Shown: in pieces, positions 1-64,000 of the stretch | Layout: each line of letters opens with the position of its first letter | Numbering within the stretch: the first letter of the stretch is position 1 | Assembly: GCA_022813865.1 (NCBI GenBank) | Contig: JALDZX010000054.1 | Coordinates: forward strand, 1 to 64,000 | Direction: 5' to 3' | DNA length: 64,000 nucleotides | Source: Xylographa opegraphella | Taxonomy: Eukaryota | Translations under genes and position numbers: made by a program | Notes under the pieces: generated by a model | Database searches by the model: none | The model's input: the letters and a program-made list of their open reading frames with translations, nothing else | What the model was told of the DNA's origin: nothing

Positions 1-1103
1 TGGTGAAATGCTGGGGGGGTGTGCATTGGCATCGGGCCGTGCATTAACCCGGGAAAACTCCTAGAGTAACCGAGGGCCTCTTCACGCGACGGATGCCAAT
101 CAATGCATGCATGCATTGGAACGGCACGCTCAACATCCTGAGTCAACACCTTGATAACTGGCTTCGCATCATCGGACGCAAATTATAATGTACACAATTC
201 CTTATGCTTCCGAAGTTTATCAATGATAGCGTATACCGGTTTCTATCACGCCATCGCGACATCTCGCCCTCGGCCGAGTCGCATGGTGCAAGATTACCCG
301 ATTGACTTCGATAAGCTATTCGTCAGAGCGGCTATTATTGCATGGTTGGGGGAAAAAAAAGCGTTTGGTGTGGCTGAAAGTAATCTACCTACTCTAATGT
401 ACGTGACAAAGATAGCTCTGCTACCATCGAAGTTTGAAAATACGGAGTAGTATTTACTCTCGAAGCCCCGAGGTCACAATAACGGAGGCTGCTCCGCTAA
501 GTCACTCGGAATTGCACGATGATGCCGAGCGTTGCATAGATCACGGAGATAGGAAGTGCTGTATGCTGTATTTACTTGCAGGAGTGGAATGTACCTAGCT
601 GGTGATTTTGTTATGGTAGCAAACAATCAACAGCGCATGATCCACGGCCTTATCTTCAAGTGAGCAGACTCGGTCTCTCCAGTGATCGTATTTCTCGCTG
701 TACAATTAGCCACTCCACCAGACAGGCCGAAACACAAGATCAGGTTGCGAAAAGAAAGGAAGCGTCCGCTATCTAAACTACCTCACTACCTGGACACAGT
801 ACTGTTAGGAGGGTGTGGCCACACACTAAGGCTGAATCAGGACCTAGCACCGTAGGACCTAGGCGAAGCCGCTAACTCAGTCTCGACGATTGCCATCGAA
901 TACGTACGGTAACTACAGACTCCATGCCCGTATTGTCTCTCGATGCCAATGGATATGTTGGACACCGCTTGGCGGATGTAGTGGGTACATTGGCTTACGC
1001 TGTGGCGAAGTGTCCGCGCATTCCTCTCTGTATGCGGAACCACGACAGTGGTGCGTTGTCCACCTCAGCACACCCTACCCGGCGTCCGAACGGCACCTGA
1101 GCT

Positions 1104-4100
1104 ATGGAGTACGAGGATGGAGGTTACTCTCGCTCAGACTACGAAACTACTGACGCGACTGGAGAGTCAAATCACGTTCCACCGTTGCTCGCCTACCCAA
1201 GCTCGACACATCACCAGAGACGGCCTTTCGTGAATACAAGCTTTCCTTATTTGCACCCCGAAACCAGACCGAACGGCTTCAGCAGTGAATCGCCGAGCAG
1301 CGCAAGTCACATCGACCCTCATGACTATTACAGACGGCGGGACACTCACAAAAGAGATTCGCGGCAATCTTATGTGCCCGCCGGCGGCATGGGTAATAAT
1401 GGAGACGGGGGTGTTGTTACTGCGCGGTCGGCGCACAGGACCTCAATAACATATTCGTCCCCATTGGTTTCGAGTTTCAACCATCGATCAGACGCACCAT
1501 CACCGATATCAGGCAGAATAGCGAATTCGCCGCTGAATCCTCCGGTTGGGAGTACGACTCGAACCCGCAAGAGCTCTTTGCAGGACCGTATTAACAAGTT
1601 TGAGAAAAACCGCGACGAGATACCTCCTTTACCTGTCAAACAAGGGATACGGACAATGTCCACAACAAGTTCTGTGAACACAAATGGTGCAAAACCGTTC
1701 CGTGCAAGAACGCCGACAGACAAGATCTTGTCAACCTACGAGCCAAACGGCAGAAGCTCCCTATCTGGTAGCGAGCAGGGTAGTAACTCCCCACTCTCGC
1801 CACGCCGAAGAAGAGCGATGGCTGAAAATTCTCCATCGACGCATATCGTTACAAGAACTCCTAAAATCCGCCGAAATCCTCCCACGTACACGAACAACAC
1901 GTATGCTTCTCAATCCATGACAGACCTGAGCCCAGCAAGGTCGAACCGTGTTTCGAGGCCATTGTTTGGCGAGATTCTCCCGATCACGTCGCCGTCACAC
2001 GTAGCAGGCTACGGTATTCTTTCTTCGCGACACAGAAGAGGCTCCGAGGGAAGCATGCACACACCAAACCCAATGTTCGCTGAGGACCAAACGCATACGC
2101 CCTCCGGAATATCGCCTTCATCTCCCACAGATTGGTCCCGTAACCAGAAACCAACACTGGAAGGAATAGATCTGGACAAACCTGTTCCTGCTCGGCCGCC
2201 TGGTATGCATCGCCGATCTAGGAGCGACTTCTCTAGTAGCTATCCCAGAATACCACTCTCAAGTTCCGGGAAGAAAGACTTGGCAATCTTGTCACCTACG
2301 GAGGAAGTGATAACGCCATTTGTTTCGCCTATTGTACCTAAACGGCACTCACAATCACGTATTCCTGTTAGCAATCATCGTTTAAGTGTGACATCGGACT
2401 CTGGCAACTCTTCCTCTTCCATAGCTCCCTCAGCCTCGAGTCAGTATGCTGGCTATGGGAGACAACCTATCAGAGCTTCCAACGTACTACCAATCTCAAA
2501 TTCGGGCCCCAAGTCTGCAAGTCCGGACTCGCACAAAACTCCGAGCCCGTCACGGCGGACGCCGACACGTCGAAATTTGAGCCCTTTGAGGCAAAGTCAC
2601 GGAACCAGTCCGCGACTGGCAGCATACATATCTGAAGCGCAGCCATTGAAATCTCCGCCACTTCGAGCTTCCCGAACCCGACAGTCAGTAGCAACTGCTA
2701 CGACCTTGGCATCGCGGGCTCGTGCTGTCGATCGTCCAGCCAGTTCAAACCGTCCAAGTACCGGCGCAACTCGTGATAGATCCTCCAGAACCCTACCAGA
2801 TTCAGCTGGCGTTGATATCGAGACAAGGCGGCAGCTGATTTTAGGCGGTTACTCAAAAAGTATTAGGGAGAAAAGGGACAGAGAGGCGATGGACGCGGAA
2901 CGAAAGCGCAGCTCCATGTTGTATGAAGCAAAAATGCAAGCTGCTGCGCTCAATTCTTCAAGCTCGATTCCAGAAGGCTCGATTCCAGAAGGCTCGATTC
3001 CAGAAGGCTCGATTCCAGAAGGCTCGACCGAATTATCAATTGATACTTCTCATATCATTGATCGATCAATATTGAACCTGAGTCAGGAGGACTCGCCCAC
3101 TCTTGGTACAGCAAGTAGGTTTTTAGGTCCGACTCCACCTTCAGAGTCGGAACCTGACCCAGAACCATCCTCAGCTGTCACCGCCGGAACCACAGAAACT
3201 TTTTTTGACAACGATCCTCAAGAAGGGGACCCGCGGTTCTTAAATGAGCACAGGACACTTTTGGATTCCGTACGTAATCTGCGCGAACCGAGCCCAAATG
3301 ACTCTGATATGACGGGCCCTCTCAGTAGCAGGCATCTTCCGCAACTCGAAGGTGCCTTATCCGATAGAGAAGACGAGGGATCTATTGAAATCATGCTTGG
3401 TGTAACGCCGGTAATGGAGTCCGCGACATCAGAGACTCACCAATTACCAGCACCGACCTTTGACACCCATGCAGAAACAGCGCTAGACCGCTGGAGCGCA
3501 GATTCGTGGACATCAGATCGTACAAACTCGCAGATCGTAGATGAAAATCGATCGGAAGGACCAACTCACGTGTCTCTGGCTACGACGATTAGTGGCTACA
3601 ATACGATGCCTTGGTCTCCGGAATCAGCAAACTCGATATTGTCAGGTCGAACTACGATGGATAGTGAATCCTACAATCCAATCAATCGATTGCTCGATTC
3701 ATACCACGACCCTATGAGTCCTGAAGATATCCGTGACTTTGAGCAGCGAATGAAACAGTCTCCAAACCTGGCTCGAGCGGGAGGTTGGGACCCGCAAAAA
3801 GTAACCCAGCTCTATCTGCTAAGCCTCGGACGAAGTCCTTACAATCAAACAAGTCAAGTCCCGGAGCCTTTGCGATTCATGACAAAGTCAGCCGCAGAGC
3901 AATCTATGAATTCTGTTCTGGCTGAAACTCCTCAAGAGTCTTTCGAGGCTCAAGTAGAGGAGACTGTACAAGATAACGATCGACAATATGAAGAGTCGCA
4001 AAACGAAGTCGATGAAGAAGTTATTGTACCACAAACTCGTGAAAGTCTTGAAGTGAAGGAGATGCTCAATCCGCAGAGGGCGAGTCTCAATCAGCCGGAC

Positions 4101-7100
4101 GACTGGGCCAATACGTCACCCTCAATGCTCGACTGGATTCATCATCAAGCTCTAGACACTCCAATAGATGAAAAGCCGTTGCCAGTTCCAAAGAGCTGGA
4201 CCGGAGAAGCTCTTGACCTGGCTGGAAAATCACAGGATCAACGTTCGCGACCCTTCGAAAGATCGGTCGAAGGGCATCCTCAACTGCCTGAGATCCGCAG
4301 AAGTGAGAGTGGCTTAGGAATAAATATCAACATTGAGTCACCTCATGAACCAAAATCCCCAGTGACGCCTTATATCCTTAGGTCTAACGAGCCATCATCA
4401 CTACCTTCCAGTGAAGAAAAGCATCACCGTATCCATCCACCTGTTTCTGGAAACCCGTCGCCACCTACTCCAAAGATATATAACAAGTATCAGACATCAA
4501 ACATCAGTACGACGAGCGCTCCTGACATTGGATATGTGCGAAAGGGTATGCATGATACGTCATACAAAACAGAGCCAATAAACCAGACAGCATCGGCGTC
4601 GGCGTCGACATCGCGTTCTTTAGAAAGGCCATCTTATGATGGACCTTCGGTATCATCAGATCCAGCTGCGAGGTCGATTTCTCCTTCCCCTCATCCGGAT
4701 CAGAAGCGTTTGACTAGGCGACGACACATTCTGAAAGAGCTTATCGATACTGAGTACTCCTATGGTCAAGACATGACGGTAGTCAACGATATCTACAAAG
4801 GCACCTCTCAAATCATCACGAACCCAGACGATGTGAAGACACTTTTTGGCAATTCCGATCAGATCGTAGAATTTTCCACTATGTTCCTTGACGCACTTAA
4901 GCAAGGAGGAAAAAGTGTTTACGTTCTTCCCAAAGCAAAGCGCTGGAGAAGCAAACGCGATAGTGAGGTAACGTCGGCTTCCGGGACTACTACTGACGAT
5001 CAATCCTCGATTTCTGGAATGGACTTGAGCGACAGCGAGAAAGATCGCAAGACTTTCATCGGAAGCGTATTCCACATGCACATGTCTCAGATGGAAAAGG
5101 TATACGGAGATTACCTTCGTAATCATGATGCTGCCAACCAGACTCTACAGCGACTACTCAAAATACCAGAAATTAGACTCTGGTTGACCGAGTGCACCAC
5201 ATGGGCTCATGATCTTACCACTGCCTGGGATCTTGATTCTTTACTCGTCAAGCCAGTTCAGCGGATCCTGAAGTATCCGTTACTACTCAAGGAGTTGGTG
5301 GAGGTTACGCCTGAGAATCACCCGGACTTTAATATGCTGGATACTGTGGCGCGAGAAATGGTAGGTGTCTCGAAAAGAATCAACGATATGAAGAAGCGTG
5401 CCGATCTCGTAGGACAAGTTGCAGGTACCAGTAAAAAGCGCAAGGACTTTGAGGGTCGCGTCGGCCTGAAAGCATTCACTCGTAGAACCGAGAAATTCAA
5501 GCAGCAAGTTGGACTATCAGACAACGTTCAAGATGAAGCTTACGATCATGTCGCTGAGAAGTTCGGCATGCATTTTTTCCAAGTTCAGGTTGTCATGCGA
5601 GACATTGAGATGTATACTAATGATGTTCAAACTTATGTGAGCCGATTCAACGACTTTCTTCTCGCCATCGAGGCGCACATGGATGTTGCTCAATCGACGT
5701 ATCATGAGGTCGAAAGTAAGTGGCGAAAGTTCCGGATGTCTATGAGAGAAGTTCAGACAACCGCTCTTCCTGAGCACGTAAGTTCGGAATGACACCCTCC
5801 ATGGTCCGTCGCTCACATTTCTTTAGATTGCTGCTATCCGTGAGCTTGTGGTACGGCCTATGTCGCTTTTACTCCTTGAGTATAACAAGCCTCAAATTCT
5901 GATGGAGAGACGCAAAAAGCGTGTACTTGACTATGCCAAGTTCAAAACGATGAAGGAACGAGGTGACAAGGTAGACAGAAAAACCTCCGAGGCGGCTGAT
6001 CTATTTACTGCTGTCAATGACGCATTGAAGGATGAACTTCCCAAGTTTTTTGCCTTGACTGGAAAATTGGTTCGCTCTTGCTTGGAGAATTTCGTTCAGT
6101 TGCAGATGCAATGGCAAGTAGTCTGGAAGAAGAAATTAGGCCAAGCTCTCGAAGACCCTGAACCACACCTGAGTGACCAGACAATGGACCAGTATATGAG
6201 CGGCTTCCGGGGAGATTTTGAGATTGTCGAATCACAGGTTCTAACGTTGGGTATTTGCAACGGCTCTGTTCTTGCCGAGGCCGCGAACTTGATAAATTTT
6301 CTCACGCCAATGACCAGCCTCGGTGGCGATGGTACTTCTTCACCAAGAAGACCATCAATCAATACCAATGACTCGCGTACGCGTGGCTACTCGGCAAGCA
6401 CTAATGTCTCGCCAATGCTACCACAACAGGGCTTTGGAGATCGACCGAACGAGGGATATGTACCGGCCTCGTATCTTAGCACGAATGGAATTTACCAACC
6501 TGGGACAGATCGTCGTGTTCGCGCTGGATCAAATGCTTCCGGCCGAAGTCCAGTAGCGCCAGACCTGCAAGGAAACTGGCGGGCGTACTCGAACAGTACC
6601 ACTCCTGTAAACTCTCACCATAACCGTCCTTCGACCTCCACCAGCCGCACCGCCGACCCATCATCGCTTCCGAGGGGCAGTGTCGACTCTATTGGCTACA
6701 ATCGTTACAGCGGAGATTCTCACGGTGCCTATCGCCCTTCGTCGAGTTCCAACTACCACGTAGGCTCAAGAGGTCCCCAGGGTCGTGCATCTTCCCCTTC
6801 TGATAGACAGTCGTCCATCTTCAACTCGGCCATGCCCATGTCAGACTCGCCGCCCCAGCAGTCTCCTGTTGGTGCACATCACGATGAGAAGCAACCCAAC
6901 GTACTCTTCTTGGCAGCCAGTGTCTACGAGTTCAATATTGACCGAGCTAGACGGGAGGCAGGATATCCGTATTTGACCTACGTCGCCGGCGAGGTAAACT
7001 GTCCAACCCGTACCCAAAAAGCAGTATGCTGACTTTGTGCTGACAGATATTTGATGTCGTCGCTGAGAAAGGCGAGCTCTGGCTAGCCAAAAATCAGGAC

Positions 7101-7160
7101 GACGCGTCTAACACCCTGGGCTGGATATGGAACAAGCACTTCGCCAAGCTTGCCTCGTGA
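1104..7160 (+). CDS. Rho guanine nucleotide exchange factor with DH (RhoGEF), BAR-like and C-terminal SH3 domains (dynamin-binding protein/Tuba-like); exons 1104-5777, 5827-6993, 7047-7160
   Basis: DH motifs RRHILKELIDTEYSY and LDSLLVKPVQRILKYPLLLKEL, followed by a helical BAR-like region and SH3-like LAASVYEFNIDRARREAGYPYLTYVAGE/IFDVVAEKGELWLAKNQ..GWIWNKHF. GT-AG introns 5778-5826 and 6994-7046 restore the frame. Long low-complexity Ser/Pro-rich N-terminus. Confidence 0.85.
2962..3027 (+). repeat. Perfect 15-bp coding tandem repeat (gctcgattccagaag) x4.4, encoding (SIPEG)n
   Basis: Directly visible in the DNA and in the translation SIPEGSIPEGSIPEGSIPEGS. Confidence 0.95.
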
Positions 7161-8365
7161 TCGATGTGTTATTGTGCTCGTCTTTTTGAGCACTCCAATT
7201 CAGAGTGCCGACCCCAATGCTACTCTCGATAAATCATCTTGGATACGTTTTACTCAATACGAATTACGATCTCTCCGAGGCTCCGTCTCCCCCCCGCTGC
7301 AGCTTCGTGCAAGCTCAGCTAGGAGGAAGTCTCTTACACGCTCTATCAACTCGGACTCGTTTCGGCATGGTTTCGTGCCTCCCACATGGCTGGAATTCCG
7401 GCGTCACTTCTTTTAGCGGCAATGTACAATTACGCACGTCTACCTTGACTCGCCATTTGGAGCGACTTCTCTCTTGGGTATGTCTCGCCACGTCTTCACG
7501 TTATGTACGACAGTATCTGGGTATTCCACTTTCCCTTGTCTTTACTGTGCACGGCGATCACGGTTGCTCCATGGACTGGAGAGAACGCATGCACGCATTG
7601 TGATAAATGGATGGATGTGCAATATGTGCAATACCGGCGTGTTTGGAAATATACCCCCGGCAGATCGCGGCGCCGGTGTGCGCTGCTTTCCCTTAATGAA
7701 GGTAGACTTTACTTCCGTGCTGCGGATTTCTGAGCGAACGGACCCATAGAGGGAGCTTTGGGCAGTGAATCCAATGATTCACGTCGTCGTCAATCTGTGC
7801 TCTGATGTGTGAATTGTGATCCGCAGTGCTTCGAGCTTCAAGTTTCAAGCGTTCTTGTCCCCAAGACCTTTGGAGTTGGTGGCTGGTGGCTTCGAGTGCA
7901 CAAACACCGTAAAGCATCTACTCAGTAGTACAAGTAGTGCCGAGGTGCCAGCAAGTAGTCGTAGCCTCGCAGTCAAGTAGATATGGAATGACTCTGCTCA
8001 ATTCCAGCTCGGTTTGTTTAGTGAGGTTGTGCCTGAGTCATACTCTATGAGGCGGGATGACTCGTCGGCCGGAGTTTTTGCCCGCTCCGGATTCTAGAAT
8101 GTCATCACATATATTACCGATGAGAGTAAACAAGTTCGAATTGTTTGCCACTTTCTACTCACTTCTCACCAATTTTCAACGTTCGAATGCTCCAAGTTTA
8201 CGAGGGCATTTTTCTTACTCCTTGTCCTTTGCCCTACCGGGCTATTTCAAGCTTGTCTTCAATTCATTTTTGCCACTTCTTGCAATAAAGCCAAAGTGAC
8301 CGCAAAGCATCACGCATAGAAGAGCCACTTTGCGCTCGAATACCTCTAAATACAGAGGAGCAATC

Positions 8366-11300
8366 ATGACGACTGCCGACTCTGCGTCTGTTCCCAATAC
8401 CCAAGGATCAGAGACTCCCCAGCAGCGGCCAAGGCAGCGGTGGAGGGGACCAAGAGGGGGGATGAGGAAACCGCCAGCCGCTCACGGTACACCACCAGGA
8501 GGAGATTTGGCAAACGGTGCAAGCTTGAGCGCTGCATTGGCGTTAAGGCCCGCCTCCATTGCCCCACATTCGCAGCCGTCATCCAGGGAGCCTTCTGATG
8601 CAGAGCATTCGGCACCAGAAAAAAGCTCTCCGAGAAGGACGAACAATCTGAGAGGACGAGGTGAAGGTAGCCGGAATCGTGGTGGCGCTCATCTGATAAA
8701 CCATGGTTCGGGTAGACAATTCGGTGGGATGTTAACGGGCGCGACTCCCACTCAAACGTCCTTGCTGCAACCTGACGCCCCAGAATTCATGCCAGGCCGG
8801 ACACATCAGTCACGACCGTTACAGACACGAAAGGGGATTCCGAATTCAGGCCTGTCACAGCGATCCTCGGGACCGAATCATCCTCGCAATCGGCGAGGTT
8901 CAATCGCCAAGTCCAATGCTCCAGATATCGCCACTCGCACTCACGAAGATATCGCACATGGAGTCTATGAATGTCCTATCTGCACAAGTGAGGTGGGTAG
9001 GAGCTCAAAAGTCTGGTCTTGCAAGACATGCTGGACCGTGTTTCATCTTACTTGCATTAAGAAATGGTCGCAGAATGAAGGGTCCACTCTACAGCAACTA
9101 CCCAATGGTGATGTGCCACCACCACGACAATGGAGGTGCCCTGGGTGTAATTTACCCAAGGAGCTCTTGCCTACTACATATCTTTGTTGGTGCGAGAAGG
9201 AGGTTGATCCTCGACCAATATCGGGTCTTCCGCCTCATTCTTGCGGCCAAACATGCGGGAAACCTCGATCGCTACCCAAGAAATGTCCTCATCCATGCGA
9301 GCTGTTTTGCCACGCCGGTCCCTGTCCTCCGTGCACACATGCAGGGCCTGTCCAGAGTTGTTTCTGCGGTAAAAAGTCTACGTCCAGGAGATGCGTTGAT
9401 ACTGACTACGATACTGGGTGGAGTTGCGGCGAGGTATGCGGAGATCTTATGCCTTGTGGAGAGCACTATTGTGAACGGTCCTGTCATGAGGGCCTCTGCG
9501 GTGCTTGTGAAGTGCGGATAGATGGTTGTTGTTATTGCGGCAAGGTTTCGAAACCTGTGATATGCTGTGAGCGTGGCGACGAGAAAGAAAGCAGGGTGCT
9601 ACAGCATTCAGCTAACATCAATGCTTCGGATACAACTGGTGAAGATGAAGGTGTCAAAGAATGGACTGGTATCTTCGATTGTGGCAATTTGTGCGATAGG
9701 CCATTCGATTGTGGAAAGCACATTTGCGAAATGAATTGCCACCCTCAAGAGCTCAATCCCCCCCATTGTCCCCGGTCCCCAGATGTCGTTTCTTATTGCC
9801 CATGTGGTAAGACATCTCTCGAAAGCATTTCGGATAAGGTTAGGGAGCTTTGTGATGATCCCATTCCGAACTGTGAGAAGGAGTGCCTCAAGGCGCTTTC
9901 TTGTGGTCATCTTTGTCAGCAAATCTGCCATTCGGGTCAATGCTTGCCATGCTTGAAGACTGTGAGTATCAGTTGCAGATGTGGAAGAACTACCTGCTCA
10001 ACCATATGTCACCAAGGAATTGAGGAGCCACCACAATGTATGAGGATATGCAAGGTTACACTTAATTGTGGACGACATGAGTGTGGAGAGCACTGTTGCC
10101 CAGGAGAAAAACGAGCCGCTGAGAGACAGGCGTCTAAGCGAAAACTGCGGCCACTTGGTGTCGCTCCTCGGCTGGATGATGGCTTCGAAGCGGAGCACAT
10201 ATGTACACGGCTTTGCGGCCGGACTCTGAAGTGTGGGAGCCACTCTTGTCCAGAGCTTTGTCACAAAGGTCCTTGCGGAAGCTGCCGAGAGGCTATCTTC
10301 GATGAGATTAGTTGCCATTGTGGAAGGACGGTACTTCAACCGCCATTACCTTGTGGTAGTATACCACCTCCTTGCAGATTCGAATGTGAGCGCCCCAAGA
10401 ATTGCGGGCATCCACAGATCCCTCACAATTGTCATGGCGACCAAGAAACTTGCCCAAAATGCCCCTTCTTGGTTGAAAAGCCCTGCATGTGCGGAAAGAA
10501 AGCTCTGAAGAACCAGCCTTGCTGGCTAGCCGACGTTCGCTGCGGTGAAGTATGCAGAAGAAAGCTTCGATGTGGTTCCCACTACTGCCGGAAGCCATGC
10601 CACCGACCAGGGGAATGCGAGGATGCAGGGAAGTCTTGTCAGCAATTGTGTGGTAAAGCCAAGAAGTTGTGTGGGCACCCTTGTGATGAAATCTGTCATG
10701 CACCATCGTCGTGTAGGGAGGACAAGGCCTGCCAGAGTAAGATGCTGATCACTTGCGACTGCCAGCATCTGAAGCAGGAGGCCAAATGCAACGCCTCCAA
10801 GTCTAATGAGGGGAATAGCAAAAAAGCTCTCAAATGCGACGACGAATGCATCCGTCTGGAGCGCAACAGACGTCTCGCTTTAGCCCTCAATATCGACCCT
10901 GAAGCCCACAAAAACGACCACATACCCTACTCAGCGGCCACCCTCCAGATGTTTTCAGAAGCCACCAAATGGGCGCAGACGCAGGAACGCGAATTCCGCG
11001 TTTTTGCAGCAGATGATACGGAAAAGCGCCTCCGCTTCAAGCCTATGCCGCCTCATCATCGGGCCTTCCTGCATTCTCTTGCGGAAGATTTCGGTTTCGA
11101 CAGCGAAAGTATAGACCCCGAGCCCCATCGACACATACTGGTCCTCAAGACTCCTCGATTTGTCATGGCTCCGATGAAAACACTGGCTGAGTGCGTGCGC
11201 ATACGTACCCAGGAAGCTGCAGCATCGACCCCTTCCGAAACGGGTCCGCGGCGCCTCCAAGCGAACAATATGCCGTTCAACGGCTTTCTCCTCGCTGGCC

Positions 11301-12088
11301 CGAGGTTCGGGCTCACACTGGACGAGCTACGTGCCGACTTGATCGACGTACTGAGTTCCGTCCCAACTCTATTGTTTGATATATCATTCCTGCCGAGCGA
11401 AGAAATCGTGCTTAAAGCCCGGTCTTCTACGGGTAACATCTCCACTGCCGCCCTCGACAGCGCGCTCCGTGCTCTCAAACCCACTCTCGCCTCCACTACG
11501 GCCACCAAGGCTCTCGCATCAGCCGTCCACCTATGCTCACTCGACAACTCGCTTAACATCCTACGACAGGAGCGCGACGCCGCCTCCGCCGACGGGTGGA
11601 GCCAGGTCGCAGCGAAGGCAGCGGTAGGTGCCCGAGCCGCCCCAGTGAAACCCACCATAGGCAATAAAAGCAGCTTCACGGTGCTGGGAAGTCAGGTGAA
11701 AGCGGCACGGAAGAAGAAAGCGGAGAAAGACAAGGAGGAGAGCGTGGTGGAGGACTGGGAAGAAGAGATGCGGCGTGAAGAAGAGAAAGGAGTGGTGGAC
11801 AGACCGGTACAGGAAGAGATGATCATAGCCGACGAAGGCGTGACGGCTGCAGATCGATTGCGCGTTCCAGCCTCTGAGGGTGCAGAATCCGAGGGTGCGG
11901 AGGCGCATAGCGGCGCTGCGGCGGACGAGCATACGAAAGAGATGACGCCTTCTTCTGAATTAGCAAGCGTGGGTGCTGAGGCCTTGGGTGAAGCTGCGGT
12001 ACTTGACTCTGCGAACGATGCCAAATCTTCCCTGGCCGAGCATGAGGCGCCTGAGGCTGCCGGTGCAGTGGATGGGGTTGTTACTTAG
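8366..12088 (+). CDS. FAP1: NFX1-type zinc-finger protein with RING/PHD-like finger and R3H domain (FAP1/NFX1 homologue), intronless
   Basis: YECPICTSEV..WSCKTCWTVFHLTCIKKW finger, many CGxHxCxxxCHxGxC NF-X1 repeats, and R3H motif FKPMPPHHRAFLHSLAEDFGF. First ATG is at 8366 (the ORF track starts at a TTG). Confidence 0.92.
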   Translation: MTTADSASVPNTQGSETPQQRPRQRWRGPRGGMRKPPAAHGTPPGGDLANGASLSAALALRPASIAPHSQPSSREPSDAEHSAPEKSSPRRTNNLRGRGEGSRNRGGAHLINHGSGRQFGGMLTGATPTQTSLLQPDAPEFMPGRTHQSRPLQTRKGIPNSGLSQRSSGPNHPRNRRGSIAKSNAPDIATRTHEDIAHGVYECPICTSEVGRSSKVWSCKTCWTVFHLTCIKKWSQNEGSTLQQLPNGDVPPPRQWRCPGCNLPKELLPTTYLCWCEKEVDPRPISGLPPHSCGQTCGKPRSLPKKCPHPCELFCHAGPCPPCTHAGPVQSCFCGKKSTSRRCVDTDYDTGWSCGEVCGDLMPCGEHYCERSCHEGLCGACEVRIDGCCYCGKVSKPVICCERGDEKESRVLQHSANINASDTTGEDEGVKEWTGIFDCGNLCDRPFDCGKHICEMNCHPQELNPPHCPRSPDVVSYCPCGKTSLESISDKVRELCDDPIPNCEKECLKALSCGHLCQQICHSGQCLPCLKTVSISCRCGRTTCSTICHQGIEEPPQCMRICKVTLNCGRHECGEHCCPGEKRAAERQASKRKLRPLGVAPRLDDGFEAEHICTRLCGRTLKCGSHSCPELCHKGPCGSCREAIFDEISCHCGRTVLQPPLPCGSIPPPCRFECERPKNCGHPQIPHNCHGDQETCPKCPFLVEKPCMCGKKALKNQPCWLADVRCGEVCRRKLRCGSHYCRKPCHRPGECEDAGKSCQQLCGKAKKLCGHPCDEICHAPSSCREDKACQSKMLITCDCQHLKQEAKCNASKSNEGNSKKALKCDDECIRLERNRRLALALNIDPEAHKNDHIPYSAATLQMFSEATKWAQTQEREFRVFAADDTEKRLRFKPMPPHHRAFLHSLAEDFGFDSESIDPEPHRHILVLKTPRFVMAPMKTLAECVRIRTQEAAASTPSETGPRRLQANNMPFNGFLLAGPRFGLTLDELRADLIDVLSSVPTLLFDISFLPSEEIVLKARSSTGNISTAALDSALRALKPTLASTTATKALASAVHLCSLDNSLNILRQERDAASADGWSQVAAKAAVGARAAPVKPTIGNKSSFTVLGSQVKAARKKKAEKDKEESVVEDWEEEMRREEEKGVVDRPVQEEMIIADEGVTAADRLRVPASEGAESEGAEAHSGAAADEHTKEMTPSSELASVGAEALGEAAVLDSANDAKSSLAEHEAPEAAGAVDGVVT

Positions 12089-12228
12089 GAGAGAATTGCC
12101 GAGCCTTCCAGCATGGGTTGTGATTAGGCACTCTAGCATATAGTTGTGCAAGTTAGATAGTTTGTATTCAACCTACATGTCGGCCGCATCGGTCTCGAAA
12201 ACATGGCAGCGAGAATTTTGCACATTAA

Positions 12229-13251
12229 TCACAGCACCTTCTCCGCCTCCTCCACCAGCCTCTCCAACCGAAAGTCCCCATCGCCCCCACTGAACTGCTC
12301 CAACAGCTTGCCCCGCTCCCCACGACTCTCCCAGCCGTAGAACTTCTGCAGACACATGAGCAGCCAGCGCCCCTCGTCGACGCTCACCCCCCTCCCCTCC
12401 AGCACGTTCCCCTGCAGCAGCACGACGCCCTTCTCGGCCGCCAGCTCGGCGTGGTGCGTCACCGTCGTATGCGGCTGGCTGAACTCGCCCCGCAGCTTGT
12501 ACTCGGCCAGGTGGGTGAAGAGCACGGTCGCCGTGTGCGCGGACGGGAACGTCCACTGCAGGAAGTGGATCTCCGTCGTCGCGGGCGTGTCGGTCGCCGG
12601 GTCCGCGGGCCGGGGCAGCGGCAGGATGAACTGTGGGTGCTTGTGCGCCGTCAGCAGCATGCGCGCGTAGGTCGCGGCCGGGACGGTGCCGCAGAGGGAG
12701 GTCGCCGACGAGGCGTGCCGCAGGCGCCAGATGGACGCGATCTCCGCTGGGGGGAGGGTCAGCGTTTTGGGCACGTCGAGGAAGGAGGCGAGGGTCTTGA
12801 TCCCCGGCTGGGCCTTAGTGCTCCGCGGGGGCTGCTGTGGCTGCGCGGACGGAGACTCGTCGGACAGTAACCGCGGCGCGGGCGGCGGAGGCGGGAAGGG
12901 CGACGTTGACGTCGGGGCGGCGGCGGCTTGGACGTGCTGGATCTTAGCGGCGAAGACCCGTTTCAGCTCTGCGACATCCTTGACCCCGATTCTGCGCAAA
13001 CCGAGGACGTTAGCACGCTGGTCGAGCGGGGTTTGCAGTATGGCGGTCACCAGGTCCGGCGCGTACTCTTTGGCCTTCTGGTCTAGCTTCTGCCGGTACT
13101 TCTCCATCACGATGCGGTCGGGCTCGCGGTGGGTGGCGAGGAAGCGCACGTCGTGCACTTGTGCCCATCGGCGCTGCACGCTGCTGCTGCGCAGGCATGG
13201 CGGGCTGGAGGAGATGATGGTGCGGACGGTGGGGGCGTGGAGGGCGGGCAT
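12229..13251 (-). CDS. ATP11: Mitochondrial F1-ATPase assembly chaperone Atp11; probable 75-nt intron 12992-13066
   Basis: Arg/Ser-rich presequence, then IKTLASFLDV..IWRLRH, HPQFILPLPR, EIHFLQW, VLFTHLAEYKLRGEFSQPH. The intron has GTACGC donor, GCTAAC branch site and GCAG acceptor. Confidence 0.9.
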   Translation of the reverse strand: MPALHAPTVRTIISSSPPCLRSSSVQRRWAQVHDVRFLATHREPDRIVMEKYRQKLDQKAKEYAPDLVTAILQTPLDQRANVLGLRRIGVKDVAELKRVFAAKIQHVQAAAAPTSTSPFPPPPPAPRLLSDESPSAQPQQPPRSTKAQPGIKTLASFLDVPKTLTLPPAEIASIWRLRHASSATSLCGTVPAATYARMLLTAHKHPQFILPLPRPADPATDTPATTEIHFLQWTFPSAHTATVLFTHLAEYKLRGEFSQPHTTVTHHAELAAEKGVVLLQGNVLEGRGVSVDEGRWLLMCLQKFYGWESRGERGKLLEQFSGGDGDFRLERLVEEAEKVL

Positions 13252-13563
13252 GGTTGGAGGGGAAGGTGACTCGGGGTGGGTGTGTGTTCCTGGGGGGTGA
13301 GGTTGTGGTTTGATGAATAGGATAGTTCCTGACAAGGCGGACCTCGGTTCAGTGGGAGATCGACGTCAGGGAGCGTGGAAAGGTGTGTGGGGACGAGGGA
13401 GGGGGTTGTTGTACCTGCAACACGAGTGCCCCGGATTATTCCAATAGATTGACTGCTACGTCGTCGAATATCTGGATCTGCTTCGCCGACACGTGAAGTA
13501 CGTCGTATCAGAGTCTCGCAGCAAATTCGTGGCCTCCTCCACCGCTATCCTCTGACGTCAGCC

Positions 13564-15415
13564 ATGCCCTCCAAGTCACCGTATCCCGACATTGACATTC
13601 CAAATGTGGACCTATTCGGGCTCATGTTTGAGCGCAAAGACAGACCATACCCCGATGAGAAGGGTCAGAAATCCTTAATGCTCTTGCGGTCCTTGGGATG
13701 CTAATCCTGGCCAGTGATCTACCGCGATGCCGATACCCTTCGTTCCTACACCTACGCCCAGGTCAAAGCTGCAGCCATTGAGTTCGGGAAAGGCCTCAGG
13801 AGTGTCTGGGAATGGAAGAAAGGCGATGTCTTGGCGCTTTTCACCCCGAATTGTATCGATACTCCCGCCCTGACCTGGGGCTGCCATTGGGCTGGTGGCA
13901 TTCTGTCGCCTGCCAATCCAGGATACACTGCTGAGGAGCTCGCCTTCCAGCTCAAGGACTCTGGGGCGAAGGCCTTGGTCACGCAGAAACCGTTCCTAAG
14001 GATAGCACTGCAGGCTGCGAAAGAGGCTGGGATACCGGAGGATAGGATTATCCTGATCGGCGATGAGAGGGACGAAACACACAAGTTCAAGCACTTTACA
14101 TCTGTCCGGAATGCTGCGGGGACCAATCGGTACCGAAGAACTAAGATTGACCCGCAGAACGACCTGGCGTTTTTGGTCTATTCGTCCGGGACGACGGGGC
14201 ATCCGAAGGGGGTGATGCTATCTCACACCAACATCGTATCGAACATCTTGATGGGCCACGCAGGCGAAGGGGGACATCTCAGCTGGGAGGGAGGCCCCGA
14301 CTGCGATGGGGATATCGTTCTTGCCTTCCTACCCTTCTACCATATCTACGGTAACACACGCCCCTATCCCACTTCCTACACAGCTGACCCACCACTAGGC
14401 CTAACATGCCTGATCCACCAGTCGATGTACAGCGGGTGGAAACTCGTCGTCATGCCCAAGTTTGACCTCGAGAAGTTCTGCTCCATCGTTCAAAGCCAGA
14501 AGGTCACTTTCTCCTACATCGTGCCGCCCGTCGTCCTGCTGCTCGGCAAACACCCCGTCGTCGACAAATACGACCTCAGCTCCCTACGCATGCTGAACTC
14601 CGGCGCCGCCCCGCTGACCAAAGAACTCGTGGATACGGTCTACAAACGATTGAAGGTGCCCATCAAGCAAGGCTACGGCCTCAGCGAGACGAGCCCCACG
14701 ACACACACGCAGGTACGTCCCTCCCCACCCTCCCACTGCCCACTTCTCACATGCAAAACTAACCCTCGCCCTCCCCTCCCGCCAGCGCTGGGAAGACTGG
14801 CAAAGCACCATCGGCGCCGTCGGCCTCCTCCTCCCCAACCAAACCGCGAAATACATGTCCCCCGACGAGCGCGAAGTGCCCGCGGGCCAAACGGGCGAGC
14901 TCTGGATCCGCGGGCCCAACGTCTTCAAGGGCTACCTCAACAACGCCGCCGGCACGGCCAACGCCCTCACCGCGGACGGCTACTTCAAGACCGGCGACGT
15001 CGGCCACCAGGACGCGGCGGGCAACTTCTACATCACCGACCGCGTCAAGGAGCTGATCAAGTACAAGGGCTTCCAGGTCCCGCCCGCCGAGCTCGAGGGC
15101 CTCCTGCTCGCCCACCCGCGCGTCGACGACGTCGCCGTCGTCGGCGTCTACGACCCCGCCCAGGCCACCGAGGTCCCCCGCGCCTACGTCGTGCCCGCCA
15201 ACGGCGTCGCTGCCGGCCCGGACACGGAGACCGAGATTGTCGACTGGCTGCGCGCGAAGGTGGCGAGCCATAAGCGCCTGAGGGGCGGCGTCCGCTTCGT
15301 GGCTGAGGTGCCGAAGAGCGCGAGCGGGAAGATCCTCAGGAGGCTGTTGAAGGTGCGCGCGCAGGAGGAGGAGGCCGCGGCGGCGGGGCAGAAGGCGGGC
15401 AAGGCGAAGCTGTGA
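13564..15415 (+). CDS. Peroxisomal 4-coumarate-CoA-ligase-like / phenylacetyl-CoA-ligase-like AMP-binding enzyme; introns 13664-13714, 14351-14398, 14713-14785
   Basis: AMP-binding motif YSSGTTGHPKGVMLSH, QGYGLSETSP, GYFKTGDVG, DRVKELIKYKGFQVPPAELEG, PKSASGKILRR. C-terminal PTS1 -AKL. Confidence 0.92.
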
Positions 15416-16267
15416 AGGGATGAGACTGTCTTGTTTGGGTACACAGGGGATGGGGGAAGGGAAAGGGTTACTTGGTGCGTGAGAGGTAGCGCGGTGCTGG
15501 GTCCTCGTTTGGGGCGTAGCCCGTGTAGTAGACGGCCATTCTCGGCCTGCACGAGACAAGGCTGCCGATGTAAGGTAGGGTCGAGTTGCGCTGGGCGCTC
15601 TGGTCTTAGTCCTGGGCCGGGGGGCGGGGGGGGCGGGTTGCGAGCTGAGGCTTATGCGCAAAGGGCCGCTGACGTGAACGATGACAGAGGAGAATGGCTT
15701 TTTTCCGGTCTTGGTATCCCCGTGATGCAGAGAAGTTAACGTGATATAATCTCCTCCGCTTTGGACAGCTGGACATCACGCTCAACGAGTCTCGGCGTAA
15801 GCAAAACGATCCTTATGGCCACAAGGATGATCATCACAGAAAGCGACGAATTGAAGTTTCGAGAAGAAAAAATCTACGCTGTTTTGAAAGATCACCAAGG
15901 TGCGGACTCTAGAAGATAGACATTCACAGATCACCCACGGGTATATCGAGAGTCGCCCCCGGCCCCCCAGCCTTGCCCTCGCCCCTCGCCAGCACGAGAA
16001 GTAGAAGGAGAAGAAGAAGAAGAAAAATAAGAAATAAAAACAATCTCGGAATCTATCGCGACTCCACCAAGCGTGCGGGAGCCGTGCTCTAGAATGCCAT
16101 CGTGATGTTGTGAGCGTGCCCGCCCCCCCAAAAATACCAATACCCAGCCGCATGCGCCAGTTCGTAGCAATTGGTTATGATCCATCGGAGCCAGGGATGT
16201 CTCGTTCCTGTGCTCCGGTGTACCCTCCACCGCCACCTCATCCAGGAGATCCTCTTCACTTCGTATC

Positions 16268-17817
16268 TTACGCAGGTGTCGGTCTGGGAGACTGCATGTA
16301 TAGCGCGTCGACCGAATGGCTGCTCTGTTGCTGGGCCATGACCTCTTTGGCGTAGAACTCGACCAGCATGCTGCCGTACGCCTCGAGTTCCTCGACCGGC
16401 ACCGAGAGCCGGAAGTCGTTCAGAAGCAAGAACTGCAGCTCCAGGTGGTTGAGCTCGATCAGTGGCAAGCCTCCGACCTATCGATTATTAGTCGAGGTGC
16501 TATGGCGACTCGTTCGCAGTGCCTGGTGGCAAACTGACCTTTGCATATCGTGAGTTCGTGTAGAATACATCGGAGAAGAATTTGCTGGCACAGGTGACAC
16601 CTGCAATCACCAATCTATGTATGTTGAAGCTATCGACAACGAAGAAATGAGAGAGATCATAAGCTTCGGCATCGCTCATTGATTCATGATGCGCCGAGGC
16701 AGAGGGAGGGGCGCCATATCGAGCCTGGATATCAAACAGATCAGCGTCGTAATTGATATAGCCTGAATGCATTCATTGAACCTACACTTGAGCCTTCCGG
16801 TCTTGGATGACCTGCACTACTTCCAGGTCTATTTGGGCTATCAAGTGGGTCCTCTGTGTAACGGAAGCTTGAGAGTGTCCCGCTGTTGATCATCTCCGTC
16901 ATTCGGTCAAAATATACTAACAGGCTGAGAAATACTTCATACGTCGTTGGACAATACTTGTGAATACGGCTAAGGTAGCTGAGGATCGTAATACTCGGGA
17001 CATTCTTTCCATGAAAAGCAAGCACGCTCGTCGTTTGCTGACTCAATCCTGTTGTTCCTTCTGGCGGCGGAATGTGTCGATGCATATGCTCGTGCTGTCG
17101 ATCATTTGTGGTTGTGATCTTGGTGAGCAGGCCTGAAACCATTTCGATGATGTCTGTTACCGGCATAGCACTTATCTCGTACTGCTGACCACCATCTTGC
17201 CGCCCTTTCAATGAATGCCGTGATCCATGTCGTGACCGTGTCAAGACCTCCTCACTTGCAAAGCTTTGGATATGATTCAAGTCTCGCACTTTGATGCGGT
17301 TCGGGGATCCCGACCCTGATTCAGTCAAGGACAAGGATGACCTTAGAGTTGGGAGTAGCCGTGGGGAAGGTGGTGATTTTTCCGGACCTTGTGGCGCATT
17401 TGACGACGGGTAGGAGGATCTATCGTAGCCATCTTCTGATCCATAGTCCTGTGCATCCACGATCTCCTGGTAATTCGACCCAGGCACGCCACCATTCCTG
17501 GTCTCGTTCTGCCGATGATGCGACTGTTCACGATCCGAGGCTATGCTGCCGTGATGAGTGGGGGAGTGTTGAGAAGTGGATTTGGTCGAGCTGGCTGAGC
17601 CCTCGGAGGTGGTCGCCTGCGTCGGAGTCGCGGATGCCGAAAAATGTCGCGGTTGAGCATAAGAGGAAGATACGGGCTGTTGTGGTTGATTCGAGTGGCG
17701 TGGAGGTTGATTTCTTTGAGATTCTGTCGTAGAGACTTGTTGGGTGTCTCCAACTACCATCGTGTGGGGGTACCGTGTAAAGTCGGACACGACGTCGCTG
17801 ATCACCACCGAGCCCAT
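16268..17817 (-). CDS. Pho80/Pcl-family cyclin (Pho85 partner); introns 16725-16785 and 16478-16538; start codon uncertain
   Basis: LAFHGKNVPSITILSYLSRIHKYCPTTYEVFLSLLVYFDRM and FNIHRLVIAGVTCASKFFSDVFYTNSRYAK/VGGLPLIELNHLELQFLLLNDFRL. Two 61-nt GT-AG introns join the three ORF-track fragments. Confidence 0.88.
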
Positions 17818-18848
17818 ATCATCCCACAGCGCCGTTCTTGATACAAGGAAAGCTATCGGCACACGATAGTCAGCCTGGTCCACGAGTAGGTAGTCTCCGG
17901 ACAGAATACTGAACGAACAGCAAACTCGGAGCTACGCAAATGTCGCCGATGACAGTGCGTTTGTCGCGTGAGCATTGGGATGCGGAAGATCTTATGTAGG
18001 TATGCCTGCTTGGTGAGCTTGACGGACTAGTAGTCGCAAGGTGGCTCTCTGCGCCAGAAGCAACCTCGGGATCGCGCCGTATTCTCGTATTCCTTCGCCA
18101 CTGGAAATCGGGAAGCAATGCTCATGTCGATTCGCCACGAGAACGAGGATGCGTGGGGGGGGAGGGGACAATAGTATCTCGAAGGTGTTTCAGGATGGCT
18201 GTCTGGATGGAGAAATGGCGACCAATGCTCACATAGGCGAAAGTGGGGGAAGAGCTGGCACAAACGAAGGAGAAGAGCGCATCTTGCTTACCCTGTGAAT
18301 CATTCTAACATACTCACGCGTATCCTTCTTCAATGGCTCAACTCCCGTCTATTCCCCAGGTCTGGTCAACGGTGAGGTCGGAGAGTCAGATTGGATCCGA
18401 TAGATGAACAAGTCGAGTAATAAGATCTGGGTCTGGCTCGTGCCGCCTAATTTAGAGATGCATGGATGCGAGTCGGGACCGCCCCGGGCTTGTGGTTAGA
18501 GGCCTAGTCCTTGTGGCAGCGCCTCAGTCGTCAGACTACGTCCCAGCATCACGGTCGATGTACATGGGTTTACGCGGTGTGATACACTTCATGGCTATCG
18601 GTTTAACAGGCCGGTCGTGCTGACCGACGCTTTGACGCGGCTCTGCTCGTCGTGAATGAGGAAATACTACACTCTATACGGGAACGATGATAACGAGAAC
18701 CAGGATAGGCTATGCGAGAACATAACTGGAAGTATGAGAGTCCTTGTCATGCTTTCCAGATCGAATCCCGGTATTTGTTCATATCACCATAAACTGCAAC
18801 CCCCTGAGTGCGCTGATGGACCTTTGCACTGGAACTTGTGAATGACCA

Positions 18849-19744
18849 TCACTTTGTTCCTGGGCCTGTATACCCATTATCTGGCAGGTACAAGTGTCGA
18901 ACGGCACCCTTGGCGGTGAGGACCACCAGCCGAATGACTCCACCAGAGCTACCATCCCACTTGATCGCCTCTTTCAAGGCACCCTTCATGAACTCGATAC
19001 CCTCCTCTTCTGTCATTCCTTCCCGCCAGTAAGAATCGCAGTATCCGTAGATATACGTGGACCCTGAACCTCCGATAGCATAGGACTGCTTGTGTAAGGA
19101 GCCTCCGAGAGGTATGGAGAAGACTTGACCACCGTGTCGATGATCGTACCCGGCGATGATCATACCAGCACTATTTGTCGTCAGTCGTTGTTGTGAAGGT
19201 CATCCCAGATCCCCTAACCTGAGTTGATCCTTATTGTCATAACACAGCTCTTGAAAGAGAGCAGCAGCGATCTGCGTCGTAGGCGGCTCATCGTTTTGCA
19301 TCCCGTACATGCCAAGGTGGTAGTGCACTATATCAGCGACTGCTTGTGTGTCCGCCGCTGAGCCTGACCGGCAACACCATATGGTATCGTGAACTTGCGT
19401 GAGCTTGTCGGTCACTCGATTCGCTATATATGCCCCCGTTGTTGTTCTACTATCTGCTCCTAATATCACGCCGTCCTTGAAATTTATGGCCATACTGATG
19501 TTTCTGTAAGCGGACACTTGAGAAAGTCTGGGACCATTATCAATAGCTCACATCGAGGTTCCAAGACTATTGTTTTCCATTAGCTGCAAAAAGCTTTCCA
19601 ACCGCGTGAGCGAATGCCTACTTGACTTCACCATTCTTGAGATGGTTCATATCCACATGGATTCCATCTATTGGCTGTCAGTACCGGAGCGTCCCCGCCA
19701 TATAATGGAAGCTTACCCTCTCCCAGCATTCCCGTAGGCTGCAT
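18849..19744 (-). CDS. PRE3: 20S proteasome subunit beta-1, multi-exon, with N-terminal propeptide
   Basis: Spliced propeptide ..[76 protein letters not shown]. Confidence 0.95.
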
Positions 19745-20315
19745 ATTGGAGTGAATTCCGTCAAGATACTTGAGCTGAGGTACCTTCAAGCAGCTTTGTT
19801 GTCACTTCAAATAAAGAGAATAGGATTTAGTAGCAAGGTAAGGAATTCCGCAAGTATAGTGGTGATTACCTGGAGCTCTGCGAAGTAAGGTATCGTAGGT
19901 AATGAGGCAGACGAGACGCGTTACGCTAGTTGGCGCACCGGGCCGCGGAAAATCAATTCACCGGGAGAGCAAGACAAAGCTACCACAATGCTCATACGAC
20001 TCGTGTGTTTCAAAGTGACTTCCTTCGCGCAGATGATCTTTGATTAAATCTCACACTCTTATAGACTTGCCATTTGTCTTCACAAGGATGTAGGTCAGAT
20101 TCACCACAGGCCTTTTGAAGCATCATCTGGGTTCTTTTTTATTCCTACCTAACACGGGCTATTCTAATACATAGACCAAGCGGGCCATATCACAACAAAG
20201 TCTTTCTTCTGTTAATTCTCTTTCATCTCCCGACATCTCTTCTTGCAGCTCTTCGTCCATTTTTTACTCGATAAAAATCCCACAATTAATAGCCTAGACG
20301 CCCTTTTCATACATA

Positions 20316-21428
20316 ATGGCTGCAAATATCCTCTCATATTTCAGAATTCCTGCGCTGGCTACGTCGGGTCTGGCCGTGATTGCAAGCGCGCTCCTATATT
20401 GGAAGCAAAAGTGAGTGACAGGAACAAGTATAAGTAAGATGAGGAACTTGACTCAACAATCTAGCGAGCTCATATACCCCCGCAATATCCCATCAGGTTC
20501 CCGGACCGAAGCCGGAGTTCCAAGGCCCAATCAGTTCGGCATATCGGATTTCGATGAGCTACGAATTCCTACGCCAGACGGGGAGCACTTGAGCGCATTC
20601 TTCATCAGGCCTTCCAATAAGCGGATGGCCAAGAAAGTTACCATCATGATGTTCCACGGCAATGCAGGGAACATAGGTCACCGTGTGCCTATAGCCCGAG
20701 TTCTTGAGGAAAACCTCGGCTGCAATGTTTTGATGTTGGAATATAGAGGCTACGGTCTTTCAAGCGGGACGCCTAACGAAGAAGGTCTCATGATAGACGC
20801 CCAAGCTGGACTCGACTACATTCGCAAGTCGGACGAAATCAAAGATAACAGTATCATTATCTACGGTCAGAGTCTCGGAGGTGCCGTTGCTATCCAACTG
20901 GTAGCGAAGAATGAAGAAGCTGGTGATATTGTCGGTCTTATTCTTGAGAACACGTTCCTCTCAATCAGAAAGATGATTCCATGGTATGAGTGCATTCTTG
21001 CGCAATGAGTCTAGGACTGACGACTTCGCAAGTGTATTCCCGCCTGCTCGATTCTTAACTCCGTTATGTTATGAAATATGGCCGAGTGAAGAGACTCTTC
21101 CTCGGATTAGGGCCACTCCAATCCTCTTCATCAGTGGACTCAAGGATGAGATAGTTCCGTAAGTTCCCGAGCATTCGCTCCTTTTGCCTAATTGATCAAG
21201 TGGCTCGTTTCGCGTTCGCACAAGACATGGGCTTTCGTTCAATCCAGTAAACTCGCTAACCGGTCTCGACCCAGGCCCTCTCATATGAAGGAGCTCTTTG
21301 CTTTGTGCCGGGTGGAAGCCAAGACCTGGAAAGAGATACCCGAGGGGACACACAATAATAGCGTCGGTGAGCCATTCTACTTCAACTATATAGCTGATTT
21401 TATCGATGGTCTGCTTCCAAAGGAATGA
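20316..21428 (+). CDS. bem46: BEM46/ABHD13-family alpha/beta hydrolase, multi-exon
   Basis: N-terminal hydrophobic anchor, FHGNAGNIGHR, EYRGYG, nucleophile elbow YGQSLGGAV, ILENTF, ILFISGLKDEIVP, GTHN. Divergent from PRE3 across about 570 bp. Confidence 0.9.
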
Positions 21429-22127
21429 ATGCTCTTTAGTCAGACGCAGCAAGACGAATCGCACTGTTTGTAACATGGTCTCGGCCAAAGTGCTTCGGGA
21501 CAGCTTCATTCGTATTAGACTGGCTCAATGGCAATCGTAGTATCTATGCCAGCAGTTGCTGCGGAATCATGTGTTTCTGCAGTGAAGTGCATAAGGTAAG
21601 GTACGTTGATCGAAGACGCCAAAACAGCCCGAGTCCATAATGGCCTGTAAACAGACTACTGCGTATTCTCTCTGGCGTGATGTAAACTCCAGCGTTCCAG
21701 AAGGTGCACAAGGTCCATATGTCGGATCCACGTAATCCCGATCGACCTCAACATGTGCATCGTAGACTCTATTGACGGCTACACATGTGAGCAGCTGTGG
21801 ATCAATGGCAGAGTACGTGTGGATGAAGGGTCTGCCGGCTCATGAACTTGCCGGGGGCTGGTTCACAGAGGCCCAAAGCGCACTCCAGTCGAGAATGAGG
21901 CATTAATGTCAGAGTCTATCGCGATCAAGTCTTTACACGACGAGCACGGCAATACATACTGACATTCCGAGAATTCCGAGTTTTTGAGTAGAGCAGAGAG
22001 TTAGAGTACGCGGTCTCAGACTGCCGACCAATCGATACATACTGACCGTCCGAGATTTGACATTTTTGACACGAATCGAGAGATGGTGTGGACGGTACCC
22101 GACTGCCGCCCAATCGTACGCTCAGTT

Positions 22128-22350
22128 ATCTGCCGTTGTATACATACTCTTTCTATATATGAGATCATACAGTTACACTTTCGCATTCATGTTTCTTATT
22201 CATCTGCCGTTGTATATATACTCTTTCTATATATGAGATCATACAGTTACACTTTCGCGTTCATGTTTCTTATTCATCTGCCGTTGTATACATACTTTGT
22301 CTACATATGAGGTCATGTCGTTACACTTTCGCGTTCATGTTTCTTATTCA
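22128..22350. repeat. AT-rich 74-bp tandem repeat x3
   Basis: Unit atctgccgttgtatacatactctttctatatatgagatcatacagttacactttcgcattcatgtttcttattc starts at 22128, 22202 and 22276 with few substitutions. Confidence 0.93.
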
Positions 22351-23108
22351 TGTGGGTGCGGCGTGCTCCGACGCTGGACAGCTCTCAATGCAAAGCTTGT
22401 CGCGATCTGTGTTTGTCGTGTGGCAGCGCACAGACTGATGGAGTGGGTCTTGACGATGTCGATAAATGCCTCACTGATGGAAGTTTGCTCAAGCTTTTCG
22501 AAGAACGTACGGCAGATGGTGCCGTGGAGCCTGCGGTGGTTGGGACAACAGAGCATACTGGCTATTGACATTTCCTCCAGAATCTTAAATGATGTTCAAG
22601 CCACTCACGGGTGGCTGAAACCGCGCTCGGGCGCATTGTTGGGCGCCAAGCCCCACTTTAGCGCAAAGGCTAAGGGCACATTAAGGGCTCAACCACGGGA
22701 CGGGCTCGCTTAAGGTTCCCGATCGAGAAGTATATCGTGAATAAGAAACAACAGCGAGGAGGAGACCCATTCCGAACTGTGGATCACGACGTAGCAATGG
22801 CACACGAAGAGGCTGGCATGTGTCCTGGAGTGGCTTGGCATTTGTATAAAACATCGCTCCTTCCCTCACCCAACTTTTTTCTTCAGCCAGCCCCCCCATG
22901 GCGACAGTATCTAGGCAACCTAGATCACTGTGAAACTGGCTACTCTCTCACACAATTCTCGAGATAACAGTTTATGACTTTCAACACACAACACACAACA
23001 CCACTCACACTACTTCTTACTTCTTACTTCTCACTTCTCACTTCTCACTTCTTTTTTTCGACCCGCCTGACATCGCGGCTCAGGGACCAGTGCCCTTTCT
23101 TTTTCACA

Positions 23109-24560
23109 ATGTCAAGCCTCTCGTGGTCCGACTTGGACGACCTCGACGAGGAAGAATTCATCGGTGTGGTGGGATGTGGATTGGTGGCGGAGGTTGAGCA
23201 GGGGATTGAGCATGAGCGCCTTCTGAAGGAGGAGGAACACTACCTGTTGTTCTTGGACGACCGTGAGCGATTACGGGACGACGACAAGTTCATCATACCG
23301 GGTATGTTCCGATTCTTGAAGGAGGCGCCCCTTCTCAACGACGGTGGCCGGTCTCACACCATGCCCTCGGTCAAGCGTCCGTTCCAGCCCCGGGTGTCTC
23401 CATTGACCCAGGCTGAGAACGCGACGGCGACTGATGCAACTCCATTGGCAAGCCCCTCTTGGTCTGACTTAGACGACCTTGAGGAGGGGGAGTTCATCGA
23501 TGTCGTGGAGAGTGGCCTGGTGGAGAGAGCGGCGGTGGAGGAAGTGGCCCCTATCGTTCCGATAGAGAGCACCTGCCACAAGCGACGTTGGACCAACTGC
23601 GAATATTACCCAATTCCAGGCTCCAACCGACTACTTGTGGACGTGCCTCTGCCGAACGATTGCGGCCGTCCTCACATCATTCCCTTGGTCAAGTCACCAT
23701 TCCGACCTCGAGCTTCGTTAATGGCTCAGGTCCAGAAGGCGACTGACGACGAGTATGATGTGGAAGAGGGAGACATTGTCGAGGAATTGATCACTCTGAG
23801 ACAATGTACTTTCCGAGCGGCCAGGATGGCGCTCTCATCAGCTGATGCAGCAGTGGACGCACTTGCTTGCACAGCTCCGGACAATGTGGAGGAAGCCCCA
23901 GTCCTCACCGAAACGGATGATGATCGGTACTTGGAGTCTTACGACGAGGACTTCGAGTGCGAGAACATGGTCGAAGAGCAGGCCCAGCGCTGTTTCCCAG
24001 CTGGATTGACGCTTCAGCTGCGATATCTCGACATGTTTGACGACATCTCCGTGGTGAACGACGACGGGCGCACCCACCATCACGTACTCACACCAGAGAC
24101 AAAGCCAAGATCTTGGACCAGGCCTCGGGCCTCCTTGATGTCGACGGTTGAGTACGCATATCCACCTACCACCACGCTAGCCACAGCGACTGTCGAGCAC
24201 GACAGGGAGTCTACGGATGATACGGCAACTCCGGTGGTTTCAGAAGACGACAAGAGCGACGAAGCCTCGGACTCTGGGTATTTCTCAGAGGAGGAGACCA
24301 CATCACTGCCATTGAGCGCGCCTGAGGAGTTAACTGCCATTGCAGAGAACCCGGCGCTCACAGTGACACCTGATCATGCTTGCGAGAATCCGGTCTATAC
24401 CGAGTCTCCAGTGACAGGTGAGGAAGATACCGCCTATACGGCGAACCTTGTGGTCGAGGAAGAAGTGGCCTCTTTTGGTCATTATTTCTTGGGCAAGTCC
24501 ATTGCCGTGCTTCGCTCTCTTCAAGCGGTGATTGACGCCACCCTTGAATTGGTTCGATAG
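23109..24560 (+). CDS. Hypothetical acidic protein with internal repeated modules (no recognisable family), intronless
   Basis: 483-codon ORF from the ATG at 23109, preceded by a pyrimidine-rich leader; an upstream in-frame ATG lies at 22974. Repeats are conserved at protein level (SWSDLDDL(D/E)ExEFIxVVxxGLV x2; NDxGRxH..PRxS x3). Confidence 0.6.
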   Translation: MSSLSWSDLDDLDEEEFIGVVGCGLVAEVEQGIEHERLLKEEEHYLLFLDDRERLRDDDKFIIPGMFRFLKEAPLLNDGGRSHTMPSVKRPFQPRVSPLTQAENATATDATPLASPSWSDLDDLEEGEFIDVVESGLVERAAVEEVAPIVPIESTCHKRRWTNCEYYPIPGSNRLLVDVPLPNDCGRPHIIPLVKSPFRPRASLMAQVQKATDDEYDVEEGDIVEELITLRQCTFRAARMALSSADAAVDALACTAPDNVEEAPVLTETDDDRYLESYDEDFECENMVEEQAQRCFPAGLTLQLRYLDMFDDISVVNDDGRTHHHVLTPETKPRSWTRPRASLMSTVEYAYPPTTTLATATVEHDRESTDDTATPVVSEDDKSDEASDSGYFSEEETTSLPLSAPEELTAIAENPALTVTPDHACENPVYTESPVTGEEDTAYTANLVVEEEVASFGHYFLGKSIAVLRSLQAVIDATLELVR

Positions 24561-24837
24561 GAAGAGGAGAGGTCCATGGGACATTGAGCACGAGGATGAG
24601 AAGGATTACCATCTATTTCGACATGTAAGACGAGCGGAGATCTGAACGCGCCACCTCCTTTGAGGTATACCTTGGTGGTGGAGGCGCTTTCCCTGATCTC
24701 TCGTGCACAGCTATCATCTTTACTGGCTTGCTGCACCTCGCATTGCGAATAGATATTGTCGTCGATACATCTATACATCTTCGACACCGTCATCGACCTT
24801 CGACATAATCATCATCATCTTTTGATACCGTCGTCGG

Positions 24838-24968
24838 GCTTCGAGTACTTTATACACTTGAACAACAATCATCAGTCTTCGAGTACTTCATACACTTGAA
24901 CAACAATCATCACTCTTGAAGCACTTCACATACTTGAACAACAATCATCAGTCTTCGATCACTTCATA
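24838..24968. repeat. 38-bp tandem repeat, about 3.4 copies
   Basis: ttcgagtacttcatacacttgaacaacaatcatcagtc-like units at about 24840, 24878, 24916 and 24954. Confidence 0.88.
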
Positions 24969-25149
24969 GACCTGGTCACACCAGCACTTCACATCTTGAA
25001 CACACACTTCAACATCATGGGTACGAGCGAAATGGCCTTTGCTCATCATCATCAACCTCGTCGTCACCTTCCAACTATCAGTCCTTGGCTTCGACATCGT
25101 CACCGGAGATATCAGTCATACTATTGAACCTCCTCAAAACCGGCTTCAG

Positions 25150-25870
25150 TTACACGACTGTCGCCAACTACCAAACATCACTGTCAATAATATCTGTCAT
25201 TACTATCGTCAACATCAGGCTTTACTATCGCCACTTCAGGCATCACTATCGCCAACATCAGGCACATCATCGTCAACATCAGGCATCATTAGCACTAATA
25301 TTCGACATTGCTATCGTCAATATCAGACAGCACTATCGTCAACTCTAAACATCACTGTTACCAATATATACTATCGTCAGCATCAGACATCACTGTCGCC
25401 AACGTCAGGCATTACTATCGCCAAAGTCAGGCATTACTATCGCCATCATCAGGCATATCGTCGCCAACATCAGGCAGCATTGTCGCCAATAATCGACACT
25501 ACTATCTCCAATATCAGACATTACTGTCGCTAACTTCAAATATCACCAATATTTGTCTTTACTATTGTCAACATTACACATCATGGTCGCCGTCATCAGG
25601 CATCATTGTCGTCAATATTCGACATTACTATCTCCAATATCAGACATCACTGTCGCCAAAAATTCGCTCGATCATTGATACTAGAAAATGACCTTCTCCC
25701 GAAACTCTCCAGTTCCGCTCTTGTCGGCATTCTGAAGACAAGTTTGTTCTTTAAGAGCTTATGGCTACCCACAGCCGGCTTCAGATACATTACTGCCGCC
25801 AATATTCGTCCTTACTATCGTCAATAATCCGACATCACTGTCGGCAACATCAGACATCACTGTCGCAAGA
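25150..25870. repeat. Degenerate ~22-bp minisatellite array (consensus ~cactatcgccaacatcaggcat), roughly 25-30 units with an interruption
   Basis: Recurrent actatcgtcaacatcaggcat / cactgtcgccaacgtcaggcat / tactatcgccaaagtcaggcat units. Confidence 0.85.
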
Positions 25871-26089
25871 AAATCACACTTCCATTGCTACTATCTAGCC
25901 TTGAAGTTTTCTCAACTTTCTTCCTCTGGCCGGTCTGGAACCATAAATGTTCATTCAGTCCTAAGGGTACCTACATCACAGCTTCGCGCACGTCGTCGTC
26001 GACAGCCAAGTTCAACCCTCAGTTCACTTCGAGATCGTCGTCACACCTTCAGCATCAAACATACATACCATCGTCGCCGCTAACAACGG

Positions 26090-26510
26090 ATCGACTCAAT
26101 TATCCTCACGAGCTCCCACTGCATCGTTGCCAGCCGTCGAGGACCAGGTCAATGGTTCTCACCAGTTTCGACTACATAGAAAATCACTCTTCGATCGATA
26201 AACATCTAATCTCGTCCTCGAATTTCTTAATCCCCTTTCCTGAGCGGTCCGGAACTACCTTTACTCTTCTAACACCTACGGGTACCTATAAACATTGTCG
26301 CCATCGAGCACGGACCTACTCAACGGTCCTTACAAACATCGACTACATCGTGGCTTTTCAACTTGAACTCACTCAACAATCCTTATCAGCTTCGGCCATA
26401 TCGTTGCTATCGAATAAACTATTTAATAAACCTCACCAGCTTCGACTACATCGTCGCCGTTTACAATGGACCCACTCAATGGTCCTCACCAGCTTCGACC
26501 ACATCCTCTC
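26090..26510. repeat. Dispersed degenerate repeat (actcaatggtcctcaccagcttcgactacatcgt-like), about 6 copies
   Basis: Related copies near 26094, 26148, 26318, 26371, 26425 and 26474. Confidence 0.7.
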
Positions 26511-27359
26511 CACTTTACACCTCCGGCTTCACGCTCCAGGTCAAAGACGGGCCTCACTCCGCAGCCTAACAGCCAACATACATCCAGTCGTCGGCCCTCC
26601 ACCGCACATACACCATACTCACCTTCGTGAACACTCAACATCGATATACACCATATTATCTTCACATAACCGACGCTCTCCACTTCCGCCGTCATACTCC
26701 AGGATATAGCCAAGGCTCACTCTCCAGTCTGACGGCCTACAGACATCTAACGGTCAGGCGTCCAGCCGATAGATACCATAACCATCCTCTTCGCCACCAA
26801 ACATCAACTTCCACATCATGCCTCTCCAAATGCAGCTACCAGCATCTCCAGCACCCAGCCTCGGCCGTTCCGTCGGCACTCGCAAGCAGTATGGGAGAGG
26901 GGGGAGAAGGGGGGGAAAGCGGGATCAAGGGAAGAACGAGCGGAGGACAGAGCGTCATGGGAGGATCAGGGGACGACATCGAAGGATAGGCTGAGGCAGG
27001 GAGGAATCAATTCGGGTGGGCTGTCTGGGTGTCTGCAGCAGGGAGAGACTTGTGTGCTGGATCTTGAGGAGGTAGATAGGTTGGAGCATATCTGGAGATG
27101 AAGATGAATCGGAATCTCAAACTTCAGTTTCACGTCTCCCGTCTGTGATGCACTCGTGACTCCGTCCTCGTATACTCGTGACTTTGCTTTCGTATACCTA
27201 AAATTCCACCCTCGTATAATGTGCATTTTCGTCCTTCTATATTCATCACTCCGATCCCGTAGAATTCATAACTTCATGCCTGCATCCTCATGACTTCGTT
27301 TCCGTGCCTTTGTTGCTCCATTCTGACGACTTCATTTGTATATATCTACAACGCCGTCG

Positions 27360-27450
27360 ATGTACATTCACGACTCCGTCCTGGTACATCCTCGTACATT
27401 CACGACTCCGTCCTGGTACATTCTCGTACATCCACGAATCCGTCCTCGCA
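27360..27450. repeat. 32-bp tandem repeat x~3, with diverged copies extending upstream to about 27150
   Basis: gtacattcacgactccgtcctggtacat units at 27362, 27394 and 27426. Confidence 0.88.
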
Positions 27451-29797
27451 TCCCATTCCAGCCCAAGGCAGGTGTCTGGCGATGGTTTCAGGGGTGGATT
27501 GAGCATAAAGCGACTTTTCGGCATTAAAGAAAAGGATCGTTTGAGGAAACCACTTGTGACCACACAAAGTAAGTTCACACTACCAAAGGATATTCACCTG
27601 TGCCGGCGCATCCACCATCGCATGTCACCCGTGCCCTGCGCCCGTGCCGCAAGCGTGGGGACGAAGCTGCAGCTTTGGCGGGTCGGCAGCCGGAGTGGGA
27701 CGCTGCAGTCAGCCCGTTCCTGCATGCCTTCACGCCTGGTGGCAAGGACAGCCTCGATGCATAAGGTATCCTATCTCAGCCAGGGGAGCAGCAGCAGCGC
27801 TTTGCCAATGCCGAGTGAAGGTCGCCCCTTTGCAGAGCCCGGTGCTCGGTTCTGACGTGATGGATGACCAACACTGCTGTAGTAGCCTGTGAGGTGGCTT
27901 CTTCTTGGCCTCAATAAGCACAGATTATTCATTGGGAAGCTGTTGGAGGCGGAGGTGGAGGCGAAGGCACATTGGTCGAGGGTGGGTGGGACGGCGTCTC
28001 CTAGGGCTAGTCTAGAGACCTTTAGCCGAGAAAACTCGAAGTTCTACCTAGTACATATGCGCGGGCGCACTGGAACATTGGGGGAGGCGAGAGGTGTGCC
28101 GGATAGGCGATCGGAATGCCAGTCAGAACATGCAGTGGGAGTTCGTGCGACACCAGCTGTACTGTGGTACGTCGTTCGTACCGGCGAGCTGTGGTGTTTC
28201 AAGACTTCATGCTTGGTGTTGCGAATCAAAACACCTCCGGTTGTAGCACGAGAAACGCATGTGCTGATAAATGCAGATTCGGGCTGACACATACGTGCAT
28301 GCTCTAGCGGAGGGGACGCCACACCAGTCACAGCGCAGTCTCACGTCATTCAGGATCAGCTCCGTTCTCACTGCTCCGTATTTGACGGATGATCATTCAT
28401 TGTGATTGATCGCGCCGTATATCAGGTAGCGAGAGCTGGATGCTCGAGGCGGCGATTGGCCCACCCGTAGCATATTGGCCACGCTTCCTTGCTCCCACGT
28501 TGCTCCAATGCACGCACTCCATCCAAGCCGCACGCTCTCCCGCCCGAGTCTCCGCGGCCACGCTGATTGGCACCGCAATAGTGAGTTGGAGAGTAGAGAG
28601 CAGAGAGACCGAACGAGGCTGACCAACATGAAAAGCCAGATCTAAGGTCCACCACATGTCACCGTTGTTTCACCGAACAATAACCGAAGCAGCCAGACTC
28701 GAACCCATGCCTGTTTGCCACGAGGGTGGACATCCTGCGCCCTGCTGATCCCGATCGTCGAGGAGTCCCCTACAGCGTGTCTTAAGGTGCGGGTTGGGAT
28801 GGATTGATTCGTGATCGTCCAGATCTCAAACATGACGAGATCAGAGCGAGGTTGATGATCTGAAGCAAAACCTCCGCCCTCGGTTGCGTGTGTGCACGGT
28901 TCCGAAGGAGGTAAGAGAGGACAGGCAAGGACAAGCAACTACAAGCATCAACGACAAACGCCATTCGCTCCAGGCCGTCCATGAGTAGCTCGTAGTAGTG
29001 TGGAGGTACGCCAGCTCTCATGCCCTTTGTTCCCACGATCGGCATTTCCATCCCCGTTCCAGCCTCGTCTGCGCTCAAGCTGCTGGTCATCATACCGATG
29101 GAGTGACCTGTAACCGGTATCTGTTCTTGACCGTGCACTGATCTGCCCGTACTCGAGAGTGCGACGTCGACGGCACCACTGTCTCGAAGATGCCCGTCAA
29201 CCGTCACATCGGCACCAACGCTCCAATCTTCCCACAACCTGGAGGATGACGGCGCTAGAAAGAATAGAGAAGGTCCGGCTCGTCGCCCGCGAGCTCGCGA
29301 CCGCAAACTGCATAGTCTTGCTCCTCCGCCTCAGGCCTCTACGCACGATGATTCGCTCCCAGCTTCAGCCCTCGACATTACTTGGTCGGACTCTTTCTTC
29401 AATCCGTCGGCGTCCCCTGCTAGCCATCCGACTAGCATGGACGAGTCGGTAAGCTTTGGCCGGACTCCGTGCTACGATGGGAGAGTAAAAGGCATGACAC
29501 GAACGTTCTGCGGCGTAGCGACCACAAGATTCGTCCCTGGTGTGGGATAAGACTGACAATTGCCATGCGGAGTCGTCCGAGCCTGGCCCGGTAATCAGCT
29601 CACCGAATCCTCCACTATTGCCTTTCACTGCCTCGGAAGACCGACTGTCCACCAACTACTCAACCTCTTCGACTTCGCATCGCACGCTTCCTCTGCACTC
29701 CAAGTCGCCATGACCTTGAACACCATCGCTAGGACTGCCGCTTGATGCCTCTTCGTCCGTCCTCCATCACCGTACTTCTGCTGCGACCATAGTCGTC

Positions 29798-31281
29798 ATG
29801 GCCAACACCGCCGGTTTGCTGCCACTGCTCACCCCCGATGCTCCGGGCCTCGATATCAATGCCAGCGACGTTCCCAAGATCATCGCCGTCAGCGTCGTCC
29901 TCATCGTCCTCTCCACCGCCGCCGTCGTCCTCCGTTTCATTTCCCGCATGCTGTCCAAAGCTGGCTTGTGGTGGGATGATTGGGTCATCGTGGCTGCATT
30001 GGTAACGACCGAATGGAACGATCGGCTGGGATATCCTGAACTGATGCGACGCAGGTGATGACATGGGGCGCCTGTCTGCTGATGATTACGAGTACGTCCG
30101 ATATGAAAGAACAATCTTCGGGATTGGCATACGCTGACACGAATTGGCTATAGCCACTCAGCATGGATTTGGACGACACATGGCGATAGAAGGCTCGTTC
30201 GAAGACAGAGTGGGGGCTGCCAATTACTGGTTTAAATCATTGTATGGCTGTTCCCGAAAAATTCCTCCACGGTATCCATTCTCTGACCCTGAGTCCAGCT
30301 ATGCATACGAAACCGTCTATACCATCGCCATCACCCTCGCCAAATACTCCATCCTCCTCTTTTACTCCCGCATCTTCAAAGAGCACTACTTCAAAATTGC
30401 GTTGTGGGTGACGGCGGGCATTGTGACGGCGTGGTTCGTTGCCATCGAACTCAGTGTGCTCCTCGAATGTATCCCCATCCATTCCTTGTGGGATTTTGGT
30501 CCTGGCCATTGTATCAATCTCAAGGCCTTCTTCCTCGGGTCGGGCATCCCGAACGTCATCCTGAACGCCGTCATTCTGGTATTGCCACTGCCCATGATTT
30601 GGACGCTACAGATCGAGAGATCTCAGAAGATTGCGCTTTCCAGTGTGTTTCTGCTGGGTGGATTGTGAGTGAATTCCCGTCACGAATGGCGAGCGTCTAT
30701 AGTACTGATGGTACCAGTATCGTTATCGTCTCGATTGTTCGGGTGGTGATCCTGAACGGCCTGGAAGAAGTCGATATCACCTGCAAGTACCCCTTGATCA
30801 GGATGGACAGGTTGGACCAGTCTAACATGACATTTCAGGGGAATTCGTCAACGCTGGTTTATGGACCAGCGTCGAACCGGCCATCGGTGTCTGTTCCGCT
30901 TGCCTTCCGATCATGCGATCGCTATTTATCAGGAGGCGTAATACGTCGAATGTCGCCTCTCCCCGCAGTGAAGCCAAGCGTTCCGTTCACTCGGCGCTGT
31001 CCGTCCGATCGACGAAGATGCCTGACAAAGAGCACCGGGTCGGAAGTTTCACCAGCCACATGCCATTGAACGAGCTGTCTGCCGATGGCGAGCTGCCATG
31101 GGGCAATCACGTGTCGATCTACAGCACCAGCCGGACCAGTGACCACGAAGATATAGCTATGGACGATCTTCCGATCCAACGGGAGGAATTACCGGGTCAG
31201 CAGAGCGAACCGAATGCGAAAGCCGAGGGATTCCGGAAGCACAAGAAAAACAAATCCAGCGTCGCGGAGCTTTACGGGTAA
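29798..31281 (+). CDS. PTH11-like (fungal rhodopsin-domain) seven-TM integral membrane protein without CFEM domain; introns ~30002-30054, 30092-30152, 30242-30298, 30665-30717, 30783-30838
   Basis: VVLRFISR..GLWWDDWVIVAAL, HGFGRH, ITLAKYSILLFYSRIF, ECIPIHSLWD..GHCI, ILVLPLPMIWTLQ..QKIALSSVFLLG, WTSVEPAIGVCSACLPIMRSL. Confidence 0.9.
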
Positions 31282-32019
31282 GCACCGCTGGACCGAGGGT
31301 CGCTCCTTTTCTCTTCCGGACGGTACCTCGACCGGGACCGATTGTACATATTCTTTAGCAATGTATATACGACTGTGACGGGCGCATCCGTTGCGCAAAT
31401 AGGCTATGAAGCATTTAGAGAGAGAAACCATAATGAAGGCCACGGCCAGGACGATTGAACATGGGTAGTATTTTGGGCATTTGAGCGGTTTGGCATCGCA
31501 CCCTGAGGAACACACCGGGGACAGCAGCGACGTTATCGTGTGCAGAGTGCTGGTGTTGCTGCGTGTACTCATAACGCGCGGCACTTCAGGAAGACTGGAG
31601 CCAGTATTGGTCACGGAGTCCCTCTACATCTGGATGCCCCCAGCACTCACCACCGCGGAACTCATGGCTATGGGCAGCGCTCCACCTCGACATACCGGAG
31701 CAGCTGCCTCGACGCACTGATCGCATCCGCCATCGGGCTCTGCAGCTTCTTCGGCTATTGGGTCAGGAGGACCTACCCACTGTACCTGCCCATAAGGCAG
31801 CACCGGTCCCCAACTCCTACATTCACGATGGCGGCTGTCTGCATAGCGGGGGTATATGGTGCGGGAGGGTGAGGGCGATGGCTGCTAGCGTTGTATATAT
31901 TCAGATACAGCCCAAAGCAGAAAAGACATTGTCCGCCGTGTGTTTTGCCGTGATGGTTGCTTCGGATGCCGTGTGGTCTGTGATGCTATCAGGCGTATGG
32001 GGCTTCGTGGTTTTCGAGT

Positions 32020-32345
32020 GCGTGTGCTCTCTGTGCTGCTATCCCTGGCCCGTGCCTCTCCCCTGTCGAAGATATGTCTCCGCTGCCATACTTTATCGTT
32101 TTTATTTCAGCGATCGTACCGTTCGTGGTCGTTCGGTGCTGTTCCCTTTCCCCCTGCCGTATTGTCGACACGGGAATATATACGTGCGTGTGCTCCTGTG
32201 CTGCTATCCCCGGCCCATGCCTCTCCCCGGTCGAAGACACGCGTTCGCTGCTATGCTGCACCGCTTCGGCCCAGTGACCGCCCGCGTCGTGTTCCTTCCC
32301 CCCTGCCCTTGTTGTCGATAAGTCAAGGGAATGTATACATACCCA
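32020..32345. repeat. Imperfect ~165-bp tandem duplication
   Basis: gtgctgctatccc(t/c)ggccc(g/a)tgcctctcccc(t/g)gtcgaaga at about 32033 and 32198, each followed by a related ttcc..ccccctgcc..ttgtcga..gggaat(a/g)tatac segment. Confidence 0.8.
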
Positions 32346-32788
32346 TCTACACCACAGAGCGGGGAGGGCACAGCCGCGAAGCATGTACTTGGTAAGATAG
32401 ATAAGATAGGTAGATACTGCCAGTATACCACGCTCCGAAAAAAACAATCACCCCCCCCCCCCCCACCGCTGCTCAATCCTACGAATATATATGTATGTAT
32501 ATTTCTCCAACCACGCCCCTCCCGCCCGCTCACCACCACCGCCGCGTGTACACACACGCACATCCGCCTTCCCATACCCGAGGACTGACCTAGCTAGCTA
32601 CCTACCCATCCATCCATTCCATCACCCCTGCCCTACGTTCCGTAGCGATTGCACCCTGTCACATGGTCCTTTACGCCCGGCGGGGCGCGTCCTAGATGGT
32701 TCTTCGGTATGTGCTGGGATAGATCCGTCGCAGCGGGCTGGGATGGGGTCTCGACAACAGGGCGGGGGGGGTATGGAAGGGCATTTGT

Positions 32789-32821
32789 GTCACTGTCACT
32801 GTCACTGTCACTGTCACTGTC
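32789..32821. repeat. (cactgt)n hexamer microsatellite
   Basis: Directly visible, 5 units. Confidence 0.9.
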
Positions 32822-34637
32822 GCTGGGATCGAGTACTGCAACAGAGGGGGGGTGGGAGACATATCCGATAACCGAGCGCAGGTAAGAAAGTCGGGTCGTA
32901 GATCCCCCCTCCCCTCCCCCCCTCCGCCGCGACCCGTGCGAAAATATTTTGGTATGTGGTTGGGGAATGGGAGGCCTGGCTTCCTTTCCCCACCCAGGAT
33001 AACCCCAGTGGCAAGCTCTGCATCTCGCATCTGATGGGGAACACGCTTTTTTGGTGGGTTTGGAGTGTGCGCCGGATACGCATCTTCATCAAACCCAAAG
33101 CGCTCGCTCTTCCCCCGCCTTTTCCCTACGTTTGCTGGGGCCGTGCGTCTTGGAGGTTAGGTAGTAGGGGGGTATTGGGGGATAATGGAAACGGTGTTTG
33201 GGGGGGGGGGGGGTGGTCGTGTGAGATTGGTTTTTGATGTTTGCCTGCCTTTGATGGATGCTTGTTTATGGAAGGCGTTTTATTGATAACATGTTTCGTT
33301 TTCACCGCTCGACGGGATGCACTTCCACCCAGCCTGCGTTCGTATCGTTTTCTCCAATTACTTGTAAACAATATTTGATTTCATCCACTCTGCCTTCGGT
33401 TGTATGGGCAGTCTTTGCCCCTCCGATCCACTAAACTCAGGTCCTGTTCTAACCGTAGGCTGAAGACTTGCCACAGTAGACGCCGTCTCCGAAAGCCATT
33501 CTTGCCTTCTATTGGACAATTGACACTTTTTAAGGGGGGGGGATCGAGGGAGTGGGATCCGAGGAGCTCGAGACGTTGTCGCCAGGGTCGCTGGTCTGGT
33601 CCATCAAGGCGTTCTCGGCAGGTAGTTCCCCATAGGCAGGACAGCTTCGTCACGGATCATCAAGGGTCGGTGATCTTTAATGTCCGTGTCGACATTCCAG
33701 CCTCCGTTGCTAGCCGTGTCTTTGACTGACCGACGGCAACGCACTGGACGAGCGTCAGCGAAGCACAAACAGATCGCCCCCCCCCCATTTCCTCCCTCCC
33801 TGTATCATTCCTCGTTTCGTTTCGTTTGGCCGATCGGACCCGATGGCAAGAACCCACCGCACGGTGGTACTTCCCACCAGTCTTCCAAACCATCGCGTCT
33901 TCCAGCCATCGGCGTCGGTTTTCATTCACCCTCGCCAACGCAAGCTCACATGGCCAACGCCGCTGCCATGCCTGCCCTCATCACTCAAGAGCTCAGCACT
34001 CAATGCATTGTTCGACGAGCCAGAGCCATAGGCCGGTCGCACAAACGCCCTGCTGGAGGCTGATATATTACCGGTCCCCCTGGAAGTAAAGTCTTGCCAT
34101 TCGATGATGAGGAACCCAGAACCCTCTCCACGATCCAGCTCCCGCTTTGGAACAGGAATTCGCAAGCTGCGTGCTGCGAGTGATCAGTCCACCCCCCCCA
34201 AACAAACCCGCACTCCTCACCACCCCCAACGGAGTCCATCCACCCCAAGTCCCAAGCCGCGCCTCGCCTCGCCTCTCCACGCAGCCCAGTCTCCCGCGAT
34301 ATTAAACCGCGAGGCTTGTAGTCCCTGTTGCCTATTTATGAAAAGCCGGGTAAAAGAGTCGAGGAATCCACCTCGTAACGCTCCCCTCCCCCCCTCCGTA
34401 CGTAGTGCTCGAGACATGTAGCGTCCCGTCCTTGTTCTCCAGCTTGCACTCCTTAATTCACTCGTCTACGTGCCCGGGAGCTCGCCAGTCACGCCCCACC
34501 GCGGGCTCTTGCGTTCGTGTTTTGCAGAGTTGCGTGCTGCGGCGCTTTTCGTACTGCAGGAGCGGGACTTTCGGTCGGGGACAGCGAAGGGGGGAGGGGG
34601 GCGCGGGAATGGAAGATATGAAGGGATGGAACAGGGA

Positions 34638-34937
34638 GCTTTCGAACTCCGGACAGAAAAGCGCAGGAAAGAACCAGGGCAATGTAAATCGAAATCAGCC
34701 TCTGCCCAACGCCCAGAGTTCAGTCACAATGCGAGAAGAAAAACAGCTTTAATACACCAAAGAAATCAAAAAAAAAAAGGTATATGCAAGAACTACCGTC
34801 AACGCTATCAATCATATATAAGCGCCAACCTTGAGAGATAAAAATATTTCAAAAAAAAATATGCTTTCGAACTCAGGACCAAAAGCGCAGGAACAACCAG
34901 ACAATGTAAATAGGATCAGCCTCCACCCAACGCCCAG
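34638..34937. repeat. Imperfect ~78-bp direct repeat, two copies (34638-34716, 34863-34937)
   Basis: gctttcgaactc.ggac..aaaagcgcaggaa..aaccag..caatgtaaat....atcagcctc..cccaacgcccag in both copies. Confidence 0.85.
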
Positions 34938-35094
34938 CCTCACAACCCAAAATAAAAAGCAGCTCCAAACACCAAAAGAACACAAAAAAAGATAGAAAAT
35001 TAAATAAAAAAGGAAAAAAAAAACAATGGCAGTCACGCAAAAGTCAATCATGTATAAACCTCATCCCTTTACTCCACAGCCCCTACTATCTTAC

Positions 35095-35115
35095 AGAGAG
35101 AGAGAGAGAGAGAGA

Positions 35116-35147
<32 letters not shown>
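35095..35147. repeat. (GA)n microsatellite
   Basis: Directly visible, with one interruption. Confidence 0.95.
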
Positions 35148-35359
35148 ATCAAACCGCCACCCCACACACAGACACACACACCGCCATAAAACCACCCAAC
35201 CCATCCTCTCCACGAAAGGCCAAGACCTCCCACCACCACCACAAAAAGGATATGCACGGTGAGAAAGAAAAAAGGTCTCTCCAATTCCTCAAAAACGTCA
35301 CTGTAGATCAAAAAGGTGGACGAGGGCCAAAAAAAAACACTTTAAACCGACAGGGATTT

Positions 35360-35437
35360 CTATTGACGCTGCCTATTGACGCTGCCTATTGACGCTGCCT
35401 ATTGACGCTGCCTATTGACGCTGCCTATAGACGCTGT
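35360..35437. repeat. 13-bp tandem repeat (ctattgacgctgc) x5 plus one variant unit
   Basis: Directly visible. Confidence 0.95.
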
Positions 35438-35766
35438 GGCCGCTAAGAAAGAAAAAAGAAAAAAAAAGGTTACAAGGGTATATATCCAATGATGAATGTA
35501 CAAAAAAAAAGGCCCGATGTTCTTCCTCATGAACCAGGGAACCTCAGGGACCGATAAGCGGATGTACACATCTCCCCCCAGTGTCTGTCTCAATCCCATC
35601 AATGCCACAAATCCGGTAACAATGCCGCCACCCGGTTTTCGTGGAACGATGACTCCGCCATGGAGGTAGGCCGATTCCACCGGTACCAAAAGTCGACTTC
35701 TGCATAGCCCACAGATGCTTTCGACAGTCAATAGCTGCAAGCCAATTCTGAGCTGGGCGCTCTCGA

Positions 35767-37295
35767 CTAATCTTCGTCGTCGTCGCCAGTATTTCTGCCT
35801 ACCACCCTAGGCCCGTCCTTCCGTATGGGGATCTTGATGCCTTGCGTTGCGAAACACTTGCTTAATCCGGTGCTTTCGATGACTCCGGGAAACCGCTTCG
35901 CACTGAAGACTTGGAACACATTGGAGAATGTAGACGCGAGGACTGGGGCCGAACCGTTGTTGAGATTTTGGGGAGCGGTGGGCGAGCCAACGTTGACAAA
36001 GTTCATTTTCAGCCTAGACATTGTTAATATCGGGGAATGCATCAAGCTCACGCGGTCAAAGAAAACTGACCGGAAAGAACCTTCGGTGCGGACGCTAAGG
36101 TCTTGCAGGATAAACCAGATTCCCATTGTGTTATCCGGGTCCGTGAGCTTGAAGGCGCTCACGCACAAGCTTCCAATGAGATTGCGGGTGAACATTCCAC
36201 TCGGTGCTGCTCTCGGGTCAGCTGCCGGGGGTGCCAACTGCTGAGGAGACATCAGAGGGCCCTGACCCTGGCCCTGGCCCTGGAGGCCGATGTTGGAGGA
36301 TTGGTAATAGTTCGTGGGAGTAATAGGGGTCCCGCTCGGAGTGGTGTAATAACTCTGCGCTTGTTGATGTTGCGGTGGCGGTGCCATGGGAGCTTGCTGA
36401 TACAGGTTTTGTGAGTGCTGGTACGCTTGGGAGGGATGCTGTTGGTACGGGTCCGATGTCACATATCCATATTGAGGGAGATGGTGTGGTGCTTGCTGTT
36501 GATGCGGCGGAGGGGGGCCGGAAGGTTGTCCGTAGTTTGATGTCAAGCCCACATGAACCTGCGTCATGGGCGGACCGAACGGAAAGGAGGGAGGCGTGGG
36601 CGGCGGTGGGGGATAGGAGGACGACGTTGCAGCCGAGATTGACGGCGAAGTGGCCGAGTGACGCACCAGGTTCACTTCCTTTGTGCCATCCGCCGACCAT
36701 AGGTCTACGGTGAGGATGTAGTATGAGGTGTCGATCTCGCTTCGGTTCCCCGAACGTCAGTTATTAACATCAGAGAAAGGGTTCCGCGTTCCGTCCAAAG
36801 TGGCGGGTTGGGAACGCGATATGTATCAAATTCACACTGACCTGATGTCGATCGGCTTGTTCGTTGCAGCGTCCCGGACCATCAGCCTGATGCAGGGTGG
36901 CGGTGTTATTGGCCGTCGATCCTGTGCGTTACCGCTGACTTTAGCCGTTTGCTACCACGCTCATGGGACCTCACATCAAGGCAAACGTACCTTGTCTCCG
37001 AAACCACACATGCGCGCTCGGATGGGCTGCTGGACGACATCCAGACTACGCGGGTGGTCTGGTCAGCATGGAGCACCCTCACCGGCCTATGCAATGAGCG
37101 CTCTCACCTGTATATCCTGCCTCCCTCCATGGCGCTGGTCGAGAGCGGTGCCTGGGGTGAACGCGGGCCCGTGGGCATGACGGTCGCGGTCGCGGACGGT
37201 GGAGCGGAGTAAGGAGTCGAGCGCTGTGTAGGCAGACGCTCGACCGACAGTGGGGGTGGAACATGGGTCTGTCGTTCTGGCTGAGCGACGTACAT
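35767..37295 (-). CDS. velB: Velvet-family regulator VelB (split velvet domain), multi-exon
   Basis: Spliced N-part GRIY/LDVVQQPIRARMCGFGDK/DRRPITPPPCIRL..VDLWSADGTKEVNLVRHSATSPSIS, a Pro/Gln-rich insertion, then GMFTRNLIGSLCVSAFKL..WFILQDLSVRTEG..FQVFSAKRFPGVIESTGLSKCFATQGIKIPIRKDG. The split domain is characteristic of VelB. Confidence 0.93.
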
Positions 37296-38799
37296 GCTGG
37301 CCCGCCCAGGGAAGCGGCCACCTCTTCAGGTGGCGCTTGCTCGATCGACCTGGGAACACCTCTTACGGGTGGATGGCAGGAGTGTGATCCGATCTCCTCA
37401 TCCGGCTATGATATCTGCAGCCGCGTGAAGCTCGAGGGGTCAGGGTTGCGTGATATATAGTGAGTGCTCTGGCGGAAGCTCCAGAAGGATGTGGCAGCCC
37501 TAATGATACGGGCCGGCGCTGTGGGATGTAGAAATTCAAGGAGGGACTAACGCTGGATTTCAATTGGAAGGGGATCTCAGCAACGGATTGCACCCTAGCA
37601 CTCGACCCCACGAGACGCCATACACGGTCGTGGAAAGGAGATGTTCGTCACCGTGCGTGAAAAAGAAGGAAAGCAGGATCGTGGGCTGAGGTTACACGAG
37701 ATGGGGGACTGTCAACGTGTGAGAAGCAAGCGAGGATCCGTCCCGACAATCAGTTTCTTTCCCTCCCCCGGGGGGGGTGGATGGGCGGGCCAGGCCCTGG
37801 GACCATCACGCTAAGCACGAGTCAAGGGAGTGTGGCCTTCACCCTTTCCAGCGGCATTAGTGGCTCCAATGGACAAGGATTAGGGGGGTTTGGGGNGGGG
37901 GGGGGGGGGTGGGGGAGGAAAGAGAGCGCCCGCTGGGTGTGCTGATCAGTCAGTTACCAAAGTACTACTGCAGTATAGTATGTACGGTGTATGCCCCTCG
38001 ACCACTCGTCTGTCTGCAGGGGGCCAGCGTCTTGCATCCACGCGCGCCTTCTCCCCCCACCAGAGACGAAATCCAAGAGTCGTCGGGACATCCCCATCCC
38101 CGTCCCCATCGTTTCACCACGGACAAGCCTCCACTCCCATTCCGTGGCCAGTCACGCGCAGTTCCAAGGGCCCAAATGTACCGATCATGCAAGTGCGGGT
38201 TGCGGGTTGCGGGTTGTGCGGGTGTATAACGTTGGAGAACGTCCCATCCATCTTTCCCACATCCTCAGCATCGGGTGGCGTGGCACGACTCTGGAAAAGG
38301 CTACTGATCCTTCGGGGAGACTAGAACGAATAGGGTCCCGTGCTGTAAACTACCCCGCCACACGCCCCACTAACATCCCGGCCCCCGGGAGTCCTCCCAA
38401 CTGGCAGCTGCACCTAACCCAACCGCCTAAGGTAAGATAGACACAAACGCCCCCTCCCCCATGCTGGCCACGATCCAGGCTCACAATCCACCACGTCAAT
38501 GGCACTTCACTCATGGTGCATGGCTCATGAGAACATGAGACCATTTGGCCTGGATGCTTGCGACATGCAGAATGGCTGACAATGGCTGACGATGGCTCGA
38601 CGATGATGGCTGTCTGTCCTTGGTCCGGCTGCTGGCCAACCCACCGCACTGGACCCGGCCCGGCATGCTAACTTTAGCTTCCGGCAGCGAAAGCCTGTGG
38701 GCGGGATCGGCGGGGTCGGCTGTCGAACGAACGGCCCCGGACGGAAAGCTTGCGTCGAACCGGCCCTCACTTTGACCCCAAAACTCCCTCTTTGCAACT

Positions 38800-39154
38800 T
38801 GCAAAGCCTGCAAAGCCTGCAAAGCCTGCAAAGCCTGCAAAGCCTGCAAAGCCTGCAAAGCCTNNNNNNNNNNNNNNNNNTGCAAAGCCTGCAAAGCCTG
38901 CAAAGCCTGCAAAGCCTGCAAAGCCTGCAAAGCCTGCAAAGCCTGCAAAGCCTGCAAAGCCTGCAAAGCCTGCAAAGCCTGCAAAGCCTGCAAAGCCTGC
39001 AAAGCCTGCAAAGCCTGCAAAGCCTGCAAAGCCTGCAAAGCCTGCAAAGCCTGCAAAGCCTGCAAAGCCTGCAAAGCCTGCAAAGCCTGCAAAGCCTGCA
39101 AAGCCTGCAAAGCCTGCAAAGCCTGCAAAGCCTGCAAAGCCTGCAAAGCCTGCA
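38800..39154. repeat. Perfect 9-bp minisatellite (tgcaaagcc)n, at least ~37 copies, spanning an assembly gap (N 38864-38880)
   Basis: Directly visible. Confidence 0.97.
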
Positions 39155-39388
39155 GCGACGCCGAGTCAGGATGGCAACAGCCATCAAGAGCCAGCACCAA
39201 TGCCGTACACCGGCGGCCGTTCTACCAGTACATCCGTCTGCGCGCAGCTGCGCATGTCAGTCCCTTGGTGACCGCCCACTCCACCACACCACACCGTCCA
39301 ACCAAATCTTGCAATCCACACCCTCCCCCCACTTCTCGCCCGCCAACCTCGCCTCGATCCTCTCGACTCTGCTCTGCTGTACTTGACT

Positions 39389-41482
39389 CTACGTGACGGA
39401 GATGCTGATGATCTTAATGTCCTCCTCCGGCTTCTCCTTGTACACCCGACAATTCTCGATCTTATGCACCACGTCCAAGCCCTGCACCGCCCGTCCGAAG
39501 ATGGTGTGCTTCTTGTCCAGCCACGGCGTTTTCTGTCACAACACGTCAGCAGCCCCCCTTCGCCAATGCTTGTACAGAATGAGAGCCCGGCCGACGAACG
39601 AAAAACTTACTTCGGTCGTGATGAAGAACTGGGACCCGTTGGTGTTGGGCCCGGCGTTGGCCATGCTGACCGTGTAGGCCTTGTCGTGCCGCAGCGTCGA
39701 GAACTCGTCCGCGAACTCCGTGCCCCAGATGCTCTCGCCGCCCGTGCCGTCGCCGAGCGGGTCCCCGCCCTGGATCATGAACTTGCGGATCACGCGGTGG
39801 AAGATGGTGTTGTTGTAGTAGCCCGTGCGCGCGTGCGTCACAAAGTTCTCCACCGCCTTCGGCGCCGCTTCGGGGAAGAGGCGGAGGTGGATGTCGCCGT
39901 AGCTGGTGTGCATGATCGCCGCCGTCCCGCTCTCGGCCGCTTTGGCTTCCGTCGCCGGGCGGGAGCCGAGCATCTTCGGCTTCTCGTTCTGCACATCCCT
40001 CGTGCCTTTGCTGACGTCCTCCTCGTTCGTGAAGATGTAGAACCGGACCTTGCCCGACCCGGTCGACACCAGCATCGGATCCCTCTCCTCCGCTTCCTGC
40101 AAGAGCGGGTTGGCGCTGGCGGCCATCTGGGCAGTCACAACCACTTTCTTCTGCGGCTGCCCTTGATAGATCGCCAGGTGCAAGGACCGAAATGGCTCGT
40201 CCCTTCCGTACACTTTGACCACGCGGTTGGTGAGCGTGTTGATCACCTTGGTCCCCAGCAGTGAGCCGTAGAGGATAAAGTGCCCGGACTCGTCGAAGAT
40301 GACGTTGATCTTGTTCTGCAGCGCAGGGTTCTCCAATTCTCGTTCCACCGCCAGGCGTCGTCCAAACTCAACGTCCTCGAGCTTCTGCAGCGCAGTACCG
40401 GCCTGCTGCATTTCTGTCAACGTAAGTATGGACTCATCGTACGTCCGGTACAGTTTTCCGGTCGCGAAATCGAACACTCGGATTTTCCGATCGGGGAAGG
40501 AGAAGGTGGCGAATTGCGAACCCGATGTCGAGATCGTGATGGAGGACGGTAATGACTTGGATTTCTTGAACTCAAATAGATTGGTAGAACTCTTGTACTC
40601 GAACACGTTGTCGGGCTTCTCGTGAGTCCCGCCCGGCCTCCAATACTCTATCATTCCATTTTCATCTCCCGAAATGACACAGTCATATGCTCCGTTATAA
40701 GCCATCACGATCACAGGACTCCGGTGTAGATCAGGAATCGAATCGACGGGTGTCGGGGAGAGACCCTGTCCATCGTAGATGTTGATGACGTGTCCAATCT
40801 CCTCCGATACTGCAAGCAGAGGCTCTGAAGCACCACGTCTATGAACCCAGCATATCGACAGAGGAATAGACTGTAGCTGTAACATGGCCAAAAGATCTAC
40901 CAACGACTGTCAGCCGCACGGCAGCTCCCACTCCCCGACGAAATCCTACATACCAAACGTAACAACATCAAAGATCTTGACAGTATTATCAACCCCCGCA
41001 GTTGCGAAGCTCCTCCCATCCTGACTCACGGAAACACTCCTGATTTCGCCGGCATGCGCCTTGAACTCCTTGACAAACTCGATCCCGACGGCATCCTTCT
41101 TCCAGAACTTGACCACGCCATCGACCGAGCTGGTGATGAGGAAATCCGTCAACGGGGCCATGGTCACGAACGACAGCTGCTCCTTGTGCATGAGCGACTT
41201 CGAGTACCGGCCCGACGACGGCAGGGCCGAGATGTATAGCTTCTCGTACGGGAGCTTCCGCCGTTTCTTCTTCGGAGCCGACGAGGGCAAGGCCGGGCCG
41301 ATATCGGAGGAGGAGGAACTTTCTAGATGTTCCTGGCATCAGTCGTGCGTTCGGATGTGTTTCGTGGTGGAGAGGAGCTTACCATTGCCGTTCGCACCGG
41401 TGACACCATCTCTATCAGCCCCTTCTAACTCCTCACGCGGTCGCTTGGCAGGACGGGGCGACGCAGGTTCGTTGGCCGACAT
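39389..41482 (-). CDS. cyp15: WD40-repeat peptidyl-prolyl cis-trans isomerase (Cyp15/PPWD1), multi-exon
   Basis: [30 protein letters not shown] repeats. Cyclophilin domain [70 protein letters not shown]. Stop at 39389. Confidence 0.95.
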
Positions 41483-41903
41483 ATTGTTCTGTCTTCTAGA
41501 AAGATTCGTTCGCTGACATATCGTTTCGTGTTCTAGGACAGTGAAGAGTACCGTCGTCCTTGGGACTGTAAATTGAAGAGCCTCATTGCAGGGTAGCTGC
41601 AACAAATGTGAATAATTCCGTACTAACAAATCACGCTAGAGTTCTAGCGCACGTGCCGCTATAAATGATCGAGGTAAGGAGGGAAAGGTGGCTATTACAT
41701 TGACTAAAGTATCCGACCTTTTCTTCATGCAGCATAGCAGCTGAACAGACCCCATCAGAGAATGCTTAGCCGCCGCTGAGTGATCGCCTAGCTCATAACA
41801 TCCTACAAATAATAATAGAGAATGCTACTCCGTATTCCCAAGTGATAATTCCGATCTCTCATGAGACGAACCTTTCCCCGTCCACTACAGAAATACTATC
41901 CCC

Positions 41904-44900
41904 TCACAGCACCTCACACTCCAACCTTGACATCTCCAACATCCCCACCGCAGCGACCCCAACCCCTATTCGCGCTCCCATCCCCACGCCCATAAAGTCC
42001 ACATCCCACTCCCAGTCCGCCTCCTCTTCCTGCGACCAGCGCCCATCCAGAGGCGGAACATGGATCGCAAACGAGCCACGCGCGGGCCCGCTCTCGTCGT
42101 CAGACCAGTAGCCCTCGTCATCGTCCCTCATGTCCACGTGATATGCGCGTTCAACATAGCGCTCCGCGGCACTCGTGAGTCCTTCACAACGAGAGGTCGA
42201 CGTGTCCCTTGATCGATCGCCCAAGAGAAATGAAGCCGCACCATCATAGCCAGCAGAGCGGAGCGGCGGAGCATCGCGCATGACAACATCGCCATCGCTG
42301 TCTTCGAGATCGATCACGGCGCCATTTCCCAGCACGGCCCTCTTCCGGATCCTGCTCTCTCTGCCGTCGTTGATCTGCCACGTAGTCGCCATACCATCAG
42401 CTGCGAACGCCCATATCGTCAAGCTTCCGCCCGAGCTATCGACTGCAACATCCACGAGACCGTCGATGATCCCGATCTCCAATCCTGAAAATCGTAGTGG
42501 TTGCGCTGTCTTCTTCGGACCGGAGCCTTCACAGATTTGTTTTAAATGCTGGCAGCTTTCGTCAAAAAGCATGTCTGGCGGTACGCAGAACAGCCACACC
42601 CGCTCGCCATACCCGACGGCGACTCTAGCCCCCCATCTCAATTCTCCGCCCGCAGTGTAGACCGTTGGAATTGCACCCGTAGGACCCTCGAAAACAATCT
42701 TGCGCTCTAGCTTCGTGGGGCCCCCAACCGGCGTATCACTCCCTAAGCACAGCTGGCCACTCTCTGGATCCGTGAACAAAACCAACTTTCCATCCGCTAG
42801 CGGGACCGCTCTATAATGCTCGCTTGCGCGTCTTCTGTCTCCCAAGCCATATACCCCCGCGGTACGGCTCGTCAAGGCCCCTTTCTGCCCTTCGGCTCCA
42901 GCACTACTGATCAGTCTGAGCTTCTTCCCACTGTCGACACCTTTCCTTGGCGGAAGAAAGAATAAGAAATCCGACGGCGCCGTGAGCGGGAACCAGCGAT
43001 TCAAATCCTGACCCGTCAACGCATCCACCCAGTGGAGCTCGATACCGGTCGCACAGCCGAAGGCGACACAACGGCGCTGTGGACAGATAGCCACGCTCAG
43101 CGGAGGATCGTCGGCGGAGCACAGGTCACGGTAAATGCTACGGCGGCCGGTCTCGATGGGAATACCGGTGGAGAAGCTGTTTGTGGCTTGAAGAAACGAG
43201 CCAGGCACACAATCGGTGGCGAGAGGAGAGGTATCGTAGGCGAGTTGGTGGGTCTGAACATGCTGGGAATGCTGTTCTTGAGGTCCGATGTCTTGCTGCC
43301 GCGATGACAGAGTAAGGCTCCGACCCACCAGCCCTTGTGCGCAGATGGAACGTACAATCTGTTCCTCCATCTCCCACGTCGCCGCTCTCGAGTCCTCCTT
43401 TCGATACTGCACCAGTTTGGCCAGATCCAAATCACAGACCAAGCCCATCCGATCGTCCAGTAAGGCTGCTACTGCATATCGCCGACTCGACGTGTCCATG
43501 CTCACAGCCAATACGCGCTTCGGACAGATGACGCTGGTGAAGGGCTCGAGGAGGCCTCCATGGACAGACGCACGACCTCGAGGATCCAAAAGTCTGTAAA
43601 TGTAGATCAGACAGCCTTCCACGACTAGGACATACTTGCCACAAACACTGGCCGTAAAGTGAAGCGCAGCGCCCGTGTCCTCCCAGGCGGTGTACCTGTT
43701 GCTGAGCTCGGAGAAATCAGTGTGGGAGGTGAAGCGCATGCCTGATGTTGTCTCAAGAGCATTGCTCTCTGGCTGCTCGCTTGGGCCATCCCATTGGGCT
43801 CCCCGTATACTCACCCCACTGCTATTGTCGAGGCCGTTCCCCTTCCAGCCATATGCGATCGAGCATTCGGTAGCCAGCCGCTTGCTGAGCCACCACTCCT
43901 CCATTTCTGCCGTCCCACCACTCGCACTTCTCGCCTCCCGATCGGCAAGCACACAACCCCACCATCCTCCGCGCATACACATCTCCTCTAGCAATCCCCT
44001 TTCCAGCCCAGCAATCATCCAAGACCGACAAGCTCGCCGCGCAGCATTGAAATCCTGTGGGTCCAGCTGCCAGTATATCATTTGCAGCACTTCCGCCGGT
44101 CCGCTCTGTGCTGGTGAAAATCCTTGTCGGCGATCCAGAAGCCTTGATACAGCAGAGCCCCGGAACAGAACTGCCCACGTGGCTGTGACTCCCAGGTACC
44201 AGCTCTTACACGTCAGTCGGAGCGCGACGTATGCCGAAAAATCAAGGTATTGGCTCAAGCACGCCCACACATCTCGAGGCAGCTCTCGTCCGGGCATCGC
44301 CAAACCTGCAAGCTCCAGCAACGCGAATGTATCCCGGTGCCCTCCGAATCGCGAGAGATCAAGACCCGACTCCCACGTGGAAGCGCGGCTTAATAGGAAC
44401 GTACCTCCGAATGTCGACGCTTGTGAATTTCGTTCTTGCAGCAGCAAACTACTTGTGCTAGCGCCGCTGCGAGGCTCGATGATTCTTTCATCAGAGGCCC
44501 AGGACTTCACGTGCGGAATAAGGTATGGCGTAGGCGGTTGCGCGTTGCTGAAGTTGGCGTTGCCGGTCCCTTCCATACTGCTGGGCCCAGCGCGGCGGCG
44601 GGCAGTGGCACGTGACATGAGATGATGATTGTGGTGCGGATCGAGGAGGATGGCGCGACCGCGGACCGGTACCTCAGTGTCAAGGGAAGGAGAATCTGCG
44701 CCGCTGGAAGAGTCTTCTTCAGAGGAAACGGAGACATCAGCGTCGTCGCTGGGAGGCGGACCAGGTGAGTCAGCGCGGGAACGGACGGGCGAGAAATCGG
44801 CAGTGTCGTGAACCGTGGGAGGTTGGAACGAGGGTTCGGTAGAGTCGTCGGTTACATTTAATGTCCAACGGACGTGGTTTGCGGAGGAGGAAGATGTCAT
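41904..44900 (-). CDS. Fungal F-box protein with conserved C-terminal (probably beta-propeller-like) region; start uncertain
   Basis: Single long ORF with two F-box-like motifs (LPRDVW..YLDFSAYVALRLTCKSW; PAEVLQMIYWQLDPQDFNAARRACRSW) and C-terminal SVAICPQRRCVAFGC..IELHWVDALTGQDLNRWFPLTAPSDFLFFLPPR. Confidence 0.75.
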   Translation of the reverse strand: MTSSSSANHVRWTLNVTDDSTEPSFQPPTVHDTADFSPVRSRADSPGPPPSDDADVSVSSEEDSSSGADSPSLDTEVPVRGRAILLDPHHNHHLMSRATARRRAGPSSMEGTGNANFSNAQPPTPYLIPHVKSWASDERIIEPRSGASTSSLLLQERNSQASTFGGTFLLSRASTWESGLDLSRFGGHRDTFALLELAGLAMPGRELPRDVWACLSQYLDFSAYVALRLTCKSWYLGVTATWAVLFRGSAVSRLLDRRQGFSPAQSGPAEVLQMIYWQLDPQDFNAARRACRSWMIAGLERGLLEEMCMRGGWWGCVLADREARSASGGTAEMEEWWLSKRLATECSIAYGWKGNGLDNSSGVSIRGAQWDGPSEQPESNALETTSGMRFTSHTDFSELSNRYTAWEDTGAALHFTASVCGKYVLVVEGCLIYIYRLLDPRGRASVHGGLLEPFTSVICPKRVLAVSMDTSSRRYAVAALLDDRMGLVCDLDLAKLVQYRKEDSRAATWEMEEQIVRSICAQGLVGRSLTLSSRQQDIGPQEQHSQHVQTHQLAYDTSPLATDCVPGSFLQATNSFSTGIPIETGRRSIYRDLCSADDPPLSVAICPQRRCVAFGCATGIELHWVDALTGQDLNRWFPLTAPSDFLFFLPPRKGVDSGKKLRLISSAGAEGQKGALTSRTAGVYGLGDRRRASEHYRAVPLADGKLVLFTDPESGQLCLGSDTPVGGPTKLERKIVFEGPTGAIPTVYTAGGELRWGARVAVGYGERVWLFCVPPDMLFDESCQHLKQICEGSGPKKTAQPLRFSGLEIGIIDGLVDVAVDSSGGSLTIWAFAADGMATTWQINDGRESRIRKRAVLGNGAVIDLEDSDGDVVMRDAPPLRSAGYDGAASFLLGDRSRDTSTSRCEGLTSAAERYVERAYHVDMRDDDEGYWSDDESGPARGSFAIHVPPLDGRWSQEEEADWEWDVDFMGVGMGARIGVGVAAVGMLEMSRLECEVL

Positions 44901-45495
44901 GGTAGAGAGTTTCGAGATCGAAATAGGTGCAGCTTCGATATGCTGTACAGGGGTAGGGTTCGTAGTTGTTAGGAAGTGGTCTTCGGAGAAGGTGAACCGT
45001 TGACGAGCAGTCGCGGAAGGAGAGTCGGGGTAGTGGATAGCAATGGACACGGACGGAGAGCCAAGAGTGAGGATTTGGAAAGAAGGGTGCTCGAAAAATG
45101 AGACGAGAGCTGTGGTTGAGTCGGGCCGTGGGTGTGGAGATGGAGAGGAGGAAGAGGCAATGCCTCGAGAGAGAAGGACTTGAGAAGACGTGGTGGCGAC
45201 AATGGTGGACTGCTGGACGCTTCCGGAGCGTTAGAGTGTTGCAGGAATCATCAAACCAGTAGGATACGATTGCTGAATAACGAGTGTTTTTGAAGAGAAA
45301 TATAGGTACAGCACGAGCTGTGAAGATACTAGTAACTCTTTTACAACGAATATGAGAAATCTGTAGACCAAATATGAATGACGCAAGCCCGCTATACAGA
45401 ACCAAGAGCTCCTTCCCAATCTGGTATCTTTAATGGGGGAAGAGCGCCAAACGCCTTGTCGCACGCCAGGAATCTGCTTTAACGCAATTTTATCA

Positions 45496-48240
45496 TTACA
45501 CATTGTCTTCCCCGCCACCATTCGAAGCATGATGAGTACCGTTGGCACGGTTTTTTGATACCCATGCGCCTTCTAGCGGAGTAATGAGGCTCGGGTTGAT
45601 GAACCTCAAACCCGTCTGCTCGCTTGTGTCAACGACTCTGCCCTCCTCGGTGTCATTGTCGAACCTCGATTGACTGAGAGAGATCACTTCGGCGTCATCA
45701 TCTCGATGTAAGCTTCTAAGAGCGATGAATTTCATCAAGGGGTCATAAGACCGGGTGTAGAAATACCCGAACCAGACCGTGCTAGCCAGTAAGGGTATCA
45801 CAAGTAATGAGCGTTTGATAGCCGTAAGAAGCGCTAGCTGGCCAGCCATAGCTAGTTGAAAGACCAGCAGTCCGACGATTACACGGTGGCAGATGATTGA
45901 CCAAGCTCTTCCTGTGGAGTGCTTACGGTGATCCATGGCATACAGGAGCTGGTACTTGTATATGAAGCTGCCAATGATGAAGTAGATCAACCCGAAAAGC
46001 GTCACGAGCTCACCTTTTGGTAAGATGCTGTACACAATGCACACAATGAATATGAAAAGCGTCTGCGGTAAGAAGAATCCATAGCTGAACATTGGAGGCT
46101 GGACGAGTTCTGCATAATCTGAACATCAGGTTAGTATCAAAGCAGGTGCTGTACATATTCAACTACGTACCTCTTGGGGTCTTTGCTCCCATAAGGTACA
46201 CTGGATAGAGTGACACGGCACCGAACTCAAGCAATCGGAATGGAAAGAGTCCCAGTCCTTGTAGGATGATAAGATTCATGTAGAAAGGAGCGAGCTTTCC
46301 AAGGGCTTTGGCGAGAACCCACGATATTCGGGACAAGTCTCTAAGCTGCTCTCCAAGTAGATCTCGAGCTTCAAAGATATTTGAAACTGTTCCGAATACA
46401 GTAAAAACAACAAAGAGATTGAAGAAAGTGAAGAAATAATTCTTCGAGATGATAGACATCTCAACATCGCCTTGCGATATCATACCCTGAAGGTTCGAGA
46501 GCCCTAACGATCACATTAATCCAAATCTGCTGCATGACAACAAACTGGAAGGTACCTACACTCATAGAGATACGGAACAATCACGTTCAATAAAGAGATG
46601 ACCAAAGTCGGTAAGCCAGTCTGTACAAGAGATCGTACAATCTCATGTCTTTCCAGTGCATCGGCAAGGGCAGGAGAAACCTTCCGTATCGTGGCTAGAT
46701 TAAGCAGTGCAGCAATAGCGATGAGCAGAAACCACCAAACCACCGTGAGAAGCGTTACGATTGCCGTTATGGTCCATGCCCTAGTCATTCTATTCGTGCG
46801 CGATAGGTAAGTGTTCTTCCACACAACATCAGCAGGAGCTGGTGAACTATTGACCATAAGTTGCATGGGTTCGGGATCGATGATGGCTTGTACCGCCATT
46901 TGCTGCGATTGAAGATTAGCATGTGCCAGGATAAATTACAGAAAGCACTCACGCATGCTGAAATTGAATCCAGAGTCACGAATGCCAACGGTGTAGGCGG
47001 ATATTTCTTCTTTCGTGCTTCTCTGATTCGGTCATCGAGCTTTCGCAACTTCTCCTCATAATAATCGATCGCATCGATGCTCCGACTTTGAAGATTCATA
47101 AACCCAAACCATATTTTTGTTGTCGGTCGGTCATGAGCGTAACTAGTCACGTGATCCTGCTCGCCATTTGCATGCCCAAGTAAGCCTGATTGCTCATCGT
47201 CCTCGTCCTCATGATCGGTCTCCCGACGACGTTCCCGCGATAATCTTTCCAGGGTCTTAGGTCGATGAAAGCCAAGATGTGCCGTCCATGCTTCCTCGAG
47301 TTTCCTCAGAACGGACATGCGTTCTTTCATCAGGTCATCGAGCTCCTTCCATTCTCTACAAAGCATGACACTCTCGACTTTACCAATCTCAAGCTCCTCG
47401 ATTGTCTCTTTGATCTGCTCTTCACTCCTAAGATGTCTCGGAATGCCGGAAAGACGAATTGTCCGATCGGTGACAGATGAATGGGTGCCAAGATATGTTT
47501 GTCGAATACGAATTATCCTCTTTGTCTCGTTGACTATCAAGTACATAGCTGCAATGCTGAAAAGGTAGACGAAGATAACGTATATCCACAAGTAGTCCGT
47601 CGACATCAAGTCCCCCAAGCCAGGACTCGTAGAATTTTTGTGCTTTTCATTCTCAAAACTTGGCGGCTGTGATAGGGTGCTAGAGGGGGCGAAGGTGGCA
47701 TTGGTAGCGGGAGGAAGGTCAGGCAAATTGTCGGAGGTATCGAAATTCTTGTGGACTGGGTAGATAACCGTAAGACAGAAGAAAAGCACAAATGCTAGAT
47801 ACTTGATGGCCATCTTGAAAAACGCCAAAAACTACACAAAGGGTTGGTCAAGTTGTGATAAGTGGTTCGCAAAGGACAGAGTGATGACCGACCACAAAGG
47901 CATCCAGTCCTGCGGATGCAAGTACCTCTTCCTCCGTGATACTGTATAAAACGGGGATCCATCCGAATGCTGTGTCCGGTAGTTCAGGTAATTTCGCTGC
48001 ATCGTTTTTCTGCCTCTTGCGTGCCGCATAGAGAGCGGTCCATCGTGGCCGCAGGAACTTAGTCAAAGATTAGTATCAAATTCTTGTTGATATGATGAGA
48101 CGTACGCAGAACGTTAGAAAGGCGCTCAGTCCAAGCACAATGGAAATGGTCGCCTGCGTGGCCAAATCTGTCCTGACATGAGTCTGCTGATCCAGCTGAC
48201 CTCGGGTTTGGTTATTCGATGATATCCAGAAGTCCGCCAT
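45496..48240 (-). CDS. CSC1/OSCA/TMEM63 (DUF221, RSN1/PHM7-like) calcium-permeable stress-gated channel, multi-exon
   Basis: N-terminal TM then FLRPRWTALYAARK, FGWIPVLYSITEEEVLASAGLDAFV, TDRTIRLSGIP, LAFVTLDS, SPAPADVVWKN, KNYFFTFFNLFVVFT, YKYQLLYAMDH..STGRAW. Confidence 0.92.
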
Positions 48241-49101
48241 GTTCCAATAATGCAGAAACGTATACTGAGGGTTGCGCTGACACGCAGTTGGATAGGTAAA
48301 GTGCACTGCAAATAGCCTAGCGCGTTCATCCTTTCGAAAGCTTCAATGACGATGATTTGGCGCTTATCCTAGCGGGAGTTTGTCAGATCTGGTCCCCCGT
48401 AGATACCCGAGAGTCCTCAAAAGCCGCTAACGCAGCGTCCAAGACCAGATACCTTAGTTTTCTGTCAAATACTACAGCAACTTCCTACCAACCGCGATGC
48501 TCTTCATTAAACGTCTGTATCTTTTCTCCCGCACGTAGTGTGACATTACTTTCAGAATGCTGTTTTTGTCTGACGAGATGATGGCCTCTCTGTGTATAAA
48601 ATATAAGCCGATGACTTATTCCCAAACACCTCAACAGGAGCTGTACTAAATTACCTTGTAGACTATGGGTATCTTAACACAAGAGATTCCCCCTTGGTAC
48701 CGAGTCCACTTGTTATATTTTTCTCCGAATGGAAACGAACCATGGTTGCTGCGTGATATCTTTATCTTAGCAGCCGGCATCTTCGTTTACTGTTATCTTT
48801 ACACGAGACATACATATTGTTAGAACTTCTCCTACTAGAGGCTCATCCATTTCATACGTATCACAGTCTCAATTAAGCAGCGATGTAAGTTCATTTCGTA
48901 AGCTACTGTCCTGACTAGAGTGCGCACCAGAACAAATGCAGCTTCAAGCCTAGCAAGAACCCACATTTCCTGTTTCCCATTCCGTCCCACATACCCTCCG
49001 ATGGCCCTTGCACCAGAGGAGCTTTAACACCCACCACGAGTAGAGAATAAAAGCTGCAAGCCCACTTAAAGTTCGACTTTTGGCGCATTGGTAAGGAGCC
49101 C

Positions 49102-49454
49102 CTATTCGGAAGCGGCGATAATACGGTGCAAGATGTCGACGTTGGTGATCTCACTAGGTGGCTTGCAGCAGCAGCAAGCGGCGCGGTCTGTCCGTAAACT
49201 ATGAGTAAGAAGCCACCAGCAGTGAAGGTATATACATGTAACGGACCGGTATTGGCCAGCTCCTCAGCGGTGAAGAAGCTCTTGTTGATGGCGCGGCGGA
49301 GGAGGTTGCCGATGGCGTCGCCACCTGATCAGCATTAGGAATGGCCACTTCTGTAAAGCGGAACCACGAGATGGAGGAGCTTACGCTTCTCAGTTGTGGG
49401 AGCAGCCATAGCGAGGGTGGCGCAGGCGAGGAGAATGATGGATGAGAACTGCAT
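49102..49454 (-). CDS. Small secreted Cys4 prepropeptide, 77 aa (candidate DUF3328 substrate / RiPP precursor); exons 49454-49385, 49324-49247, 49187-49102
   Basis: Spliced translation MQFSSIILLACATLAMAAPTTEKRGDAIGNLLRRAINKSFFTAEELANTDRAACCCCKPPSEITNVDILHRIIAASE*. It has a classic signal peptide ending AxA/AP and a KR site. Intron 1 is GTAAGC..CTAAT..CAG (60 nt); intron 2 is GTCCGT..CTCAT..CAG (59 nt). Codon usage is strongly C-ending in all three exons. Exon 3 frame depends on the weaker second donor. Confidence 0.75.
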
Positions 49455-51888
49455 GTTGGCGTCGGCTTTGAGATAGACCCTGAAGAAGCTGAGGCAGTAG
49501 ATGCTGAAGTGGGTGATTGAAAGATGAGATGCTTTGAAGACTGTTGGATGATGGTGGAAGAAGTGAGCAAGAAGCTGTCTTTTATCTCTTTTCTTCGAGA
49601 CTTTTGCTCTCTATGCTTCTTTATGGTATACTACTGCACAGTCGTTTCTCCTCGTTGCTGCGCTACTGTGTGGCTATTGTTGCTTATCGTCGAAAACATC
49701 ACGAGAACAGCACTGGAACGGGAGAGAGCCTGGTGTGTCTTGGAAGAGAGAACAGTCCAGCCCATCAATACGCGAAGCTGTAATAGCAAATGCAAGTGAG
49801 AATTGTATTTGGAAGGCCTGCATGCGGCTACATCCTTGCAATGTAACGTTGAAGGACAGTGCATTGTCAAGTTCTGAGTCCGCTTCGACGGCTGTGAGCT
49901 GGCTCATGCAGTCCTCGTCGAAAGCATCTATGTGTTCGACCGGACTTTGGACTGAAGTAAATTCTAGAACAGCCTGACTGCGGCTAAGCAGACCGGTTGT
50001 AAAAGCTTACGCTTTTGAGAAGCTGACCCACGGTAAACACCTTCTAGAGAACTCCGTCCATCCTTCCTGTCTGACACTGGCTATCAAAGGTACAGCTTTT
50101 TTGTAACGTGATATTCTCCTCTTCCCATCTCTCATTGTTGTTTGAATGCTTCTAATATAATGCACGGATACCTTGGTGGTGTGTAGCATATGTTCTTCTT
50201 TTGTAGCGATTTGACAGGTGGCATTTCGCGGATGTCAAGCTCTACTCCGCTGCACAGATGACCTAGACTGTTCTGCTGTTGATGTTGACACGGAATGAAA
50301 GCACATATGATGCGGACCCATGGTACATGAAAGCAAGAACTAACTGCAGACCCGAGCTAAAAGGTAGAAAAAGATGTGGGTCACATGGGTAGCGAATGTC
50401 TTCAATTATGTAGATACAGAACATATGCAGTAGCCTTAAATTCATGAAACAGCTTCAGCATAAAAGTAAAATGCCAATTATACAGCTAGTGATTTCATTG
50501 TCTGTTAGTGTACGAGGACACCCTTCATAAGATAAATATCGAGAATAAAGGTCCACGGTTTTCCATAATTGGGTACCAGAACTTGGTCTTTACATATACA
50601 TTCGTGTCTGTGCAGCCGCTTGCTTGTGTATGGTAAAGCTATCTACTAGGAAAGCAAGGATCGCAATAGACTAGTAGCCATAAAGGCACTATACACGATG
50701 TTCAGGCCTATCGTGGCTCGGACATAGTGTAGGGACACTAGCGTATAAGGATGACATATAAGAAGCAGGCTAGAGCGAGGCTAGAAAACGACAATGAAAC
50801 TAGAACAGCAGGCGAAAGCGGCGTTATGGAGAATACAAGGTATACATAACAATATGTACGTTGGCGCCGAGCGGGGTCAAACAGAGCATCCTAAGGTACC
50901 TTCAGGAACCCTAGGCGGAGAGGCAAGAGCTAAGGCAGGTTGACAGGCTTGTCCTGCATTGCTGAAAGCCTTGAAGAAATTGTGGAGACAGTCAGGTTCT
51001 AGGTAGACTTGTACATACGTGCATAATCTGCTTCCAATTGATCAAATCAGATGATACAAATTTCGGGGGCCACGCCCAAAGAAGGAGCCTGGCTTGAACA
51101 TCTGCATCTCAACGCTTGCAGGGCGAGGTGCTGTGCGGCTGGCTCAAGAAGCTGCAGGACGAATTTGTGAGGCGGAAGAGTGCGCTGGATGAAGAGCTGC
51201 AGCAGCTATGACGGAGGTATTTCGTGACAGCAACCCAAAGGCACCACACCTTGGAATGTGATACAGGCACACTGTTTGAATAGCGGTATAAGTTATAAGG
51301 ATCCTTCCGACTTTACTACCTGATGCATATCAGTTTACAAGAAGCAACCGGTCACGAACCGGAGCGGGGTTTTCCCCACACTTTCCAGGCACGAGGCTAA
51401 GGTAGGGCTCGGCCCGGAAGGCGGGCGGGAGGCGTGACATTAGCGGTGCGCTACGGAGGATCCCAAAGTAGACTAGACTAGTCTAGTGCATGGCTTGCTT
51501 CGACTCTTCGAGGTGTCTTGTGAGTTGCGACCACACTGCTCTTTGCATGTCAATGTACCGCACCGACATGAAGCTCAAGGATGTGTCAGCGCACCTGACT
51601 GCTAGCACTTTCTTCATGGCATTCTTGTACCCTTAGCGCGCCAGACAATTCGTTTCAACGGCCTCATAATCCGGCATCCAAAATGTCAGTTGATAAGCTT
51701 GCATATTTATGCCAGCTTGAAAATTGCAACCGAGTGCCTTCAGTGGCAAATTGATAAAACTAAGAATAGAGAGTGAACTTACTGATATCCGTCCGAGTCG
51801 TATATGCCTTTGAACTATCCCCCTCGCTTTCTGCTCGTCTGCCATCGTCCCCATCTGTTCGTCCAATTTCCAGAATCTCTTGTCCAAA

Positions 51889-53094
51889 ATGAAGCCTGTC
51901 TATGAATCTCTCTCGTCCAAAGAAGGCAACTCCCTTCTAGAAGAGAAGCTCTCAGAGACATCAAGCGATGATGTTTTCCCCCCTGCCTATATTCCTACTA
52001 TCAAGCGTCGTGAATGGTGGCTGCGCATTTGCGCTCTCCATGCTACCTTGATCGTTTGCTATTGTCTTATCATTACTGCAGTAGTTACCCGATATGTTAC
52101 TCACAAAGAGAATCTCGGGCCGGGTCTGATATACAGTAAGTCTGCACTGCATTATTGGTAAAGCAATGGCTCATTTCGGTCAGCTCCTGCTCGACCAGTG
52201 CTGGGTTATCATTTGCGCCCGCCGATTCCTGATACCACCAACAAATTGCATGGAGATCCTTTTTTTGGAGACCCATCCCCCGAGCTTGACATGCGTTGGA
52301 ACATTCGGCTTGAGTGTAAGACTCAACATGCAACGTCAGAACCTCTCAAAATTCTGCCACTGACAACTTGCAGCTGCCTCCATACGACTGAGTCAAGAAG
52401 AGTTCAAGAAGTACAACCAGAGTAGCGGTATTCTTTTAGGTGATGGCTCAGGAGATTATCTTGCAACGCCGACCATGTACCATGATCTACACTGCATTGT
52501 AAGACGGAACCTATCATTTCTTTCCTCCCACACTTGACCCTGCTCCGATATATTAGACCAATTTCTGATATCGAGCAGGAATTTCTTCATCAAAGCATCT
52601 ATCCGGATCATTATTGGCCCAACGATACACCTGAGAAGAAAGAAGGAAGAGCTTATCATGCTCGTTAGTGCTCAAGTCCTGCATGCTCTCATACTTTTTC
52701 TTTTGGTCTCTGGCAACTTCAGCCCTCTATTTCTTGAGTAAATATCCTGGTTCCAGTCTTACAAGCAATAGGTCACTGTCTCCATAATCTCGCTCACTCA
52801 GTGACATGCGGCGCTGATATGAGCATTCGAATCATGCGGTGGCTGCCTGACCAGCTTCTGCCAAATCCAGTTGACCACGAACACGAATGTCGCAGCGAAG
52901 GTGCCATCAACCAATGGGCATATGAGCGTAGAGTCAACACACGAGCGCCCGGGATGCTTGTCCACCCAATACTGGGTCAGTTCGCCATTGAGGTCTCGCT
53001 ACCGAGATGGAGGATGCAATACTGACAGACCTATGTTGCAGGTGAGGTTTTTCCGGATGGCAAGTACAAAGGAGATGATGATGATGATTTGTGA
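51889..53094 (+). CDS. DUF3328 / UstYa-family oxidase; exons 51889-52135, 52184-52315, 52374-52498, 52579-52663, 52772-52975, 53042-53094
   Basis: Five canonical GT-AG introns give one open frame with an N-terminal TM helix (WWLRICALHATLIVCYCLIITAVV), IYTPA, FFGDPSPELDMRW, two HXXHC motifs (YHDLHCIEFL and HARHCLHNLAHSVTCGAD), HECRSEGAINQWAYER and HPILG. Confidence 0.9.
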
Positions 53095-53750
53095 ACGGGA
53101 GTATGTTGAAGACCGGTTGCCGAAAGATAGCTCCGACTGCGATACGTAGCTTGGGACGATCCTTCACAGCCTGATGTATTGGAACAGTGGCTAGTGCGGT
53201 ATATGAATGGATTAGAGCCGAGCAGTGGTTGATGACCATCAGAAACAGATTTTGACTCAATATACAGTACAATGACGATGAATATTCTAATACTGAAAAC
53301 GATATCCTGATCCTTGTGATAAGTACTTCTAACGTTTCCTAGCAGGCGATTGTGCATGAAACTTGGACGATGATACAACAACTGTAAACACAAGGTTCGC
53401 AACAGAGACTAATTCTCAAAAGCAGGCAACCAATGTAGAACCAAGTTAATAAGCTGTGTACTCCGAAGAACCCAGTGTGAATATGGAATTATGGTGAAGA
53501 GAATCGTATCCAAAGCAGAGTACGAGCTGTTCGTTTCTCAGCATAGCTAATCGAGTTCGAAGCAGTCTCTTCTCCATATAATATTCACTCTTTTACCACG
53601 GTACCTTAGGTACCTAGATACCTACCGTACGACGGTCCCAAGCTAAGTGCATAATTATACCGCTAGCCTAGCCTTAGCGCGACGTAAGATCTTGTCGCGT
53701 TGCCCAATCCAGAAAAGTTCCTGCTGCGATTTTGATAATCATTTTTCACC

Positions 53751-55449
53751 ATGGTAAGCTTTCACAATTGAGAACTCATGTTACCAGCTTTACTAACCGG
53801 GTCCAGGCCGCCTTTAATCCCACTCAAATTTTCGGAGACGACGTCACAGAGGAAAAGGGTGAGAATGCAAGACTATCGGCTTTTGTCGGTGCCATAGCTG
53901 TTGGCGACCTGGTGAAGAGTACACTGGGGCCGAAAGGCATGGACAAGATCTTACAGTCAGCGTATGTGTGCTCTCGTTGTATGTCTCAAGTTTTAGTAAC
54001 TCATTCTGCCCCAGATCCACCGGCGAGGTCATGGTCACAAACGACGGAGCTACAATCCTCAAAGCAATCGCTCTCGACAACGCTGCAGCCAAAGTCCTTG
54101 TCAACATATCTAAAGTTCAGGATGATGAAGTAGGAGATGGAACGACATCAGTGACAGTCCTGGCTGCTGAACTCCTAAGGGAAGCCGAGAAGCTAGTGGA
54201 CAAAAAGATACATCCTCAAACTATCATCGAAGGTTACCGAATAGCAAGTCATGCAGCTCTTACAGCTCTAGAAAAGACCGCTGTGGATCACAGCAACGAC
54301 AAGGCAGCCTTTCGTAACGATTTACTGGCTATCGCGCGGACTACCTTGAGCTCAAAAGTGTTGAGCCAAGATAGAAATCAGTTCGCTGAGCTTGCCTGTG
54401 ATGCGGTTCTCAGGATGAAGGGGTCTACAGATCTCACGCATATACAGATCATCAAGAAGGCGGGTGGAAAGTTGAGTGATTCGTACTTGGACGAAGGATT
54501 TATCTTGGACAAGCGAATCGGCGTCAATCAACCTAAGAGATTGGAGAATGCGAAGATCTTAGTGGCCAATACTGCCATGGACACTGACAAGATCAAGATC
54601 TTTGGTGCTCGAGTGAAGGTGGAGTCTACAGGAAAGCTAGCAGAAATGGAGAAGGCTGAGCGAGAAAAGATGAAAGCTAAGGTGGAAAAGATTAAGGCGC
54701 ATGGGATCAACTGCTTCGTAAATCGGCAGCTCATCTACAATTGGCCAGAACAGCTGTTCTCAGATACTGGGATTATATCAATAGAACATGCCGACTTTGA
54801 CGGTATCGAACGGCTAGCACTTGTTACAGGAGGAGAGATCGCCTCGACCTTCGACCACCCTGAGCATGTCAAGCTTGGGCACTGCGATCTGATAGAAGAG
54901 GTGATCATTGGTGAAGATACACTTATCAAATTCTCAGGGGTCGCGGCCGGGCAAGCATGCACTATCGTGTTGAGGGGTGCAACCGAACAATTACTGGATG
55001 AGGCGGAGAGGTCACTCCACGATGCTCTAGCAGTCTTGTCGCAGACAGTCCGAGAGCCGAAGACAACACTTGGTGGTGGATGTGCAGAAATGGTGATGGC
55101 GAAGGCCGTGGATCAAGCCGCGCGGAACGTGGCGGGAAAGAAGGCAATTGCAGTAGACTCATTTTCAACTGCACTCCGACAGCTCCCGACTATCCTGGCC
55201 GACAACGCTGGGTTGGACTCGAGTGATCTGGTGGCCAGGTTACGAGAAGCGATCTACAAAGGAATGACCAGCTCTGGCCTCGATTTGATGACTCCCGGAG
55301 GCGGAATTGCGGACATGAGAGAAATGGGCGTGATCGAAAGCTACAAACTGAAGAGAGCCGTTGTAAGCTCGGCCTCTGAGGCAGCGGAGCTGCTGCTACG
55401 CGTCGACAACATCATCCGATCAGCGCCTCGAAAACGCGAGAGGATGTAG
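53751..55449 (+). CDS. CCT2: T-complex protein 1 subunit beta (CCT chaperonin); introns 53754-53806 and 53962-54014
   Basis: [44 protein letters not shown]-like [25 protein letters not shown]. Confidence 0.96.
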
Positions 55450-56165
55450 ATCCGTCATCATGGAATAATGCAACAATATCTCAAGCGGAGTTTGGAGCAC
55501 GTAGAGTATCAGGAAAAGCTAGGATTTCCATAGAAAGATACCATTTTGCAACAAATGACGAGCCTTTTCGTTCTCCACCACAACGGTTTTCTTGTTGGAA
55601 TGCATTCTGTGCCGCCAACCCGAGTGATAGCTTGCGTGCCGCCAGGAGACATAGCCAAGGATCACCCAGATCCAACAATACTGACGGTTGTTGTGACGAA
55701 AGCTTTCACGGTCCTCGCACCTTATCGTAGCAGAAGCCTTCGAAACACCGATGATGCTCTCGTAGTGCGCATCAGTGAGTCGAGAGAGTCGTGAGGGGCT
55801 GAAGTACAGTTTAAGGTGAAAACAACATGTTTAGCGGGCCGGCAAGCGCATAGTTGCTGACTGGCGCCCTTCCCAGATGTGGTCTAGAGGCTGACGCAAG
55901 ACTAGCCGCTTCAATCAGCAAATCCCTTGGCCCTGAGTTCCACAAAATTCCTCCCCTTCCTGCTGACTGCGCCTTCCCACCATCATGCCACCACTTGGCT
56001 CTTGCTTCCTCTTATCCTCAAAATATCGATACCCAATAATCGTGGAAACGTCTGATTGATCATATTAGATGACTGCTTGTGACATTGCTGTCTCACGACA
56101 TCTGTCGAATTTCCTTTGCGTCGGTGCCTACGCAGGCCGCAACATTAGCCTTGTAGTTTATCAGC

Positions 56166-59100
56166 ATGACGCGTCGGCGAGCCGGCGCTGGAAGGATCTT
56201 TCTTTCCACCATAACGGCATCGTTCTTTCTTATACCAATTGTGTTGGCTTCTCAGAAGCAGGACCAGCAAGTCTACAACAAATCCCCCTATGAGCGCGGG
56301 TCGGGATCGGATGGGGTCGCACCTTCCGAATCTTCGGTGGGATATCAGAATGGAGCAAAGATTGACACCACGAATTACAGACATTTGAAAGACACTACAG
56401 TGGATTCCAGAAAAGCGAGCGCCATCGCGACCTTAGCTCCGGCAGCAGAGCATGCCGTTCGAGCACTACGACCTGCACAAGGATCCGGCAGTTCTGCCGG
56501 ACTGTCATCGCTGCTTAATGCGCGTTCTTTGCAGGACTGGGAGGTTGAGGATTTTATACTCCTGGCGACCGTTGATGGATCAATTCACGCAAGAGATAGA
56601 AAAACCGGGGCTGCAAGATGGGCATTGGAGGTCGACAAACCGATGGTGGAGACAGTCTATCACCGTGAAAATAAATCTACTATTGATGATTACAGGCCAG
56701 AGGATGAGTTTCTGTGGATTGTGGAACCGAGTAGGGATGGGGACATTTATATCTACAATCAGGGCCACAATGGTGGGTTGCAACGATTGCGTTTGACAGT
56801 GAAAAAGCTCGCTGAAGAGCTTTCGCCATATGCTGGTGAAGACCCTGCAGTGGTCTATACAGCCGAGAAGAAAACTACACTCTATACCGTGGATGCTGGA
56901 ACAGGCCAGATCACGAAAATGTTCAGCTCCCGTGGTTCCACCCTTTCTGACGACCAAAGTTGTCGGAGAGTAAATGGTCTTGAGCTACTAGACGAGGAAG
57001 AGTGCGGTACCAGTGGCTCTTTGGTTTTGGGTCGGACAGAATACACTGTTGGCATCCAGCAGCGGGACACAGCTGAACCAATTTGCACCATGATGTATTC
57101 CGAGTGGGGCCCCAATAATCGTGACAATGACCTCCAAAATCAATACTCTTCGACTATGGATCAAAAGTACGTGTACTCTCGTCATGATGGAAGCATATTT
57201 GGGTTCGATCACGGCCGAGTCGACGAGGAAAAGAAATTATACACACAAAAGCTCCTTTCGCCTGTGGTGAGGGTGTTTGACGTTGCCCGTCCTATGGTGT
57301 CTGACACTCGGGATCCACAGCTTGTGATCCTGCCTCAACCGGTCCCGCCGATTGAAAGTGACAATTCTTATGGCAACATTGAGGATCGGAACAGGATATT
57401 CGTCAATCACACAGAAGCTGGTGGATGGTACGCGATGTCTGAGAGCACTTATCCATTTGTCACTGGTGGTGCTCCGCGAGCACAGTGTTACAACAAGGAT
57501 TGGCTTGAAATGACTTTCACGACTCAAGCACTTTCTCTAGCACAACGCCAACAGGCCCTTGTCGGTGTTCATTCCATCTCTGAAGGACAGACAAGACGAG
57601 ACAGTTTCATGACGATTTCTGGACCCCCGCCTTCAGATGGGATTAACGACACTCCCTTTGGCCTCGCACCTGGTATACCGCCTTCGCCTTCTTTACCTAT
57701 TCTCGGCAACAGCTATATCATCGGCAGTGCTGCTGCATTTTCCACAGATATTATCATTGCTTGCATCGTTATGATGGTCGTAACGTTCATCTCGATAAAT
57801 CGCAGACCGATCACGAAATTGATCAGACGCAATCTGGAACTAAAACGCGTCTTTCCGGAGCTTGAAAACCCACTTAATTCTGTTCCGTCGTCTCCAATTG
57901 TCAGCGAGGCGCCTTGGGCGGAGAGATCGCAATCAACTGTTTTGGAAGAAGTTGAGGAGATTCTCGAACAGAACGACGGCGAGCTCACTCCAACTATTTC
58001 TAGGCGTAACACCTTACTCGAGGCCCCACCAATGACCCGCAGTCGATCTGGTTCCCTCGATGATGATCGAGGACGGGCGAAAAGCGGACCACGCGTACGA
58101 ATCATTGAACCATCCCCTTCACCGGCGCCGGAGGAGGATGAAGGTCTCAATTCCCCTCAACCAGGAAAGAAGAAGGCCCGTCGCGGGTGTAGGGGAGGAG
58201 CAAAGCATAAGAAGAAACGTAGCAATAGCAAACATGAAGAGAATGATAGTCTTGACCAGACTGTTGAGGAGATCATGCAGATTGCGAAAGAACCTCAACT
58301 GGAGCCGGACGTCACGGAAGTTGCCACGCTTACCAGTAATAGCCTTGCTGATGTCTCTGGCCCTGTCATTCAGATCGGACACCTTAAAGTCCAGACAGAT
58401 ATCATTCTTGGCTTTGGCAGTCATGGTACTGTGGTGTACAGAGGTTCTTTTGGAGGAAGAGATGTTGCTGTGAAACGTATGCTTCAGGAGTTCTACGATA
58501 TCGCATCACATGAAGTCGGGCTTCTGCAAGAGAGCGACGATCATCCCAACGTGATTCGATATTTCGACAAAGAGTCGTCTGGCGAATTTCTATATATTGC
58601 TCTTGAACTATGTCCTGCCTCGTTGCAAGATGTCATCGAAAAGTCAGCAAATTACCCTGCTTTGATTGGTGCCGCTGGCCTAGATCTACCCGACGTCCTA
58701 AAACAAATTACTGGTGGCATTCGCTATCTTCACTCTCTCAAAATTGTTCACCGAGATATCAAGCCACAAAACATTCTCGTTTCGTCCCCAAAGAAGCTCC
58801 TAACTCATCCAGAAATTTTTCAGCCTCCTCGGTTCCTCATTTCAGATTTCGGTCTCTGCAAAAAGCTTGAAGGCGATCAAAGTTCATTCCGTGCTACTAC
58901 TGCTCATGCGGCGGGTACGTCCGGTTGGCGAGCACCTGAGCTTCTCGTGGACGACGACGTTAGCACTCCGCTAGCAACGCCGACTCTTAATTCGAGCACG
59001 AATCCATCGGCTCACTCCAACTCCGAGCCATTGATCCTTGATACCCAGACAAATCGACGTGCAACCCGCGCCATTGACATCTTCTCTCTAGGATGCGTTT

Positions 59101-59732
59101 TCTACTATGTTCTGACGGGCGGTAACCATCCATTCGATCGTGACGGAAAGTACATGCGTGAAGCCAACATCGTCAAGGGCAATTACAATCTCGCCGATCT
59201 TGCCAATCTGGGAGATTATCAATGGGAAGCAAAGGACTTAATAGGTCGTATGCTCAGCCATCAGCCAAAACTCCGTCCAGATGCCGGTACCGTCCTCTGC
59301 CATCCTTTTTTCTGGAGTGCAGAGGAACGTCTCGATTTCTTGTGTCACGTGTCCGATCAATTTGAATTCGAGCCTCGCGATCCTCCTTCTGCCGCTCTCA
59401 GTGTACTCGAATCATACGCTCCGGCGACCCTGGACGCATGTGGACATGATTTCATGCGGCTGTTGCCCAAAGAGTTCCGAGATACCTTGGGCAAACAGAG
59501 GAAATATCAAGGCAACCGATTATTGGATCTCTTGCGGGCGCTACGGAACAAGAAGAACCACTATGAAGACATGCCGGAGTCGGTGAAGGAGAAAGTCGGG
59601 AGCTTGCCGGCGGGGTATCTGGGATTCTGGACTCGGAAATTCCCGGAGTTGTTGATGGGGTGCCATGCTGTGATTCTGGAGTGCGGGTGGGAGAGCAAGG
59701 ATCGTTTTCGGAGGTTTTATGGGGTAATTTGA
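56166..59732 (+). CDS. IRE1: ER stress sensor kinase/endoribonuclease Ire1, intronless
   Basis: Signal sequence, lumenal domain (LLATVDGSIHARDRKTG), TM segment, kinase LGFGSHGTVVY..VAVKRML..HRDIKPQNIL..ISDFGLCKKL..GTSGWRAPE, and KEN RNase domain LLDLLRALRNKKNHY. Confidence 0.96.
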   Translation: MTRRRAGAGRIFLSTITASFFLIPIVLASQKQDQQVYNKSPYERGSGSDGVAPSESSVGYQNGAKIDTTNYRHLKDTTVDSRKASAIATLAPAAEHAVRALRPAQGSGSSAGLSSLLNARSLQDWEVEDFILLATVDGSIHARDRKTGAARWALEVDKPMVETVYHRENKSTIDDYRPEDEFLWIVEPSRDGDIYIYNQGHNGGLQRLRLTVKKLAEELSPYAGEDPAVVYTAEKKTTLYTVDAGTGQITKMFSSRGSTLSDDQSCRRVNGLELLDEEECGTSGSLVLGRTEYTVGIQQRDTAEPICTMMYSEWGPNNRDNDLQNQYSSTMDQKYVYSRHDGSIFGFDHGRVDEEKKLYTQKLLSPVVRVFDVARPMVSDTRDPQLVILPQPVPPIESDNSYGNIEDRNRIFVNHTEAGGWYAMSESTYPFVTGGAPRAQCYNKDWLEMTFTTQALSLAQRQQALVGVHSISEGQTRRDSFMTISGPPPSDGINDTPFGLAPGIPPSPSLPILGNSYIIGSAAAFSTDIIIACIVMMVVTFISINRRPITKLIRRNLELKRVFPELENPLNSVPSSPIVSEAPWAERSQSTVLEEVEEILEQNDGELTPTISRRNTLLEAPPMTRSRSGSLDDDRGRAKSGPRVRIIEPSPSPAPEEDEGLNSPQPGKKKARRGCRGGAKHKKKRSNSKHEENDSLDQTVEEIMQIAKEPQLEPDVTEVATLTSNSLADVSGPVIQIGHLKVQTDIILGFGSHGTVVYRGSFGGRDVAVKRMLQEFYDIASHEVGLLQESDDHPNVIRYFDKESSGEFLYIALELCPASLQDVIEKSANYPALIGAAGLDLPDVLKQITGGIRYLHSLKIVHRDIKPQNILVSSPKKLLTHPEIFQPPRFLISDFGLCKKLEGDQSSFRATTAHAAGTSGWRAPELLVDDDVSTPLATPTLNSSTNPSAHSNSEPLILDTQTNRRATRAIDIFSLGCVFYYVLTGGNHPFDRDGKYMREANIVKGNYNLADLANLGDYQWEAKDLIGRMLSHQPKLRPDAGTVLCHPFFWSAEERLDFLCHVSDQFEFEPRDPPSAALSVLESYAPATLDACGHDFMRLLPKEFRDTLGKQRKYQGNRLLDLLRALRNKKNHYEDMPESVKEKVGSLPAGYLGFWTRKFPELLMGCHAVILECGWESKDRFRRFYGVI

Positions 59733-60393
59733 CATGCATGTCAGGAAGGAAGTTGGTTGTCTGTGTACGGGATTGATATATATACTCCGATGTCACGTGT
59801 CAAGTATAGTGAACTCTCCAGGACTATTGTTTGGATTCAAGTATCAAGTGGTCGAATCTGGGTTTGGAAGCCATTCAATACGTAATGTATCTTTTCTCTG
59901 CAAGTATACCTGCCAGCATTTGTGAGATTGATTAAGGTCGTATGCGGATCCGAAATAAAGTATTTCGCAGAAGTGCTAAAGAAGTATGGAGGCGACGGCA
60001 CGAACTTGACAGGTTGAATGAGATGTCTAGTCCACAATACAATTATATCAAATCTGAAATTACCTGGGTACTGTGACGCTGCCAATTATTTCTGATACCT
60101 ACGGAAGGTAGTCCCCTATACTGCCTCTGTGACGAGGTAAACGCGACACAGGGCTTAGCGCGAACCGATTAATCTCGCGATACCTAATTAACACCACACC
60201 TCCTTCCCTCGATCCTGACACGCACGCTTCTTCCAACCACACACATACGACACGGAAACCCTAAGCGCGGATCGACCGCCGAGCTCAACTGTCGCGACGC
60301 AACAATTCATCCTGGCGGGTATGCTCTGTCTTCTGATCGAATGTCCCATTGAATGGATTACCCACTGAAGTGTGATCATTAGACATCAACAAC

Positions 60394-61626
60394 ATGTTCG
60401 GCGTTTTACGCCCCAATTCCCCGGAGCGGGTACCCATCTCGCCGGAGGAGTCGCCCCCGCCGCCGATGAGTATGGCTGCGCCGCCGCCAGGCGAGTACAG
60501 CAGTCGCGAGGAGCTTCTCGAGTTCATGAAAGACTGGGCGGAGAGCCAGGGCTACGCCGTCGTCATCGGGCGTTCTCGGGTGAATCGTCTGTGGATCAAG
60601 TGTGATCGCGGCGGGAAGTACGAAGACAAGCATGCGGACCATCCTGAGAACCGGAAGCGGAAGCGCGGGGAGTCGCGCTTAACGGATTGCCCGTTCAAGG
60701 TGCAGGCGAACGTGAAGAAGGATGGCATCTGGCGCAGTCGCACGGAGAATGCGGAGCATAACCATGGGCCCTCGGAGGACCTGAGTGTCCACCCCAGTTT
60801 GAGGCGCATGAGCGATGAGCAGGTGCAGAAGGTCAATGAGATGACTGAGGCGGGGAACACGCCGGTCGAGACGCTGGAGGAGCTGCAGAGGCTTTGGCCT
60901 GGCATCAAGGTTCTGAGACGGGACATATACAATGCGAGGAAGAAGTACAAGACGGAGAAGGAGCTGGCGGAGATCGCGCAAGGCTTACACATGCCCCAAG
61001 CGTTCCAGGATCCCAATGGCGTCATGCCTGGTCCCACACGCAACGGACGCTGGGAGTGGCTCGAGGAAGGCGACGAAATCCGGAGGAAGAAGAAGAAAAA
61101 GCCTTCGCTGCCGCCGCAATCGCTTCTCGCGCCGGAGTTGAGGGACAGCAGTGTTCCTGCTCCTGCCACCCGCCGTCAGGCTGCCACCCTCGGCAACTTA
61201 CCACCCAAACCCTTTTCACCCGCCCAGCCCGTTCCTGCGCAGCAGCAGCAGCAACAGCAACAACAACGCACTTCGTCTTCGATCCGGTCTCAGGAAGCCA
61301 GCTTGATACCGAACGGAGGTCTCGTCCCGTCGAATTCGCCGATGCGCTTCCGCAGCAACAACGGCGCGGCTTCGTATTCTCTCCTGTCCGATCCTTCCCT
61401 GCAGCAGCCCCTTTCCGAGGAGCCGAGCGCACGTGGTGCACCCCAGCGACACGCGGCACCTGTCGAGGCGGTGGCGTCCACGAGCGGCGGGGCGCCGGGA
61501 GCACCGAAGACGGCACCCAGCGGGCAGGTATTGATGTCGCGGATCGAGCGGATGGAGAAGGAGCAGAGGGACCAGAAGAACATGCTTGCGCAGATCCTGG
61601 GCGCGGTCCAAGGGATGGGTCGGTAG
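60394..61626 (+). CDS. FAR1/WRKY-GCM1-type (Mutator-transposase-derived) DNA-binding domain protein lacking a transposase catalytic domain
   Basis: YSSREELLEFMKDWAESQGYAVVIGRS..IKCDRGGKY..SRLTDCPFKV..W..EHNH followed by a helix-turn-helix-like region (RDIYNARKK), a basic NLS, poly-Q and a C-terminal coiled coil. Confidence 0.78.
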   Translation: MFGVLRPNSPERVPISPEESPPPPMSMAAPPPGEYSSREELLEFMKDWAESQGYAVVIGRSRVNRLWIKCDRGGKYEDKHADHPENRKRKRGESRLTDCPFKVQANVKKDGIWRSRTENAEHNHGPSEDLSVHPSLRRMSDEQVQKVNEMTEAGNTPVETLEELQRLWPGIKVLRRDIYNARKKYKTEKELAEIAQGLHMPQAFQDPNGVMPGPTRNGRWEWLEEGDEIRRKKKKKPSLPPQSLLAPELRDSSVPAPATRRQAATLGNLPPKPFSPAQPVPAQQQQQQQQQRTSSSIRSQEASLIPNGGLVPSNSPMRFRSNNGAASYSLLSDPSLQQPLSEEPSARGAPQRHAAPVEAVASTSGGAPGAPKTAPSGQVLMSRIERMEKEQRDQKNMLAQILGAVQGMGR

Positions 61627-62586
61627 GCTTGGTGATGGCGTTTGTATTCGAGCCGATCGAGGTTCAATGGTAAGGTCGAGGATCGAGGCTACGTTACCCA
61701 CTTCAGAGGTCTTGATCCAAGAGCACGTGGTGGCGTTTGGGGAGAGCTCTGCAGCTGCGATGCTGCAGTGTTCAGCTTCTTCCAGCTCTGCTGGCTTACA
61801 TGTGATACCCGGCTTTCTTCTGCATGAGATATCCAGCAAACTTGGCATACCCACACACTTTAACTTGAGACCTGCATGGCTGGTCCTCGTGCTCGTTGAT
61901 GACACCCCCTGAGATCATCACTGTCACCAATATACTTCGACCCCATATCCAAGAATGATTCCATCAGTGCTGTCCATGACCATCACATCGCCATACTTCT
62001 CTTCTCTTCTACCAGTACTCCGTACTCCGTAGAGTCGTTCGCTCCACCGGCTTCTGATTGCTGGAACCACTGCATCCCACAGTCGAACACCATGACGCCG
62101 CACACCACCATGTGCATTTGTCCGATTGTTTAAAAATGGACGCCTGACGCGCTTCTGGCATTAGTTCCCGGCGAAGTGGCTGGTTTTCTGCACGACTTAG
62201 GGGGGTTCGAGCCCCTTTACCCCCAGGGGGGTGTTGATTGAGACCTTTTGATGGTGTTCATCTCGCGTTTTAGCCCTTTTAGGGGGGTCAGGCGACGTCA
62301 TCATACGTCCAGCTGGCGAAAGGCTAAACCTTGTGGCCGAGGGGGCCCGATACAGTCTAGCGCGCTACCGTGTAATCTTCAAACGCCAACAAAACCGGTG
62401 TGAGGAAAACGCCCCTTCGAGAAAACTAAAAGTATCCTGTTGCTGTTGTCCCAGTGTCCACGCTCGTTCGATCGTATCACCCAACACTCAAGGCACAACA
62501 ACACCCGCTCATGCGCTTCCGACATCTGGTCTTAACCTGATTCAGGCTGTCTTCGTCGCTCGTTCCGTCTCTGTTCAATCGCTGCC

Positions 62587-64000
62587 ATGGTGTCCTTTTC
62601 CTGCGAGGTACTAATCTTCTCTCCTTTCCCCAATCACTCCCCGCCATACCCCTCGGTCGGACACGCTTGCAGCATTGGGAGCAAGACTAACATGGCGGTC
62701 CTGACGCAGAGCTGTGGTGATGTTCTGACCAAGAAGAAACTCGACTCGCACCGAGGCCAATGTCGCGGCGCATCTTTTACGTGTTTGGATTGCATGACCC
62801 ATTTCTACGGCTCCGACTACAAAGCCCATACCGTACGTCCTCTCCGCCACGACGCATGACTTCTTCCACCACTTCTCGCACCTGTCGTTTGTCGGTCTTG
62901 CTGATGTTTCTCGAACCAGTCTTGCATTTCCGAGGCGCAGAAGTACCAAGGAGCATTATACAAGGAAAAGCCAGCCAAAGCGAAGAAGTCTGTCACGATA
63001 TCGGAATCTACCTCCCTCGTCCCTCGGAAAGCATACGTCGAAGATGCGCCAGACGCAGACTACGACAACGCTGTCGCACGCACCAATGCTCCTCCCCCAG
63101 CTCCCAGTCCCCCATCGGCAGTCCCCGCACAGCCTGTCAACGTTTTCGACTTCCTCGTCGCAGACGAAACCCCCAATGCCTCTAAAGTCTCCCTCGGTGG
63201 CTCACACGAGCAAATGCGCATGGTAGACGACGCGCCGCCGGTCTTTGAACCCAGCCGACATTCAGTACACGAACTCAACGCCTCGCACGAACAACACCTC
63301 GATTACGAAAATGGCTATGCCTCCAATGGCTACTCCTACGGCGCGACTCCTATACCCACTTTTCAAACTCCTGCCCCCAAGCAGCAGCACCGACACACCT
63401 CGTCCCGAGACTCCATCTACGAGCTCGGTCCGGCCTCCCACCGGAAATCCACCGACAAAAAACGCAAGCGCCAAGTCGAAGACCTCGACCTCACCCAAGC
63501 GCGACTCCCCTCTCAAGAGCTTGACGAAGTCATGCTTGACGCCGACTCCTCCGCGCCCGCGCCCGTCCTCCACTCCGGCCTCACGGGTGGCCTGAACCGC
63601 ATGCTCTCCAAACACAAGTTTCCCCCCTCTCCGGACTACTCCGGCGGCGACGCCCCCGACCCGAGCCCTCTTTCCCCTGTCAAGCGCTCCAAGCCCCTTG
63701 CAGAAAAAGGCCGTCCTGCCATCACTACCACCACCTCCGACCGTGGCCGCCCCGCACACTCCCCTGCCCTCGTCCGAGCCCGCAAACCACGCCGGTCGTC
63801 GGACGAGTCCCGCCCGCGCAAGCACCACCGCTCCCACCACACCGAGCACCGCAGCGAGCGCGCCCACTCGGAGCGTCCGAAGCGAGCGCTCAAAAGCATC
63901 GAATACCCGGGCCACGGCGCGCACGCCCACTCTTCCAACGGCCACGTGGATGACAAGGATCACCACCACCAGCAGCTCGTCGTGTACCGCACCCGGGCGG
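62587..64000 (+). CDS. LYAR-type C2HC zinc-finger nucleolar protein (3' end outside window); introns ~62608-62709 and 62833-62919
   Basis: Spliced MVSFSCE/SCGDVLTKKKLDSHRGQCRGASFTCLDCMTHFYGSDYKAHT/SCISEAQKYQGALYKEK. The frame stays open to the window end. Confidence 0.88.

Follow-up and report, generated by a model that had tools for sequence, protein, structure and literature searches.

Two genes lie head to head in a stretch of 64,000 nucleotides from the fungus Xylographa opegraphella (contig JALDZX010000054.1; this whole stretch is referred to below as the window), one encoding a putative UstYa/DUF3328 oxidase and the other a 77-residue peptide with a run of four cysteines. The question raised by this locus is whether the oxidase acts on the peptide, as assumed in the original prediction, which saw in the pair a minimal two-component RiPP system, or whether each gene serves a purpose of its own. 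The analysis presented here leads us to consider that both genes are real and that they are most likely independent neighbours, a reading to which we assign a probability of roughly 0.55.

The peptide gene occupies positions 49102-49454 of the reverse strand, and its three exons of 70, 78 and 86 nt join into 234 nt that encode 77 residues:

49454-49385, reverse strand: exon 1, with the start codon at 49454, a signal-peptide-like stretch and KR, whose Arg codon is split by intron 1
49325-49384, reverse strand: intron 1, 60 nt, GTAAGC...CAG
49324-49247, reverse strand: exon 2, with the end of the propeptide, RR and the start of the conserved unit (AINK...EELANT)
49188-49246, reverse strand: intron 2, a phase-1 intron of 59 nt (GTCCGT...ACAG) whose position is conserved among family members
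49187-49102, reverse strand: exon 3, with CCCC and the conserved C-terminal stretch, ending in the stop codon at 49102-49104

The predicted product is identical, letter for letter, to a public NCBI hypothetical protein of X. opegraphella (P0001; exon 3 matches at 100%), so that the gene is already annotated and the splicing first proposed for a signal-peptide protein with KR and RR sites turns out to be exact. The gene had also been called hidden, which is true only in the sense that it escapes a stop-to-stop list of ORFs; left unspliced, intron 1 leads to a stop after 15 further codons (ORF 49335-49610). The KR pair stands at residues 23-24, RR at 33-34 and CCCC at 54-57. Downstream of the 43-residue unit that follows RR there is no basic site, the unit running to the stop codon, and its composition includes two Phe, no Tyr and no Trp. 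The secretion signal was judged by hydropathy only: the 10-residue window starting at residue 6 has a mean of 2.76, residues 6-15 being hydrophobic and followed by small residues.

Homology searches identified 37 related proteins at E <= 2.5e-4 among 6,954 candidates, and a comparison with 1.84 billion proteins gave four representative homologues at E <= 3.2e-9. The named sources are lichen fungi and one sooty mould, with members in Agyrium, Usnea, Pseudevernia and Polychaeton, and the family, as delimited by sequence similarity, extends from lichen-forming ascomycetes to at least one dothideomycete. Its members have in common a signal peptide and an invariant Arg, together with an intron at a conserved position and a C-terminal exon that carries CCCC. 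The N-terminal hydrophobic stretch recurs in 36 of the 37 members (P0007 starts later), whereas the residues immediately before the unit are RR in 28/37 and a single Arg in 9/37, P0036 having been scored by eye; this Arg is invariant in an alignment of 22 sequences. Most homologues lack intron 1, their first exon reading as 51 uninterrupted residues. Metagenome fragments of 51 aa read into the donor at the position of intron 2, and P0011 retains intron 2 in frame. The four cysteines are found in all eight members possessing the last exon, while the other 29 end at the conserved intron, read into it or are misframed. Identity over the whole 43-residue unit amounts to 50-60% across orders and into another class, and homologues at 48-59% identity confirm the CCCC frame; across four full-length members, CCCC and 23 other columns are invariant. 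Most homologues have a Tyr beside the conserved Phe, unlike the X. opegraphella unit. In the Polychaeton citri homologue a second unit is begun after KTKR, and the fragments P0036 and P0039 duplicate only a short FTE-ELAN stretch.

The peptide family matches no Pfam family, and four motifs of the family have no match in the literature searched; it is thus previously unrecorded, and the CCCC peptide belongs, as far as its sequence indicates, to a conserved but undescribed group of small, putatively secreted peptides. The earlier prepropeptide reading agrees with the hydrophobic N-terminus, with the position of the invariant Arg at the edge of conservation and with the one homologue that has a second unit after KTKR, and the 77-residue product does look like a secreted prepropeptide. 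AlphaFold2, run on seven sequences, yielded a mean pLDDT of 60.0 and a pTM of 0.36 for the peptide, values too low to base a fold search on; its best ESM Atlas score (0.78) lies under the lead level.

Could the peptide be an artefact of gene prediction, the (TGC)4 run being non-coding or read in another frame? Such a suspicion may arise from the shortness of the exons and from the slightly negative hexamer score of exon 3, a coding score trained on 13 long ORFs of the window that was uninformative for the spacer between the genes and could not even tell the confirmed UstYa exons apart from background. However, homologues from five other genera align with the peptide from end to end, gapless around the splice junction, and keep both CCCC and the C-terminal stretch; the position and phase of the intron are conserved as well, and two alternative splice readings lack a stop in the stretch translated and resemble nothing. 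In our view this conservation refutes the artefact, which we rejected as extremely improbable.

The oxidase gene is located at positions 51889-53094 of the forward strand. Its six exons have a spliced length of 846 nt, encoding 281 residues and a stop, and its five introns, of 48-108 nt each, all follow the GT...AG rule:

51889-52135, forward strand: exon 1, putative cytosolic N-terminus and transmembrane helix
52184-52315, forward strand: exon 2, 98% identity to the X. vitiligo orthologue
52374-52498, forward strand: exon 3, with HDLHC, the first HXXHC motif, at its end; Pfam UstYa at E 6.6e-4
52579-52663, forward strand: exon 4, ending within the second motif (HAR/HC), which is split by intron 4
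52772-52975, forward strand: exon 5, with the remainder of HARHC and two further conserved Cys
53042-53094, forward strand: exon 6, acidic tail and stop, with the same ending in orthologues

Exons 1-5 were scanned singly against Pfam, in which the UstYa profile PF11807 has a gathering cut-off of 25 bits. Exon 5 matched it with 32.9 bits (E 7.8e-8) over positions 168-220 of the 220 in the profile, exon 3 reached 20 bits and stays under the cut-off, and exons 1, 2 and 4 gave no UstYa match in this exon-by-exon scan. With exon 5 above the cut-off and the orthologues P0002 and P0003 at 108.2 and 123.9 bits, respectively, the HMM comparison upholds the assignment to DUF3328. These orthologues, from Xylographa vitiligo and Trapelia coarctata only, were two of five candidates in a search with exon 5, a single 67-residue exon queried against longer proteins with exact shared 5-residue words required; they share 94% and 67% identity with that exon, and the X. 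opegraphella UstYa protein was not among the database proteins retrieved. Their annotated models each retain a different intron, and each confirms the junction missing from the other's model. At intron 4, the Trapelia orthologue (P0003) reads HTRHC without interruption. Public models of the relatives of this locus are faulty for both genes, the two UstYa orthologues having a retained intron and one peptide orthologue being misframed.

The two motifs of the spliced oxidase begin at residues 163 (HDLHC) and 195 (HARHC), and the top 19-residue hydropathy window starts at residue 47 (mean 2.36), likewise in both orthologues. Splicing, hydropathy and motif positions therefore confirm the claim of a membrane-anchored protein with these two motifs. 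From its sequence, the oxidase is assigned to the UstYa/DUF3328 family with both HXXHC motifs, and its probable topology comprises an N-terminal tail, a single membrane helix and a lumenal catalytic domain. By family membership and by analogy with CctR, whose copper dependence, dimerisation and oxidase activity are established (PMC12435403, partial text), it would be an O2-dependent enzyme with two coppers, dimeric and facing the lumen. It shares with CctR, ApnU and AprY, to which it is compared here by description, the Pfam family, the motif pair and the N-terminal tail with its membrane helix. Another shared feature is a pair of additional Cys towards the C-terminus, which could form dimer or intramolecular disulfides; CctR and ApnU differ in acting on non-ribosomal products (PMC12435403, partial text). 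A sequence search of the PDB gave no solved structure related to the oxidase (best E 0.9).

The start codons of both genes are divergent, and the distance between them agrees with the value of about 2.4 kb originally given:

49455-51888, no strand: spacer of 2,434 nt in which no further gene was detected

None of the 32 scanned stop-to-stop ORFs lying wholly inside this spacer (28 of 40-89 aa and 4 of at least 90 aa) has a Pfam match. The spacer contains no Rfam family and no tRNA, and its repeats are short and two-copy only. Recognisable genes elsewhere in the 64 kb include a CSC1/RSN1 channel, which adjoins the peptide gene, a CCT chaperonin, IRE1, an F-box protein, a cyclophilin-WD40 protein, velvet, a proteasome gene and ATP11, among others, and all of them are, as judged by sequence, of housekeeping types. 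A Pfam scan of 120 ORFs of the window (46 + 74) revealed no tyrosinase, methyltransferase, cluster-type transporter or other tailoring gene. The original prediction had further excluded any transporter or transcription factor, and this part of the claim does not stand: transcription-factor-like genes of the velvet, AFT and NF-X1 types are present along with the CSC1/RSN1 channel, although these are ordinary conserved genes and not cluster-type ones. At 33.5 kb, a weak tblastn match (E 0.029) pointed to another copy of DUF3328, but this candidate had no Pfam support and was rejected. Scans of metagenome contigs with the peptide and the UstYa alignments gave 597 and 598 pattern matches, respectively, with none confirmed in either case, the window's own peptide falling outside the two patterns used for the former; a collection of genome contigs from prokaryotes only contained no match to a degenerate DNA pattern made from the CCCC exon. 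These blanks carry no weight for or against linkage of the two genes.

In the dikaritin loci (ustiloxin, phomopsin, asperipin-2a and victorin), a UstYa protein that combines a membrane helix with the HxxHC(x)nHxxHC motif pair is likewise encoded beside a peptide with a signal peptide and dibasic sites. On this model, the UstYa copper oxidase would modify the adjoining peptide in the secretory lumen as a minimal RiPP-type pair, by hydroxylation, a C-H crosslink or four-Cys chemistry, with Kex2 acting before or after, and the product would be a modified peptide of about 43 residues or a shorter fragment. Several observations fit: the divergent layout, which matches that of known dikaritin loci exactly and has no recognisable gene in between, an intact oxidase with both motifs, an N-terminal secretion signal at the level of hydropathy, KR and RR sites before the unit with the processing Arg at its edge, and the homologue whose second unit behind KTKR resembles a Kex2 repeat. 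Furthermore, asperipin-2a uses a single DUF3328 gene, and the frequency of DUF3328 genes peaks immediately next to the precursor (PMC7329392, partial text), and lichen DUF3328 clusters have been reported without repeat precursors, a single-core precursor being suggested (PMC12048977). We nevertheless regard this model as unlikely. Known dikaritin precursors hold many tandem short cores, usually with the Tyr through which the ether crosslink is made, whereas here one long and wholly conserved unit with CCCC has neither Tyr nor Trp in X. opegraphella. The literature searched yielded no DUF3328 enzyme that modifies Cys, the adjacency is known from one genome, and the peptide family occurs in genera for which the exon-5 search retrieved no oxidase orthologue, which is weak evidence. 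The surroundings also differ from those of dikaritins, since the 64 kb contain housekeeping genes but lack a tyrosinase, a methyltransferase and a cluster-type transporter; this lack is not disqualifying, since such genes are dispensable and asperipin-2a does without several of them.

Two other groups of fungal precursors invite comparison. The Kex2-processed repeat proteins, or KEPs, resemble the CCCC family in their secretory signal and in the basic sites that bound a conserved unit (Umemura 2020, PMC7329392, partial text). KEPs are, however, defined by repeats, while CCCC members hold one unit, apart from the Polychaeton homologue and the P0036 and P0039 fragments, and nine of the 37 have a single Arg at the site instead of a dibasic pair. 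AcaA, from which the fungal disulfide-bridged RiPP acalitide is made, is similarly a precursor in single copy with a length of about 80 residues, and oxidation of its cysteines has been attributed to the general ER machinery; in this comparison, made by description only, it differs in being matured by a dedicated peptidase and not by a DUF3328 enzyme, and in having its Cys spaced apart (PMC10840396).

The placement of DUF3328 genes relative to precursors is one pointer to independence of the two genes, the reading that we prefer. DUF3328 genes had been said to stand typically next to a precursor; this is overstated, as a Kex2-processed repeat protein is encoded no more than 15 genes away for 31.8% of 9,399 such genes and not for the other 68%, and DUF3328 enzymes also tailor non-ribosomal peptides (Umemura 2020, PMC7329392; PMC12435403; partial text of both). 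Pointers in the same direction are the presence of one unit with neither Tyr nor Trp, the housekeeping neighbours, the long 2.4-kb spacer and, weakly, the retrieval of oxidase orthologues in X. vitiligo and Trapelia only against the wider spread of the peptide family. On the other side, genes for small secreted propeptides make up, by estimate, a small share of fungal genes, so that a chance neighbour of this kind would be uncommon for any DUF3328 gene, which counts against independence.

If the genes are independent, signal peptidase would remove about 17 residues of the peptide and a Kex2-type protease would cut after the invariant Arg, which is part of RR in most members, releasing an acidic unit of about 43 residues with four adjacent cysteines in its middle. 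With the help of the general secretory machinery, these cysteines would then become paired in disulfides or bind a metal. The conservation of the entire unit is more in keeping with a ligand or a mini-protein that folds than with a short variable core. The oxidase, for its part, would act on another substrate, and the adjacency in one genome would reflect coincidence or a retained gene order.

A functional link need not make the peptide a substrate. Given the requirement of DUF3328 enzymes for two coppers and for an input of electrons, the CCCC peptide might instead be an accessory to the lumenal copper enzyme, as a Cu(I) carrier or a thiol electron donor. CctR binds two coppers per monomer and requires reducing equivalents and O2 (PMC12435403, partial text), and the adjacency of the genes and the invariance of the four adjacent Cys and one His in the four aligned full-length members are in line with such a role. 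The proposal is nonetheless purely inferential and, in our opinion, very improbable: a processing site and the lack of a retention signal suggest export of the peptide and not residence with a membrane enzyme, and other DUF3328 systems function in heterologous hosts with no such peptide (PMC12435403, partial text). Taken in its broadest form, namely as a novel and much reduced type of DUF3328 system, in which the lumenal two-copper oxidase acts on a single-copy, conserved 43-residue peptide with four adjacent Cys as its reactive centre or the peptide feeds it copper or electrons, a coupling of the two genes is conceivable but doubtful. Chemistry on a substrate with four adjacent Cys has not been reported for DUF3328 enzymes, and either version, if true, would provide the first concrete partner for lichen DUF3328 loci.

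Such a partner would be of value, as a survey of lichens predicted 987 RiPP clusters, marked by DUF3328 and mostly singletons, and the two clans examined in depth contained no conserved repeat regions (PMC12048977). A conserved and easily synthesised peptide beside an intact UstYa gene is a cheap candidate for that position. Independently of the oxidase, the CCCC peptide is widespread in lichen-forming fungi and may therefore have a part in the symbiosis, whether in signalling, metal binding or defence.

In Xylographa opegraphella, a lichen-forming ascomycete (Lecanoromycetes), a public hypothetical protein has exactly the 77-aa sequence that the peptide gene yields when its three short exons are joined:

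49454–49385, minus strand: peptide exon 1
49324–49247, minus strand: peptide exon 2
49187–49102, minus strand: peptide exon 3

Two other readings, an acceptor 11 nt upstream and an unspliced intron 2, were tried and discarded; neither meets a stop within the translated stretch and both give products that resemble nothing. Among 1.84 billion representatives searched exhaustively with HMMER, four were relatives (E 1.6e-16 to 3.2e-9), and a profile search returned 37 family proteins among 6,954 candidates, all with E ≤ 2.5e-4. Members occur in Agyrium rufum, Usnea florida, Pseudevernia consocians, Xylographa trunciseda and the dothideomycete Polychaeton citri, and the other 31 of the 37 come from further assemblies. 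Most of these 31 measure 48–65 aa and stop where intron 2 of the window lies, a few codons into the GT donor; we read these short members as first exons of this one fungal gene that prokaryote-style gene finders had picked out. The CCCC motif and the conserved C-terminal stretch are present in all members that include the last exon (8 of 37), and the alignment of four full-length sequences has 27 invariant columns, including the four Cys, the Arg-Ala-Ile that opens the conserved unit, and one His. Because relatives share the CCCC exon, these columns and the position and phase of intron 2, the gene model is confirmed by comparison, beyond prediction, and the same conservation leaves a gene-model artefact with a practically negligible probability.

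Every member beginning at a true methionine has a hydrophobic N-terminal stretch, and family-wide conservation begins directly after an invariant Arg. This Arg follows a second one in 28 of the 37 members, whereas the other nine have Ser, Ala, Asn, Gly or Pro in front of it (the residue of the metagenome-derived member P0036 was read by eye). The peptide would thus be a secreted propeptide, from which a Kex2-type protease would cut a 43-aa acidic unit. The Polychaeton citri protein P0005 (145 aa) has a first unit followed by KTKR, behind which a second one begins before the sequence enters an apparent unspliced intron, so two or more units may be encoded there. In the public model of the X. 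trunciseda member P0007, which starts late, intron 2 is read through into the wrong frame, hence an Ala run in place of CCCC. In P0036 and the likewise metagenome-derived P0039, a short FTE-ELAN stretch inside the unit is duplicated. No Pfam family matched any of the seven members scanned, the ESM Atlas gave no match above 0.78, and AlphaFold2 modelled the peptide with low confidence (mean pLDDT 60). No paper was found for four motifs of the family in a literature search that covered few subscription journals, "undescribed" meaning not found there.

The oxidase gene comprises six exons, which join to 846 nt:

51889–52135, plus strand: oxidase exon 1
52184–52315, plus strand: oxidase exon 2
52374–52498, plus strand: oxidase exon 3
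52579–52663, plus strand: oxidase exon 4
52772–52975, plus strand: oxidase exon 5
53042–53094, plus strand: oxidase exon 6

All five introns (48–108 nt) start with GT and end with AG. When scanned exon by exon against Pfam UstYa (PF11807, cut-off 25 bits), exon 5 scored 32.9 bits (E 7.8e-8) and exon 3 scored 20 bits (E 6.6e-4), while exons 1, 2 and 4 gave no UstYa match. Searching for longer proteins with exon 5 gave two matches among five candidates, from Xylographa vitiligo (P0002, 94% identity) and Trapelia coarctata (P0003, 67%), which score 108 and 124 bits against PF11807. As this query returned no X. opegraphella protein, the oxidase is apparently absent from the public protein set. Each public orthologue model retains one in-frame intron, and since these introns differ, each model confirms the junction missing from the other. 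The resulting inserts are of 36 aa in P0002, splitting the second HXXHC motif, and of 28 aa in P0003, directly behind the first. The spliced product carries HDLHC at residue 163, HARHC at residue 195, two more cysteines towards the C-terminus, and a hydrophobic helix at about residues 47–65 in keeping with the predicted membrane anchor. Its C-terminus is an acidic run of five Asp followed by Leu (53078–53091), and the orthologues have similar acidic tails. The oxidase gene is an intact, true member of the UstYa family.

The original prediction, that a DUF3328 oxidase is divergently paired with a putative peptide substrate, is confirmed as an observation in every checkable detail and partly supported as an interpretation: the identities of both genes are upheld, and the peptide is a candidate substrate. 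Of the two products, that of the peptide gene already figures in the public set, whereas that of the oxidase gene apparently does not.

Among 120 stop-to-stop ORFs of the window compared with Pfam, the recognisable genes are of ordinary cellular types:

45499–48342, minus strand: multi-exon CSC1/RSN1-type calcium-permeable channel gene (RSN1_TM, PHM7_cyt, RSN1_7TM), adjoining the peptide gene directly downstream
53678–55446, plus strand: CCT/TCP-1 chaperonin subunit, beyond the oxidase gene and co-oriented with it
56157–59729, plus strand: IRE1-type kinase-RNase, likewise beyond the oxidase gene and co-oriented with it
After the oxidase gene: AFT-type factor
In the window: RhoGEF, BAR, NF-X1, ATP11, acyl-CoA-type ligase, cyclin, proteasome subunit, hydrolase, fungal-rhodopsin-domain protein, velvet, cyclophilin-WD40 protein and F-box protein

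The same scan found no tyrosinase, methyltransferase, P450, NRPS, PKS or cluster-type transporter. In a simple-sequence region (38514–39393), several reading frames stay open on either strand, with weak, below-cut-off matches to Plasmodium histidine-rich proteins; the region contains a 17-base N run (38864–38880), and a lone N occurs at 37896.

We favour the reading that the two genes are independent neighbours, with a probability of about 55%; a small share of the probability goes to none of the readings considered. That the peptide is the oxidase substrate in a RiPP-type pair seems doubtful. Their layout is that of dikaritin loci, nothing recognisable was found inside the 2,434-nt spacer, and DUF3328 genes are most frequent right beside precursor genes; yet, in the same study of 1,461 fungal strains, 68% of DUF3328 genes have no repeat precursor within 15 genes (PMC7329392). 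A lichen-genome survey that includes X. opegraphella (Supplement 1) describes DUF3328 clusters with signal-peptide and Kex2-site genes in which repeat precursors were not found, and puts forward a single core as a possibility (PMC12048977). It counts 987 predicted RiPP clusters across its genome set, and its account of signature genes suggests that many are DUF3328-marked; if so, DUF3328 genes would be common in these fungi and some chance neighbours of this kind would be expected. Further against a substrate, the peptide has one long unit conserved from end to end among orders and even in a second class, the X. opegraphella unit (four Cys, one His, two Phe) has neither Tyr nor Trp, none of the papers listed describes DUF3328 enzymes modifying cysteine, and the neighbourhood is one of housekeeping genes. 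The DUF3328 family also tailors non-ribosomal peptides (PMC12435403). No species among the search returns had annotated forms of the peptide and the oxidase together. Oxidase orthologues were retrieved only from the Xylographa–Trapelia group, whereas the peptide family is wider, which is weak evidence because of the exon-5 search method.

Quite improbable, and speculative in that it draws on adjacency and composition, is an accessory role in which the lumenal peptide would carry Cu(I) or give electrons to the oxidase. The peptide has a row of four thiols and also a conserved His, and CctR, a characterised DUF3328 enzyme, showed that such enzymes have two coppers per monomer and require a supply of electrons (PMC12435403). 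A tie of the CCCC peptide to a copper oxidase is possible and attractive, if unproven; that lichen fungi have a conserved family of CCCC peptides is the solid new result.

Follow-up and report, generated by a model that had tools for sequence, protein, structure and literature searches.

A three-exon gene and its surroundings

We analysed a 64-kb stretch of the genome of Xylographa opegraphella (64,000 nucleotides, hereafter the window) and found a three-exon gene on its minus strand, running from 49454 to 49102. Joining the exon coordinates by script gave a spliced coding sequence of 234 nt that encodes 77 aa. The spliced product matches P0001 letter for letter; this is the 77-aa Xylographa opegraphella entry deposited as 'hypothetical protein MMC26_006240'. 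The splice model with a GTCCGT donor is thus also the public annotation, and the deposited P0001 model is a prediction too. The features of the gene and of its divergent neighbour are as follows.

49385..49454, minus strand: exon 1, with the ATG (49454-49452), the signal peptide and a Xylographa-specific pro-piece; it ends with K and the first base of R
49325..49384, minus strand: intron 1, 60 nt, GTAAGC...CTAAT...CAG, in which CTAAT is branch-like
49247..49324, minus strand: exon 2, with the remaining pro-piece, the RR site and the first conserved, predicted helix (AINK...EELANT)
49298-49293, minus strand: codons of the RR site, within exon 2
49188..49246, minus strand: intron 2, 59 nt, GTCCGT...CAG, phase 1
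49102..49187, minus strand: exon 3, with the loop, CCCC, the PP turn, the second conserved, predicted helix (ITNVD.LH..IAASE) and the stop codon TAG (49104-49102)
49165..49176, minus strand: codons of the invariant CCCC, all TGC
51889..53094, plus strand: UstYa/DUF3328-like gene, divergent neighbour, hand-built model of 6 exons and 281 aa

The GC content was 0.52-0.55 across the gene, compared with 0.41-0.47 in both flanks. Codon usage was scored as a log-likelihood trained on seven confident ORFs from the window. The whole spliced coding sequence reached +10.3 bits in frame against -10.5 and -17.4 bits in the other frames, with exon 1 contributing +4.7 bits and exon 2 +9.4 bits in frame. The frame of exon 3 was not discriminated by codon usage (-4.0 bits in frame, -3.4 and -8.7 bits otherwise). 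By inspection, exon 1 begins with Met-Gln-Phe, followed by a hydrophobic core and a small-x-small A-M-A ahead of the likely cut, which reads as a typical fungal ER signal peptide. A tblastn search with seven foreign homologues revealed no second copy of the gene in the 64-kb window.

The start codons of this gene and of the UstYa-like gene are 2434 bp apart, in divergent orientation. In our hand-built model, the product of the neighbour has a single membrane helix at its N-terminus and carries the HXXHC motif twice, as HDLHC and HARHC. Against a cut-off of 25 bits, PF11807 scored 34.6 bits in one exon frame of this gene (52738-53025) and 22 bits in another. The Pfam match and the two motifs together identify the neighbour, as modelled, as an apparently intact member of the UstYa family. 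The model ends in an acidic DDDDDL C-terminus, and the gene stands alone among housekeeping genes. All other genes of the window recognised by Pfam were of this kind, namely RhoGEF, BAR, NF-X1, ATP11, AMP-binding, cyclin, hydrolase, velvet, cyclophilin, F-box, RSN1/PHM7 channel, CCT, IRE1-like kinase-RNase and AFT-domain proteins. A Pfam scan of 30 ORF translations, which could miss short or heavily spliced genes, detected no tyrosinase, methyltransferase, P450, reductase or transporter in the 64 kb.

The 2.4-kb spacer between the two genes (49455-51888) holds only short stop-to-stop frames, 110 aa at most, in which small spliced genes are possible. Two repeats were observed elsewhere in the window. 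At ~38700-39170 there is an extended tandem array with a repeat unit of about 9 bases, which reads as LQA, CKA or AKP repeats depending on the frame; the N run inside it is probably an assembly gap within a minisatellite. A CAG/TGC run at ~61239-61283 encodes poly-Gln in the AFT-domain gene (60376-61626, plus strand) and poly-Cys on the opposite strand, indicating that simple repeats in this genome can give rise to TGC runs.

Conservation of the tetracysteine and processing of the peptide

To place P0001 in a family, we searched 1.84 billion cluster representatives with phmmer. This search uncovered four relatives, with E-values from 1.6e-16 to 3.2e-9.

P0002: Agyrium rufum, Pertusariales
P0003: Polychaeton citri, Dothideomycetes, Capnodiales, 145 aa
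P0004: Usnea florida, Lecanorales
P0005: Xylographa trunciseda, a congener

A profile built from four members then identified 37 proteins including P0001, that is, 36 relatives, among them P0008 (from a Pseudevernia consocians assembly) and 30 unnamed Logan/ENA gene calls. The named relatives span three orders of Lecanoromycetes and one Dothideomycete. Word-index protein searches with the exon-3 frame and with P0001 returned P0001 itself only, and the relatives were reached through phmmer and the profile only. Two scans of JGI metagenome contigs gave 51 and 338 pattern matches, all of which were rejected by tblastn, and yielded no relative's locus.

The CCCC run was present, with unchanged length, in all eight members that extend past the first helix; this conservation rests on eight sequences, with 28 of the 37 members being truncated gene calls. 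The earlier note on this DNA had proposed the three-exon model with the GTCCGT donor, and had pointed to an alternative GTATAT donor or TAG acceptor that would shift exon 3 into a frame reading TAPLAAAASHL. The homologues answer this in favour of the CCCC frame. Their spacing from ELA(D/N)T to D..CCCC is what splicing from the GTCCGT donor to the CAG acceptor gives, and when seven foreign homologues were aligned to the window with tblastn, exon 3 was matched in the CCCC frame only, at 62-79% identity. In addition, P0006 and P0007 are uninterrupted ORFs on contigs of 1.4-1.5 kb that join both parts in the CCCC frame; we infer that these contigs are either transcript assemblies or intron-less genes. 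The possibility, also raised in the earlier note, that the cysteines are not conserved in homologues does not agree with their invariance in the eight members.

The position of intron 2 was conserved across the family. P0009 shows an in-frame read-through of an intron at this position, and 28 further gene calls end 3-29 residues past ELA(D/N), as expected if gene callers that do not model splicing run into a conserved intron. Intron 1 is apparently missing from most relatives, whose gene calls continue uninterrupted from the Met to the ELAD motif. Together, these comparisons support the three-exon gene, read in the CCCC frame, as real.

The residues invariant in the eight full-length members are R34, A35, I36, E45, L46, A47, C54-57, P60, I63, N65, V66, D67, L69, H70, I73 and S76. 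They are spread over the whole unit and both helices, without concentration in one short core. By inspection, the spacing of I63, V66/D67, L69/H70 and I73 places them on one conserved face of the second helix.

We then examined where the mature peptide would begin. The earlier note had started it after a KR at residues 23-24 and had given the sequence that follows correctly. This KR occurs in the Xylographa proteins only (2 of 37 members), so that of the two features it had proposed to follow in an alignment, the cysteine run is kept and the dibasic site as it was placed is not. The conserved site lies ten residues later, where an Arg immediately precedes AIN in 37/37 members, as RR in 28 of them and as S/N/G/A/P-R in nine. 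In P0003, a second unit with a similar A-V/I-D-Y start follows directly after KTKR and matches exon 2 of the window (E 0.003). The conserved Arg or RR site and the unit start behind KTKR suggest that the processed unit most likely begins at AIN.. and ends at ..ASE, spanning 43 residues in P0001.

This placement bears on other parts of the earlier description. With the cut ten residues past the KR, the first of two 'amphipathic segments' said to flank the CCCC straddles the cleavage site. The claimed similarity of the two segments was at the level of shuffled sequence: for P0001, 125 of 2000 shuffles reached the observed local-alignment score of the halves beside the CCCC, and for six relatives 161 to 1989 of 2000 did. 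The best local match between the P0001 halves was also a different pair from the one named. An internal duplication of the two helices was therefore rejected. The absence of Tyr and Trp, by contrast, is true of P0001, where the 43 residues after RR contain neither and nor, by inspection, does the pro-piece GDAIGNLLRR, but it does not extend to the family: 31 of the 37 members have a Tyr in the first helix, replaced by Phe in Xylographa and by Asp in four others. The mature peptides are acidic, with a net charge of -2 in P0001 and -3 to -6 in five relatives. Across these six members the hydrophobic moments were modest (0.13-0.36) and each mature peptide had 1-3 His. H-L-H is present in some members.

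No named family matched P0001, hydrophobins and other Cys-rich secreted families included, in Pfam, the PDB or the ESM Atlas. Pfam gave no family at E-values up to 0.1, a PDB profile search gave a transmembrane-like match only (E 1.8), and the best ESM Atlas scores, 0.78 and 0.77, were below lead level with no matching cluster. A literature search that covered few subscription journals turned up no account of secreted CCCC peptides as a family. Judged from these comparisons, P0001 belongs to an unnamed, conserved family of predicted secreted pro-peptides that occurs in lichen-forming fungi of the Lecanoromycetes and in one or more Dothideomycetes, and that is known almost entirely from predicted proteins. 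Four consecutive Cys, invariant in a 43-residue secreted peptide shared by two fungal classes, make an unusual motif, without a described role in the literature searched. The family also carries a lesson for annotation, with 28 of the 37 database entries truncated at the conserved intron and one congener in the wrong frame. Annotation under-reports the true range of the family.

Comparison with known fungal precursors

The gene lies beside a UstYa-like gene, and we compared its product with the dikaritin precursors UstA (ustiloxin), PhomA (phomopsin) and AprA (asperipin-2a), taking the features of the class as the accessible descriptions in PMC12048977 and PMC7329392 give them. A signal peptide, basic sites, small size and a nearby UstYa/DUF3328 gene are shared with those precursors. 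The architecture differs, in line with the earlier note. Where these descriptions give dikaritin precursors many cores of 4-6 residues, P0001 has one unit of about 43 aa and no Kex2-flanked short core. Tandem units were rare in the family: P0001 has one, and a second was found in 1 of 37 members (P0003). The tyrosine that is typical of dikaritin cores is absent from P0001, and although it occurs in most relatives it is not invariant (Phe or Asp in six). The CCCC family conserves the whole unit across classes, and its gene in the window has no tyrosinase, methyltransferase, reductase or transporter nearby, unlike dikaritin clusters. By these comparisons the CCCC peptide falls outside the dikaritin-type precursors in the defined sense of that class; it could nevertheless be the partner of a UstYa enzyme. 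Taken jointly, it is very probable that the gene is real, that its family is conserved, that the CCCC is functional and that the product is not a classical dikaritin precursor.

The Kex2-processed repeat proteins (KEPs) surveyed by Umemura (2020, PMC7329392), which include yeast alpha-factor and the Ustilago Rep1 repellents, share secretion and a probable kexin cut at a basic site with the CCCC peptide. According to the figures given there, 22% of KEPs have DUF3328 neighbours. The two units of the Polychaeton protein, separated by KTKR, are KEP-like. In comparison with KEPs as that survey outlines them, however, P0001 and 35 of its 36 relatives carry one unit only, the basic site reads RR or xR where KEPs have KR, and typical KEP peptides are ten times shorter than the units seen here. 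Lacking repeats, the CCCC peptide is not a KEP in the sense of PMC7329392, as far as that source sets out its definition. The two-unit Polychaeton protein may nevertheless hint at a KEP ancestry.

A third comparison is AcaA, the precursor of acalitide, which by the description in PMC10840396 is likewise fungal, has a single core, measures about 80 aa and contains four Cys. There, the four Cys are paired in disulfides, presumably by the general disulfide isomerases of the ER. The likeness is one of description only, and acalitide differs in its spaced Cys (C-x3-C twice), its head-to-tail cyclisation by a dedicated peptidase and, as that account has it, no UstYa.

Possible roles of the four cysteines

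The reading that we favour, while holding it tentatively and as one that may well prove wrong, is that the CCCC serves as a hub of disulfides between chains. The signal peptide, as read from the sequence, would carry the pro-peptide into the ER. A kexin-type protease in the Golgi would then cut after the invariant Arg that precedes AIN, a step suggested by the conservation of this Arg and by the KTKR ahead of the second unit in the Polychaeton protein. In Xylographa only, the extra KR would also release a ten-residue pro-fragment. The product would be an acidic peptide of 42-44 residues in which a loop, the CCCC and PP connect the two conserved helices. Four adjacent thiols in the oxidising secretory pathway are hard to pair within one chain, so the CCCC would most likely link separate chains through disulfides, and two-helix units would be joined covalently as a dimer or a larger oligomer. 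The peptide would work alone, and the UstYa-like gene would be a chance neighbour.

Adjacent cysteines next to prolines are known to lock chains covalently, as in the C-terminal CC knot of collagen III and the CPPC of the IgG hinge. These are animal proteins with no homology to P0001, and the analogy is mechanistic only. AlphaFold2 predicted the helices at low confidence, with a mean pLDDT of 60 from the single sequence and 53 from an eight-sequence alignment. The structure prediction proposed in the earlier note thus gave helices, whereas a folded hairpin was unsupported, and a linear precursor would give equally low confidence. A prediction of the two-copy complex of residues 35-77, run without a family alignment or controls, scored 0.02. 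The earlier note had listed disulfides, thioethers, metal binding and polymerisation as options for the four Cys, and as we read the evidence nothing in the analysis separates them.

An alternative, which we consider rather unlikely, is that the peptide is a single-unit precursor of a ribosomally synthesised and modified product. After cleavage of the signal peptide and by kexin, the neighbouring membrane-anchored UstYa-like oxidase would modify the CCCC region, for example into Cys-derived cross-links. If true, this would be a new UstYa chemistry on a new kind of precursor, with one long unit in place of many short cores. An intact UstYa-like gene with both HXXHC motifs, divergent and 2434 bp away, fits a precursor-enzyme pair, and the two proteins would meet in the secretory pathway. 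The second unit behind KTKR in P0003 resembles a Kex2-repeat layout, two relatives (P0034 and P0037) duplicate the 8-residue motif FTE.ELAN, and the low AlphaFold2 confidence is compatible with an unfolded precursor. The adjacency of the UstYa-like gene, though, is known from one genome, and the earlier finding was made while looking beside that gene. With about nine loci per genome, the average from the lichen survey cited below, and on the assumption of ~9,500 genes, a few hundred of them for small secreted proteins, roughly one such adjacency would be expected by chance in every two genomes. The adjacency argument is therefore weak alone. Further points against modification by the neighbour are that no other tailoring or transport gene lies within the window, that there is no short core between processing sites, with all 43 residues conserved, and that known UstYa cross-links use Tyr, which the mature part of P0001 does not contain. 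We know of no UstYa enzyme that acts on Cys, and no report of one was found in the literature covered, which included few subscription journals.

The same question has a wider context in lichen genomes. Pasinato & Singh (2025, PMC12048977) report 987 RiPP clusters in 111 lichen genomes, about nine per genome, and raise the possibility of a single-core precursor. In the portion of that work describing two conserved clans, UstY-like signature genes are present and no repeat-bearing precursor was found. For such loci, as they appear in that account, a conserved single-unit secreted peptide beside a UstY-type enzyme is a concrete candidate. The strongest form of this proposal, a new class of secreted peptide in which a UstYa-type oxidase acts on the tetracysteine centre of a single long unit to make unprecedented Cys-derived cross-links, would be improbable on the present comparisons. 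If it did hold, the many orphan UstY loci known from lichen fungi could find their 'missing precursor' type in tetracysteine peptides. We regard the link to UstYa chemistry as a possibility rather than a finding.

It is quite improbable, in our view, that the product is a secreted thiolate peptide in which the four Cys (including C-x-x-C), the invariant His and the many acidic residues bind a soft metal, for instance Cu(I) or Zn, in the wall or extracellularly. Fungi living on exposed surfaces could use such a peptide to buffer metals. Cox17, Atx1 and metallothioneins are precedents for Cu(I) binding by CC and CXXC motifs, and here CCCC and H70 are both invariant, the mature peptides of six members have a net charge of -2 to -6 with 1-3 His, and some members carry H-L-H. 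Set against this, thiols in transit through the ER are normally oxidised, P0001 has no Pfam or solved-structure match, and the only metal-related neighbour is the AFT-domain gene 11 kb away. To our knowledge, fungal metallothioneins and copper chaperones are not secreted.

That there is no gene here or that its model is wrong, with (TGC)4 as a non-coding trinucleotide repeat or exon 2 continuing unspliced into a 137-codon frame (48915-49328), is very unlikely: the deposited P0001 model is itself a prediction, the annotation of P0005 in X. trunciseda leaves the intron in, other donor forms are commoner than GTCCGT, codon usage does not back exon 3 and a (TGC/CAG)n run occurs elsewhere in the window, yet CCCC and the downstream helix are in frame in all eight full-length relatives from two fungal classes, P0006 and P0007 join both parts in uninterrupted ORFs, and the family alignment already contradicts such a reading.

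Two open frames overlapping the gene were rejected. The 137-codon frame on the minus strand (48915-49328) has no homologue and no Pfam match, and the 111 codons of its read-through part scored -7.9 bits. Running unspliced from exon 2 through intron 2 and well beyond the real stop, this frame is open by chance and could mislead gene callers. A 143-codon frame (49199-49630) has no Met. Among the relatives, the P0005 model (66 aa) has its first residue within the signal peptide and, with intron 2 left unspliced, goes on in a shifted frame (..PLAAAA..). Such a reading is what a TGC run gives one base out of frame, so P0005 looks mis-modelled rather than a counter-example, and its true product probably also carries CCCC. 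In P0003, at residues ~70-100, the first full unit is followed by KTKR and AVDY..FTEEELAN and then by unrelated sequence at the intron position of the family. Possibly this gene codes for two complete units and its 3' end is wrongly modelled. In P0034 and P0037, a tandem duplication of F/Y-T/S-E-x-E-L-x-N was observed in the first helix, and the copy number of this motif varies in the family.
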